47,088 bases of DNA from Chloroflexota bacterium (GTDB lineage Bacteria; Chloroflexota; Chloroflexia; JAMCWQ01). Numbering within the stretch: position 1 is the first letter of the stretch; each line of letters starts with the position of its first letter. Below, piece after piece: positions 1 through 47,088 of the stretch. The stretch is taken from contig JAMCWQ010000077.1 in assembly GCA_023480825.1 (NCBI GenBank), forward strand, positions 1-47,088, in the 5' to 3' direction. The notes beneath the pieces are model-generated. The model was not told the origin of the DNA and did no database searches. It worked only from the letters and a program-made list of their open reading frames with translations. The translations under genes and the position numbers were made by a program.

Positions 1-339
1 CGCCGGAGCTTGGAGAGGGGGTAGTGCCCGGAATCTGAGCAGATCAGCGGGAGTAGTGAAGTTGTAGATGGTGCCGCCGTGAAAGAACCCGACTTTGGAC
101 TCCAGCCACTGCATTTTAGACCGGAGACCCAGTTCGTCGATCAGATTGAGGACCGCCTGATCGCTGGTGAACAGATGGTGATAGAAGACCTCCAGGTCTG
201 TACCGGCAATGGGGAAGGTAGATGCCTGTCCTCCAAGCCGGTCGCGTGTTTCGAAGACCGTCACCTCATGGCCTCCACCAGCCAGCCGGTAGGCGGCAGT
301 CAGTCCCGCCATTCCTCCACCAATCACTGCTGTCTTCAC
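1..339 (-). CDS. NAD(P)/FAD-dependent oxidoreductase (amine oxidase/protoporphyrinogen oxidase-like), partial (runs off window start)
   Basis: Manual translation from GTG at 339 gives [41 protein letters not shown]...FYHHLF. This has a GxGxxG Rossmann motif and the GG motif. Not in the ORF track because it is open at the edge. Confidence 0.85.
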
Positions 340-385
340 GGTTTGAAACTACCCCCATTCTTGATCCGCAAAATGAATAGATCCC

Positions 386-429
386 CAAAAAGCTAAAGAG
401 GGGACGGCAGCAAGTCCTGTGCCGTCCCC
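386..429 (-). terminator. Rho-independent terminator after hppA
   Basis: GGGGACGGCA...TGCCGTCCCC inverted repeat (400-429), followed on the minus strand by a T-rich tract. Confidence 0.7.
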
Positions 430-475
430 CCGGTATCATACTGGTTGGGCTAGCCCTAATGCCTGGCTCCGCTGG

Positions 476-2566
476 CTATATGAACAGCGGGGCGAACACC
501 AGCGTTAGCGTCGATAGCAGCTTGATCAGAACATGTAGCGATGGGCCTGCGGTGTCCTTGAAGGGGTCACCCACCGTGTCTCCTACGACCGCAGCCGCAT
601 GGATCGGTGTTCCCTTCTTGACCGGAACTCCATTTAGGTCTTTCAGGTTCCCCGCCTCGATAAACTTCTTGGCGTTGTCCCAGGCGCCACCACCATTGTT
701 CATAACAGTGGCCAGGATGATTCCGGCCATGGTGCCCACCATCAGCAGGCCGGCCTCTGCTTCTGCACGGAGCAGGATGCCCACAACAATTGGGGCGCCA
801 ACTGCCAACAGGCCGGGCGCAATCATTTCCCGTAGGGCGCCGCGGGTGCTGATGTCCACGCACCGGGCAAAGTCGGGCTGGGATGTTCCTTCCATGATTC
901 CCGGGTCCGCACGGAATTGGCGCCGCACCTCTTCGATCATACGGCTGGCCGCCCGGCCGACGGCGCGGATTGCCAGCGAGCTAAACAAGAATACCAGCAT
1001 GGCCCCGACTAGCGCTCCGACGAACACACTGACGTTGGCAAGGTTGACCGTATTGAACGGCCGTCCGGTCAACTGGGCCACTTTGTCGAGGTAGGCCGAG
1101 AAGAGCAGGAACGCAGCCAAGGCGGCGGAGCCGATTGCGTAACCTTTGGTAAGTGCCTTGGTCGTGTTACCAACAGCATCTAGCCCATCTGTGATGTCGC
1201 GGATCTCTTCCGGCGAGCCTGACATCTCGGTAATTCCTCCGGCATTATCGGTTATGGGCCCGAAGGTGTCCATGGCGAGGATGTAGGCGGCGGTCATCAG
1301 CATGCCCATTGTGGCGATAGCTGTTCCGTAGATTCCGCCACCGGAGAGGCCGCTCTGTGATCCTACCCAGTAGGATGCCAGCAGCGCGACTGAGATCGAG
1401 ATCACCGGCAGGGCGGTACACTCGAAGCCGATAGCCAGACCGGAGATGATGGTCGTGGCCGGCCCGGTTCGGGCAGCATCCGCTATCTCTCGCACCGGCC
1501 GCCAGCTGCCGGACGTGTAATACTGCGTGATGTAGACAAAAGCAATGCTCGTCGCAATGCCAACCACTCCAGCAATGAAGAACTGAATCATGCCGAGCAT
1601 GAAATGGGTGGCCAGGAACATACCTATCACAGACAGAATGGCTGCAACGTAGTAACCCCGGTTCAGAGTCCCCATGGCGTTGGTTGTCCTAGGGCCCGGA
1701 CGAACGGACAGCAAGCCCACAGCACAAGCCACGATTCCAAGGGCTCGAACAACCAGAGGGAAGAGAATCCATGCGGGGTTGTGAGTCTGGGCGAAGACTG
1801 CGACGCCCAGTATCATCGCACCGATGTTCTCGGCGGCTGTGGACTCGAACAAGTCCGCGCCACGGCCTGCGCAGTCACCAACGTTGTCGCCTACGAGGTC
1901 GGCAATGACTGCCGGGTTCCGGGGGTCATCCTCCGGTATGCCAGCCTCGACTTTGCCAACAAGATCGGCGCCGACGTCCGCGGCCTTGGTGTAGATACCA
2001 CCACCCAGTTGGGCGAACAAGGCGACGAAGCTAGCGCCGAAGCCGAAGCCGACAATCAAGAACGGGGCCTTATCGGGGGCGGTAGCGCCACCAAAAGCAT
2101 AGAAGATACTAGCAACGCCGAGCAGGCTCAGCGCGACGACGAGGAATCCGGAGACCGCTCCACCTCGTAGGGCCACTGTGAGGGCTTCGCCAAGGCTACG
2201 CCGTGCGGCGCTGGCCGTGCGGATGTTCGATCTAACTGCAATGTACATGCCAATGAAACCGGCGAGGGCCGATAGGCCGGCGCCTACCAGAAAGGAGACA
2301 GATGTTTGGATGCCCAGAATCCAGTCATAATTTTGAAAGATGGCTATCAGGGCTCCTATGATGATTGCACCGACTACCGCCAACATGCCGATGGTGCGGT
2401 ATTGTCGGTTCAGGAACGCCATGGCGCCCTGATAGATCATTCCAGCGATCGTCTGCATGGCAGGTGTCCCTTGATCACGGCGCAGCACGTCCCAAGCAAG
2501 GTACATGGCAAAAGCAACAGCCCCGAGGCCAGCTATGTAGACAATTGCCACTTCAGTCCAGTTCAC
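476..2566 (-). CDS. hppA: Membrane-bound H+-translocating pyrophosphatase, K+-independent type
   Basis: Motifs GGGIYTKAADVGADLVGKVE, DNVGD and GDTVGDPFKDTAGP. GNTTKA (Lys) is the K+-independent signature. GTG start at 2566 follows AAGGAGG. Confidence 0.95.
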   Translation of the reverse strand: MNWTEVAIVYIAGLGAVAFAMYLAWDVLRRDQGTPAMQTIAGMIYQGAMAFLNRQYRTIGMLAVVGAIIIGALIAIFQNYDWILGIQTSVSFLVGAGLSALAGFIGMYIAVRSNIRTASAARRSLGEALTVALRGGAVSGFLVVALSLLGVASIFYAFGGATAPDKAPFLIVGFGFGASFVALFAQLGGGIYTKAADVGADLVGKVEAGIPEDDPRNPAVIADLVGDNVGDCAGRGADLFESTAAENIGAMILGVAVFAQTHNPAWILFPLVVRALGIVACAVGLLSVRPGPRTTNAMGTLNRGYYVAAILSVIGMFLATHFMLGMIQFFIAGVVGIATSIAFVYITQYYTSGSWRPVREIADAARTGPATTIISGLAIGFECTALPVISISVALLASYWVGSQSGLSGGGIYGTAIATMGMLMTAAYILAMDTFGPITDNAGGITEMSGSPEEIRDITDGLDAVGNTTKALTKGYAIGSAALAAFLLFSAYLDKVAQLTGRPFNTVNLANVSVFVGALVGAMLVFLFSSLAIRAVGRAASRMIEEVRRQFRADPGIMEGTSQPDFARCVDISTRGALREMIAPGLLAVGAPIVVGILLRAEAEAGLLMVGTMAGIILATVMNNGGGAWDNAKKFIEAGNLKDLNGVPVKKGTPIHAAAVVGDTVGDPFKDTAGPSLHVLIKLLSTLTLVFAPLFI

Positions 2567-2847
2567 TAACAACCTCCTTGATCTTGAATCCCTGGGGTAA
2601 TAGCCGGACAACTTTGTTCACTGAATAGTTCTGAGATTCTACTGTCCTTTGTTTGTGGCGTTTGATCCCTCCTACTTTCACCGTCTTTGAGTAGTCATTC
2701 CCTCCTCGAGACGGCGGTCTTCATGATCGAGATATCTCTTTCACTGCACAACACGGGGGTGTTGCTGCTGCCGTTTGAGCTATCCCAATTCATTAACTAA
2801 GTGACGCCGGGCGACCCACAGAACGCAATGGCGAATCATTAAGTTCG

Positions 2848-3780
2848 TTAGCTGCCTTGTACTACAGCTTGGCGGCGCCTAAACCTTCTGAAGAAGTTGC
2901 CTACTTCTCCGTTCTCCCAGACTACTAACAATAGACTGGCGTTGAAGATCGAGGAGTAAGTACCGCTGACGATGCCGATCAGCAGCGCCAGAACGAAACT
3001 GTGAATCGTTGTCCCTCCGAACAGGAACAAAGCAGATAGAGTAACAATCACAGTGAGAGATGTTGTCACCGACCTCGCCATGGTCTGGAGGAGGCTGTGG
3101 TTGACAACGTCTTCATAACTGCCCCCAACGTTCTTGGTGGCGTTCTCCCGAATCCGGTCGAACACCACGATCGTGTCGTGGACTGAGAAACCGATGACAG
3201 TTAGAAGAGCGGTGACGAATAGGGAGTCCACTTCGATACCGAAGACCCTGCCTAGGATGGAGAAGACACCGAGAACCAACAGTCCGTCATGAAGCATAGC
3301 TATGATGGCACAGACACCGTAGCGCACTGGGCGCTTGACCTTTCGGAAAGCGAAGGAGATGTAGGCCAGAATTCCGATCGCAGCCGCGGCCACCGCATAG
3401 ATTGAGTTTGTGGTCGTCTGACTGCTGACCAGCGGGCCAACAGACTCGAACCTCAACTCAGTGAACTGGCCGAATTTGTCGGTAAGCGCTTTACTAACTT
3501 GGGTTTTAAGAGTGGACCCAGCCTGCAGATTGGGCAACCTGATCAGAATACCGTTCTGACCTGATGTCTGCACAGTAGCATCTTTCAGCCCATTGTCGGC
3601 CAGGACGGTCTTGACCTCTCCCGGCATGACTTGGTGTTGGAAGCTGAGTTCCCACAGGGTGCCACTGGTAAAATCGATGCTGAACCTCAGACCGAAGAGC
3701 GCCAAGGAAATAAGGCCCGGAACGATGACAATAAGCGAGATAAGAAAGAACCAATATCGCTTGCCGACGATGTCAAGCAC
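2848..3780 (-). CDS. secF: Protein translocase subunit SecF
   Basis: IDFTSG, VGP and GFSVHDTIVVFDRIREN motifs; 6-TM pattern. Confidence 0.95.
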   Translation of the reverse strand: MLDIVGKRYWFFLISLIVIVPGLISLALFGLRFSIDFTSGTLWELSFQHQVMPGEVKTVLADNGLKDATVQTSGQNGILIRLPNLQAGSTLKTQVSKALTDKFGQFTELRFESVGPLVSSQTTTNSIYAVAAAAIGILAYISFAFRKVKRPVRYGVCAIIAMLHDGLLVLGVFSILGRVFGIEVDSLFVTALLTVIGFSVHDTIVVFDRIRENATKNVGGSYEDVVNHSLLQTMARSVTTSLTVIVTLSALFLFGGTTIHSFVLALLIGIVSGTYSSIFNASLLLVVWENGEVGNFFRRFRRRQAVVQGS

Positions 3781-3864
3781 TGTGAAGCCCCCATCGCGAA
3801 TAAACTGAGCCGGCAGACTGAAGACTGGCCGGCCTCAAAAAGACAGAAAAAAGCAACGCGCGAC

Positions 3865-3893
3865 AGTATACCAGAGATTGCAGGCCGCTACAA
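3865..3893 (-). promoter_or_regulatory. Putative sigma70 promoter for secF
   Basis: Minus strand TTGTAG-17 nt-TATACT with TG extension. Confidence 0.5.
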
Positions 3894-3942
3894 AGAGCCT
3901 GTTCGAGATCCCAGGGAGCGCCCCTGGTCTGTGATGGTGACA

Positions 3943-4236
3943 TCAAAAAGAATCCAGAGCCCTCGTGGCCCTTCGTACATACCTCCAGGACAGGATGCTC
4001 ACGCCAAACTGGAGGGTAGCGGCCAGCGCGCCGCCAAAGTAGAAGGCCAGGGAAATGCCCGCCAACGCGGCTGCGGCAAAGAAATAGCGGTCGAGCCGCT
4101 TGCTGTAAAGTCTCGGCGCTCCGAGCAACACTGCCAGTATTACGAAGCTCACGATGACGAGAAACGCAAATGCAATCAGATTGATGGTCGTTCCCGCCAG
4201 AACACCCTGCATTATTCTCACAACACGAACCGCCAA
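3943..4236 (-). CDS. Small hypothetical membrane protein between secD and secF
   Basis: 97-aa ORF with 2-3 hydrophobic segments, co-directional with secD/secF; start uncertain. Confidence 0.55.
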   Translation of the reverse strand: MAVRVVRIMQGVLAGTTINLIAFAFLVIVSFVILAVLLGAPRLYSKRLDRYFFAAAALAGISLAFYFGGALAATLQFGVSILSWRYVRRATRALDSF

Positions 4237-4275
4237 ACCACGGGATTAGGGCAGCCAAGGGGCTGCTCCTGTTAC

Positions 4276-5811
4276 TCAACTGTTTGCGGGCCTTGCCTCA
4301 CCTGCTGCAGCATTATCGGTGCCAGCCGACCCTCTATCTAGCCCGAAGAGCCACCGTTGACGGGGAGATAGCTTCGCCACTGCCGGAAACAGCCATTTCT
4401 GGGTCGCCGCAAGGAAGTTGCGGGTGACGGTGATGGCGGTGAACATACTCACTACTACGCCGATCCCCAGAGTGAAGGCGAAGCCCGTTATCATGCTTAT
4501 CCCCATTGCACTACCAAACCAACCGAGTATCAAACAGGTTATGATAGTGGAGATGTTGGAATCACGGATTGAAGGCCAGGCATGCCTGAATCCGGCGTCC
4601 ACCGCCGCAGCAAGGGTGTGGCCGGCGCGCAACTCCTCTTTGAGCCGGGCGAAGATCAGGATGTTGGCGTCGACTGCCATCCCGATTGACAGAATGAAGC
4701 CCGCAATGCCGGCAAGTGTCAGCGTCACCGGAATGACCTTGAAGAGGGCGAACACCATGGCGGTATACATTAGAAGAGAGATATCGGCGAGCAGCCCGGG
4801 TAGCCGGTAGTAGACTATCATGAAAGCCAGCACCAAACCGAGGCCGATCGCTCCCGCCACCAAGCTCTTTTGCACGGAATCCTGACCCAAGGTCGGCCCG
4901 ACCGTGCGGTCTTGTACCACCTGCAAAGAAACCGGGAGGGCACCGTATTTCAACTGCAGAACAATCTTCTGCGCTTCGTCAAGGCTTACACCCTGAATAA
5001 CGCCGCTCCCCCCGGTGATGGGGCTTTCTATGACCGGGCAGGAGATAACATGCTTGTCTACCACAATTGCCAAATACTTGCCGACGTTAGCTGACGTGAA
5101 ATCACCAAATTTTTTGGCTCCCTCCGACTTGAAGCTGAAACTAACCTCAGGAGCGCCAAGCTGGTCGAAGGTAACATCCGATTTGCTGAGGTCCGACCCG
5201 GTGACCACAGTCTGGTAGACTGTCTGGCTAGGGGAGGCGGCTTGGCTCCCGGTGGTGGTAGTCGGTGTGACCGTGTTTGTCGATGTCACGGTCCCGCTAG
5301 CCTCCGGGGTGGGGCTTGCAGAAGGAGTTGGGCTAGGCGTCGCGCCACTCGCAGCCGTGCCGCTTATTGGGGTAGTCGGTCCCCCGAGGCTAGTGGTTAC
5401 TACGCTGCCAATCGGCAGGGGGGTGGAGCCGGCATCGATGAACTCGAGAAGTCCCGTCTCGCCGAAAGCGGCAATCGCCTTGTCGGGGTCCTTAATGCCG
5501 GGGAGCTCCACAATTATGCGGCTGTCTCCCTGTCGCTGGACCAAGGGCTCAACTACTCCGAGGGCATTTACCCGCTGCTCGATGATCTGCTTTGCCGCTT
5601 CCAGGGTGTCGGCGTTCGGTGCGGTTCCCTTCGGCCACTCGGCTTGCAGGAGCACCTGCATTCCACCGAGCAGGTCAAGCCCCTCGTGAACGCTTATATC
5701 CCGCTTGAAGCCGAAGATATCAATCCCGGAATTGTTTGGCAGGTCGATCCACGCCGCAATGCCAACGATGGCCACAATGATCAGAAGCCAGTATCCTGTG
5801 CGTATCCGCAA
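4276..5811 (-). CDS. secD: Protein translocase subunit SecD
   Basis: GLDLLGG, RVNALGVVEP and IGMAVDANILIFARLKEE motifs. Confidence 0.95.
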   Translation of the reverse strand: MRIRTGYWLLIIVAIVGIAAWIDLPNNSGIDIFGFKRDISVHEGLDLLGGMQVLLQAEWPKGTAPNADTLEAAKQIIEQRVNALGVVEPLVQRQGDSRIIVELPGIKDPDKAIAAFGETGLLEFIDAGSTPLPIGSVVTTSLGGPTTPISGTAASGATPSPTPSASPTPEASGTVTSTNTVTPTTTTGSQAASPSQTVYQTVVTGSDLSKSDVTFDQLGAPEVSFSFKSEGAKKFGDFTSANVGKYLAIVVDKHVISCPVIESPITGGSGVIQGVSLDEAQKIVLQLKYGALPVSLQVVQDRTVGPTLGQDSVQKSLVAGAIGLGLVLAFMIVYYRLPGLLADISLLMYTAMVFALFKVIPVTLTLAGIAGFILSIGMAVDANILIFARLKEELRAGHTLAAAVDAGFRHAWPSIRDSNISTIITCLILGWFGSAMGISMITGFAFTLGIGVVVSMFTAITVTRNFLAATQKWLFPAVAKLSPRQRWLFGLDRGSAGTDNAAAGEARPANS

Positions 5812-5862
5812 GAATTTCTCCCCCTAGCATGAACGGGCGGTTGGGCTATCTACAGTCTGATG

Positions 5863-5926
5863 ATTATATCTAATGGCTTCCAAGGATGTCAACGACTTGC
5901 CGGTCACAACCCTGCTGCGTTATAAT
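5863..5926. promoter_or_regulatory. Back-to-back sigma70 promoters for secD (minus) and gltX (plus)
   Basis: Minus: TTGACA(5892-5887)-18-TATAAT(5868-5863). Plus: TTGCCG(5897)-18-TATAAT(5921-5926). Confidence 0.65.
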
Positions 5927-5964
5927 GCACGAACGCGGCCAGTTTTTGCCGATTGGGAGGACCT

Positions 5965-7452
5965 GTGAGCGATAGGGACACAGTACGGGTGAGGTTTGCG
6001 CCAAGCCCGACGGGAACACCACATATTGGGAATATTCGCACTGCGCTTTTCAACTGGCTATTTGCGCGCCATCACGGAGGCAAATTCGTACTGCGCATAG
6101 AAGATACTGATGTGGCGCGCCGTGTTCCTGGAGCGGTTGAATCTATTTTGGACGCCTTGCGGTGGCTAGGACTACAGTGGGATGAGGGACCCGAGGTCGA
6201 TGGGCCTTATGGTCCGTATTATCAGTCACTAAGGCTTGATCTTTACCAGTCCCTCGCGGAGAGGTTGGTGGCAGAGGGAAAGGCCTACTATTGCTTCTGC
6301 ACCCAGGAACGACTCACAGAGATGCGGAAGGAGCAGGAGGCCCGCAAAGAGCCGCCCGGCTACGACCGGCTCTGCCGTACGCTCTCTGAAGCCGATGTTC
6401 AGGCCTGCTTCGAGAAGGGGCTGAAGCCCGTAGTGCGCTTGAAGGTTCCACTTGAGGGCGAGACCTCCTTCCACGATCTCATTCGGGGAGAGATCACTTT
6501 CGCCAACGCGGTCCTTGATGACCTGGTACTCCTGAAGTCGGACGGGTACCCGACTTATCACCTTGCCAACGTGATCGACGATCACTATATGAATATCACG
6601 CACGTAATGAGGGCGGAGGAATGGATACCCAGCACTCCCAGGCATATTCTCCTGTACAAAGCCCTCGGCTTCGAGCCGCCCATTTTTGCCCATCTGCCGA
6701 TAATTCTCGCCCCCGATAGGAGCAAGTTGAGCAAGCGGCATGGTGCTACAGATACCGGCTGGTACCGAGAGCAGGGATATTTGCCCGAGGCCATGGTCAA
6801 CTACATGGCGCTACTTGGTTGGGCTTACGACGAGAAGCAAGAGATCTTCACCATTCCGGAATTGATCGAGAAATTCGAGCTCGGCAAAGTCAATCCTACC
6901 GGCGCGGTCTTTTCCAAGGACAAGCTGGACTGGATGAACGCCTACTATATCAATCACGTCGTCGGCGTAGAGGAACTCGCTGCACGCTGCCTGCCGTTCT
7001 TGCAGAATGCCGGGCTTGTGGCGCCGGGGAGTCCCGCCGATGTTCGGGAGTTCCCCTATCTTTTGAGCATCGTGCCGCTGATCAAGGAGCGCATGAAGCT
7101 CTTGAGTGAGGTTGCCGACCTCACCGACTTCTTCTTCCTTGATGATCTTCACTACGACCCGCTGGCGTTGGTGCAGAAGAAGATGACGCCGGAATCGACC
7201 CTTGCGGCACTGGAGTCCGCTGAACAGGCCCTCTTGCCGCTACGCGATTGGAAAGAAGAAGCACTCGAAGGGACGCTGCGGCCTTTGGCTGAAAACCTCG
7301 GCCTAAAGCCTGGCCAGCTTTTCATGACGCTCCGGGTGGCGATTACCGGGCGAACCGTATCGCCAGGGTTGTTCGAGACAATGGAGGTGCTCGGACGCCA
7401 GCGTACGCTTCTGAGAGTGGCGAGGGCGGCCGATGCACTGCGAAACATGTAG
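5965..7452 (+). CDS. gltX: Glutamate--tRNA ligase
   Basis: RFAPSPTG, HIGN and KLSKR class I motifs; GTG start after GGAGG. Confidence 0.97.
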   Translation: MSDRDTVRVRFAPSPTGTPHIGNIRTALFNWLFARHHGGKFVLRIEDTDVARRVPGAVESILDALRWLGLQWDEGPEVDGPYGPYYQSLRLDLYQSLAERLVAEGKAYYCFCTQERLTEMRKEQEARKEPPGYDRLCRTLSEADVQACFEKGLKPVVRLKVPLEGETSFHDLIRGEITFANAVLDDLVLLKSDGYPTYHLANVIDDHYMNITHVMRAEEWIPSTPRHILLYKALGFEPPIFAHLPIILAPDRSKLSKRHGATDTGWYREQGYLPEAMVNYMALLGWAYDEKQEIFTIPELIEKFELGKVNPTGAVFSKDKLDWMNAYYINHVVGVEELAARCLPFLQNAGLVAPGSPADVREFPYLLSIVPLIKERMKLLSEVADLTDFFFLDDLHYDPLALVQKKMTPESTLAALESAEQALLPLRDWKEEALEGTLRPLAENLGLKPGQLFMTLRVAITGRTVSPGLFETMEVLGRQRTLLRVARAADALRNM

Positions 7453-7493
7453 GGTGGCGGCGAGTTTCGCCAGCCGGTAGGGATGGACTTGGG

Positions 7494-9614
7494 CTACTTA
7501 CTGGAATTCCGTATCATGTAGCCAGTCTTCTTGAGGTCGCGGACCAATGCCGACAGGTCATCTTCTTTGCCCTTGCCGTCACTTTCGGCCAGCGTGACTG
7601 ATGCTGCTGTCCGGGAGATTCGCCGGACGGAGTACTGTGTCAATGCCTTGGAGGAAAGCAACTCCTCCAAGATGGCGGCATCCTCGGTTTCGATGAGTAA
7701 GGCCCGGTGCAGGCTGACCTCTTTAAATTGCCTTCCCCAGTCCTGCAAAGTGAATTCTATGTTCTGGGGTATCTCTTTTTGGCTGTTATTCGCCAGGATA
7801 TCCAGCATTTCCTGGATCCTCAACCCACGATCGAGACCACGCTGCACGCTCTCCTTGGATAGAGCGTAGACGTTGACCCTGTCACGACGCAGGGCATCGG
7901 TGAATTGGAGCAGAGACCAGACGAGTCTAGGCATGGGGTTGAAGACAAGCACTTCGAAATTTGGCTGGACGATCAGACTCGCCTGCTCCTGATGTGATTG
8001 CCCGGCATTCCAATGGTCGGAGAGGAGATACTCTGCGAGTTCCGTGATGCGGAAACGGTCAGGCTGGCTACCGTTCTCTTGGCCCAGCTCGACGATTCCC
8101 ATCCAGTAGGCTGCAGTGCGCACGACTCCTCTAAGGGCTTTCCCCTCGTACTCTTCCCATTCTTCCTTGATTCTCTCCAGACCGCGGTACCCGTGGAAGC
8201 GCACGATGTCCTCTTTGGATCTCATGAAGTATGGATCACTGTTGCGGGTGGCCTCCAGAAGGGAGTCGATCACATACCATTTGTCCGCTTGGCACGTGCG
8301 TAGCCAGTCTACCGTCTTGAGCCGGGCGTTTGTCCAGTTGCCGCCCCACGCTCCCTCGATTCCGGTAGGCTCGTGCCACCACCTGTCGGCAAGCCAGAGC
8401 TTGTAGATCTGGCGCATTTGGCAGGTAAAATCCATGGCCACCCAGCGGTCAATTGCAGTAGTCACGAACAAATCACGGCCGCTTTTGGCCAGCAGGCCCA
8501 GTTTTGTGGATACGTGCTGCAACAATTGGAGATAGGGGATGATCTTATCTTCGTCTTCTATTGCCAGCACTCCTGCCAGCCGCTTTGCCAGCCGCCTGGG
8601 AAGTTGATGAGTAGTGGTGGTGATACTGGCGTCACTCTGGGAGACAAAGCTGAGAAAGGCCAGTAGGTCTTGAGAGAAAGCGAAAGGCGCGACTGCAGTC
8701 ACCTTTGCGGGCGCAGTTGCCGAGCGCAATCTGGCCGGCAGGGCCTTATTGTGACTCTTTGGGTAGAGAACTTGCTGTGGTATGAATAGGAGCCTCTCGC
8801 CGCCCCTATATGTCTCTACGACGATAAAGCGGTCGGCAAGGGAACGGAGCAAGCGGCGAATCGTGTCCTCATCGGCATGGCACCGGGCTCGCAAGTCTCG
8901 GAGAAGCATTTGCCCGCCGTTCTGTCGCACCGCGCGGTATACTGCCAAGCCTCCCCTCTCGAGACTCCTTATGGCACGCGTTATCTCCGCCTGGTCGCTT
9001 GTGGTTTGGGCGAGCGCCGACACCAGCTCTTCCTTTGAAGAGCTCTCGGAAGGTGCCGGTATTCCCCAATTTCTGGCTATTCTCTCCAGTTGCGATACAT
9101 CGAAACGGCTAAGGATGGATGCATTGGTTTCATCAGTCTGTGGTGGAGCATCAATCTGCTGGACAAGGTTCAGGAGTAACCGTCCGAGTTCCCGGGGAAT
9201 AGACACCATCCGGCGCTTGCCGTCTGGGCAATCAAAGGGATTGCTACTGGCTGGTTGGCCGAAGATCATCCTATTCCCCTTTATCGCGACATCCTCCATG
9301 AAGGCAAGCGCGATGTCCTGAAACTTGGAGAACACAAGGGCCAGGTCATCCCTGTCGATTTCGGTGGCGGCGGCTATGTCCGCCGTGTATGCCCAGAAGT
9401 TGTTTCTTGTCAGGAGATAACGTAGGACTACAATCTCGTCCGGGCGTTGTTTTTCGAGCAGCCTCCGGCCAGAGCGTTCGTCGAGCATCTCGCGGCACAA
9501 ATAGAAGACATCTTCATGAGTGGCGCTCTGGCTAATCCTGATGTCCCAAAAGGATGCCACTCGCCGCAGGGAGTTCGAAGACTGATCGAGCAGCCGGCCT
9601 ACGAGATTCTTCAC
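7494..9614 (-). CDS. Helicase-associated domain protein (XPB/Ssl2 N-terminal, Helicase_C_3-like domain near C-terminus)
   Basis: C-terminal LIVQPNFEVLV...YALSKESVQRGL...IPQNIEFTLQDW matches this family as I recall it. No Walker A is visible. Start is uncertain (9614/9641/9686); a TGnTATAAT at about 9654-9662 favours a downstream start. Confidence 0.75.
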   Translation of the reverse strand: MKNLVGRLLDQSSNSLRRVASFWDIRISQSATHEDVFYLCREMLDERSGRRLLEKQRPDEIVVLRYLLTRNNFWAYTADIAAATEIDRDDLALVFSKFQDIALAFMEDVAIKGNRMIFGQPASSNPFDCPDGKRRMVSIPRELGRLLLNLVQQIDAPPQTDETNASILSRFDVSQLERIARNWGIPAPSESSSKEELVSALAQTTSDQAEITRAIRSLERGGLAVYRAVRQNGGQMLLRDLRARCHADEDTIRRLLRSLADRFIVVETYRGGERLLFIPQQVLYPKSHNKALPARLRSATAPAKVTAVAPFAFSQDLLAFLSFVSQSDASITTTTHQLPRRLAKRLAGVLAIEDEDKIIPYLQLLQHVSTKLGLLAKSGRDLFVTTAIDRWVAMDFTCQMRQIYKLWLADRWWHEPTGIEGAWGGNWTNARLKTVDWLRTCQADKWYVIDSLLEATRNSDPYFMRSKEDIVRFHGYRGLERIKEEWEEYEGKALRGVVRTAAYWMGIVELGQENGSQPDRFRITELAEYLLSDHWNAGQSHQEQASLIVQPNFEVLVFNPMPRLVWSLLQFTDALRRDRVNVYALSKESVQRGLDRGLRIQEMLDILANNSQKEIPQNIEFTLQDWGRQFKEVSLHRALLIETEDAAILEELLSSKALTQYSVRRISRTAASVTLAESDGKGKEDDLSALVRDLKKTGYMIRNSSK

Positions 9615-9762
9615 TGGAAAGAAATGCCCCCTAGTGACCATGGTAAGTAATGAATTATAGCATAACTTGTCTAGTTCTGTTTGCAACTGCCTTGCTCGCT
9701 TCTGTCTACAGTTTTGGCGAGTGCTTATGGCCTAGCAAAGCCATTAAGGAAGGGTGTCGACG

Positions 9763-9791
9763 TTGACAGGCGTGCTCGAATAGTGTAACAT
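9763..9791 (+). promoter_or_regulatory. sigma70 promoter of recA
   Basis: TTGACA-17 nt-TAACAT. Confidence 0.65.
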
Positions 9792-9866
9792 CTACTGGTG
9801 TTTTAGAACAAACAATCTAATTCTAGCGACCTTAATGAAATCCAATAAATATTGAAGGAGCCTGAG

Positions 9867-10901
9867 TTGTCAGAGAGAGAAAAAGCTATCGACATGGCTA
9901 TCCTCCAGATCGAGCGCCAGTTCGGCAAAGGGGCCATTATGAAAATGGGTGAAGCTTCCGGGCTGATGCAGGTGGATGTGATACCCACTGGCTCGATAGC
10001 CTTGGATCTTGCCCTTGGAGTAGGTGGTATCCCACGGGGCCGGGTGACGGAAATCTACGGACCGGAGTCTTCGGGCAAGACCACACTGGCGCAGCACATC
10101 ATAGCGGAAGCGCAGAAGATGGGTGGCGTGGCGGCATACATTGATGCCGAGCATGCTTTCGACCCGATCTATGCGGAGCACTGCGGTGTGAACCTCGATG
10201 CGCTGTTGATTTCTCAGCCGGATACCGGAGAGCAGGCTTTGGAGATAGCGGAGACGCTGGTGCGTAGCGGGGCGGTGGATGTCGTGGTGATAGACTCAGT
10301 GGCGGCCCTGGTGCCGAAGGCGGAAATCGATGGGGACATGGGGGACGCTCACGTGGGTCTGCAGGCCCGGCTCATGTCGCAAGCATTGCGAAAGCTGGCC
10401 GGAGCGATTAGCCGGTCGAAAGCATCCGTGGTGTTCATCAACCAGCTTCGCATGAAGATTGGCGTAATGTTCGGCAATCCCGAGACAACCACAGGAGGGA
10501 ATGCCCTCAAGTTCTATGCTTCGGTCCGCCTTGACATCAGGAGAATTGAGGCCATCAAGCAGGGGGCAGAAATCATCGGCAACCGCACCAAGGTAAAGGT
10601 GGTGAAAAACAAGGTTGCCCCACCGTTCCGGACGGCGGAATTTGACATAATGTACAACGTGGGTATCTCCAAAGAGGGAAACCTGCTTGATGTCGGGAGT
10701 GACTTCGGTATTATCCGCAAGACGGGGGCGTGGTTCTACCTGGACGATCAGCGGCTTGGCCAGGGACGAGAGAGTGCGAAGGAGTTTCTCAAGGCCAACC
10801 CTGATGTGGCTGAAGACATTGAATCCCGCATAAGGAATAATGCGCCGGCGGCCAAGGGCGCCTTCAATGGGGATGCCGACGTCGCCGTGGAGGACGAATA
10901 G
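9867..10901 (+). CDS. recA: Recombinase RecA
   Basis: GPESSGKTT Walker A and [14 protein letters not shown]; TTG start after AAGGAG. Confidence 0.98.
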
Positions 10902-10926
10902 GTCCACTGAGAGGCGGATGAATTAG

Positions 10927-10962
10927 AAAATGGCTGTGACCATTAATGGTCACAGCCATTTT
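10927..10962. terminator. Perfect 36-bp palindrome between recA and recX (terminator/attenuator)
   Basis: AAAATGGCTGTGACCATTAATGGTCACAGCCATTTT is its own reverse complement. Confidence 0.75.
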
Positions 10963-10977
10963 GCTGGAAGAGACGGA

Positions 10978-11643
10978 ATGGGCAGGATTACTTCTATAAA
11001 GGAACAGAGATCGAATGGCGAACGTGTGAACGTCTACATCGATGGGCGCTATGCGTTTCCTGTCTCTCGCTCGGTCGCGGAAGGCGCCGGTCTCCGGCCG
11101 GGGATGGAGGTCTCTGCCGATGATGCCAGACGGCTGCGGCAATCCGACCTTAGCGAGAAAGCCAAAGAGGCGGCGTTTCGCTTGCTGGCGTTCCGGCCGC
11201 GCAGCCTAGCGGAGATCAGAATCAGGCTGGAGCGCAAAGGTTTTGACTCCGAGATAGTCGAGGCAGTGCTGGGCTGGCTGCAGGAGAGAGGTTATCTCGA
11301 TGACCGGGAGTTTGCCCGCTTTTGGATCGAGAATCGCGAAGCCTTCAACCCGCGAGGCACGCGCCTGCTGCAGCACGAGTTGCGCCAGAAAGGTGTAGAT
11401 ACGGAGATCGTGGATGAAGCGCTTTCCGAGGGCTCTGTGCCGGACGAGGAGGCCGCCGCACTAGACCTGGCGCGCCGCAAGGCCCAGACCTACAAGTCGC
11501 TCGACCGGGCGGCGTTCACCCGGCGCTTGATGGGATTCCTGCAGCGACGAGGGTACGGTTATGGGGTGTGTAGCAAAGTGGCTCGCAAGGTGTGGAATGA
11601 GAGATCTGGGCTGGTTGGCGATGAGCCCCCGACTTGGGACTGA
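10978..11643 (+). CDS. recX: Regulatory protein RecX
   Basis: RPRSLAEIRIRL, GYLDDREFA, ELRQKGV and FLQRRGY repeats; directly follows recA. Confidence 0.93.
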   Translation: MGRITSIKEQRSNGERVNVYIDGRYAFPVSRSVAEGAGLRPGMEVSADDARRLRQSDLSEKAKEAAFRLLAFRPRSLAEIRIRLERKGFDSEIVEAVLGWLQERGYLDDREFARFWIENREAFNPRGTRLLQHELRQKGVDTEIVDEALSEGSVPDEEAAALDLARRKAQTYKSLDRAAFTRRLMGFLQRRGYGYGVCSKVARKVWNERSGLVGDEPPTWD

Positions 11644-11716
11644 CTTTTGTGGTGGGCAGGAAATAGGTTGTCTATCCGGTGGCGGGGTATGGTAGAATAC
11701 CAGCGGGAGATTTGAG

Positions 11717-12361
11717 ATGGCAGATGTTACGTGGCTGGGACATTCTTGCTTCCGGCTCAAAGGCAAGGAAGCGACGATAATTACCGACCCATATGATCCT
11801 AGTGTAGGCTATGACCTTGGAAGGCCAAAGGCCGACATAGTGACCGTGAGCCACGGGCACTACGACCACAATTTCGTGCAAGGGGTAAAAGGTGAGCCTA
11901 GGGTGGTGGATGGCCCCGGCGAATACGAGATCAGCGATGTGCTGATTACCGGCATCCGCACCTACCACGATGAGGAAAATGGCGGTAAGCGCGGCAAGAA
12001 CACCATCTACCTTATCGAGATGGAGGGGATAACCTTTTGCCATCTAGGCGACCTTGGGCATGTGCTTACCACAGAGCAGGTCGAGTCCATGGACAAAGTC
12101 GATGTCCTCTTTGTTCCCGTTGGCGGGACTTTTACCATCGATGCGGCGCAAGCTGCGGAGGTGATAAGCGAGATCGAGCCGAGAGTTGTGGTGCCAATGC
12201 ATTACAAGACTGCGGCTAGTAAGCTCCCGCTGGACCCGATTGACAAGTTCGCCAAGGAAATGGGGCTAAAGACCTGGGAACCGGTGGATAGGCTTACTGT
12301 GAAAGCAAACAGCCTGCCGGAGGAAACACAAGTAGTAATTCTTGACTACCGCAGTGGCTAG
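11717..12361 (+). CDS. MBL-fold metallo-hydrolase (UlaG/Lactamase_B_3-like)
   Basis: WLGHSCF, TDPY, SHGHYDH, HLGD and PMHY motifs. Confidence 0.9.
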
Positions 12362-12377
12362 GCGATGGGAGAGCAAT

Positions 12378-14024
12378 GTGCCTAAGTTTATCTTCGTAAC
12401 GGGTGGCGTGGTCTCTTCGGTCGGCAAGGGTATCACAGTGGCTGCCCTTGGGCGGGTGTTGAAGAGCCGGGGGATTGCCGTCTCTCTCCAGAAACTGGAT
12501 CCTTACATTAACGTTGACCCTGGGACGATGTCCCCTTACCAGCATGGAGAGGTCTTCGTAACAAGAGATGGCGCCGAGACAGACCTTGATCTTGGCCACT
12601 ACGAGCGATTCATCGACGAGAACCTCACCCGTGCCAGCAACGTCACTACCGGGCAAGTGTATCTCTCCGTCATCCAAAAGGAGAGGCGAGGGGACTTTCT
12701 TGGCGGTACCGTGCAGGTGATCCCGCATATTACTAACGAGATCAAGGCGAGCATTGCCCAAGTGGCTCGGGCCGATAGCCCCGAGGTCGTAATTGTCGAG
12801 GTTGGCGGGACGGTTGGTGACATCGAAGGCCTGCCATTTCTGGAAGCTATCCGCCAGATGAGAAAAGACGCAGGACGTGAGAATGTCCTGTACATCCACG
12901 TCACGCTTGTGCCGCATATCGCGGCGACCGGTGAACTGAAAACCAAGCCCACACAGCATAGTGTCTCAACTCTCCGGAGCATCGGCATCTTGCCGGATGT
13001 CATAGTCTGCCGCTCGGATTATCCTTTGGGTAGTGACATTAAGAATAAGGTAGCCCTGTTTTGCGACGTGGAGCCGCGCGCGGTGATCCCGCTTGTGACT
13101 GCCGACTCCATTTACCAGGTGCCTTTGGTTCTTGAGGAAGCAGGGCTTGGTAGCTACATCTGCGAGAGGCTGCATCTCGAGGGGAACCCACCTCAGTTGG
13201 AGGAATGGGAGCAACTGGTTTCCAAAATGAGAGAGCCGAAGAAGGTGGTCCCGATCGCTCTAGTTGGAAAATATACGGAGTTGAAGGACGCCTACATTAG
13301 TGTGGTGGAGGCTCTGAAGCATGCCGGGTTACATAATGGGGTGGACGTCGATATCCGTTGGCTGAGTTCCGAGGACATGGAGCACACTACCGTCGATCAG
13401 CTTCTGAAAGATGTGTCCGGTGTGGTAGTGCCGGGTGGCTTTGGCGAAAGAGGTGTCGAGGGCAAGATTGCCGCGGCCACCTGGGCGCGAGAAAATCAGA
13501 TCCCGTATTTTGGCCTTTGCTTTGGCATGCAAATGGGCGTTGTGGAATTTGCCCGCAACGTCGTCGGGCTTGCCGGGGCCAACAGTACGGAAATCGATCC
13601 CCGCACACCTCATCCGGTCATCGACATAATGCCTGACCAACGGGATATTGCAGATCTTGGCGGGAGTATGCGTCTAGGTGCCTACCCCTGTATATTGGTA
13701 CCCGGCACCAAGACTCATGCAGCCTATGGCACCAACATGGTGAACGAGCGGCATAGGCACCGTTTTGAGTTCAACAACCAGTACAGGGATTCTCTCTCCC
13801 GGGCGGGGCTGGTGATCAGCGGTCTGTCACCAGATGGCCGGCTCGTCGAGATCATCGAGTTGCGGGACCACCCTTGGTTCATCGGAACGCAATTCCATCC
13901 GGAGTTCAGGTCTCGGCCGAACAGGCCTCATCCTCTGTTTAGCTCCTTCATAGCTGCGGCGAAGAAGGTGCTGCACGAGGGTGACCAACAACCGCTGCCC
14001 TTGGAGACTGCGGTAACGGAGTAG
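12378..14024 (+). CDS. pyrG: CTP synthase
   Basis: [33 protein letters not shown] and QFHPE. Confidence 0.98.
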
Positions 14025-14150
14025 CCTGGCGTTGCCTTAATGGGCCGGTCTGATGGCCCAGAGTCGGTGGAGGATCGTGGCGGCTGGGTTAGTGCTTGCT
14101 TTTTTTGTTTTCAATGGTATACTATTCAGGCTTGACGACAAGTGTGGATT

Positions 14151-14393
14151 ATGATGGACCGCGGTACTCTGCGTGCTCTGGCGCTGGCAGCCGAGATCGG
14201 CTTTGTAATAGCGGTACCGATCGTCGTCTTTTCGTATCTGGGCTCTTGGGCGGATCGGCAACTAGGAACGGAACCGCTCTTCTTGCTGATAGGAGTCCTT
14301 CTCGGAATGTTTACCGGGTTCTACAGCATCTATCAGTTGATAACGTTTCGGAGGAATGACGATCAACCGCCGAAGGGGCGTGATGGCCGATAG
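14151..14393 (+). CDS. atpI: ATP synthase accessory protein AtpZ/AtpI family
   Basis: Two TM helices with GSWADRQLGTEPLFLLIG; first gene of the atp cluster. Confidence 0.8.
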   Translation: MMDRGTLRALALAAEIGFVIAVPIVVFSYLGSWADRQLGTEPLFLLIGVLLGMFTGFYSIYQLITFRRNDDQPPKGRDGR

Positions 14394-14458
14394 GAGCCGG
14401 CGCGCTAGCAGGTGTCGGGTCTTGTATCAATTGTTGGTCAGGAGGCAGGCTGGGGTCG

Positions 14459-15322
14459 ATGAAAAGCAGTAAGTTGCGGAAGAACGCACTGCTCTATGGT
14501 TTTCTCGTCGTGGCAGCGGTCGTTTTAGTACTGAGCTTTTTTATCCCGTCGACGAGCCAGGTGACGGCGACCCCGGCGGCTGAGAATCTGTTCTACGTGG
14601 GGCCATTTGGCATCAGCAACTCATTTGTTATGATGCTGTTGGTAATGGCCGGCTTGGTTCTGTTCGCCTACTTCGCTACCAGGAAGATTCAATTGGTACC
14701 CGGCCGCCTCCAGAGTATGCTGGAGATGCTCGTGGAGATGGTGCTGGGTCTGTGTGAGAATGCGGCGGGCAGGCGAGCCGGACGGATTATTCTCCCGCTT
14801 GTGGGCACGATATTCATCTATGTGTTGATCGCCAACTGGGTGACTCTGCTTCCCGGATTTGGAACTGTTTGGCTGAGCGAAGTCTCGAATGGGGTAACAG
14901 AGCAGATTCCGCTGCTTAGGGCGGCAAATGCTGATATCAATATGACTCTGGCAATGGCCATATTCGCCTTTCTAGCTTTCCAGTATGCCGGCCTCAAGGC
15001 GCATGGCATCAAGGGGCGCATCAAGGAAATGGCGACGCCGCTTTATCTCTCGCCGCTGCTCTTCCCAATTCACATTATCAGCGAGCTCTCACGATTGATT
15101 TCTCTGTCTTTCCGGCTCTTCGGCAACACCTTTGCCGGCGAGATCCTGCTAATACTGATGGTTGGGTTGGCCGGCCCGGGTGTTGTCCTATTCATGGGTC
15201 TCGAAATGCTCTTTGCTTACATTCAGGCGCTCGTCTTCTCGGTATTGACTCTTGTGTATACGAGCCTGGCGCTTGGGGGATTCCCTGCTGATCATGGGCC
15301 TCATGAGAGCCACAGCAGCTGA
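14459..15322 (+). CDS. atpB: F0F1 ATP synthase subunit a
   Basis: PGRLQ, SLSFRLFGN and IQALVFSVLTLVY. Confidence 0.95.
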   Translation: MKSSKLRKNALLYGFLVVAAVVLVLSFFIPSTSQVTATPAAENLFYVGPFGISNSFVMMLLVMAGLVLFAYFATRKIQLVPGRLQSMLEMLVEMVLGLCENAAGRRAGRIILPLVGTIFIYVLIANWVTLLPGFGTVWLSEVSNGVTEQIPLLRAANADINMTLAMAIFAFLAFQYAGLKAHGIKGRIKEMATPLYLSPLLFPIHIISELSRLISLSFRLFGNTFAGEILLILMVGLAGPGVVLFMGLEMLFAYIQALVFSVLTLVYTSLALGGFPADHGPHESHSS

Positions 15323-15399
15323 ATTCTATTTAATTCGTGGCCTACGGGCTGGATAGGCGTGGCCTGTTTAACAATCAAAATGAGGAGGACTTCGCGAAA

Positions 15400-15624
15400 A
15401 TGCCACCAGATTTCACCACTTTAGCGGCCGGAATCGCAATAGGACTTGGAGCCATCGGACCCGGTGTCGGCATCGGTATCGCAGTGCGAGGAGCGATGGA
15501 GGCCATCGGCCGCAATCCGGAGACAGAGAACGCCGTTCGGACGACGATGATCCTTGGTGTTGGTCTCGCAGAAGCAGTGGCGATCTATGCCTTCGTCATC
15601 GCCATCATCCTAGTCTTCAAATAG
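15400..15624 (+). CDS. atpE: F0F1 ATP synthase subunit c
   Basis: GxGxGxG helix, RNPE loop and LAEAVAIY; ATG after GAGGAGG. Confidence 0.96.
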   Translation: MPPDFTTLAAGIAIGLGAIGPGVGIGIAVRGAMEAIGRNPETENAVRTTMILGVGLAEAVAIYAFVIAIILVFK

Positions 15625-15758
15625 GTGATTGGCTGGGGTCTCGTGTGGAGACTCTGAAATAGGTATAATTCTGTGATACGGATCATGGCTGACGAGGAGA
15701 ATATCTGATTTCCTCGTCAGCTACATGATTGGCGAGAACTAGAGTGAGGCTGGAGAGT

Positions 15759-16262
15759 ATGGGAGCAATAGGACTGGATCCTATCAAACTGCTGGTCCAG
15801 TTTGTCGCCTTTGGCGGGCTAGTCATCTTGATGTTGCGCTTTGCCTACAACCCTGTTCTGAAAGTCATCGACGAGCGGGCGCGTAGGATCAGGGAGGGGA
15901 TGGACACCGCGGAGGCGATCAAGCGCGAGATGGCGGACACGGAGGAAAGGACTAAGCAGGCGCTGGACGAGGCTCGCAAAGAGGCCCAGGCTATCGTGGC
16001 CAGGGCGCACGAAATCGGCGAGCGAACTGTTGCAGAGTCTAGATCGCGGGCGCGAGAAGAGGCCGAGAAGGTTCTGGAGCGAGCCAGAGCGGAGATACAG
16101 TTGGAAAGGGACCAGGCAGTGGCGGACCTACGGAAGTCCGTGGCAGACCTGGCGGTGCTGGCTGCTTCGCGCGTTGTGGGCCAGTCTCTCGATACGCAGG
16201 CTCATTACCGTCTTATCGACGAGGTCATTTCCGAGTCCGGAAGACTGCAGCAGGCAGATTAA
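15759..16262 (+). CDS. atpF: F0F1 ATP synthase subunit b
   Basis: N-terminal TM, PVLKVIDER and a coiled coil; operon position. Confidence 0.93.
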   Translation: MGAIGLDPIKLLVQFVAFGGLVILMLRFAYNPVLKVIDERARRIREGMDTAEAIKREMADTEERTKQALDEARKEAQAIVARAHEIGERTVAESRSRAREEAEKVLERARAEIQLERDQAVADLRKSVADLAVLAASRVVGQSLDTQAHYRLIDEVISESGRLQQAD

Positions 16263-16280
16263 TTCAGAGGCGGAGAATCT

Positions 16281-16823
16281 ATGCCATCATTAAATGGCTC
16301 CATTGCTAAGCGCTACGCTGAGGCTTTGTTGGAGCTGGCACTGGCGAAGGGCGAAGTTGTCGCGGACAAGTGGGAAGACGATCTGAGAGTATTTGCTGAT
16401 GCCATCGAAAACACGCCTTTGCTCCAGTTTCTGGAGAACCCCAAGGTGCACTTTGCCGATAAACGCGCAACCCTGATTCGGGCTTTTGGTGGTGCAGTCG
16501 ATATGGAGCCTCTGAACCTCTTCTCTCTCTTGATCGAGCGGGACCGGCCAGGCTTGCTTCGGGGAGTCTTGGATGCTTACTCTGCTCTGCTGATGGAGAG
16601 GAAGGGCATTGCCATCGCTGAGGTCACAACTGCTGTACCCCTACCGGATTCTAGGCAAAGGGAATTGGCGACCAGGATTGGGGCACTTCTCGGCAAGACT
16701 ATTGAGCTGAGAACAAAGGTGGATCCCAGTATCATTGGTGGGTTAGTGGTCAGAATTGGGGATAGGTTACTGGACGGCAGTGTGGCGACCAGGCTTTCCA
16801 GATTACGGAGCAGCCTTGAGTAA
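16281..16823 (+). CDS. atpH: F1 subunit delta
   Basis: AKRYAEAL and VDPSIIGGLVVRIGD...DGS. Confidence 0.95.
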   Translation: MPSLNGSIAKRYAEALLELALAKGEVVADKWEDDLRVFADAIENTPLLQFLENPKVHFADKRATLIRAFGGAVDMEPLNLFSLLIERDRPGLLRGVLDAYSALLMERKGIAIAEVTTAVPLPDSRQRELATRIGALLGKTIELRTKVDPSIIGGLVVRIGDRLLDGSVATRLSRLRSSLE

Positions 16824-16903
16824 TAGTGATGCTCTGCCGGCCGCCGGCTGTGTGCGGTCTTAGCGCGAATGCGATGGGAATATAGTACGTCGGTGAATAG
16901 TAA

Positions 16904-18439
<1,536 letters not shown>

Positions 18440-18487
18440 GTATGAGCAGCACCTCTTCCCGCGCTGTCTGGAATCAAGGAGGACCTG

Positions 18488-19351
18488 TTGCCTAGCGCAA
18501 GAGAAATTAGGAGACGCATAAAAAGCGTCAAGAACACGGGACAGATTACGAAGGCCATGGAAATGGTTGCTGCTTCCCGCATGCGCCGAGCCCAGACCCA
18601 AGTCGTCTCAGCCAGGCCCTACTCGGACAAAATGCGGAGTGTTCTTGGACACCTCGCTATCATATCCCAGCGGGCCGGGGGCCAGCTTCACCCACTATTG
18701 GAGCAGCGACCTATCCGCAGAGTGGGGCTCGTGCTGATCACCGCCGATCGCGGTCTGTGTGGAGGCATGAATAGCAATATTATCCGCTCTGCCACACAGT
18801 TTATACTAGACGAGGCAGGCGCTCCCGTGACAGTCGTGGCTGTTGGCCGCAAAGGACGAGATTTCATGGTCCGGCACGGGCGGAACATGATGGCCGAGTT
18901 TACGGGCATGCCTGAGCATCCAGGCCTAATAGATACTCTGCCTATCTCCAAGATCATAATGGACGATTACTCCAGCGGCGGCTTCGACCAGGTGTATCTG
19001 GCCTATACTCAGTTCGTTAACACTCTCATGCAGAAGCCTGTGTTGCGCCGGCTTCTGCCGCTGGAGGACATTAGAGAGAGCGGGATAGAGCTTCCTATCG
19101 ACTATATCTACGAACCTAACGCCGAGACTGTGCTCGCGAACCTCCTGCCCAGGTATGTGGAAATGCAGGTGTACCAGGCAATACTGGAGTCCATCGCGAG
19201 CGAGCAGAGCGCTCGGATGGTGGCGATGCGCAACGCCACTGATAATGCAAATGATATAGTGAACTCATTGACACTGAGTTACAACAAAGCACGGCAGGCG
19301 AGTATAACCCGGGAGATTACCGAGGTTGCCACTGCTGCTGGTGCGCTTTGA
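18488..19351 (+). CDS. atpG: F1 subunit gamma
   Basis: ITKAMEMVAAS, DRGLCG and YNKARQASIT. Confidence 0.97.
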   Translation: MPSAREIRRRIKSVKNTGQITKAMEMVAASRMRRAQTQVVSARPYSDKMRSVLGHLAIISQRAGGQLHPLLEQRPIRRVGLVLITADRGLCGGMNSNIIRSATQFILDEAGAPVTVVAVGRKGRDFMVRHGRNMMAEFTGMPEHPGLIDTLPISKIIMDDYSSGGFDQVYLAYTQFVNTLMQKPVLRRLLPLEDIRESGIELPIDYIYEPNAETVLANLLPRYVEMQVYQAILESIASEQSARMVAMRNATDNANDIVNSLTLSYNKARQASITREITEVATAAGAL

Positions 19352-19401
19352 TGATGCTGCGGACCAGAGAGTAGCAGTCACTTAGACAAAGGAGATCATA
19401 G

Positions 19402-20811
<1,410 letters not shown>

Positions 20812-20820
20812 CGATACGCT

Positions 20821-21240
20821 ATGGCAACTTTGAATTGCGAGATTGTGACCGCGGAGAGAATCGTGTTCTCCGGTGATGTGGATATGGTGGTGGCGCCTGG
20901 GATAGAGGGTGAACTGGGCGTGTTACCTCGCCATGCCCCGTTGCTTACTGCGCTACAGGTAGGAGGGTTGCGTATCAAGCAAGGCCGAGAAGAGATACTG
21001 ATGGCCGTCAGTGGTGGCTTTATGGAAGTGCTTCCGAACAAGGTCATCATCTTAGCAGATGCCGCTGAACGCGCAGAGGAAATCGACGTGGCTCGCGCTG
21101 ACGAGGCCAGAAGAAGAGCCGAGAGCCGCCTCGCCCAACAGGCAAACGAAGTGGACACGGCTCGTGCCGAGGCGGCGCTAAGAAGGTCGCTGATGCGCCT
21201 GAAGATCGCCGAGCAGGTGCGAGAGCGGCAGCGAAGATAG
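20821..21240 (+). CDS. atpC: F1 subunit epsilon
   Basis: [16 protein letters not shown] and C-terminal helices. Confidence 0.96.
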
Positions 21241-21298
21241 CACTGTGGTTCGCCGAGGGGTACTGCACTGGTAGACGAGTCTGTGGTTTTCTGAACTG

Positions 21299-21341
21299 GC
21301 GGCCTCACCAGCACTTGCTGGTAAGGCCGCTATTTGTTTTT
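21299..21341 (+). terminator. Terminator of the atp operon
   Basis: GCGGCCTCACCAGC-ACTT-GCTGGTAAGGCCGC hairpin followed by TATTTGTTTTT. Confidence 0.75.
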
Positions 21342-21360
21342 CAGCATTGTGGTGGTCAAC

Positions 21361-22620
21361 ATGGGCAAGATAGTAATCGAAGGCGGGAAGAGACTCAATG
21401 GCAAGGTAGCCATTAGCGGAGCGAAGAATGCCGCATTACCTCTCATGGCGGCGACACTCCTCACTGGTGAATCCTGCGTACTGCGTAATGTACCCTTGAT
21501 TGAAGACACGTATGGAATGGCGGAAATCCTGCGCGGCTTTGGAGCGGAGGTAGAGGTCGACAACGCGAGCCATCTTGTTCGCGTCAGCATGCCGGCAATC
21601 AATAGCGTAGCGATGCCGTTGGAATTGGGCCGCCGGATGAGAGCATCGTTTCTGGTCAGCGGTCCTCTACTGAGCCGGTTCGGCGCCATGCGTCTGCCTC
21701 ACCCGGGGGGGTGCGCCCTGGGGACGAGGCCGGTCAACGTCGATGTGCTGGGGTTCCAGGCCATGGGGGCCGAAGTCATTATGGATGGAGAGTACTACTC
21801 CGCCCGCGCGAGCCGTCTTCTCGGTACCAGGATCTATCTGGATTATCCAAGCCACACCGGCACCGAGAATTTGCTGATGGCTGCCTGCCTGGCCAAGGGG
21901 AAGACCGTGATAACGCATGCCTCCACCGAGCCGGAAGTGGTAAGCCTTGCAGCTTGCCTCAACTCCATGGGAGCCCGGGTGACGGGGGCGGGAAGTAGCG
22001 TGATCGAGGTTGAGGGAGTGGACGAACTCGGCGGGTTCGACTTCGAGGTGGTGCCGGACCGGATGGAGGCCGGTACATTCGCCATCGCTGCGGCTATTAC
22101 CGACGGCGAGGTGCAAATCGAGAGTGTGGTGCCGGTTGATATGGTCCCGGTTAGCCACAAGCTGCGGCAAGGGGGAGTGGAACTAGAAGAAGGACCCGAT
22201 TGGGTACGCGTCCGCGGCCGGGGGTACGTTAGCGCGGTGGATGTGCAGGCATTGCCGTTTCCCGGGTTCCCCACCGACCTGCAAGCCGCCTTTGGCGCTC
22301 TCATGACCCAGGCCCACGGAGTCAGCACCATTTTTGAGCGCGTATACGATAATCGCTTGCTTTATACTCACGAACTGCGTAAGATGGGAGCGCAAATCGA
22401 GGTCCATGGCCAGAAGGCAAAGATCACCGGCCCATCGAAACTGATCGGGACCGTGGTGAGGGCGCTTGACATCAGATGCGGAGCTGCGCTAGTGCTGGCC
22501 GGGTTGGCAGCTGATGGCGTAACGGAAATTAACGACGCCTACCATGTTGACCGCGGTTATGAAGATCTGGTCGGGCGGCTGGCGGCACTGGGGGCAAGGA
22601 TCGACTACAGGCCTGAATGA
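21361..22620 (+). CDS. murA: UDP-N-acetylglucosamine 1-carboxyvinyltransferase
   Basis: SGAKNAALP, MRAS, PGGCALGTRP (catalytic Cys) and PGFPTDLQ. Confidence 0.97.
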   Translation: MGKIVIEGGKRLNGKVAISGAKNAALPLMAATLLTGESCVLRNVPLIEDTYGMAEILRGFGAEVEVDNASHLVRVSMPAINSVAMPLELGRRMRASFLVSGPLLSRFGAMRLPHPGGCALGTRPVNVDVLGFQAMGAEVIMDGEYYSARASRLLGTRIYLDYPSHTGTENLLMAACLAKGKTVITHASTEPEVVSLAACLNSMGARVTGAGSSVIEVEGVDELGGFDFEVVPDRMEAGTFAIAAAITDGEVQIESVVPVDMVPVSHKLRQGGVELEEGPDWVRVRGRGYVSAVDVQALPFPGFPTDLQAAFGALMTQAHGVSTIFERVYDNRLLYTHELRKMGAQIEVHGQKAKITGPSKLIGTVVRALDIRCGAALVLAGLAADGVTEINDAYHVDRGYEDLVGRLAALGARIDYRPE

Positions 22621-22638
22621 GCGAATATAGGACGAATC

Positions 22639-23643
22639 ATGCTAGTTAAGAAGATCGGTATAGACCTGGGAACTGCCAATGTCCTGGTGTACGTGAAGGG
22701 CAAAGGAATCGTTTTGAACGAGCCCTCCGTGGTTGCTGTATCCACAAAGGACGGGAGAATAAAGGCGGTGGGGGCTGAGGCCAAGGACATGGTCGGCCGT
22801 ACCCCGGAGACACTTGAGATTATCAAGCCCATGCAAAGCGGCGTTATCGCCGACTATGTTGTCACCGAGGCCATGCTTCGTTACTTCATAGGAAAGGCTT
22901 GCGGCCGTTTCTCAGCCCTTCGTCCGGAAGTGATGGTATGCATACCGGCGGGGGTGACCAGTGTCGAAAGGCGAGCGGTGCGCGATGCCGCGCTTCAGGC
23001 GGGGGCGAAGATCGCCTATCTAATCAGGGAGCCACTGGCTGCTGCCATCGGAGCCAAGGTCCCGATTGCGGAGCCGAGCGGCACGCTGGTAATCGACATA
23101 GGTGGTGGTACGACTGAGGTGGCGGTTGTAGCGCTGAACGGAATCGTGGTAAGCAACTCCATTCGAGTCGGCGGGAATCTCGTCGATGACGCCATCGCCT
23201 CGTACATCAAGCGCCGCTATAACCTCATGGTAGGCGAGCGAACCGCCGAAGAGGTGAAGATCGAAATCGGTAGCGCTGTGCCGATGGATGAGGAACTCGA
23301 AATGGACGTCCGGGGCCGCGACCAGGTCGCCGGTCTGCCACGGACGGTGAGGATTGGCTCGAACGAAATTACCGAGTGCATTGAGGAGCCACTTCAGGCC
23401 ATAGTCGGAGCGGTAAAAGCGGTGCTGGAGAACACGCCACCCGAGCTGTCTTCGGACATAATAGACAAAGGTATGGTTATGACCGGTGGCGGGTCTATGC
23501 TGCGGCACATTAGCGACCTCCTGACGGAGGTAACGGGTGTTCCGGCGTATGTGGCTGATCATCCACTCACCTGTGTAGCGCACGGCACCGGTATTGCCCT
23601 TGAGCACTTGGATATTCTAAGAGACAGCCTGTCCGAGGACTAA
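22639..23643 (+). CDS. mreB: Rod shape-determining protein MreB/Mbl
   Basis: [15 protein letters not shown] and TGGG actin-like motifs; no mreC follows, so possibly the mbl paralog. Confidence 0.93.
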
Positions 23644-23746
23644 CAGCGATGCCATATGGCGGAAGGCTGCAGAGCCCGTTGTGCAACGGCCATGGCGGTA
23701 CCTCTTGCCTGGTGTCGCGATCCGTCTTCGGTACTCAGGAGCGAAT

Positions 23747-24424
23747 ATGGCGGGAAATGCGAATGTGGTTACAATCGAGGAAATTCGGAAGAACGAAGAA
23801 GTTCAAGCCTTCATTAGCAAGGCGAATGAGTTTCTCAGCCAGCTGGGCTATACCGAGCACGGCTTTCGGCATGCCAGCCTTGTGGCGGACATCGCCGGCA
23901 ATGTGTTGGAGCGCCTGCAGTACCCGGAGCAATCCATTAGGTTGGCGGGAATAGCGGGCTACATGCACGATATCGGCAACGTCATAGGACGGCGCGACCA
24001 CGGAGTGGCGAGTGCTATACTGGCGCACAACATTTTGAGAAATCTTGGAATGCCCACTGAGGACATCGCCGAAGTGATGGGCGCAGTCGGCAGCCATGAG
24101 GAAGAGCTGGGAGAGCCGGTCAGCGTCGTCTCGGCGGCAGTGATCCTTGCGGACAAGTCCGACGTTCACAAGAGCCGGGTCCGTAATCCAGATCCGCTGA
24201 AGTTCGATATACATGACCGGGTCAACTTTGCTTCTCAGTATTCCTTCCTTCGGGTTGACGGCGAGCAGAAGACCATCTCTTTGGAGGTGGAGATCGACAC
24301 CAAGCAATCTTCAGTGATGGAATACTTTGAAATATTCCTTCCGCGAATGATCATGAGCAGGAGGGCTGCCGAGTTCCTTGGCTGCCGTTTCCATCTGATC
24401 ATCAACAAGAACCGGCTATTCTAG
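23747..24424 (+). CDS. HD domain-containing phosphohydrolase
   Basis: GYTEHGFRH, MHDIGN, ADKSDVH and DIHDRVN. Confidence 0.88.
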   Translation: MAGNANVVTIEEIRKNEEVQAFISKANEFLSQLGYTEHGFRHASLVADIAGNVLERLQYPEQSIRLAGIAGYMHDIGNVIGRRDHGVASAILAHNILRNLGMPTEDIAEVMGAVGSHEEELGEPVSVVSAAVILADKSDVHKSRVRNPDPLKFDIHDRVNFASQYSFLRVDGEQKTISLEVEIDTKQSSVMEYFEIFLPRMIMSRRAAEFLGCRFHLIINKNRLF

Positions 24425-24432
24425 GTTAGGCA

Positions 24433-25543
24433 TTGGAAGCTAGATTCTGGCGGAACTTCGACCTGATTCTCCTCACAACCACCGTTGTCCTTCTGATTTT
24501 CGGCGTGGCGATGGTACAGAGCGCTACCCTGCGAACCGGGACAAGCTGGCCTTCGCTCGATAGCCTGGCAATGCGGCAGGCCATCTTTGCGGTGGTTGGG
24601 ATCGGGGCAATGTTCCTGCTGGCACGCATTGACTACCGTTTCTTGGAAACCTTCACCGTCCCTCTGTATATCTTCATCATTGTGCTTTTGGGAGTAGTCT
24701 TCGCGATTGGCCACACGTCATTCGGTGCTCAGCGCTGGATCGATACCGGGCTCGTGACTCTTCAGCCTTCCGAACTGGCCAAACTGATCGTCATACTCGT
24801 TCTGGCAAAGTTCTTTTCCGACCATGAGGGGAAGATGGGGAACCCCTTGAATATTCTCCTGGCCATTGTCTACACGGCGATTCCTCTCGGGCTCATATAC
24901 TTGCAGCCCGACCTCGGCACTTCGCTGGTGGTAGTTGCGATATGGCTGGGAATGATAATTGTAATAGGCACTCCCATCATCTACTTCATCATTGGCATCG
25001 CTGTTAGCGTGCCGACGACCATCCTTGCCTGGCAGTTCCTGCTCCAAGACTATATGCGTCAGCGGTTCCTCATCTTTCTCAATCCGGAAAGCGACCCGCT
25101 TGGACAGGGGTACAACATTCTTCAGGCACGAATTAGTATCGGCGCGGGGGGATGGTTCGGGCAAGGCTACGGAAGCGGAATCCAGAGCCAGTTGCACTAC
25201 TTGCGCGTGACCCAGTCCGATTTCATCTTCTCCGTTGTGGGTGAGGAGTTTGGCTTCTTCGGAGCGCTGGCCATTATGCCTTCTTCTCTTAGTCGTGGTG
25301 TGGCGCATCCTACGTGTGTCCAGCATTGCCGGGGATACCTATGGCAAGATGATAGCCGCCGGAGTAGCATCGATGCTTCTCTTTCAAGTCTTCATCAACG
25401 CCGGCATGAATTTGGGCATTATGCCGGTGACCGGCATCCCTCTGCCATTCATCAGCGCCGGTGGGAGCTCTCTGGTGACTATCCTTGCCTGCCTGGGGAT
25501 AGTGCAGAGCATAGCCATGAGGCATTCGAAGAGCCTATTCTAA
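24433..25543 (+). pseudogene. rodA: Rod shape-determining protein RodA (SEDS) with a frameshift near 25270-25280 (real pseudogene or sequencing error)
   Basis: GAQRWI, QPSELAK, QPDLGT and DFIFSVVGEEFG are in one frame. The C-terminus (NAGMNLGIMPVTGIPLPFISAGGSS) is in another frame (ORF 25235..25543). Confidence 0.85.
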
Positions 25544-25737
25544 GCCGCATTGCGCCCGCAAATCTTGCCGCGATACGGATGCCTCTGGTATACTGGCAGA
25601 TAGTCCTGCAGAATCGGCGGTCCGCGGCAGATGGCCAGTCTCACCCATTTCTTTAGGCCGGAGTGCCTCCGTTGGATGTTCCGCAGATATCGCTGCCGCA
25701 GGCAAAGTGCGTAGGGTTTGATTAGGGGTGGATCAGA

Positions 25738-26052
25738 GTGAAACTAACCAGGGAGCAGGTGGAACACCTAGCCTATTTAATCCGGCTAGGATTGACCGAC
25801 CAAGAGGTTGAGCAACTGCAAGAGCAGTTGTCTTCGATTCTCGGATACTTCGAGATGCTGCAAGAATTGGATACCGAGTCCATACCGCCTACCGCCAGGG
25901 TTATCTCATTGGAGAACGTGATGCGGCCTGATTCGGTGGATTCTTCCATGCCGGTTGAAGAGGTGCTGGCTAATGCACCGGACCGGGAGGATGATTACTT
26001 CAAGGTACGGGCCGTGTTGGATACCGGGTCTGCAGATGTCTTCGAAGTCTAA
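25738..26052 (+). CDS. gatC: Asp/Glu-tRNA amidotransferase subunit C
   Basis: [12 protein letters not shown]...LANAP..EDDYFKV. Confidence 0.93.
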
Positions 26053-26070
26053 AGGTAGGAGGCGCGGGCT

Positions 26071-27540
26071 GTGAATCTACACGATTTGACCGTCTCCGAG
26101 GCGGTCAGACTGCTGCGGGAACGTTCGCTCTCCTCTGTTGAACTTACGGGTGCACTTCTGCAGAGAATCGAGAGTGTCGACACTCAGGTCAAGGCCTTTC
26201 TGACGCTGATGGCGGATGAGGCTTTGCTGCAAGCGGAATTGGCCGATGAGGCGCTAGCCTCTGGCGAAGGCGGGTTGCTCACAGGAATTCCTGTGGCAAT
26301 CAAAGACGTGATCTCGATAAAGGGAACCCGGACAACTTGTGGCTCCCGGATTCTGGAGAACTACATCCCTCCATTCGATGCCACGGTAGTCTGCCGGCTG
26401 CGGGAAGCGGGCGCCATCTTCGTCGGCAAGACGAATACGGACGAGTTCGCCATGGGGTCCTCCACGGAGAACTCCGCCTACTTCACGACTCATAATCCCT
26501 GGGATTTGGGCAGGGTTCCCGGTGGGAGTAGTGGTGGATCGGCATCAGCGGTGGCCGCCGGGGAGGCACTTGCCGCTCTGGGGTCCGATACCGGTGGGAG
26601 TGTACGCCAGCCGGCTGCCTTCTGCGGCGTTGTCGGGTTAAAGCCGACCTATGGCCGCGTTTCCAGGTATGGTCTGGTAGCATTTGCCAGTTCTCTTGAC
26701 CAGATCGGTCCTTTCACGAGGACCGTCGAGGACACCGCCCTCATTTTGCAGTGCATATCCGGCCAGGATCCCGATGATTCAACGTCAATCGGTGTGCCGG
26801 TACCGGATTACGTGGCCGAGATACGTAAGGACGTGAAGGGTCTGCGAGTAGGCATCCCCAAGGAGTATTTCGTCGAGGGCATCGAACCTGGCGTTGAGAA
26901 GACGGTTCGGGAGGCAATAGGCCAACTCCAGGACCTTGGGATGGTGCTTGAAGAGGTATCCTTGCCTCACACGAAGTATGCTCTGCCCACCTACTACCTT
27001 ATTGCGCCGGCTGAGGCAAGCTCCAATCTGGCCCGTTATGATGGTGTGAAATACGGCCTTTCGGCGCCGGATGCTACCACCCTGTGGGAGTCATACATGA
27101 GGACCAGGGAGCGCGGGTTTGGCCCGGAGGTCAAGCGCCGGATCATGCTTGGCACCTATGCGCTCAGCTCCGGATACTATGATGCGTACTACCTGAAGGC
27201 ACAAAAGGTTCGCACGCTGATGAAACAGGATTTCGATGCGGTATTCGAGCGTTGCGACGTGATAGCCGCACCGGCAACTCCCACCGTCCCCTTCCGGATT
27301 GGGGAGCGGGTCGCTGATCCGATTCAGATGTACTTATCGGACATGTTCACCATACCGGCCAACATGGCGGGGTTGCCGGCGTTGTCGGTGCCTTGCGGTT
27401 TCATCGATGGCCTTCCTATTGGCCTGCAAGTCATTGGAAAAGCCTTCGACGAATCCACCGCTTTGCGGGTAGCCTACGCCTACGAGCAGAGCACGGATTG
27501 GCATAAGCGAAGGCCGCCACTTGGAGAAGTTGCGGACTGA
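26071..27540 (+). CDS. gatA: Asp/Glu-tRNA amidotransferase subunit A
   Basis: Amidase signature PGGSSGGS...[11 protein letters not shown], plus SSNLARYDG and EVKRRIMLG. Confidence 0.97.
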
Positions 27541-27570
27541 AGTCTGCTCAGCGCTTGCCGGGAGCATCTG

Positions 27571-27852
27571 GTGGAGGTGCCAACAATCGACGAAGAGCGG
27601 GTTTCTGTGGAGTGTTACTCGGGCTCTGCCTATGCAGAGCGGCCGGTGTCCTTTATGGTGGGGAGTGAGTGCCATGCCGTCAAGAGGATTACTAAGTACT
27701 GGCGAGAACCCGGATTGCTTGGTTTCTCAGTGATTTCGCAGCAAGGCGGGAGCTACCATCTCGTCTATTATGAGCAACTTGACACTTGGGTATTGAGGCG
27801 GCGCAGAAGGGGTGTGAATCGCTCCGGAGATGGCGCCCAGCCGGAAGAGTAA
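27571..27852 (+). CDS. Small conserved hypothetical protein (VECYSG..ERP family)
   Basis: 93-aa ORF fills the gap between gatA and the divIC-like gene. Confidence 0.65.
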   Translation: MEVPTIDEERVSVECYSGSAYAERPVSFMVGSECHAVKRITKYWREPGLLGFSVISQQGGSYHLVYYEQLDTWVLRRRRRGVNRSGDGAQPEE

Positions 27853-27864
27853 CCGGGAGCGGAT

Positions 27865-28269
27865 ATGAGAAAACCGGAATTCCTTAGCAGACGCTCATAT
27901 GCACTTGTACTTCTGCCGGTTGCCGTGGTAGCAGTCTACTTCGCCTACGCCTTCTTGGGCCAGATGATCAAAGGTCGAGAGTTGGCCCAGGAAGTCCAGT
28001 CGCAGGTGGAGACCAACAGAAGTCTTCAACAGAAGCAGGTGGAGTTGAAAGCCAAGCTCCAGTACTATGAGTCGGGCGGCTACGAAGTCATGGCGGAAAA
28101 GCGGGCGCGAGAGGAGCTAAACATGGCTCGCGAGGGTGACATCGTGCTTCTGCCGGTGTACTCGGACACAGTGAGCGCCTCCGGCCAGACCGCTGAGCCC
28201 TCCGCTACTGCCAGTCCGGCGGCCAAGGAGTCCTTATTCGATAGGCTGGCGCATCTGTTTCAGCCTTGA
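27865..28269 (+). CDS. Septum formation initiator, FtsB/DivIC family
   Basis: N-terminal TM, coiled coil and the EKRAREELNMAREGD motif. Confidence 0.85.
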   Translation: MRKPEFLSRRSYALVLLPVAVVAVYFAYAFLGQMIKGRELAQEVQSQVETNRSLQQKQVELKAKLQYYESGGYEVMAEKRAREELNMAREGDIVLLPVYSDTVSASGQTAEPSATASPAAKESLFDRLAHLFQP

Positions 28270-28294
28270 CAAGGCGAATGGAAACTAGTATACT
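28266..28294 (+). promoter_or_regulatory. sigma70 promoter of the tRNA pair
   Basis: TTGACA-17 nt-TATACT. Confidence 0.8.
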
Positions 28295-28333
28295 CTCTTT
28301 GCCAGAACGGAAAGGCCTCACTGAGATAAGCGA

Positions 28334-28408
28334 CGCGGGGTGGAGCAGTGGCAGCTCGTCGGGCTCATAACCCGAAGGTCGGTGGTTCGAATCCACCCCC
28401 CGCTACCA
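28334..28408 (+). tRNA. tRNA-fMet (initiator, CAT)
   Basis: CGCGGGG acceptor with unpaired C1, GGG-CTCATAA-CCC anticodon arm, GGTTCGAATCC and encoded CCA. Confidence 0.95.
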
Positions 28409-28441
28409 GTGACGGCGATCCATCAGAGAGGCCTTCTCGAT

Positions 28442-28516
28442 GGCGGTGTAGCTCAGAGGTAGAGCAGGGGACTCATAAGCCCTTGGCCGTAGGTTCGAAT
28501 CCTACCTCCGCCACCA
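28442..28516 (+). tRNA. tRNA with CAT anticodon, probably elongator tRNA-Met (tRNA-Ile2 not excluded)
   Basis: GGCGGTG acceptor stem, CTCATAA loop, GGTTCGAATCC and encoded CCA. Confidence 0.9.
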
Positions 28517-28552
28517 TTAGGATTAGAATCAACTGGTTGGTGACCAACGTGT

Positions 28553-28585
28553 AGTGGCAAGTGACATGCTTTGCCACTCTTTTTT
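28553..28585 (+). terminator. Terminator after the tRNA pair
   Basis: AGTGGCAA...TTGCCACT stem followed by CTTTTTT. Confidence 0.75.
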
Positions 28586-28595
28586 ATTTGGGAAA

Positions 28596-30167
28596 ATGTT
28601 GATAGACAGAGTTGGCGAGTTTATAGAGTCCCACGGGTTGTGGTCACCCGGCGAAGTGCTTGTCGTGGGAGTGTCCGGCGGTCCTGACTCATTGGCCTTG
28701 CTGGATATTGTTCGCCGCCTGCAATCCCCCGGTAGTTCGGCTGTTCACGTTGCCCACCTCAACCACATGATACGAGGAGAGCGCGCGGCGGAAGAGGCCG
28801 AGTACGTGCGGCATTGGGCCTCGGAGTGGGAGCTGCCGTTTCATTCCGGCGCCGTGGATGTCCCCGCCTATTCGGAACGTACGGGCATGTCGCTGGAGGA
28901 GGCGGGCCGGCAAGCCCGTTATGCATTTCTGTTTAGCGTCGGCAGCGTGGTGGGCGCCGCGGCGGTGGCTGTGGGCCACAATGCCGATGATCAGGTTGAG
29001 ACAATCGCCATGCATTGGATCCGGGGAGCAGCTTTGGCTGGCCTAAGAGGTATGCGTCCGCTCACTTGCCTCAAGCCAAACCTCTTGCAGCCGGGCTGCC
29101 CGTTTGTCGATTGCTATTCGGGTGCAGAGTACCCTCTCGTGGTGCACGAAGATCCTGCCGAGGGCCGGGTCTTTTTGGCGGCGAGCCCTCGACTCCGGCT
29201 GATTCGCCCGCTGCTGGGTACCTTTCGGGCAGACATCGAGTCCTACTGTTCTGAAGCGGGTCTCAAGCCACTAACCGATATGTCCAACCTGAGCCCGGAA
29301 TTCTTCCGAAACCGCTTGCGAATGGAGCTTGTACCGCTCTTGTGCGGCTACAACCCCCGCTTCAAAGAGCTGGCATTGCGTTCCGCGGATGCCCTCGCAG
29401 ACGATTACGATTATTTATTGGGCGAGGTCGCGACATTGTGGCAGGAACTGGCAGAGGTGCACGGGCGGTTCGTCCGGTTCCCTTTGGATCGTTTGAATGC
29501 TCTGCCCGTTGTCTCCAAGCGTTACCTCCTGAGAGAGGCAACCCGTTGCCTTGCTGGAACCGCCCGGGATATCGAATGGAAACATGTAGCGGAGATGTTG
29601 GATACTATGGAAAGGCGGCCAGTGGGCTCACTCGTGGACATGCCTCAGGGGCTGGCAATGATCAAGGAGTACGGCTCCGTGGCTATCGGCTTCGGCGCCG
29701 ACTTGTTGGAAGCCCTACGTGGTGCTGCCGGTATCCCGCTGCTGGAAATTGGTGAGCCCGTGAAGGTGGCCGCCGGTGGCGCGATCTGCTGGGGCGACCG
29801 GGAATGGGTGATTCAGACGGAAATCCACGATTTGGCGCCCGGGCAACAGTACCCGCTGGCACAAGCATCGCGTTGGGAAGCCAGCTTCGACTATGACTTG
29901 ACGGGCAATGATGTGGTTCTTCGCCGCAGAAGACCTGGTGACAGGTTTCGCCCTCTGGGCATGAGTGGCGCCAAGAGCTTGCAGGATTTCATGACCGACA
30001 GCAAAATAGAGTCCTGGTTACGTGACTATGTTCCACTGCTAGTCGCCCACGGCGACATCGCCTGGGTGGTTGGCTGGAGAGTTGATGACAGATTCAAGGT
30101 CGGTGCCGGCACCAAGCGAATTCTTCATGTGTCGTTTAGGAGAACCGGCGATTGCGGGCGCGACTGA
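28596..30167 (+). CDS. tilS: tRNA(Ile)-lysidine synthetase
   Basis: SGGPDS PP-loop, HNADDQVET, LIRPLL, RNRLR and C-terminal RRRRPGDRF...WVVG; tilS-hpt-ftsH context. Confidence 0.95.
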   Translation: MLIDRVGEFIESHGLWSPGEVLVVGVSGGPDSLALLDIVRRLQSPGSSAVHVAHLNHMIRGERAAEEAEYVRHWASEWELPFHSGAVDVPAYSERTGMSLEEAGRQARYAFLFSVGSVVGAAAVAVGHNADDQVETIAMHWIRGAALAGLRGMRPLTCLKPNLLQPGCPFVDCYSGAEYPLVVHEDPAEGRVFLAASPRLRLIRPLLGTFRADIESYCSEAGLKPLTDMSNLSPEFFRNRLRMELVPLLCGYNPRFKELALRSADALADDYDYLLGEVATLWQELAEVHGRFVRFPLDRLNALPVVSKRYLLREATRCLAGTARDIEWKHVAEMLDTMERRPVGSLVDMPQGLAMIKEYGSVAIGFGADLLEALRGAAGIPLLEIGEPVKVAAGGAICWGDREWVIQTEIHDLAPGQQYPLAQASRWEASFDYDLTGNDVVLRRRRPGDRFRPLGMSGAKSLQDFMTDSKIESWLRDYVPLLVAHGDIAWVVGWRVDDRFKVGAGTKRILHVSFRRTGDCGRD

Positions 30168-30200
30168 GCCCGAATTTGCCGGGAGAAAGGATGAGCCGGT

Positions 30201-30737
30201 TTGTTTGAGGATGTCGAGCGGGTGCTGATCAGTGAGGAAGAGATACAGCAGAAGATCAAGGAACTTGCTGTACTGATCACGGAAGATCATAGAGGCAAAG
30301 ACCTATTGCTGGTGGGCGTGCTAAGAGGAGCTTTGGTCTTCATGGTGGACCTGGCCCGGGCAATTGAGCTCCCGCTCTCTATGGACTTCATGGCGGTCTC
30401 CAGCTATGGGGCCAGCACGGAGAGCAGTGGGGTGGTGCGCATCACCAAGGACCTCGAGATGAGCATCGAAGGCAAACACGTGCTCATCGTGGAGGATATC
30501 ATCGATAGCGGGCTTACGCTGGCATACATTTTGGAAGGGTTGAAAGCGCGCAACCCCGCCAGTCTGAGAGTCTGCGCTCTTTTGGATAAGGAGGACCGCC
30601 GGAAAGTGGCGCTACCGGTGGACTACACGGGCTTCGTTATTCCGGATGAGTTTGTGGTGGGCTATGGGTTGGACTACCGGCAGCGATACCGCAACCTGCG
30701 CTGTATTGCTGTACTGAAGCCGGAAGCCTACCTCTGA
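30201..30737 (+). CDS. hpt: Hypoxanthine phosphoribosyltransferase
   Basis: VLIVEDIIDSGLT PRPP motif and FVVGYGLDY. Confidence 0.96.
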   Translation: MFEDVERVLISEEEIQQKIKELAVLITEDHRGKDLLLVGVLRGALVFMVDLARAIELPLSMDFMAVSSYGASTESSGVVRITKDLEMSIEGKHVLIVEDIIDSGLTLAYILEGLKARNPASLRVCALLDKEDRRKVALPVDYTGFVIPDEFVVGYGLDYRQRYRNLRCIAVLKPEAYL

Positions 30738-30888
30738 TGTATCCTCATGCCTGGACCGGCAAGCCGGACTCGCGAATTGGCTAGCAGGTTGAATTCCTGG
30801 TATAATTCGCTAAAAGGGGCTGGAAGGACCCCAGCAATTCGCGGCTGTGTTCTTGCACCCCGGGGCTCTATTCTACCCGGAGGACTTC

Positions 30889-32844
30889 ATGGGCGATAAC
30901 AAGTGGCTCAGGAACAGCTTTGTTTACCTGATTATCATGGTGGCTGTCCTGGCCCTCTTTTTCACTTTTCTCAACCCGCCGAATACGGGCACGAAAGAAG
31001 TAGACATCACGCGGGTCATCGAAGACGCGCGCAGTGGCCTGGTGGCGCGGATAATCGTTCCCGAGGACGGAAACACTCTGACTGTCAAGTACAAGGACGG
31101 TCAAGAGGTAACATCCCGCAAGGAGTCCGCGGATACAGTCAGCCAGCTACTCGCCGATGCCGGCGTGTCCCAGCAGAACATGCCGGTGATCGAGGTGCAA
31201 GCGGCGAGCCAGTGGGGCAACTGGCTTAGCACTCTCACGTTTATACTCCCAAGCATATTCCTGATCGGCATATTCTTCTTCATGATGAGGCAAGCTCAAA
31301 GTGGCAACAACCAGGCGCTCTCTTTCGGTAAGAGCAGGGCACGCATGTTCCTCAGCAATAAGCCGAGCATTACCTTTGCCGATGTTGCCGGTGTGGAAGA
31401 GGCGAAAGAAGAGCTTTCGGAAGTTGTCGATTTTCTGAAGTTCCCGGACCGTTTCGCGTCCCTGGGGGCACGAATCCCCCGAGGTGTTCTGCTCGTCGGC
31501 CCTCCGGGCACCGGAAAGACTCTGCTCTCCAAGGCCGTAGCCGGTGAGGCTGGGGTACCCTTCTTCTCCATAAGCGGTTCGGAGTTTGTGGAGATGTTCG
31601 TCGGTGTTGGCGCCTCGCGGGTAAGAGACCTCTTTGAGCAAGCCAAGCGCAACTCGCCCTGCATCGTGTTCGTGGACGAAATCGATGCAGTGGGCAGGCA
31701 GCGAGGGGCCGGCCTCGGCGGGAGCCATGACGAGCGGGAGCAGACTCTTAATCAGATACTCGTCGAAATGGACGGGTTTGACAGCAGCACAAACGTTATT
31801 GTCATCGCTGCTACTAACCGCCCGGACGTGTTGGACCCGGCGCTCCTGCGTCCGGGCCGGTTCGACAGGCAGGTGGTTCTGGACCGCCCGGATATCAAGG
31901 GCCGGGAGGCCATCCTTAAAGTTCACGCCAAGGGTAAGCCCCTTGATTCGAGCGTCGATCTCGGCGTGCTCGCCAAGCAGACACCTGGCTTCTCCGGTGC
32001 AGACCTGGAAAACACCGTGAACGAGGCGGCAATACTCGCGGTGAGGCGGGGCAAGAAATCCATTGCGCTAGACGATCTGGAGGAAGCCATTGACCGGGTT
32101 GTGGCGGGACCGGAGCGCAAGAGCAGGATAATCTCCGACCGGGAAAAGGCTATGACCGCCTATCACGAAGTTGGCCACGCTCTGGTCGCGAGAATGCTGC
32201 CCAACGCCGACCCGGTGCACAAGATCTCCATAATCGCTCGCGGAATGATGGGCGGTTACACGCGGCTGCTGCCGGTCGAGGACCGCTATCTCTGGACCAG
32301 GTCCCAGTTCATGGACATGCTGGCGACGGCTTTAGGTGGCCATGTGGCCGAAGAATTGGTCTTCAACGAGATGACGACTGGGCCGGGGAATGACATCGAG
32401 CAGGCTACAAACATGGCCCGGAGGATGGTCTGCGAGTACGGCATGAGCAAGAAGCTTGGCCCGGTGGCACTTGGGCGTAAGGAGGAGCTGGTGTTCCTCG
32501 GGCGGGAGATCGCTGACCAGCGCAACTACAGCGACGAGATAGCGTACCAGATCGACCAGGAGATCCGGCAGATAATCGAAGAAGCTTACCAAACAGCCAG
32601 GAAGATTCTGACTGAACATAAGGAGAAGCTGGTAGAGGTGGCGGAGCTACTGATTCAGAAGGAAGTTCTCGAGGGTGAGGATTTCGAGGCGCTTTTTGAT
32701 ATCCCTCGCCCGGAGCCGCAGCATACTCCCCGCCCTGTAATGAGACCGAAGGAGAAGGTGGACGAGTCTCGATCGCGAGAGACAACGGATGGTGTGACGG
32801 AGCCCAGCCCTGGACCTCTCAAAGGGGCGCCTGGCATCGCCTGA
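30889..32844 (+). CDS. ftsH: ATP-dependent zinc metalloprotease FtsH
   Basis: Two TMs, [15 protein letters not shown] and HEVGH. Confidence 0.98.
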
Positions 32845-32889
32845 CGGGCGCCAAGGCTGTGAAGTTGGCAGGAATCAGTTTGTGGCATA

Positions 32890-32923
32890 ATGGCAGGTGG
32901 GGTGCCTATCCCACCTGCCATTT
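32890..32923 (+). terminator. Hairpin/terminator after ftsH
   Basis: ATGGCAGGTGGG-8 nt-CCCACCTGCCAT followed by TT. Confidence 0.7.
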
Positions 32924-32940
32924 GCGTCTAGGGGGAGAAC

Positions 32941-33465
32941 TTGGGTATCGCCTGTTTGGGAGAGTGCGAAGTCCACGGCGCCGGGGATTGCCCGAAGCAT
33001 TTGCCTCCGGTGTTCAATCCTACGCCGGCATTCTTGCTTGACATGCTGTTCCCGGCTCACTGCAATCCGGAGTCGTGGAAATGGGAGCAAGTGAGGGCTC
33101 GCCTCGCGTCCCGAATTGACCTTGTCTCCGGCTTCCGGCCGGTCGATATACAGGGGATCGCCGACTACTGGGGACAAAGCGTGGTGGAGTGGATCAAGAG
33201 GCGGGATGCCGGAGCCTTGCATGGCGCCCTACCATGGCCTTCCGGCGTTCGGGCACTCTCTAGCGAGCTCGAACCGCACGAATTCGTTGAGGCGGTGGAG
33301 GCTATCCAGGATAGCCTCGCCGATGCCAGGGACACCGTTGAGGGATTTCGGGGAGAGGGAGCATCCAACTATGGCACCGTGCTGGCACAGATGATCGAAA
33401 TCGGTCACTGTGCCGAGCGCAACTTGAGCCCGCCGCACAAAATAGTCATCGTCTATGGATGGTAG
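32941..33465 (+). CDS. Hypothetical protein
   Basis: 174-aa ORF with TTG start after GGGGGAG; lies in line with the following genes. Confidence 0.65.
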   Translation: MGIACLGECEVHGAGDCPKHLPPVFNPTPAFLLDMLFPAHCNPESWKWEQVRARLASRIDLVSGFRPVDIQGIADYWGQSVVEWIKRRDAGALHGALPWPSGVRALSSELEPHEFVEAVEAIQDSLADARDTVEGFRGEGASNYGTVLAQMIEIGHCAERNLSPPHKIVIVYGW

Positions 33466-33486
33466 GGGAGGAGATCAACCGGCACA

Positions 33487-33921
33487 ATGGATTTCGAGCA
33501 GACAAAGAACTTGGTGGACATTCAGCCATACTACCGGCTGTTGGGTATGACACTGGCGGAGCTTCGACCCGGCTATGCCAGACTGGAGCTGCCGGCCGAG
33601 CGCAAGCTCAGGCAGATGTCCGGCAACGTGCACGGAGGCGCCATCTGTTCCGCCCTCGATTCGGTGGGAGGAATCTCCGTGTACTCCCTGCTGGATCAGC
33701 CAATGAAGATTGTGACCATCGAGATGAGCGTCAATTTCATTGCCGCTATCTCCAATGGGTTGGTGCAATGCGAAGGCCACATCGTCCACAAGGGACGGAC
33801 AACCGCGGTGTCACGAGTGGAGGCCAAGAGCGGAGATGGCCGGCTGATGGCCATCGGGCTCTGTACGTACATGGTCCTCGACGAGCCTATCCTCGCCGGG
33901 AATGAGGAGCAACCAGAATGA
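33487..33921 (+). CDS. PaaI family thioesterase (hot-dog fold)
   Basis: GNVHGGAICSALD, TIEMSVNFI and HKGRT. Confidence 0.9.
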   Translation: MDFEQTKNLVDIQPYYRLLGMTLAELRPGYARLELPAERKLRQMSGNVHGGAICSALDSVGGISVYSLLDQPMKIVTIEMSVNFIAAISNGLVQCEGHIVHKGRTTAVSRVEAKSGDGRLMAIGLCTYMVLDEPILAGNEEQPE

Positions 33922-34358
33922 CAGTGGGATCGTTCGTAGACAAGGCGCATCAGCCAAGCATGGAGGAGGTCGTTGAGGCTCTGGGAGAGAGCCACGAGGC
34001 CTGGTGGCAACTAATCCAGCACATTCGCGAGGGCTACCGGGTGACCGAGGAATTCAAGTTCTATGGGAAGAAGCTTGGCTGGGCGCTCCGCTTTCGCAAA
34101 GGTGGGCAGGCCCTGCTGTCACTGTACCCGGGCCCCGGCAACTTCACTGCCCAAATAGTGCTGGCGGCATCACAAGCCGAGACAGCGCTTTCACTCCCGC
34201 TTGCAGAGGGAACAAAAGGAGCGATCGCCGAGGCATACCCCTATCCGGAAGGGCGGTGGGTATTCCTGGTTGTGAAGTCGATGAATGAGCTGGAGGACAT
34301 CAAGAGACTGCTCGCGGTGAAAACACCGGCGAGGCAAAAGCGGGCGGCTCCTGCCTAG
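33918..34358 (+). CDS. DUF3788-like protein
   Basis: FYGKKLGWALRFRKGGQALLSLYP...EGRW...DIKRLLAVK pattern. Confidence 0.75.
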   Translation: MTVGSFVDKAHQPSMEEVVEALGESHEAWWQLIQHIREGYRVTEEFKFYGKKLGWALRFRKGGQALLSLYPGPGNFTAQIVLAASQAETALSLPLAEGTKGAIAEAYPYPEGRWVFLVVKSMNELEDIKRLLAVKTPARQKRAAPA

Positions 34359-34403
34359 GAATGACTCATACTATTTCACGCTGTGGCAACCAGCAATAGA
34401 ATT

Positions 34404-34438
34404 CAGTAGCCATGGCTGGGACACAGCCATGGCTACTG
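34404..34438. repeat. GTAG...CTAC REP-like inverted repeat / bidirectional terminator between convergent genes
   Basis: CAGTAGCCATGGCTG-GGACA-CAGCCATGGCTACTG, a perfect 15-bp stem. Confidence 0.7.
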
Positions 34439-34444
34439 TAGCTC

Positions 34445-34978
34445 TTACTGCAACGCTTGGAAGGGCAATGTCACAGCCGCTATCACTAGAGCGATGATCG
34501 CGCTGACAACCACGAACAGGATGAATCCGATAATTGCAGTTACGATGGCCTTGCTGGTATCGAACTCCATCGATTCGCGAATGGCGATGATTCCGGCTAT
34601 CAGGCTGAGAATGCTACCGGCCAAGCTGAAGATCCAGCCGATACAAGGTATGAAGCCGAGCACGCCGATGAGGCGTGGGGAGTTGGCGTAGCCCAGGGTT
34701 CGCAACATCTCTACGATGCTGCTCCTTCCGCCAAACAGTTTAGCTCCAATGAAGTAGGCGACCACAGACCAGAGAACCCAGCCGAGCAGCAGGCTGTTAA
34801 TCACTGTAGTCACGTAAGTGACCGCTGCACTCGGATGGAAGGACACGACACCGATAGAGGAGATGAGGGCCACGATAACGGCGACAAGAGCGCCTTCGCC
34901 GGTGAGGCTGGGGTTGTCTGCTACTTCCCTGAAGAGACGTGAGTCGAGTTTGATGGCACGCCACATTCGATCAATCAT
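34445..34978 (-). CDS. YIP1-family membrane protein
   Basis: About 5 TMs and LRTLGYANSP...FIPCIG; ATG after AAGGAG. Confidence 0.8.
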   Translation of the reverse strand: MIDRMWRAIKLDSRLFREVADNPSLTGEGALVAVIVALISSIGVVSFHPSAAVTYVTTVINSLLLGWVLWSVVAYFIGAKLFGGRSSIVEMLRTLGYANSPRLIGVLGFIPCIGWIFSLAGSILSLIAGIIAIRESMEFDTSKAIVTAIIGFILFVVVSAIIALVIAAVTLPFQALQ

Positions 34979-35220
34979 GTTGGGGGTCTCCTTCGCAACT
35001 TGTAGTGTCTTGTAGCTATATCGGCGTTCCGAAGGGGTGTCTTGATACCTGCGCAGGGAATCCACCCAGGATGTTGAAACACTCTGCGCGAGCGTTCAAG
35101 ACTCCACCGTTTCTTACATGTTATCTCACCTCCTCCGGCCTCAGATTGGGCACTCGGGCTGAGAGACGCTGGCCACAGCCTACAGCGGCTCATACTTTTG
35201 TTCGCCCGGTGTTGGAGTAG

Positions 35221-36585
35221 TTAGCGCTCTCCGGCCGATTCCACTGCGGCCAGAAACTCCTGCGCCATCCGCAAGGCCGCGTCTTTGTCATCCGGAGCCA
35301 ATCGACCTTCCAGCACTTGCTCGAGAAGGTACTCTTTGACCTCGCGTATCCAGGGACCCGGCGGCCGGTCGAACACGCTCATCAGCTCGTTGCCGTCGAG
35401 CGGGCTCTTCATCGATTCGACCGCTTGCTCGGCAATCAACTCGTTGCAGCGCTCTTCAGCCTCTGCGATTCTCGTCAAGGCAGCCATAACCTTTGCCGGC
35501 CGGTAGCTGGTGACGTCCGCCCGGGAAAGCGCAAATAGCGGCTCCAGCTCGTCGCCCGCTTCACGGATAAACCGGCGAACAGCGCCGTCCGTCCAGTCGC
35601 TGGAGTACTGGTTCACTCTCGTGTGCAGGAGGATGAGCTTGGAGACGGTATCGGTCATGCGCTGGCTAAGCCTCAGCCGGCCCATTATGCGCCTGGCCAT
35701 ATCGGCGCCAACGAATTCATGGCCGATGAAGTGAACGTCCCCACCCTGCTCGGAAAATGTGCGTGGCTTTCCGATATCATGCAGCAGTGCAGCCCAGCGC
35801 AGGGTGAGGTCTGGAGGCGTCTTCTCAATGACTTTGAGCGTGTGCTCGAAGACATCCTTGTAACGTCCCTTGCCGCCGGAAAGCTGCCGGAGCTCCAGCA
35901 CTTCGGGGATCACAAAGTCCATCAGTGCCAGGTCGCAGAGCATCCTGACACCCCGTGCAGGGTTGGAAGACAAGAGAATCTTGTTTGTCTCCTCGGCGAT
36001 GCGCTCCTTGCTGATCTTTTCCAGAGTGGAGGCGCAGGCCTGAAGTGCCCCGCGAGTTGCCGGATCGATGGTGAATCTCAGGTCTGCCGAGAACCTCACA
36101 GCACGCATGATGCGCAGCGGATCTTCGGCAAAGCGTTCTTGTGGGCTACCCACGGCCCTAATCACCTGTGCTTCCAGATCTACGAGACCGCCAAATGGGT
36201 CGATGATCTTGCCCGTGCCTATCTCCTGAGCAATGGCATTTACCGTGAAGTCTCTACGTGCCAGGTCTTCTTCAAGTGTTGTGCCAAAGCACACCACCGG
36301 CTTGCGTGACTCTGGATTGTACCACTCTGAACGGAACGTTGTGATCTCGACCTTCTGGGTTCCGAAGATCACTCCGATTGTCCCGAACTTCTCGCCAACA
36401 GTGTAGATGCTGTCTGGGTTGGCGAGTCTCACCAGCTCCTTAGTCTCTTGAGGGAGGGAATCAGTTGCGAGGTCAATATCCTGTCCGGCGCGTCCCAGCA
36501 AGCGCTCCCGGACGGAGCCTCCGACGATGAACAGTTGCCGCCCGGCTGCAGTGAAGACATCATGAAGGCGGGATACGTTTCTCAT
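35221..36585 (-). CDS. cca: CCA tRNA nucleotidyltransferase (class II, with HD domain)
   Basis: VGGSVR..DIDLAT, RRDFTVNA, EDPLRIMRA.RF, ERI and LLHDIGK. Confidence 0.88.
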   Translation of the reverse strand: MRNVSRLHDVFTAAGRQLFIVGGSVRERLLGRAGQDIDLATDSLPQETKELVRLANPDSIYTVGEKFGTIGVIFGTQKVEITTFRSEWYNPESRKPVVCFGTTLEEDLARRDFTVNAIAQEIGTGKIIDPFGGLVDLEAQVIRAVGSPQERFAEDPLRIMRAVRFSADLRFTIDPATRGALQACASTLEKISKERIAEETNKILLSSNPARGVRMLCDLALMDFVIPEVLELRQLSGGKGRYKDVFEHTLKVIEKTPPDLTLRWAALLHDIGKPRTFSEQGGDVHFIGHEFVGADMARRIMGRLRLSQRMTDTVSKLILLHTRVNQYSSDWTDGAVRRFIREAGDELEPLFALSRADVTSYRPAKVMAALTRIAEAEERCNELIAEQAVESMKSPLDGNELMSVFDRPPGPWIREVKEYLLEQVLEGRLAPDDKDAALRMAQEFLAAVESAGER

Positions 36586-36643
36586 TTCACCAGGAGTCCA
36601 GGACTACCAACGTCGTAAAGGCCATGATGCACCGAATGGGGCA

Positions 36644-37066
36644 TTATCGCGGACCTTTGCCGAGCCAGCGACGAAAGTCGCTCTGCAGGGTGCGCCACCA
36701 CTGCCAGCGGCCCGCAATCGGCCTGCGCCGCACTGGCTGGCCGCGCCAGTACTTGGGATTTCCGGAGGTCGCTTGCTTAATGGACAGGAAGATTGGGCTG
36801 AGGAACAGAATGACACCGGCGATTGCCATTATGGTGGCTGCAAAGTGCAGCTGGAAGTTGACAATGAAGGCCAGCACAATGAGCCCGACACCGGAGAACA
36901 GCAGTATGGTCGAGGTATCGTAGGCACCGCGGATTCGCCACCGGCGCGCAGGACGCCGCTGCTTCCAGCGCTCGCGGTCCCTCTTTTGCCAGTTGTCATC
37001 GGCTTCGGCACGGCGCTCCGCCCCGCGCAGTATGTCTTCTATTTCCTTCTCGTACTTACTAGGCAT
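36644..37066 (-). CDS. Hypothetical membrane protein
   Basis: KYEKEIEDIL N-terminus, two TMs and a basic/Trp-rich tail; start chosen at the ATG after AAGGGGA. Confidence 0.7.
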   Translation of the reverse strand: MPSKYEKEIEDILRGAERRAEADDNWQKRDRERWKQRRPARRWRIRGAYDTSTILLFSGVGLIVLAFIVNFQLHFAATIMAIAGVILFLSPIFLSIKQATSGNPKYWRGQPVRRRPIAGRWQWWRTLQSDFRRWLGKGPR

Positions 37067-37133
37067 TTCCCCTTGACGAGCCTCCATACTCATTGTACAC
37101 TAACGCAGTTTTCACTGTCAAAGAGATACTATT

Positions 37134-37697
37134 GTGACAAGCCTGCCCGAAGTCGCCAATTCACGCCTCACCATACCACTAGCCGTTCGCTTCGTGGGGG
37201 CGGCGGTCCTCGCCCTTGCGGCTACTGTAGGCGTGCTTCTACTGCCCTTCGACTATAGCGCCATGGGGAGTTATGGCTATCTGGGTGTCTTCGCCGTCAC
37301 TCTCCTCGCTTCCGGCGGGCTGGTGGTCCCCGTGCCATACCTTGCGATAGTAGTCGCGGCAGGCACGTATCTGAATCCGGTACTGGTTGGCTTGGTTGCG
37401 GGTCTTGCCGCTTCCCTGGGGGAACTGACGGGATACATACTCGGGTATAGCGGACGCGGCGTTGCCGAGAAAGTTCCTTTCTACCATAAGGCCGAGGGAT
37501 GGATGAACCGCTACGGGCTGGCAACCATCTTTGTGTTGTCTGTGGTTCCCAACCCGCTCTTCGATGCGGCAGGGCTGGCAGCCGGGGCGCTCCGTGTGCG
37601 GGTATCGCGCTTCTGGATGGTCTGCTTCGTGGGCAAGACCATCCGCCTGATTGGCATAGCAGCCCTGGGTGCTTATCTGCCTAGCTGGTTCTCCTGA
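37134..37697 (+). CDS. DedA/VTT (SNARE-associated) family membrane protein
   Basis: GELTGYILGY, PNPLFDAAG and GKTIR. Confidence 0.85.
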   Translation: MTSLPEVANSRLTIPLAVRFVGAAVLALAATVGVLLLPFDYSAMGSYGYLGVFAVTLLASGGLVVPVPYLAIVVAAGTYLNPVLVGLVAGLAASLGELTGYILGYSGRGVAEKVPFYHKAEGWMNRYGLATIFVLSVVPNPLFDAAGLAAGALRVRVSRFWMVCFVGKTIRLIGIAALGAYLPSWFS

Positions 37698-37706
37698 CCC
37701 ATTTTC

Positions 37707-37736
37707 TTGACACCGCTCGCTTTTGGATGGTACAAT
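37707..37736 (+). promoter_or_regulatory. sigma70 promoter of tRNA-Gly
   Basis: TTGACA-18 nt-TACAAT. Confidence 0.7.
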
Positions 37737-37751
37737 TTGCGCAGTTGCAGT

Positions 37752-37824
37752 GCGGGTGTAACTCAGTTGGCAGAGTGTCTGCTTCCCAAGCAGAATGTCG
37801 TGGGTTCGAATCCCATCACCCGCT
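37752..37824 (+). tRNA. tRNA-Gly (CCC), CCA not encoded (followed by CCG)
   Basis: GCGGGTG/CACCCGC acceptor stem, CTGC-TTCCCAA-GCAG anticodon arm, GGTTCGAATCC and U73. Confidence 0.95.
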
Positions 37825-37840
37825 CCGTTTACGGCATCAG

Positions 37841-37873
37841 TAAGAAGACAAGAGAGCCGCCTCCGGGCGGCTC
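37841..37873 (-). terminator. Terminator between tRNA-Gly and the toxin gene
   Basis: GAGCCGCC-TCCG-GGCGGCTC stem with a T-rich tail on the minus strand. Confidence 0.65.
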
Positions 37874-37879
37874 AGAGGC

Positions 37880-38143
37880 TTACTTGTAAGCCTTATCACG
37901 GGGCAGGACATTCAAGATAGTCATAATATCGTTCGGATCGCGGGTCTGTAACTCAAATACGATCCGGCACTTTCCGACTCTCAGTCTGAAACCATCGTCA
38001 ACCGTTTTCACCTTGGCAACATCACCTTGCCCTGACCGCGCAAAGCGCTCAATAGCTTTGCAGACGCGGTCAGCCAATGCCGGGTCAAGCCTTCGTAGTT
38101 CATGGTTGGCCTCGGTGGTCCACTGGATTATCGCTGGCTTCAT
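37880..38143 (-). CDS. Type II toxin, RelE/ParE family
   Basis: 87 aa; FRLRVGKCRIVF...ILNVLPRDKAYK resembles RelE RLRVGxxR...RxxxY. Confidence 0.85.
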   Translation of the reverse strand: MKPAIIQWTTEANHELRRLDPALADRVCKAIERFARSGQGDVAKVKTVDDGFRLRVGKCRIVFELQTRDPNDIMTILNVLPRDKAYK

Positions 38144-38418
38144 TAGCGGCGGTTTCTCAGCTCCCGGCAGACTTGTTTGTGGGGAATAGTCTCCCCGTGG
38201 CGTGCGCTCTCTCTCGAGCGCTCAATGGCCTCCAACTCGCTGGGGGTGAAAGAATCATCCTCCGGAGCGCTGGCAAGGATTTCTTTTAGTGATACCGGTT
38301 CATGGATTCGTGGATATCTGATGCGCAGTCTCTTAAAGAGCAGCCCTAGCCGTCCGGTCGCAGAGTCCCAGGCGGGAGCATGGAAAAACTCTTCGGCGTG
38401 CCGTCTGACGGACATCAT
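38143..38418 (-). CDS. Putative cognate antitoxin
   Basis: Overlaps the toxin start (TAATG); acidic APEDD...ELEAIERS...GETIPH C-terminus; strong SD. Confidence 0.75.
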   Translation of the reverse strand: MMSVRRHAEEFFHAPAWDSATGRLGLLFKRLRIRYPRIHEPVSLKEILASAPEDDSFTPSELEAIERSRESARHGETIPHKQVCRELRNRR

Positions 38419-38624
38419 TCCGCTCGCCTCCTCCTCGTTTTCGCGTGCCTGTCTAATTATACGGCAGCTCCTACAACTATTCTAGCATGGGACATGCCAG
38501 AGAATACTGGGCAATTATGGAGAACCTCAAAGAACCAGTCACGGGCGGCGCAATTGTAACTGAAATCTTGGATTGGTCAACAGTGAATTCGGGCCTGGCC
38601 CATCATCGGCCCCCAATTCATTAG

Positions 38625-40976
38625 CTAAATTTTCATACCCAGGGCACCAAGTACTTTCTGGGGAGTGATAGGAATATCGTCCACTCTCACCCCGATGGCA
38701 TTATAGACCGCATTGGCTATCGCCCTCGGACTACACGTCACCGTTCCTTCCCCGATACCGCACGCCCCATACTCCCCCGCTCCCCGCCATACCTCAAGCA
38801 GCACCGGCTCCATCTCGGGCATGTCCACCATCGTCGGCATCTTGTAGTCGATAAAGTTGAAGTTCAAGGGTACTCCCCTTATCGGGTCGTACACTATCTC
38901 CTCGGTAATCGCCTCACCCAAAGCCATTACCTGCCCACCCAACTGCTGGCTCTCGGCTCCACTCGCATACATCACCGTCCCCGCATCGTTGATTATCACC
39001 AGCTTCAGCACTTCTACTTTTCCGGTGGCGGTGTCTACCTCCACTTCGGCAAAGCTCGCAAAGTAGGGGATACCCGTCCGCTCCACGTTGGGCTTCCTGC
39101 TCACCATCACCGTTAAAGGCACCAAGTCTCCCTGCCACAGTAGCTCCTGAACGCCTATGCTTCGGTCGGGCCCGATTATCTTGCCATCACTTATCGTGAG
39201 CTTATCGGCACTTACTTCCAGCACAGGCTCTGCCAGCGCCAATATCTTGGCCTTGAGCTCCTCCGCCGCCGCCATCATCACCTCGGACTGTAGGAAGGCG
39301 ACTGCACTATCCGTCTGCACACAGTCCCTCATCCCCCTGTCCGTGTCCATCGTCTTAACCCAAGTTATATCCTCTACCCCTATCCCTAGATAGCTCAGTG
39401 CTTCGGCACAACCAAGCACGTTGCAGGTGTTGGAGCCTGTCCCTGTCTCTACCGTGGGAGCATCAAGGGTGACTGTGCCATCCGGGTACAAGCTTATCTT
39501 CGCCTGCACCTGCCCCCTTCTCTCCTCCTGCCACTCGGCATGCCAAGCAGGATGCACCGAGAAGCCCACCCCTCTCTTCTTGGTCCCCTCGTAGACCGGA
39601 CCCTCTCCCGCCTTGTGCCGCTTCTCTTGCCAGCCGATGCGCTCCGCTCCGGCGCCGAGCACCGCCTGAACACTTTGATCAGGCCTGGCGCTCCAATCAT
39701 GCCCTATGTTCTTTATGACAAGTTCCAGCGGGTCCATGTCCAGCCGCTCGGCCAGGCCGTCTATCATGCGACCGAATATGAAGTTGAACTGGGCGTTTCC
39801 TATCCCCCGCATCACGGAGCTGGGAATGCGGTTGGTATATACGGGGTGGGACTCCATCTCAATGTGCGGTATGGGAGCGAGCATTACCTCGCAGATCTCC
39901 ACGGGAACGAATTTCAGAGTGGCAACCGAATGATCGGCATGAGCGCCGACGTCGCCAATGGACTTGAACTGGAGGGCGGTGATGGTGCCGTCATTCTTCG
40001 CTCCCACTTTACAGTGATACAGCACCCGCTGGCGGGTATCGTGGAAGCTGTCGTGCCTCGTATGCCGGAACTTCACCGGCCTGCCCGCCCGCTTGGCTAA
40101 GAGAGCGGTCAAAAGGAAGAAGGGCTGGTCCCCTGTATCCCCTCTCCCAAACTGCCCTCCCACATACTCGCCCATAACCCGCACCTTGTGAAGCGGCAGC
40201 TCCAACATTTGACTTACGTGCATCTTGGTCTGGCTGGCCGCGTAGGAGTTGGAAATTAACGTTAGCCGGTCGTCCTGCCAGTAGGCCAAACAACACCAGG
40301 GATCAAGAGAACCTTGAGTGGGGTTATTGTGGGCGGTGTCCACCGCCAGGATCACCTCGGCCTCGGCGAAGCCCTTCTCAACATCCCCCTTGGTCAGGAA
40401 GACATCCGGGCCGCTTAGAGGATCAGGTGGCAACACATTATGTTCAGCGATATCTGGGTGGATGACCGGGGCACCGGGCTGCATGGCGGCTATGGGGTCC
40501 AACACGAAGGGGAGAACCTCCCACTCCACCTCCACCAGCTTCAGAGCTTCCTCCGCTATCTCCACACTCTCCGCCGCTACCGCTACCCCTACCTCATCCC
40601 CCGCCCACGTCGCATAGTCTCCCAATACCCGGCGATCACAGAATCCCCGCCAAAACATTTCCTCGTAGGTCCGTACGTCTGTTGCGTCAGTCCAGCCGGC
40701 GTTGGTGGGCTTGAGGGAGGCAACTTCCGGGTCCTTGTAGGTGAGAATGGCTTTGACACCAGCCAGCTTCTCCGCCTTGCTGGTATCCAGACTCTTTATC
40801 CTCGCCCTTGGATATGGACTCCTGAGCGCCCGGGCATGCAGTAGCCCCGGATACTTACCCTCACTTATCACATCATCTGCATAGGGAGCTCTCCCCTCCG
40901 CCTTCTCCCTGCCGTCTATCCTCGGACGATAACTGCTGATGAACTTCCGCTCTACCCTCGGCTTGTAAGCACTCAT
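38625..40976 (-). CDS. Xanthine dehydrogenase/aldehyde oxidoreductase family molybdopterin-binding large subunit
   Basis: LRSPYPRARI, GGQFG, MRGIG, EVEVDTATGKV, DYKMPT and GACGIGE...AIANAVYNAIG. Confidence 0.92.
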   Translation of the reverse strand: MSAYKPRVERKFISSYRPRIDGREKAEGRAPYADDVISEGKYPGLLHARALRSPYPRARIKSLDTSKAEKLAGVKAILTYKDPEVASLKPTNAGWTDATDVRTYEEMFWRGFCDRRVLGDYATWAGDEVGVAVAAESVEIAEEALKLVEVEWEVLPFVLDPIAAMQPGAPVIHPDIAEHNVLPPDPLSGPDVFLTKGDVEKGFAEAEVILAVDTAHNNPTQGSLDPWCCLAYWQDDRLTLISNSYAASQTKMHVSQMLELPLHKVRVMGEYVGGQFGRGDTGDQPFFLLTALLAKRAGRPVKFRHTRHDSFHDTRQRVLYHCKVGAKNDGTITALQFKSIGDVGAHADHSVATLKFVPVEICEVMLAPIPHIEMESHPVYTNRIPSSVMRGIGNAQFNFIFGRMIDGLAERLDMDPLELVIKNIGHDWSARPDQSVQAVLGAGAERIGWQEKRHKAGEGPVYEGTKKRGVGFSVHPAWHAEWQEERRGQVQAKISLYPDGTVTLDAPTVETGTGSNTCNVLGCAEALSYLGIGVEDITWVKTMDTDRGMRDCVQTDSAVAFLQSEVMMAAAEELKAKILALAEPVLEVSADKLTISDGKIIGPDRSIGVQELLWQGDLVPLTVMVSRKPNVERTGIPYFASFAEVEVDTATGKVEVLKLVIINDAGTVMYASGAESQQLGGQVMALGEAITEEIVYDPIRGVPLNFNFIDYKMPTMVDMPEMEPVLLEVWRGAGEYGACGIGEGTVTCSPRAIANAVYNAIGVRVDDIPITPQKVLGALGMKI

Positions 40977-41140
40977 TACCGCTCTCCCCTGGCCGCTATC
41001 TCCCTGGCTGAAGAGCCCCGATTATACCAGATAACCGGCGGAGTCGACCTCATCAAGCCCGCACTCGATGACGGTTGGTCTCAGCTTCATTCTGTCACAG
41101 ATACTCATTAATACCCTTTCACGATGGCAGGCGCGTAATG

Positions 41141-41170
41141 CCCCCCTGACAAGGGGGGAAGGGGAGTTGG
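41141..41170. repeat. Short C6-N6-G6 palindromic repeat unit
   Basis: CCCCCCTGACAAGGGGGGAAGGGGAGTTGG; related to the unit at 43273. Confidence 0.5.
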
Positions 41171-41330
41171 GTATTTGATGAGGAGGATGCCTGAGGAACC
41201 CGGAATTGGCAGCGTGAAAGCGCATAAGAAGTCCCAGAGGGGCATTGGCGGTTATAACGCGGAGCCCGGGCTGAAAGCGGCCATGACCGCGCTAATTCTA
41301 CCGGCCCGTGGTTTCACCTGCCGCGCAGGC

Positions 41331-42491
41331 CTAGGGCGTCGTTGGGGGGTTGCACACATTGCATGGTCTATATCCCGCCGCAATTGCCTCACTTGGCCTA
41401 TCCCAACAAATGAGATGGGTTATCCTCGCCACATACCGGCACGTCGGCTCGTGATACACGTCGCTTTCTGTGCTGCCACAGACCTCATACGTGGCCGGCT
41501 CCTGAGTGGGCTGCACGGTAGGCTGTGGCGGAGGAGTCGGGACAACTGTCGGCACTTCGGTTGGGATAGCTGTCGGGACCCGAGTGGGCGCTACGGTGGG
41601 TTCCTGATTAGGGCCTCCTGCGTATCCATACCGCCAGGTGAAATAGTGGCGGCCGATGTTTCCCATCTCCACCTGCCAGCCCTCGGGATTGCCAGGCGTG
41701 TAGGTCATAACGCGCCGCTCGAACGCCTGGATGAGCACCCACTTAACTTGCCCGGCCACTTTCGCCTGTGCCCAATAGGCTTCGGTGATCGGGAAACCGG
41801 TGGCAAAGAAGGTCGGATCGAACAACCTTCCCTCCCGGAAGGCCCCGGCCTCCATCACCAGGCCGCTCGAGTTGAGAAAATCCCAAAAGACACTGGCAAC
41901 GGCGTGATCTGTTTCGGGTACATAATAAGCGGCAGTCACTCCGGCCGGGCCGCCGGCTCCCACTTGACCGCTACGGTCCACAATCTCGGTCAACTGCTCG
42001 CCGGCGGCATGCGGTGTCCTTGAAAGTAAGCCGGCGAAGGTGGCGTAGGTCGGGCCATTGGGGTCGTCAGGATCGCCCGCTACCGGAATCTGAGCGGGAG
42101 ACCTTGCTTCGAAGTTGGCATCGCCTTTCTGAAGCTGCCCGCTAATGAGCTCTTTGGCCAGCAGCCCATTGGTCACGAACCATTGACTGCTCCTATCTCC
42201 ATAGGGATTGTTGATCTCCATCCGGCTCTTGTCGAAGTAGGTGACGAGGCGGGAGCCGCCGGCAGCTTGATCATACTGTTCCTGCCGGGTGTCGAAACTG
42301 CCAGGTCCCCACATCCAGGTGCGAGATACGCTGCCCTGCTGTACGGGAAGGTCGCTACGATTCCACACATTCTCGAGGGCCGGGTCGGGCAAGGACATGG
42401 GAGCTTTCAGCGCGGCATTCGATATCGTTGGCAACAAGACTACTACGGCAATAACCAAAGGGAGAACAGTGAGAAACACCTTGCGTTTCAT
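41331..42491 (-). CDS. Secreted protein: Chloroflexi-type surface domain, Pro/Thr linker and C-terminal Ada-like Zn-binding domain
   Basis: Signal peptide MKRK+hydrophobic+SNA; RTWMWGPG...YFDKSRMEI...VTNGLL domain; PTxxPT repeats; VYHEPTC...AIAAGYRPCNVC. Confidence 0.8.
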   Translation of the reverse strand: MKRKVFLTVLPLVIAVVVLLPTISNAALKAPMSLPDPALENVWNRSDLPVQQGSVSRTWMWGPGSFDTRQEQYDQAAGGSRLVTYFDKSRMEINNPYGDRSSQWFVTNGLLAKELISGQLQKGDANFEARSPAQIPVAGDPDDPNGPTYATFAGLLSRTPHAAGEQLTEIVDRSGQVGAGGPAGVTAAYYVPETDHAVASVFWDFLNSSGLVMEAGAFREGRLFDPTFFATGFPITEAYWAQAKVAGQVKWVLIQAFERRVMTYTPGNPEGWQVEMGNIGRHYFTWRYGYAGGPNQEPTVAPTRVPTAIPTEVPTVVPTPPPQPTVQPTQEPATYEVCGSTESDVYHEPTCRYVARITHLICWDRPSEAIAAGYRPCNVCNPPTTP

Positions 42492-42880
42492 TCGACACCT
42501 CCGTTGATGTTCGGAGGGCGGCGATTAGGAACACCAGTCCGGTTCCGAAGCGCCAAGGTGACTGGCAAATCTGGGGTGCCGTCCCCTTTGACAATCTCTC
42601 AAACCACACGAACGCCTTTGCCCGCAGGCATGCTGCTGGCACAGTGGCAGCTCTGATCATGGGAAGAAATCGGAAGGATGGCGCTGGAGGAAGATTTGCT
42701 GCCACCACAGCGTCCGATAGGGATGCAGATAGTGAGTGGCGCGTTCTTTTTCAGTACAAGCCAATTAGCGCGCAGCATTCGAAGTGGGTCAATAGGCCGA
42801 AATACCTATTCCTTAATGAAGATCAAAGCGCCGCTCGCCCTGGCAACAGCTCAAGTGAGCAGCGGCGCGTGCTTCTTCCG

Positions 42881-43180
42881 CTAAGCTCTCAGTTTTGCCC
42901 TCTTCGTCCGGCGCAGAACCTCATGCGTTCCACCATCGTCTATTGGGATTCCCTTTGCCACCGAGATATGCTTGTCTAGAACGTTTCCCGATAATATGTA
43001 AGTCACCTCTCCCGCGTCTACGCTATAAACATTGCAGCTCGCGTCATCCTCGTAGATTATGACCAAGCCCTCATCGGCATTGTCCACTCCGAGGTCCACT
43101 CTAACAACTCCATCGACGTACACCGACTTAGAGCTCTCATCCGGCTCCGGCGATCCCACTCGTGCTCCTACTTTTGTCAT
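42881..43180 (-). CDS. Hypothetical protein
   Basis: 99-aa ORF with GAGGT SD; followed by a GCGCCGCT/AGCGGCGC hairpin with a T tail. Confidence 0.6.
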   Translation of the reverse strand: MTKVGARVGSPEPDESSKSVYVDGVVRVDLGVDNADEGLVIIYEDDASCNVYSVDAGEVTYILSGNVLDKHISVAKGIPIDDGGTHEVLRRTKRAKLRA

Positions 43181-43272
43181 GTGCCTTACCTCATTCTTTC
43201 ACAGTCAAATTCGAACGCTGCCAAACTCACTCGCCCAGCTCGTGAAGACCGGTCCCGTCACCAGTAGAGATG

Positions 43273-43339
43273 CCCCCTTCCCCCAGTATTAGGGGGAAGA
43301 GCCGGTCCTGAGCGCAGCGAAGGAGCCGGGGTTAGGGGG
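43273..43339. repeat. Nested small palindromic repeat
   Basis: CTTCCCCC-AGTATTA-GGGGGAAG hairpin, then GAGCCGG[TCCTGAGCGCAGCGAAG]GAGCCGG, then GGTTAGGGGG. Confidence 0.6.
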
Positions 43340-43369
43340 CGGGATCAAGGAAGGAGCTGGAGTCAGCGC

Positions 43370-44413
43370 CTATACCTGCTCCCCTCCTGCCGGCCGGCTG
43401 AACCGGGACCGGGAGCGAACGGACGATCGTGCGAGCCGGGTACCGGTGTTGTTGCCCGTCCCTGTGCCGTGCGTCCGGAAAATGGCCGCGTGCACTACGA
43501 CATCCATATAGACTAGCGCTGCTCCGGTGGCGCCTGTTCCCTCGAATCTGACGTCGTGACCCAAGGCGAGCGAGGGGAAGACTTCGCAATTGGCATCCCG
43601 TACCCTTTCCAGCAGCCTCACCGCCCGTTCGCGTCCCACGGGACCGCCTTTCTCGCCGTCGATAGCATCGAGGGAATAGCTGCGGATGAGCTTTGGCCAC
43701 AGTATGGCCGCCGTGCGCTCCTGGTCGAACAGGTCTGCGCCCGCAATATGGCCGTTCATGGCCACAATGAGCCCGGCGGCTCCCGCTACAGGGGCCAATG
43801 CCGCCTCGTAATCTTCTAGGGTTTCCCTCCGGGACCGGTAGATATCGTTCATGGCTCCGGTGCTGGACGAAACGTGCATTTCCTCCTGCTTGACGGCAAG
43901 ACTCTCCCAGATCGCCGCTTGATTAGCTGAGTGCCGTCCGGTGTTACGCAGCCCCATTCGCACCTGGGCGTCCTTCTCTCGCCTGATATCGAAATCAAGG
44001 CCTTCGCCGACTGCGAAGACATCAGATGTTTCGTGCCAACGGCCGGCTTCCACACAGGACACCGGAATGACGACTTTGTCGCCGGTGCCGACCAGGAAGC
44101 TGGCATTGACTATCCGGTTCTGCTTGCCACCGGTGATCTCCTCGCCGTCCAGCACGAGCACCATCACGTCGCCCCTATTGTGCAACACCAGTTCAGGCAC
44201 GGTGCCGCCTCCCCGCTCCCGCACGGTTACGCTTCCTTCCAGGATGGCTTCACCGAGAGTGCGGTACTCGAGCCTCGGCAGGGGATGTCCTATGCCCCTA
44301 AGGAACAGGGGGAAGACAACCATGTTCCCGTGCTCGATTCCCTCCCCGACATCCAGGGTTCTGAGCCTCTCCAAGACAGTCTGACATAGCGTTAAGTTTT
44401 CTCCGGTCTCCAT
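43370..44413 (-). CDS. ARPP-1 / DUF6569 family protein
   Basis: NMVVFPL, TVPELVLHN, DGEEITGGKQNRIVN, PVSCVEAGRW, QAAIWE and DLFD...LWPKLIRSY motifs; ATG after AAGGAG. Confidence 0.82.
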   Translation of the reverse strand: METGENLTLCQTVLERLRTLDVGEGIEHGNMVVFPLFLRGIGHPLPRLEYRTLGEAILEGSVTVRERGGGTVPELVLHNRGDVMVLVLDGEEITGGKQNRIVNASFLVGTGDKVVIPVSCVEAGRWHETSDVFAVGEGLDFDIRREKDAQVRMGLRNTGRHSANQAAIWESLAVKQEEMHVSSSTGAMNDIYRSRRETLEDYEAALAPVAGAAGLIVAMNGHIAGADLFDQERTAAILWPKLIRSYSLDAIDGEKGGPVGRERAVRLLERVRDANCEVFPSLALGHDVRFEGTGATGAALVYMDVVVHAAIFRTHGTGTGNNTGTRLARSSVRSRSRFSRPAGGEQV

Positions 44414-44794
44414 TCTTTCGTTCTCCTTTGTGGACCAAGCCAACTTCCGTTTTTCTCTGGGCTTGCTTCCAGCCATGTATTCTTCGCACCGGTCAGAAAA
44501 ACTTCTCTCCATCTATTAATACGAACCTTGGCAGGAAAACCCTTGGTAGCTTTCCCGTGCACATTGAACCAAGTGAATTGCTTCGGCAATTCGTATACAT
44601 ATGCGGGGGGATTCGAAGATTTGGTTAGCCGGATACCTTATGATGCGAGCAGACCGGCGCACAGGTGTATAATGGAAGAGGCAGTGAGAGCCCGGCCGGA
44701 ACTCTCGCGGTGGCATCTTGTGCAGGGATCCGGGGTTCTACTGGAGATACAGGTCACGATAGCATACCCGCATGAGGGGGTGACCGCCCATCAG

Positions 44795-45376
44795 ATGAAC
44801 AGTGGTGTCACCTACTCCGAGCTTTCAGCCCTGCGAACATACGGCGTCCTCTCGGATGCTCAGCTACTGCTGCTCTACAAGAACGGTGAGGCTGAGGCCA
44901 TCGGAGCGCTCTACGCGCGGCACGCCGGGCCGCTCTACCGGTTCGCTATCCGCAAAGGACTAACCCACTCCGACAGCGACGACTTCGTTCAGGAAGTCTT
45001 CGTCAAAATCATCAACTGCATCCAGGGATTCGACGCCGGAAACGCCAATAGCGAACACTGGATTCACACCGTCAAATACTCGGTGCTCTACGACTTCTGG
45101 CGGAAGCGCGGCAGGACGGACGGGAAGAACCAACAGATTCCAGAGGATGACGAGATTCCGGACGAACATAACGATCCGGAGGATGAGATCTTGGAGCAGG
45201 AGATACACGAGGCCTATAGGCGCGCTTTCCGCTCGATTCCCAAGGAAGACCAACTTGAGATTCTCCGCGGACCGGGGCGGGGTCCGGGCCGCAAGACCTG
45301 GCATGCCGCCATGGCAAGGCTCAAAGAGAGCTTTCTCGAATACTACAATGGAGTGAGGCCTGTAAGTGTCCACTAG
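44795..45376 (+). CDS. ECF-like RNA polymerase sigma factor with a degenerate sigma4 region
   Basis: SDAQLL...GEAEAIGALYARH...DDFVQEVF...W...DFWRK matches ECF sigma2; ATG after GAGGGGGTGA. Confidence 0.8.
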   Translation: MNSGVTYSELSALRTYGVLSDAQLLLLYKNGEAEAIGALYARHAGPLYRFAIRKGLTHSDSDDFVQEVFVKIINCIQGFDAGNANSEHWIHTVKYSVLYDFWRKRGRTDGKNQQIPEDDEIPDEHNDPEDEILEQEIHEAYRRAFRSIPKEDQLEILRGPGRGPGRKTWHAAMARLKESFLEYYNGVRPVSVH

Positions 45377-45956
45377 ATCGCCACACCAGCCGGACTACGA
45401 AAAGCGCAGCCTGGACCTCATCAACAAGATGAGGCGGTCGGCCGAGGCTGCCACGGAGCAACTCGGGCTACCCTCGGAGGCCAAGTACGACTTACTGGAT
45501 TCCATGTACGCTTCCCCTGCTAATCTCTCACTTGTCCCCGCTCTAGAGCGGGGCGCAGAGACCAATCCTCGCCTATACGAGGTAATCATGGGCTTTCTCG
45601 CCAGCTATATGCAGAACCGGATAAAGGACTTCCAGTCTCTCTGGCAAGACCTGCGGCGGGCGGAAGGGCTGGCATTGGCACCGATGCTCGCTCTAGAGGA
45701 CGTGCATTACTGCATTGCCGCCCCGCCAGACATGGAAGAACAACCACGTCTGGCCATGCCGAGGCTCTCCACCCGCCGCCGGTCGGAGCTCCTCGGCATT
45801 GTAGACGTGATGACGTGGTGGCTTGAACAGGAAGCTGAGACGGGGAAGCCGGTTGAGGAGAAAGCCATCGTCGATTATGCTACGCAGCAAGGCTGTTCGC
45901 CCAAGCTAGCCCGCTCAATGGCTGAGTACCTGGCGAAACTGAAGACAGGCGGCTAG
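45366..45956 (+). CDS. Hypothetical protein overlapping the sigma factor stop (anti-sigma/co-factor position)
   Basis: 196-aa ORF with GTG start after GGAGTGAGG, 11-nt overlap with the sigma gene and no TM helix. Confidence 0.75.
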   Translation: MSTRSPHQPDYEKRSLDLINKMRRSAEAATEQLGLPSEAKYDLLDSMYASPANLSLVPALERGAETNPRLYEVIMGFLASYMQNRIKDFQSLWQDLRRAEGLALAPMLALEDVHYCIAAPPDMEEQPRLAMPRLSTRRRSELLGIVDVMTWWLEQEAETGKPVEEKAIVDYATQQGCSPKLARSMAEYLAKLKTGG

Positions 45957-46112
45957 CGCGCGGAAGACCAACCACTAACCCTCTTCTTGGCCAGCGGTCA
46001 TTTACGAATTGATGGCGGTTAAGGTAGGTTGGGCCCCATACTGGGATGGTGGTACAGCCAAGAACAGCTTGGCATTAACACTAGTTAGAGGTGCAGAAGA
46101 GGAAGGCGAGAA

Positions 46113-47088
46113 ATGGCCACGACCGGTGACGGACCAGAGGAGGTCGATGACCTCGGGCTGGACCAGAAGGCGCTCGAGGCCCTCATTGTAGATAACCCGG
46201 ATCTGGAACGGCTGGAGGCTCTTCTCGGCCAGTTCAACATATTTGAAGCCATCGGGGCGGTGCGGCAGGAAGTTCGCCACTCCAATTTCCTCTCGTTTCT
46301 GCTGAACCCTCGTGAGACGCACGGACTGGGCGATGAGTTTGCTAAGCGGTTCCTTCAGAGGGTGCTTCTAACGAGCCCACAGCCGGAAATGCCCTTGAGA
46401 CCCATAGACCTCGACCTATGGTCCCTTGACGGACTAGTTATTCAGCGGGAGTGGGAAAACGTCGACATTCTCCTGCTTGATGAGTCCCATAAGTTGGCCG
46501 CGATTATCGAGAATAAGATCGACAGCACCGAGCGCCCAGGCCAGTTACACAGGTATTGGAACAGCACTAGCCAGCATTACCCCGGCTGGAGTATTGTAGG
46601 TCTCTACCTCACACCTAGTGGTGACGCCCCCGAGTGTGACATGTATTTGGCAGTTGGCTATAGCGTCGTGTGTGCCACACTAGAAAACCTGGTTGGCAGC
46701 CGGGCAGCATCGATGGGGCCTGATGTGCTCACGATGCTCCGGCACTATACCCAGATGCTCAGGAGGCATATCGTGGGAGAGTCTGAGATAGACTTGTTAT
46801 GCCGACAAATCTACCGAAAGCACCAACGAGCGCTGGACATAGTCTTCGAGCGCCGCCCTGATAGGCAGTCCGAGGTGCGGGTGATGGTAGAGGAGCTTAT
46901 CAGGGCAACACCCGGGCTGGTTCTCGACAGGACGTCGAAGACCTATATCGACTTCGGCGTCAGTGCCTGGGATGTCCCAGCCCTACTGGTAGGGAAGGGC
47001 TATACGATTTCTGGGCGGATACTGACATTCGAGTTCGCTAACAACGTGGACAACTTGAAGCTTCGTCTCGTCATTGGCCCTGGGCCGA
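46113..47088 (+). CDS. PD-(D/E)XK nuclease family protein (PDDEXK_4-like), partial (runs off window end)
   Basis: Manual translation: FNIFEAIG...QEVRHSNFLSFLLNPRETHGLG...REWENVDILL...IIENKIDS...GQLHRY...LYLTP. Open to the edge, so absent from the ORF track. Confidence 0.88.
   Translation, partial: MATTGDGPEEVDDLGLDQKALEALIVDNPDLERLEALLGQFNIFEAIGAVRQEVRHSNFLSFLLNPRETHGLGDEFAKRFLQRVLLTSPQPEMPLRPIDLDLWSLDGLVIQREWENVDILLLDESHKLAAIIENKIDSTERPGQLHRYWNSTSQHYPGWSIVGLYLTPSGDAPECDMYLAVGYSVVCATLENLVGSRAASMGPDVLTMLRHYTQMLRRHIVGESEIDLLCRQIYRKHQRALDIVFERRPDRQSEVRVMVEELIRATPGLVLDRTSKTYIDFGVSAWDVPALLVGKGYTISGRILTFEFANNVDNLKLRLVIGPGP

Follow-up and report, generated by a model that had tools for sequence, protein, structure and literature searches.

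Within the 47,088-nucleotide stretch of Chloroflexota DNA analysed here (the window), four real genes adjoin one another, encoding an ARPP-1 protein, a sigma factor without the part that reads the -35 element, a rare partner protein and a defence-type nuclease (Table 1). None of our results demonstrates that the four act as one system. Our preferred explanation, to which we give a probability of roughly 0.4, is that the locus would comprise three separable units: a stand-alone ARPP-1 gene with its invariant Cys and Gln; a bicistron in which an ECF-like sigma with only sigma2 is coupled to an acidic, all-helical partner of 196 aa; and a PDC-S26-type PD-(D/E)XK nuclease. The sigma/partner pair would be a local switch for ARPP-1, and the nuclease would not be obligate. 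All four ORFs of an earlier note on this DNA were recovered by ORF calling, profile matches in Pfam, NCBIfam and PADLOC bear out its family assignments, and codon-position GC is host-like in each of the four genes.

Table 1. Features of the locus, with positions counted from the first letter of the window.
Feature	Position	Strand	Remarks
99-aa ORF	42881..43180	-	189 nt downstream of ARPP-1, same strand
ARPP-1 (PF20208/DUF6569), 347 aa	43370..44413	-	Pfam; Cys120 and Gln98 present
Divergent ARPP-1/sigma intergenic region	44414..44794		Ends at 44671 if the sigma start is ATG 44672
Inverted repeat GAATTGC-TTCG-GCAATTC, perfect 7-bp	44575..44592		Read from sequence
ECF-like sigma, 193 aa (234 aa from 44672)	44795..45376	+	Sigma2 intact, sigma4 helix-turn-helix deleted
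Partner, 196 aa, acidic, all-alpha, rare unnamed family	45366..45956	+	Translationally coupled to sigma
9-mer TACGAATTG	46003..46011	+	102 nt upstream of nuclease start
PDC-S26-type PD-(D/E)XK nuclease (PDDEXK_4)	46113..47087	+	Cut by window end

ARPP-1 scores 283.6 bits (cutoff 27, E 2.4e-84) with PF20208, the match running from model position 2 to the last, 297. Across 25 aligned sequences the positions of its C120 and Q98 never vary; a Cys and a Gln have been described as absolutely conserved in this family (Iyer et al., 2022; PMC9503650). The protein is a predicted enzyme whose presumed targets, according to those who described it, are ribose or sugar moieties. The AF2 model (pLDDT 85.7, pTM 0.84) is beta-rich, with two beta-sheet blocks at residues 20-138 and 214-313, and no fold in the PDB matched it at E <= 1e-3. 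Although the longest ORF spans 43370-44512, ATG 44413 is the likely start, because a Shine-Dalgarno sequence, AAGGAGAA, lies about 8 nt upstream, the public gene call (P0015) is 347 aa long and the codons at 44414-44512 have non-coding-like codon-position GC. It is uncertain whether the 99-aa ORF on the same strand is a real gene: it has a weak match to phrog_26067 (PHROGs, E 4e-4), a GC3 of 0.56 that is below its neighbours, and no relatives in 80 ARPP-1 loci.

As the earlier note had observed, the usual partners of ARPP-1 are missing from the window. Neither an ADP-ribosylglycohydrolase (ARG) nor a rhodanese domain was found in 35 scanned ORFs, made up of 29 of the 56 window ORFs of at least 150 aa (E <= 1e-5) and six ORFs of the locus; ADP_ribosyl_GH gave 0 matches in this set, which reaches to 47088, and no coupled phosphatase (rhodanese-phosphatase, calcineurin-like, HD or HAD) occurs in the 41-47 kb region. 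The HD-domain proteins of the window lie about 7 and 19 kb away.

The sigma protein has a normal sigma2 domain and a deleted sigma4 helix-turn-helix. Sigma70_r2 matches it with E 1.9e-10 (Pfam, 40.8 bits, cutoff 24) and TIGR02937 with 48.4 bits (NCBIfam, cutoff 42.9) over model positions 1-125 of 165, and there is no match to r4 or r4_2 at E <= 0.1 (Pfam); the NCBIfam model for the type III-E CRISPR sigma is matched weakly, at 33.1 bits (cutoff 100). Only residues 39-154 align with Mycobacterium tuberculosis SigE (9m9d_F), the alignment breaking off where region 4 begins. In a multiple alignment about 20 residues are missing at the place of the helix-turn-helix of other ECFs, which is replaced by GPGRGPG in the sequence ...EILR-GPGRGPG-RKTWHAAMARLKESF, and the best sigma4-like score in the six frames of 44500-46200 is 1.6 bits, so that no such stretch is present there. 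The ECF classification of Casas-Pastor (2021) requires sigma4 together with sigma2. Two start codons are candidates, ATG 44795 and ATG 44672, the latter being the public gene call (P0003); the codons between them (44672-44794) are coding-like by codon-position GC over a stretch of just 41 codons. The distance to ARPP-1 is accordingly 381 or 258 bp, and the gap of 'about 380' bp given previously holds for the first start and fails for the second.

A sigma factor without its sigma4 helix-turn-helix may be non-functional. It is a serious, if less than even, possibility that ARPP-1, the sigma/partner genes and the nuclease are unrelated neighbours by chance, with the sigma decaying or repurposed and not the regulator of ARPP-1. 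With about 10 in the average bacterial genome, ECF sigmas are common (PMC7826278), and the pair is demonstrably rare, sigma and partner both being near-orphans, which would fit such a juxtaposition. Against decay, the sigma ORF is intact, its codon-position GC of 0.61/0.38/0.72 is host-like, and it is coupled to a conserved partner.

That coupling, an overlap also reported in the earlier note along with the partner's length, is formed by the GTG of the partner at 45366, which overlaps the sigma stop codon (TAG, 45374-45376) by 11 nt and has GGAG/GAGG 7-12 nt upstream; judged from the sequence, this arrangement couples the two genes translationally. The profile searches proposed in the earlier note gave matches for ARPP-1, the sigma and the nuclease, whereas the partner had no significant match in Pfam, NCBIfam, PADLOC or PHROGs. 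Its family is very rare, with 12 matches among 1.84 billion representatives, and conservation across these 12 implies that at least the partner is under selection, which also argues against chance juxtaposition. The partner model is moderately confident (pLDDT 73.7, pTM 0.52), and a Foldseek search with it gave no match at E <= 1e-3 in PDB or BFVD (best PDB E 2.1). Anti-sigma factors are usually encoded directly downstream of their ECF sigma (PMC7826278), the position that the partner gene occupies. The protein shows no zf-HC2 match and no anti-sigma-domain fold, and holds just 2 Cys and 2 His. Its pI of 5.4 (5.2 for the C-terminal 45 residues), together with the anti-sigma-like gene position, points to a binder of protein rather than of DNA.

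We also considered whether the two proteins form a two-subunit sigma, the three-helix C-terminal region of the partner standing in for the sigma4 helix-turn-helix in promoter or beta-flap contacts, as in SigO-RsoA and Sig7-Sig8. Sigma factors split in this way are well established (bioRxiv 10.64898/2026.10.01.756105; PMC7826278), it is precisely the sigma4 helix-turn-helix that the sigma lacks, and the two genes are translationally coupled. In the model, pLDDT exceeds 90 for the C-terminal helices of the partner (136-159, 165-174 and 179-195), the family consensus there, RGCSxALSxxLAxYL, is helix-turn-helix-like, and some relatives (P0005, P0006, P0010 and P0013) have a basic end, with pI 8.2-9.6 over the last 45 residues. 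However, this stretch is acidic in the partner of the window, aligning the partner family with the sigma gave an hhalign probability of 0.6%, the partner reaches just -1.9 bits with a sigma4 HMM, and no sigma4 or helix-turn-helix protein is among its Foldseek matches at E <= 1e-3. We regard this reading as improbable. We are just as doubtful of its extension, a novel two-subunit sigma dedicated to ARPP-1, and perhaps to the PDC-S26 nuclease, through palindromic GAATTGC/TACGAATTG elements; if true, a gene of ADP-ribose or nucleic-acid conflict would here be switched at the level of the sigma factor.

No sigma70-type promoter was called and no Rfam family found in the intergenic region between 44414 and 44794; the RNA fold z-score is -1.22. 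The inverted repeat is a candidate operator or bidirectional promoter element, and it overlaps one of two exact copies of TACGAATTG, at 44587-44595 on the minus strand, in ARPP-1 sense and 174 nt upstream of that gene. The only other exact copy in the 47-kb window is the one ahead of the nuclease, again in the sense orientation. This 9-mer was picked post hoc, and by our own estimate the chance of a 9-mer common to both regions is about 0.2; allowing one mismatch yields 4 matches against 6.6 expected. The string 'T-tract ... CGAA', put forward in the earlier note as a possible -10 element, is present on the minus strand at 44483-44501, but a 4-mer carries no statistical weight. No promoter motif is established at the locus.

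The nuclease lies downstream of the partner, as had been noted, beginning 156 nt past its stop codon. The visible 325 aa, of about 400-430, match PDDEXK_4 (Pfam, E 6e-24, 85.4 bits, cutoff 22.3) and, in the PADLOC check that had been suggested, PDC-S26 (PDLC04977, E 1.1e-109, model positions 7-317 of 400); the C-terminal 90-105 residues fall beyond the window. The motif D118...E133-x-K135 is intact, and all three residues are invariant in a 4-sequence alignment. PADLOC models PDC-S26, in which we take PDC to stand for phage defence candidate, as a single gene, and plasmid relatives stand alone in unrelated contexts at 3/3 loci inspected, 0/3 of which have a sigma or ARPP-1 gene. On sequence grounds, then, the nuclease is a candidate single-gene defence system that is found on its own elsewhere.

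These observations bear on a full four-gene inducible module for defence or stress, in which infection or nucleic-acid damage would cause the sigma/partner to turn on both ARPP-1 and the nuclease. The 156-nt gap holds no terminator-like site on the plus strand, the two sense-oriented TACGAATTG copies precede exactly these genes, and nucleases or helicases with a restriction-endonuclease fold are often near ARPP-1 elsewhere. Set against this are the solitary habit of the PDC-S26 relatives, the post hoc choice and mismatch counts of the 9-mer and an inducing signal that is purely hypothetical. Moreover, the single module put forward in the earlier note gains no support from co-occurrence: relatives of the partner or of PDC-S26 are found in 0/80 ARPP-1 loci, each taken with up to 6 kb of flank per side, a result that chance juxtaposition would also predict. 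We consider the four-gene module unlikely.

The same loci give a different picture for regulators in general. A regulator lies within two genes of ARPP-1 in 39/79 loci, about half, so that a dedicated neighbouring regulator is very common for these genes, which speaks against chance. The WYL/WCX type accounts for 20/79 and sigma-like proteins for 7/79; Crp occurs at 2 loci, MerR at 2 further loci, receiver-domain proteins at 4, and GntR, NrtR-like, HTH_3 and HTH_26 at 1 each. Contexts vary among the closest relatives of this ARPP-1, with WYL in L003, MerR in L007 and unknown proteins in L004-L006, the upstream side of L001 and L002 being cut by the contig end. Nucleases are frequent as well: UvrD with PDDEXK_1 is near ARPP-1 in L002, L003 and L017, DUF2779 in L013, L045 and L076, and ERCC4 in L066, and L065 has an SNase fusion. 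ARPP-1 neighbourhoods are thus both regulator-rich and nuclease-rich.

With respect to sigma factors, phmmer matched the sigma of the window to one generic ECF only in the 80 loci, 5 kb from ARPP-1 (L004). Mapped onto the ARPP-1 tree, sigma adjacency calls for 3 changes, one for the window, one for L017 and one for the L038+L065 group, and so appears to have arisen at least three times, the window included; such recurrence in at least two other lineages counts against chance. Sigma-like ORFs make up 7/264 of those within two genes of ARPP-1 vs 1/343 farther away (p = 0.024, with an HMM built largely from the same matches that it counts). With L038, L039, L043 and L047 (84-90% identity across the full locus) collapsed to one, enrichment was not significant (Fisher p = 0.17), as would be expected of chance juxtaposition. 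L065 is more distant from L038 (tblastx identity about 38% in the sigma-like region and 54% in the ARPP region); it retains a sigma4-like gene beside ARPP-1, and the ARPP-1 fusion differs across the two (Macro vs SNase). The sigma-type switch on ARPP-1 suggested in the earlier note is therefore plausible by analogy, since ARPP-1 genes usually have an adjacent regulator and other sigma-like genes lie beside ARPP-1, but it is not borne out by the collapsed enrichment.

According to our preferred explanation, the sigma/partner pair would act as a transcription switch for the divergent ARPP-1, taking the slot held elsewhere by WYL, Crp, MerR or other sigma-like regulators. The partner would act as an anti-sigma does, binding the sigma and silencing it until some signal sets it free, and the nuclease would be a neighbour in the same defence-like islet. 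Against this explanation stand the 0/80 co-occurrence, the other contexts of the closest ARPP-1 relatives, the loss of significance on collapsing, a sigma that may not function, a partner that shows no anti-sigma signature, and the lack of an established promoter motif. The binding is inferred, as are the promoters that would be targeted, the signal that would induce them and any role in defence.

Next to ARPP-1, either directly upstream or in divergent orientation, sigma-family genes are likewise found in L017 and in the Thermoflexus-like L038 group (L038, L039, L043, L047 and L065). L017 has the order sigma, zf-HC2-like protein of 153 aa and ARPP-1 on one strand, and in the L038 group the sigma-like gene is divergent from ARPP-1, as here. 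Unlike the sigma of the window, these proteins keep sigma4 (Pfam r4_2); phmmer gave no match between them and it, so that they are not specifically related. Their second genes encode a zf-HC2-like or Macro-DUF4062 protein and not a member of the partner family, and their ARPP-1 is fused to Macro or SNase, unlike the one studied here.

Split sigmas such as Bacillus subtilis SigO-RsoA and Tn916 Sig7-Sig8 share with the window two adjacent, co-expressed genes, one of them with partial sigma domains. Their second protein has a recognisable region 4, whereas the partner has no detectable sigma4 similarity. A likeness is also seen to DdvS/DdvA of Myxococcus xanthus, an ECF sigma/anti-sigma pair that controls defence genes (PMC11506125): an ECF-type sigma and a co-encoded protein sit next to defence-type genes, and the logic proposed for both is that release of the sigma would induce neighbouring genes. 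DdvS has both sigma2 and sigma4, and DdvA spans the membrane as an anti-sigma that carries a CHCC zinc three-helix bundle and a TPR-CHAT domain (PMC11506125), whereas the partner is soluble, with no zinc motif or detectable anti-sigma domain, and its sigma lacks the sigma4 helix-turn-helix. The visible nuclease aligns over 92-99% of its length with the plasmid PDC-S26 relatives (400-430 aa) at just 30-39% identity, and it follows a sigma/partner operon, as 0/3 inspected relatives do.

A further parallel is with the ARPP two-gene and ARG-centred neighbourhoods described by Iyer, Burroughs, Anantharaman and Aravind (2022; PMC9503650, section 3.8), in which restriction-endonuclease-fold nucleases or helicases near ARPP-1 are a described pattern. 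As there, an ARPP-1 with the conserved Cys and Gln stands beside a regulator and a nuclease of this fold, and the window fits the picture drawn in that work, in which accessory modules vary and functionally equivalent components displace one another. Unlike the ARG-centred neighbourhoods, it has no ARG, phosphatase, Macro, NADAR, HIRAN, WYL or deacetylase partner, and its regulator is an ECF-like sigma with an unknown partner; 'sigma' and 'ECF' have 0 occurrences in the main text of PMC9503650, which contains no such ARPP-1 association. We conclude that the locus is a variant of the known neighbourhood of ARPP-1, adjacent regulator and nuclease, with the ECF-like sigma/partner pair as the putative regulator.

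The open reading frames and profile matches bore out the four genes that the earlier note had described at one end of the window, namely an ARPP-1 gene, an ECF-like sigma gene, an overlapping gene for a 196-aa protein (the partner) and a PD-(D/E)XK nuclease gene (Table). Although the longest ARPP-1 reading frame extends to 44512, a start at 44413 is better supported, by its strong AAGGAGAA ribosome-binding site, a 347-aa public gene call (P0015) and the non-coding-like codon-position GC of 44414-44512. Elsewhere the window carries ordinary chromosomal genes (H+-pyrophosphatase, secDF, gltX, recA/recX, pyrG, an ATP synthase operon, murA-like, mreB, ftsH and others).

Table. Genes and sequence elements of the locus, with side observations from the remainder of the window
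Feature	Position	Strand	Description
tRNA-Met(CAT) genes	28334-28516	plus	two, adjacent
tRNA-Gly(CCC) gene	37752-37826	plus	about 5.5 kb before the locus
386-aa protein gene	41331-42491	minus	hydrophobic N-terminus, Pro/Thr-rich linker, C-terminal Cys-rich domain matching Ada_Zn_binding at cutoff (23 bits) and NCBIfam 'sunset' weakly
ARPP-1 gene	43370-44413	minus	347 aa; end-to-end match to Pfam PF20208 (E 2.4e-84)
Inverted repeat	44575-44592		perfect, GAATTGC-TTCG-GCAATTC; ARPP-1/sigma intergenic region
TATAAT	44668-44673	plus	perfect, preceded by TG; upstream of sigma core
Sigma gene	ATG 44795 or ATG 44672 to 45376	plus	193 aa or 234 aa (database protein P0003), respectively
Partner gene	GTG 45366 to 45956	plus	196 aa; 11-nt overlap with sigma stop; GGAG/GAGG ahead
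PD-(D/E)XK nuclease gene	from 46113, cut by window end	plus	PDDEXK_4 (E 6e-24); PADLOC PDC-S26 (E 1.1e-109)

ARPP-1 is a widespread predicted enzyme without a known reaction: a relative is encoded in at least 595 of at least 598 pattern-matched stretches from species-representative genomes, and the published prediction is that it acts on ribose or sugar moieties. Alignment identified C120 and Q98 of the window protein as the invariant Cys and Gln of the family. Its AF2 model is confident (pLDDT 85.7, pTM 0.84); Foldseek against the PDB returned no solved structural analogue (best E 0.027, TM at most 0.15), and there was no match among PDB sequences. The best relatives are mostly from Chloroflexota, and a quick maximum-likelihood tree built from 81 ARPP-1 domains groups the window protein in a clade of 18 rows (SH-aLRT 97), mostly Chloroflexota, with the loci L004 and L038 and relatives of the latter. 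Nested in the Chloroflexota clade beside L002 is also a protein from a record titled as a Sphingomonadaceae MAG (L003), 53% identical to that of the window, a placement that points to either horizontal transfer or faulty binning; its gene is flanked by two UvrD/PDDEXK_1 genes and by a WYL regulator in divergent orientation.

The earlier note had called the sigma atypical, and in its domain content this holds. Pfam matched region 2 alone, the NCBIfam ECF superfamily model was covered at positions 1-125 of 165, and the best match in the PDB, M. tuberculosis SigE, aligned with residues 39-154, as far as the 'LP..' with which region 4 begins. When aligned with five sigmas of ECF type drawn from the fetched loci, the window protein lacks approximately 20 residues spanning the sigma4 helix-turn-helix and carries GPGRGPG instead. 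Since a sigma4 HMM found nothing in all six frames of 44500-46200 (best score 1.6 bits), a sigma4 hidden by a frameshift or separately encoded nearby is excluded locally. What does not stand is formal ECF membership, because the current classification (PMC7826278) demands both sigma2 and sigma4 Pfam domains. An indexed search gave a sole weak relative, the normal ECF P0004 (38% identical over 51% of the query). The TATAAT upstream of the sigma core overlaps the alternative start codon, so either it is a promoter and the sigma starts at 44795, or the gene starts at 44672.

The partner is a near-orphan. Among 5.8 billion proteins, a word-indexed search turned up a single relative (P0002, encoded on a 1458-bp contig, 46% identity), and exhaustive HMMER of 1.84 billion representatives gave 12 proteins at E ≤ 1e-3, the window's own included, with lengths of 122-206 aa except for P0009 (1023 aa, matched in six short stretches). 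The alignment of nine of the 12 defines a family that shares three conserved parts, namely 'EALGLPPEAKY' at the N-terminus, a central F...F..LW and a C-terminal 'RGCSxALSxxLAxYL' helix pair. This family had no match in Pfam, NCBIfam, PADLOC or PHROGs; its profile reached at best E 0.53 against PDB sequences, and tblastn with the partner against plasmid and phage collections gave no match. Among species-representative genomes, with the window's own genome apparently not included, a five-sequence alignment gave 18 pattern matches, of which 0 were confirmed. In its AF2 model (pLDDT 73.7, pTM 0.52) the partner is all-alpha apart from two disordered loops, and Foldseek found nothing at E ≤ 1e-3 (best E 2.1 in the PDB, 0.17 in BFVD). 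The family is acidic (pI 4.95-6.3; 5.2 for the C-terminal 45 residues of the window protein), and the partner may work as a soluble anti-sigma-like binder. The overlap of the genes and the missing helix-turn-helix would suit a split sigma factor formed by sigma and partner together, but this appears quite improbable, as a profile comparison showed no similarity between the partner family and sigma factors (hhalign probability 0.6%).

The earlier note had further proposed that the four genes form one module, a reading that now looks unlikely. Although they adjoin one another here, neither the partner (HMM at E ≤ 1 and phmmer) nor the PDC-S26-type nuclease had a relative among ORFs of at least 60 aa in 80 fetched ARPP-1 loci, the best 80 of at least 595 confirmed matches. 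The short upstream flanks of the closest loci, L001 and L002, held no sigma or partner remnants. Recurrent adjacency of sigma homologues to ARPP-1, which the note had put forward as a check, was not borne out either, the window sigma matching one generic ECF only in the 80 loci, 5 kb from ARPP-1 in L004.

The nuclease itself answers to its description, with a PADLOC match to the single-gene candidate PDC-S26, in which 'PDC' presumably stands for 'phage defence candidate'. In an alignment with three relatives from plasmids, its D118...E133-x-K135 motif does not vary. Relatives were found by tblastn in 24 plasmid records (30-39% identity). In the three contexts inspected they are accompanied by other nucleases and an IS on a Leptolyngbya plasmid, by two-component systems on a Novosphingobium plasmid, and by a methyltransferase, MazEF and a PIN toxin-antitoxin pair on a Leptospira plasmid; sigma, ARPP-1 or partner-like genes were absent from all three of these contexts, for which the gene tables are incomplete. 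These contexts are in line with the handling of PDC-S26 by PADLOC as a single-gene candidate, and PMC11551731 names PDC-S26 as one of the defence systems that are frequent in Enterobacterales pipolins. The nuclease may thus be an independent single-gene defence candidate within the same islet.

We then annotated two genes per side of ARPP-1 with Pfam in 79 of the 80 loci (264 ORFs; E-value limit 1e-5 for the first 125 and 1e-8 for the remaining 139); L009 was left out because its ARPP-1 match holds a stop and no ORF was found. WYL/WCX regulators were present in 20 of the 79 loci, ADP-ribosylglycohydrolases in four, Crp in two, MerR in two further loci, and GntR, NrtR-like, HTH_3 and HTH_26 proteins in one each. 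UvrD and PDDEXK_1 neighbours occurred in L002, L003 and L017, DUF2779 in L013, L045 and L076, and ERCC4 in L066. Such regulator, nuclease and helicase neighbours agree with the ARPP contexts described in section 3.8 of PMC9503650, a paper whose main text does not mention sigma factors. Receiver-domain proteins were found in four loci, all Methanobacteriaceae; in these MAGs (L031, L050, L063, L069) a PAS histidine kinase and a stand-alone receiver-domain protein precede ARPP-1, and the archaeal ARPP-1 proteins form one clade on the tree (SH-aLRT 89). In a Zetaproteobacteria MAG (L072:4210-6692) ARPP-1 has a Cas_VVA1548-family gene on one side and cas2 on the other, an arrangement suggestive of a link to CRISPR. 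An ADP-ribosylglycohydrolase or phosphatase gene could lie in the approximately 2 kb of the 49279-base source contig beyond the window end.

Sigma-like genes, detected with a small sigma HMM and Pfam, lay within two genes of ARPP-1 in seven of the 79 loci. In a Gemmatimonadota MAG (L017:4833-6981) a sigma (r4_2), a 153-aa protein with a sub-threshold match to the zf-HC2 anti-sigma motif (E 9e-4) and ARPP-1 follow one another on one strand, about 50 nt apart, and downstream of this trio is a helicase-nuclease pair (UvrD-PDDEXK_1). Four Chloroflexota MAG loci (L038:3225-7584, L039, L043 and L047), counted as one lineage because they are 84-90% identical across the whole locus, have a 551-aa ARPP-1-Macro fusion divergent from a 211-aa sigma-like protein, recognisable by sigma4 alone (r4_2, about 6e-8) and followed by a 628-aa Macro+DUF4062 protein. 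L065:248-3933 (Thermoflexus-like MAG) is a diverged member of this arrangement: a 318-aa protein with a weak region-4 match is divergent from the ARPP gene, and the 719-aa ORF overlapping the ARPP-1 match has a terminal staphylococcal-nuclease (SNase) domain. In L004 an ordinary ECF lies two genes downstream of ARPP-1. A sigma neighbour requires three changes on the ARPP-1 tree (the window, the L038 and L065 group, and L017). Sigma-like ORFs made up 7 of 264 near ARPP-1 and 1 of 343 farther away, but the p-value of this excess, 0.024, rises to 0.17 once related loci are collapsed, and the HMM used for the count was seeded largely from the very genes near ARPP-1. The main rival, plain juxtaposition with a decaying sigma, is nearly as probable as the reading favoured below; the weakness of this excess and the absent helix-turn-helix speak for it, whereas all four locus genes resemble recA, atpA and ftsH in codon-position GC, which speaks against it.

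The DNA between the genes yielded little. A promoter and terminator scan of the locus gave background level with no signal standing out, a repeat search nothing convincing, and Rfam no family (a lone lncRNA match, E 0.94, is chance); the ARPP-1 5' region folded as RNA with a z-score of -1.22. The 9-mer TACGAATTG overlaps the intergenic inverted repeat on the minus strand, 174 nt upstream of ARPP-1, and its only other exact copy in the window is 102 nt upstream of the nuclease. Since it was chosen post hoc among shared k-mers, with an estimated chance of such a match of about 0.2, it is a lead and not evidence.

We tentatively favour, at a probability of about 40%, the reading that ARPP-1 stands beside a lineage-restricted sigma-type switch, with the partner as soluble anti-sigma-like binder and the nuclease independent. 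The switch would occupy the regulator slot found in about half of ARPP-1 loci. Knowing what induces ARPP-1 would provide an experimental handle on it. An intact sigma lacking the helix-turn-helix that reads the -35 element, coupled to a conserved unknown protein, poses a small puzzle in transcription initiation, and the pair would represent either a new class of soluble anti-sigmas or a split sigma of a new kind. Were the genes merely juxtaposed, the value would not go beyond annotating a rare protein family, recording sigma-like genes of several kinds beside ARPP-1 and adding another PDC-S26 nuclease.

The regulatory logic is already known, since ECF sigma/anti-sigma control of defence loci has a precedent in DdvS-DdvA (PMC11506125) and two-subunit sigmas have theirs in SigO-RsoA and Sig7-Sig8 (bioRxiv 10.64898/2026.10.01.756105). 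The novelty here lies in this particular sigma without sigma4, in the family of its partner and in the association of a sigma of this kind with ARPP-1.

Follow-up and report, generated by a model that had tools for sequence, protein, structure and literature searches.

How far can the promoter-reading domain of a sigma factor be reduced while the factor still works? To our knowledge, every sigma70-family factor with a studied structure recognises the -35 element by means of a helix-turn-helix (HTH), including SigI, which uses a different domain for this. The 47,088-nucleotide stretch of Chloroflexota DNA analysed here (the window) encodes an ECF-type sigma factor in which the first HTH helix has been lost and the rest of sigma4 is strongly constrained. 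It therefore raises the question of the smallest sigma4 that can anchor on the beta-flap and position RNA polymerase.

An ECF sigma factor with a shortened sigma4

The sigma gene and its upstream region comprise the following features:

44513..44794, forward strand: intergenic region separating the sigma gene from the divergent ARPP-1 gene
44795..45376, forward strand: sigma gene (ECF-type), 193 aa with ATG 44795 as start (ORF map)
44909..45118, forward strand: intact Sigma2 domain, residues 39-108 (Pfam PF04542, positions 1-71 of 71, E 7.7e-11)
45176..45268, forward strand: first sigma4 helices (region 4.1 equivalent, ..EIHEAYRRAFRSIPKEDQLEILR), residues 128-158
45269..45295, forward strand: GPGRGPGRK loop, residues 159-167, replacing about 15 canonical columns
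45296..45355, forward strand: C-terminal helix, equivalent to the sigma4 recognition helix, residues 168-187, followed by a short tail to the stop

An alternative in-frame ATG at 44672 would yield a 234-aa form (P0001), but the start at ATG 44795 is supported by the closest homologue (P0003), whose residue 4 aligns to residue 3 of the query. The promoter of the sigma gene presumably lies within 44513..44794. Sigma70_r2 was the sole Pfam match in the 193-aa protein, which has no sigma1 or sigma3 regions and, according to Pfam, no receiver or other signalling domain. The protein passed the NCBIfam model TIGR02937 with 48.4 bits (cut-off 42.9), although only model positions 1-125 of 165 were aligned, and it reached no NCBIfam equivalog or subfamily model at that model's own cut-off. 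Among the properties that mark membership in the ECF group, it thus has the sigma2 domain, the small size and the TIGR02937 match, and it lacks a match to either Pfam sigma4 model (PF04545 or PF08281).

The earlier note on this DNA had read only 11 residues (GPGRGPGRKTW) between the region 4.1 helix, which follows an intact sigma2, and HAAMARLKE. Translation of 45212-45330 in the ORF frame gives AYRRAFRSIPKEDQLEILRGPGRGPGRKTWHAAMARLKES, in exact agreement. NCBIfam ECF profiles and the ECF sigma sequences in the PDB align no further than ..QLEILR, at about position 125 of 165 in TIGR02937. To place the missing part, we relied on a profile-profile alignment (hhalign, probability 99.9) between the family described below and 31 canonical ECFs. 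Residues 128-158 paired with 'AL~~Lp~Eqrev~~L' of the canonical proteins and the C-terminal helix with 'tVKsr~~rA~~~LR~~l', while GPGRGPGRK aligned with the turn of the HTH and the first part of the recognition helix. Between these blocks, 1+13+1 = 15 canonical columns were unmatched; they span the last part of helix 2 as well as the first HTH helix ('gls~~EIA~il'). The earlier estimate of about 14 missing residues, this helix among them, was therefore right. No HTH is hidden by a frameshift or in another frame, as none appeared in three-frame translations of 45180-45560.

Structure prediction gave the same picture. The AF2 model of the sigma protein had a mean pLDDT of 88.3, with 89-98 in the sigma2 helices and 91-97 across the C-terminal blocks, and Foldseek searches with this model returned ECF sigma factors. 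The C-terminal part consists of a helix at 128-147, a second at 150-158, a loop at 159-166 and a last helix at 167-187. An intact HTH in the predicted structure would have spoken against the deletion, and there is none; its place is taken by the loop.

The short module is conserved across a family

An exhaustive phmmer search of 1.84 billion representatives returned 4793 matches with an E-value of 1e-3 or lower; what follows concerns the best 150 of these. The best 24 non-self matches (P0003-P0026) aligned end to end and carried the short module in every case (24/24). Altogether, at least 42 diverged cluster representatives share it at 23-41% identity, and pairwise identities in this range exclude that the homologues are redundant copies of one contaminant. 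A profile HMM of the module, with the consensus LSxxDRxELxRGRGRGPGRKxWHxAxxRFR, was positive in 43 of 152 collected proteins including that of the window; 15 of these 43 were outside its training set.

The loop is the best conserved segment of the protein (mean information content 2.71 bits, compared with 2.18 for sigma2), and its doublet is well preserved position by position (G159 in 28/43, G161 in 37/41, R162 in 34/44, G163 in 43/44, G165 in 25/44 and R166 in 32/44), though these loop figures are partly circular because members after the first 28 sequences were assigned by the module HMM itself. In the C-terminal helix, W169 is found in 34/44 members, the near-invariant A172 in 43/44 and R175 in 32/44, and the basic residues R166, K167, R175 and R177 of the recognition-helix equivalent are conserved. 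Some members also have a Cys pair (140/143 with 183), a candidate disulfide or metal site. The Pfam models Sigma70_r4 and r4_2 matched 0/44 family members, as opposed to 31/31 canonical ECF controls (E ≤ 0.01). Sigma70_r2 was recognised in 40/44 members and in all 31 controls. The family also retains the acidic motif of region 2.2, with EDAED as its consensus and SDSDD as the form of the window sigma, as well as the W..N...D..R block.

The short module also marks a lineage. On a tree built from sigma2 only (136 rows, 90 columns), the trait clusters and requires 3 changes, whereas shuffled labels required 36.8 on average and none of 500 shuffles was as low. The earlier note had offered decay as the alternative to a functional role, and had proposed that a deletion shared by homologues would point to selection. 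Both phmmer and the module HMM show that it is shared, and no other segment of the protein is as well conserved as the loop. Decay is rejected on these grounds, and the short sigma4 is very probably a conserved functional variant.

The same comparison clarifies the nature of the GPGR-GPGR doublet, which had been described as an imperfect 12-nt tandem at 45269-45292 encoding GPGR twice. By manual count, the two units, GGACCGGGGCGG and GGTCCGGGCCGC, are identical at 9/12 positions. A recent tandem duplication of DNA can be discarded, given that Tandem Repeats Finder reported no repeat at a score of 30 or more and that the doublet is conserved in protein across the family. The family consensus of G-x-G-R-G-x-G-R implies a motif that is both old and conserved, and a protein-level description suits the doublet better than one as a DNA repeat.

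As far as its sequences tell, the family is rare and coherent, and its named organisms so far are Chloroflexota. Three loci recovered with their genomic context (L003-L005) come from Ktedonobacteraceae and Chloroflexia, and the RecA of the window genome is 76-78% identical to those of Thermomicrobiales MAGs. A family profile search of 400 other genomes of the phylum (401 with G000) gave generic ECFs only, so none of the sampled genomes yielded a family member. The best generic ECF scored 90 bits with an alignment ending at about model position 144-160, compared with 213 bits over 7-177 for the window sigma. This sample includes five unpublished genomes (G038, G173, G145, G272 and G227), which bear on that null tally only.

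Other searches added no members. A k-mer search returned the protein itself and one canonical ECF, with no close relative, and the P0003 locus was not found in the genome contig collection. A degenerate DNA pattern for PGRGTGRxxW hit at least 120 loci, and the module was present in none of the 120 listed. One locus from a metagenome scan (L006) matched weakly over residues 24-149 only and was not accepted as a family member. A phage origin was likewise discarded, as none of 601 motif-matching stretches in viral contigs encodes a relative. We found no publication describing the family, including in the available parts of PMC7826278 and PMC8999054, in a search that most subscription journals lay beyond.

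The sigma gene is paired with a putative anti-sigma factor

Immediately downstream of the sigma gene is a second gene, here called the partner:

45366..45956, forward strand: partner gene, 196 aa, GTG start, overlapping the sigma stop codon by 11 nt
45366-45515, forward strand: conserved N-terminal module of the partner, residues 1-50

The GTG start is supported by K13 and R14, which precede the first internal Met and are invariant in alignments of four loci. In all four loci with context (the window, L003, L004 and L005), the next gene downstream of the sigma gene shares this N-terminus of about 50 residues, with the motif xxFxKRAxxRIxxMxxAAEDLxxALxLPPEAKxELxSLL. Because L004 and L005 are close kin, the four loci amount to about three independent lineages. 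In both L004 and L005 the sigma gene carries a frameshift, joined in L005 by an in-frame stop, and either read errors or genuine decay may account for these defects.

Profile searches identified six partner-type proteins, counting that of the window. Four of them (L003-L005 and P0156) have a strong hydrophobic segment at about residues 104-124 (KD19 2.3-2.7), and the partners in L003-L005 carry beta-propeller matches in Pfam (PQQ_2 at 1.8e-28, WD40/PD40). The other two, the window partner and P0158, are soluble and have neither a membrane helix nor a sensor. The window partner is all-alpha, without a membrane segment, and its AF2 model (mean pLDDT 68) has N-terminal helices at 8-32 and 39-46. 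It had no passing match in Pfam, NCBIfam or PADLOC. Foldseek found no PDB match at E ≤ 0.001 for its fold, using a query model with a pLDDT of only 68, and the ESM Atlas returned only unnamed clusters with scores below 0.9. Known anti-sigma domains, such as zf-HC2 and RskA of class I (ASD/ZAS) anti-sigma factors, were absent from four partner proteins even at a Pfam E-value of 1.

Membrane anti-sigma factors are usually encoded beside their sigma gene and consist of a cytoplasmic N-terminus, a single membrane helix and a sensor domain outside the cytoplasm. By this analogy, the partner looks most likely to be a cognate anti-sigma factor with its conserved N-terminus as the sigma-binding part. 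The anti-sigma reading rests on the longer relatives, since the window partner and P0158 have no membrane helix or sensor. The partner would thereby add a putative sigma-binding module, about 50 residues long and outside all described families.

We considered and dropped a connection with the ARPP-1 and PD-(D/E)XK (PDC-S26) genes nearby, as BLAST found no homologues of them in L003-L006, and the upstream ORFs of the window likewise had no BLAST homologues there. Besides the sigma and partner genes, the remaining large ORFs of L003 appear to be other, unrelated genes. One further locus from a scan with the partner motif (L125) proved to be a chance match within an unrelated 1158-aa protein.

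Proposed mechanism and alternatives

We propose that the window encodes a functional minimal-sigma4 ECF (group IV) sigma factor with a cognate partner, and we assign the mechanism as a whole a probability of about 0.5. Its sigma2 would bind core RNA polymerase and the -10 element as usual. Its sigma4 is reduced to three helices that keep region 4.1 and the recognition-helix equivalent, with the G-x-G-R-G-x-G-R-K loop substituting for about 15 residues at the end of helix 2 and in the first HTH helix. The retained 4.1 helices would dock on the beta-flap, and the Arg/Gly loop and the basic C-terminal helix would jointly contact the upstream part of the promoter, though differently from a canonical sigma4. 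The sigma gene is translationally coupled to that of the partner, whose two-helix module of about 50 residues would bind the sigma factor. In most relatives, the partner is anchored in the membrane and carries a beta-propeller sensor, and in this genome it is a soluble protein. That the minimal sigma4 binds RNA polymerase and DNA is a prediction, as is the anti-sigma function of the partner, whereas the shortening and its conservation, the coherent lineage and the pairing of the genes are observed.

A three-helix sigma4 without the helix that positions the HTH may be incapable of binding in the major groove. The core of AT-hook or Arg-Gly minor-groove motifs is R-G-R-P. The window's loop is similarly short, rich in Gly, Arg and Pro, and flanked by basic residues (family consensus RGRGRGPGRK). 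It differs in having the order G-R-G-P-G-R and in lying between two helices of a folded domain, and its DNA contact is only predicted. It is conceivable, though we consider it unlikely, that this AT-hook-like loop and the basic helix read the narrow minor groove of an upstream T/A-tract across a shorter spacer. The one hint of such reading is a footprint upstream of the sigma genes in L003-L005, AGGTTTTT-N10-CGTAGTACT, with fixed GG-N15-CGTA spacing. Alignment of the upstream regions showed that this motif is absent from 44513..44794 of the window. Nor is it enriched genome-wide: GGTTTTT-N8-12-CGTAG had 4, 1 and 3 matches in the L003, L004 and L005 genomes, fewer than the 8, 8 and 4 of a reversed-pattern control. 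If the loop truly were a minor-groove reader, it would represent a new mode of -35 recognition and a compact, orthogonal part for promoter recognition.

Another explanation, which takes up the inference of the earlier note, is that a sigma4 this small is unable to read -35 DNA and that the partner or another factor supplies promoter targeting or flap binding. Phage T4 gp55, for example, relies on gp33 and the sliding clamp. This explanation accounts for the absence of the first HTH helix from every member and for a two-helix partner that is adjacent in all context loci and translationally coupled in the window. The soluble partners of the window and P0158 could reach DNA, and in a 'split sigma4' form the two N-terminal helices of the partner may complement the missing HTH helix, although such completion in trans is less likely than the minor-groove version above. 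There is also precedent for a partner taking over: the available text of 10.1101/2025.06.10.658880 describes a dCas12f-associated sigmaE whose partner largely takes the place of -35 recognition. Unlike that sigmaE, which has an extra C-terminal dCas12f-binding domain, the window sigma has a shortened sigma4 and no Cas gene near it. However, four of the six partners cross the membrane once and have a large beta-propeller outside the cytoplasm, a layout that fits sequestration at the membrane rather than a role at promoters. Furthermore, had DNA contact been given up, one would not expect conservation of the recognition-helix equivalent and of its basic residues, yet both are conserved. We therefore do not favour an inability to read -35 with targeting by the partner, and regard it as doubtful.

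PhyR contains a sigma-like domain that acts as a sigma mimic. The window protein could similarly be a decoy without sigma function that titrates the partner or another regulator, as its degenerate sigma4 and its adjacent, conserved partner of an undescribed family might suggest. Unlike PhyR-type mimics, it has no receiver or signalling domain in its mere 193 aa, and PhyR sigma-like models matched 0/44 members but 4/31 canonical controls. The family's retention of Sigma70_r2, the acidic motif of region 2.2 and the W..N...D..R block also speaks against a decoy, and we regard this role as quite improbable. Finally, a decaying or artefactual ECF gene without function, produced by an in-frame deletion or assembly error in one MAG, is very hard to credit: the genome is indeed a 51%-complete MAG in 111 contigs, the k-mer search lacked a close relative and two related loci have frameshifts, yet the reading frame is unbroken, the AF2 model has high confidence, sigma2 by itself recovers a coherent lineage, and at least 42 diverged representatives carry the module with a near-invariant loop.

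Relationship to known sigma factors

Canonical ECF (group IV) sigma factors with a cognate anti-sigma factor, for example sigmaE/RseA of E. coli and SigE/SigH of M. tuberculosis (PDB 1or7, 6jbq and 9m9e), served as comparators. Like these pairs, the window system has a small, two-domain sigma factor with homologous sigma2 and region 4.1, and its partner gene comes next. In the partner's relatives, too, one membrane helix links an N-terminal module in the cytoplasm to a sensor domain on the outside. In contrast to the canonical pairs, a conserved loop rich in Gly and Arg stands in place of about 15 sigma4 residues, the first HTH helix among them, Pfam sigma4 models find no match, and the N-terminus of the partner resembles no known anti-sigma domain.

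According to the accessible text of PMC7826278, entry into ECF classification 2.0 (Casas-Pastor et al. 2021) requires both Pfam sigma2 and Pfam sigma4. Lacking a Pfam sigma4 match, the short-sigma4 family falls outside this classification, and an entry filter of this type hides variants of its kind. The same text notes that SigI of Bacilli and Clostridia, which has sigma2 but no Pfam-recognisable sigma4, was left out. SigI is paired with the membrane anti-sigma factor RsgI, and the window sigma is likewise paired with a putative anti-sigma factor. In the portion of PMC10575876 available, the C-terminal domain of SigI is described as having an HTH but no sigma4 homology, and as reading an A-tract via the minor groove. 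In contrast, the C-terminal module of the window sigma is a shortened true sigma4 without an HTH, which aligns on both flanks of the gap. The layout of the L003-L005 footprint nonetheless recalls the SigI promoters described there, which combine an A-tract with CGWA.

The shortened sigma4 module

The sigma gene lies in the last 6 kb of the window, a part unlike the remainder.

Features of the last 6 kb of the window
41175-42656, both strands: long, overlapping ORFs (282, 386 and 157 aa) without a family match
43370-44512, minus strand: ARPP-1 domain protein (PF20208, E 2.4e-84), divergent from the sigma gene
44528-45376, plus strand: sigma ORF (ORF map)
45366 (GTG start), plus strand: partner ORF, 196 aa, whose start overlaps the sigma stop codon by 11 nt
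46113-47087, plus strand, continuing past the window end: PD-(D/E)XK_4 protein (Pfam E 6e-24; PADLOC PDC-S26 at 1.1e-109)

The evidence favours the ATG at 44795 as the start, giving 193 aa, since the alignment to P0003, the nearest homologue, opens at query residue 3 and P0003 residue 4; an alternative ATG at 44672 gives a 234-aa form (P0001). Our translation of 45212-45330, AYRRAFRSIPKEDQLEILRGPGRGPGRKTWHAAMARLKES, was identical to that in the earlier note, which held that most of the sigma4 helix-turn-helix (HTH) is absent.

Three kinds of search agreed on where sigma4 similarity ends. Pfam returned Sigma70_r2 as the sole match. The protein matched 68 NCBIfam ECF models, the best 25 of which aligned no further than ..QLEILR, and alignments to ECF sigma sequences from the PDB likewise ended there. 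It scored above the cut-off of TIGR02937, the NCBIfam superfamily model (48.4 bits versus 42.9), with the alignment stopping at model position 125 of 165. The missing piece was not found in the two other reading frames. We then compared a profile of the short-sigma4 family (44 sequences: the window's sigma and relatives with the same shortened C-terminal module) with one of 31 canonical ECFs. The two matched at a probability of 99.9 and left 15 canonical columns unpaired (1+13+1), which span the last part of helix 2 plus HTH helix 1 ('gls~~EIA~il'); GPGRGPGRK aligned with the HTH turn and with the beginning of the recognition helix. All of these comparisons, together with the frame check, confirm the sigma4 deletion, and the 15 columns bear out its proposed size of about 14 residues. 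The 12-nt units at 45269-45292 are identical at 9 of 12 bases by hand count; Tandem Repeats Finder reported no repeat there.

Conservation of the module across a family

The sigma gene at first seemed an orphan because a word-index search matched only its own protein and one canonical ECF. An exhaustive phmmer search of 1.84 billion representatives yielded 4793 matches with E ≤ 1e-3, and the analysis covered the top 150. The best 24 non-self matches (P0003-P0026, 166-264 aa) aligned end to end with the query and shared its short module, whose consensus is LSxxDRxEIxRGxGRGPGRKxWHxAxxRxR. An HMM of this module matched 43 of 152 stored proteins, including the window's own, and 15 of the 43 were absent from its building set. 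Identity to the window protein in the 44-sequence alignment was 23-41%.

Mean information content peaked in the loop, residues 159-167, at 2.71 bits; sigma2 averaged 2.18 bits and the helices on either side of the loop about 1.75. The loop figures are partly circular in that members past the first 28 were picked by the module HMM; the first 24 were picked by whole-protein rank. G163 and A172 each occurred in 43 of 44 sequences. Pfam Sigma70_r4 and r4_2 matched none of the 44 members and all 31 canonical controls, whereas Sigma70_r2 matched 40 and 31, respectively. One member, P0009, has two near-identical complete C-terminal modules in tandem, and in P0019 and P0020 the second copy is degenerate and lacks the Gly-Arg loop.

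We built a FastTree phylogeny from sigma2 columns alone (136 rows, 90 columns). Of the rows, 43 were family (42 stored members plus the window's sigma) and 93 were non-family hits between 150 and 260 aa long; the sigma of L003 (a genome-collection locus), P0029 and hits of other lengths were excluded. The short-sigma4 label required 3 changes on this tree, whereas shuffled labels averaged 36.8 and each of 500 shuffles needed more than 3. Because most forks were unresolved, the tree allows a single origin of the short sigma4 rather than demonstrating it.

The deletion and its loop are conserved, and they mark a coherent lineage. The earlier note had offered decay as an alternative and asked whether homologues share the deletion. 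They do, in all 24 best non-self phmmer matches and in further module-HMM matches, and decay is rejected on that ground. The source MAG is 51% complete in 111 contigs; the shared module and the sigma2 tree equally reject an assembly artefact. We put the probability that the window sigma is a conserved functional variant at roughly 90%.

Predicted structure

From the family alignment, AlphaFold2 produced a model of the window sigma with a mean pLDDT of 88.3 (91-97 in the C-terminal blocks). The sigma2 helices are followed by a low-confidence linker (110-127). Helices 128-147 and 150-158 come next, and residues 159-166 (GPGRGPGR), which are non-helical, separate them from helix 167-187. The model contains no intact HTH. 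It shows a predicted three-helix sigma4 remnant in which a Gly/Arg/Pro loop replaces the first HTH helix. Foldseek matched the model to ECF sigma factors (9m9e_F, 6jbq_F, 8z6g_B and 1or7_B; E ~3e-4 to 1e-3) with TM-scores of just 0.35-0.45, which are expected because the relative orientation of the two domains is free.

Cys183 (window numbering) is present in 24 family sequences, 23 of which also have Cys140 (16) or Cys143 (7); 19 of the 20 sequences without Cys183 have neither. This covariation suggests a disulfide or metal bridge linking the first sigma4 helix with the C-terminal one in roughly half the members. The window protein has A140, R143 and Y183 at these positions.

Rarity and distribution

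The family is rare. It accounted for at least 42 representatives among the best 150 of 4793 matches in 1.84 billion proteins. A strict motif, GRGPGR[KTN]xW[HKW], matched 134 stretches in 185,579 species genomes, only 3 of which encoded relatives: L003 in a Ktedonobacteraceae MAG, and L004 and L005 in Chloroflexia MAGs. A search of 400 further genomes sampled from the phylum found no member, a tally that includes unpublished genomes G038, G173, G145, G272 and G227.

The sigma gene is intact in L003 and the window. Frameshifts split it in L004 (5959-6460) and L005 (5938-6482), where the motif and partner gene are intact, and the L005 gene also has an in-frame stop at the family's conserved Trp. 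These breaks may be read errors or real pseudogenes.

The downstream partner and a proposed mechanism

At all four loci (the window and L003-L005), the next gene downstream of sigma encodes a partner whose first 50 or so residues are related (xxFxKRAxxRIxxMxxAAEDLxxALxLPPEAKxELxSLL). In the four-locus alignments K13 and R14 do not vary, which supports the GTG start of the window's partner. The gene pair is conserved over about three independent lineages. A profile search with this N-terminus found six proteins among 5.8 billion: four of 552-567 aa, the window's own and P0158, a soluble protein of 161 aa with 52% identity to the window's partner. In the long forms, a strongly hydrophobic segment lies near residues 104-124 (KD19 2.3-2.7), and there are matches of the beta-propeller type: PQQ_2 in L004 (1.8e-28) and L005 (2.9e-26), WD40/PD40-type in L003. 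The window's partner and P0158 lack both features. The long forms are laid out as membrane anti-sigma factors typically are: the gene directly follows that for sigma, and the protein has a cytoplasmic module at its N-terminus, a single membrane helix and a sensor outside. The N-terminal module matched no known anti-sigma domain. An AF2 model of the window's partner was all-alpha (pLDDT 68), with N-terminal helices at 8-32 and 39-46, and gave no fold match.

We propose a sigma factor with a minimal sigma4 controlled by an anti-sigma partner, a mechanism to which, taken as a whole, we give even odds. Sigma2 would retain its core-binding and −10 functions, as in known ECF sigma factors, to judge from its full-length r2 match, its acidic region-2.2 motif (SDSDD in the window; consensus EDAED for the family) and the conserved W89, D100 and R103. 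The 4.1 helices, still present, would go on contacting the beta-flap. Upstream DNA may still be touched by the Arg/Gly loop and the basic C-terminal helix (R166, K167, R175 and R177, with A172 structural). The partner would hold sigma inactive until a signal arrives, at the membrane in most relatives and in soluble form in the window genome.

The earlier note instead suggested that this sigma may not itself read −35 DNA and may need a partner to find promoters. In T4 gp55/gp33 the partner takes over −35 recognition, and the available account of the dCas12f-sigmaE system offers a second precedent; the window's partner is also soluble. However, most partner relatives are membrane-anchored and the recognition-helix equivalent is conserved, making this idea unlikely. 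A PhyR-like decoy is considerably less probable, and decay scarcely credible.

Conserved blocks upstream of the sigma genes

In L003-L005, the diverged sequence ahead of each sigma gene contains two conserved blocks, AGGTTTTT and CGTAGTACT (L003 ~2050-2080), at a fixed spacing, GG-N15-CGTA by hand count. ECF promoters have the layout GGAAC-N16/17-CGT, and the block spacing is 4-5 bp shorter. No clear counterpart was found upstream of the window's sigma gene, and a loose block pattern was not enriched in the L003, L004 and L005 genomes (4, 1 and 3, versus 8, 8 and 4 in the reversed control). With three related loci, the conservation may reflect shared ancestry only. We regard the blocks as a lead for the boldest reading of the family.

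Relation to known sigma factors

The window protein descends from ECF sigma factors and probably works like them. A recognisable sigma4 HTH is a defining feature of ECF sigma factors, and the window protein lacks one. According to the available text of PMC7826278, ECF classification 2.0 required both Pfam domains, which places the window protein outside it because it has no recognisable sigma4; the same text gives SigI as an example of 'ECF-like' factors excluded for a missing Pfam domain. SigI, which reads an A-tract via the minor groove, comes closest as a precedent for non-canonical −35 reading, but its C-terminal domain, despite lacking sequence homology with sigma4, still contains an HTH (PMC10575876, available text). 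The accessible portion of a review of non-canonical ECFs (PMC8999054) makes no mention of a short-sigma4 group. A full-text search, with thin coverage of subscription journals, found no published description; the family is apparently undescribed, a literature negative that falls short of proof. The short-sigma4 sigma is a real and conserved variant of ECF sigma factors.

Genomic surroundings

Homologues of the ARPP-1 protein, the nuclease and the upstream ORFs were absent from L003-L005 (ARPP-1 also from L006, a weak metagenome locus), so these genes are neighbours in the window genome only. The ARPP-1 protein had no NCBIfam or PADLOC match. The 41175-42656 ORFs had no Pfam match, and the two run against PADLOC had none there. 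PDC-S26, matched by the nuclease, is a PADLOC candidate single-gene defence family. Most of the window is ordinary chromosome, encoding H+-PPase, SecDF, GltX, RecA/RecX, CTP synthase, an ATP synthase operon, a MurA-like protein, MreB, FtsH and others. Its RecA is 76-78% identical to those of Thermomicrobiales MAGs and 73% to that of a Chloroflexales MAG, which places the genome in Chloroflexota.
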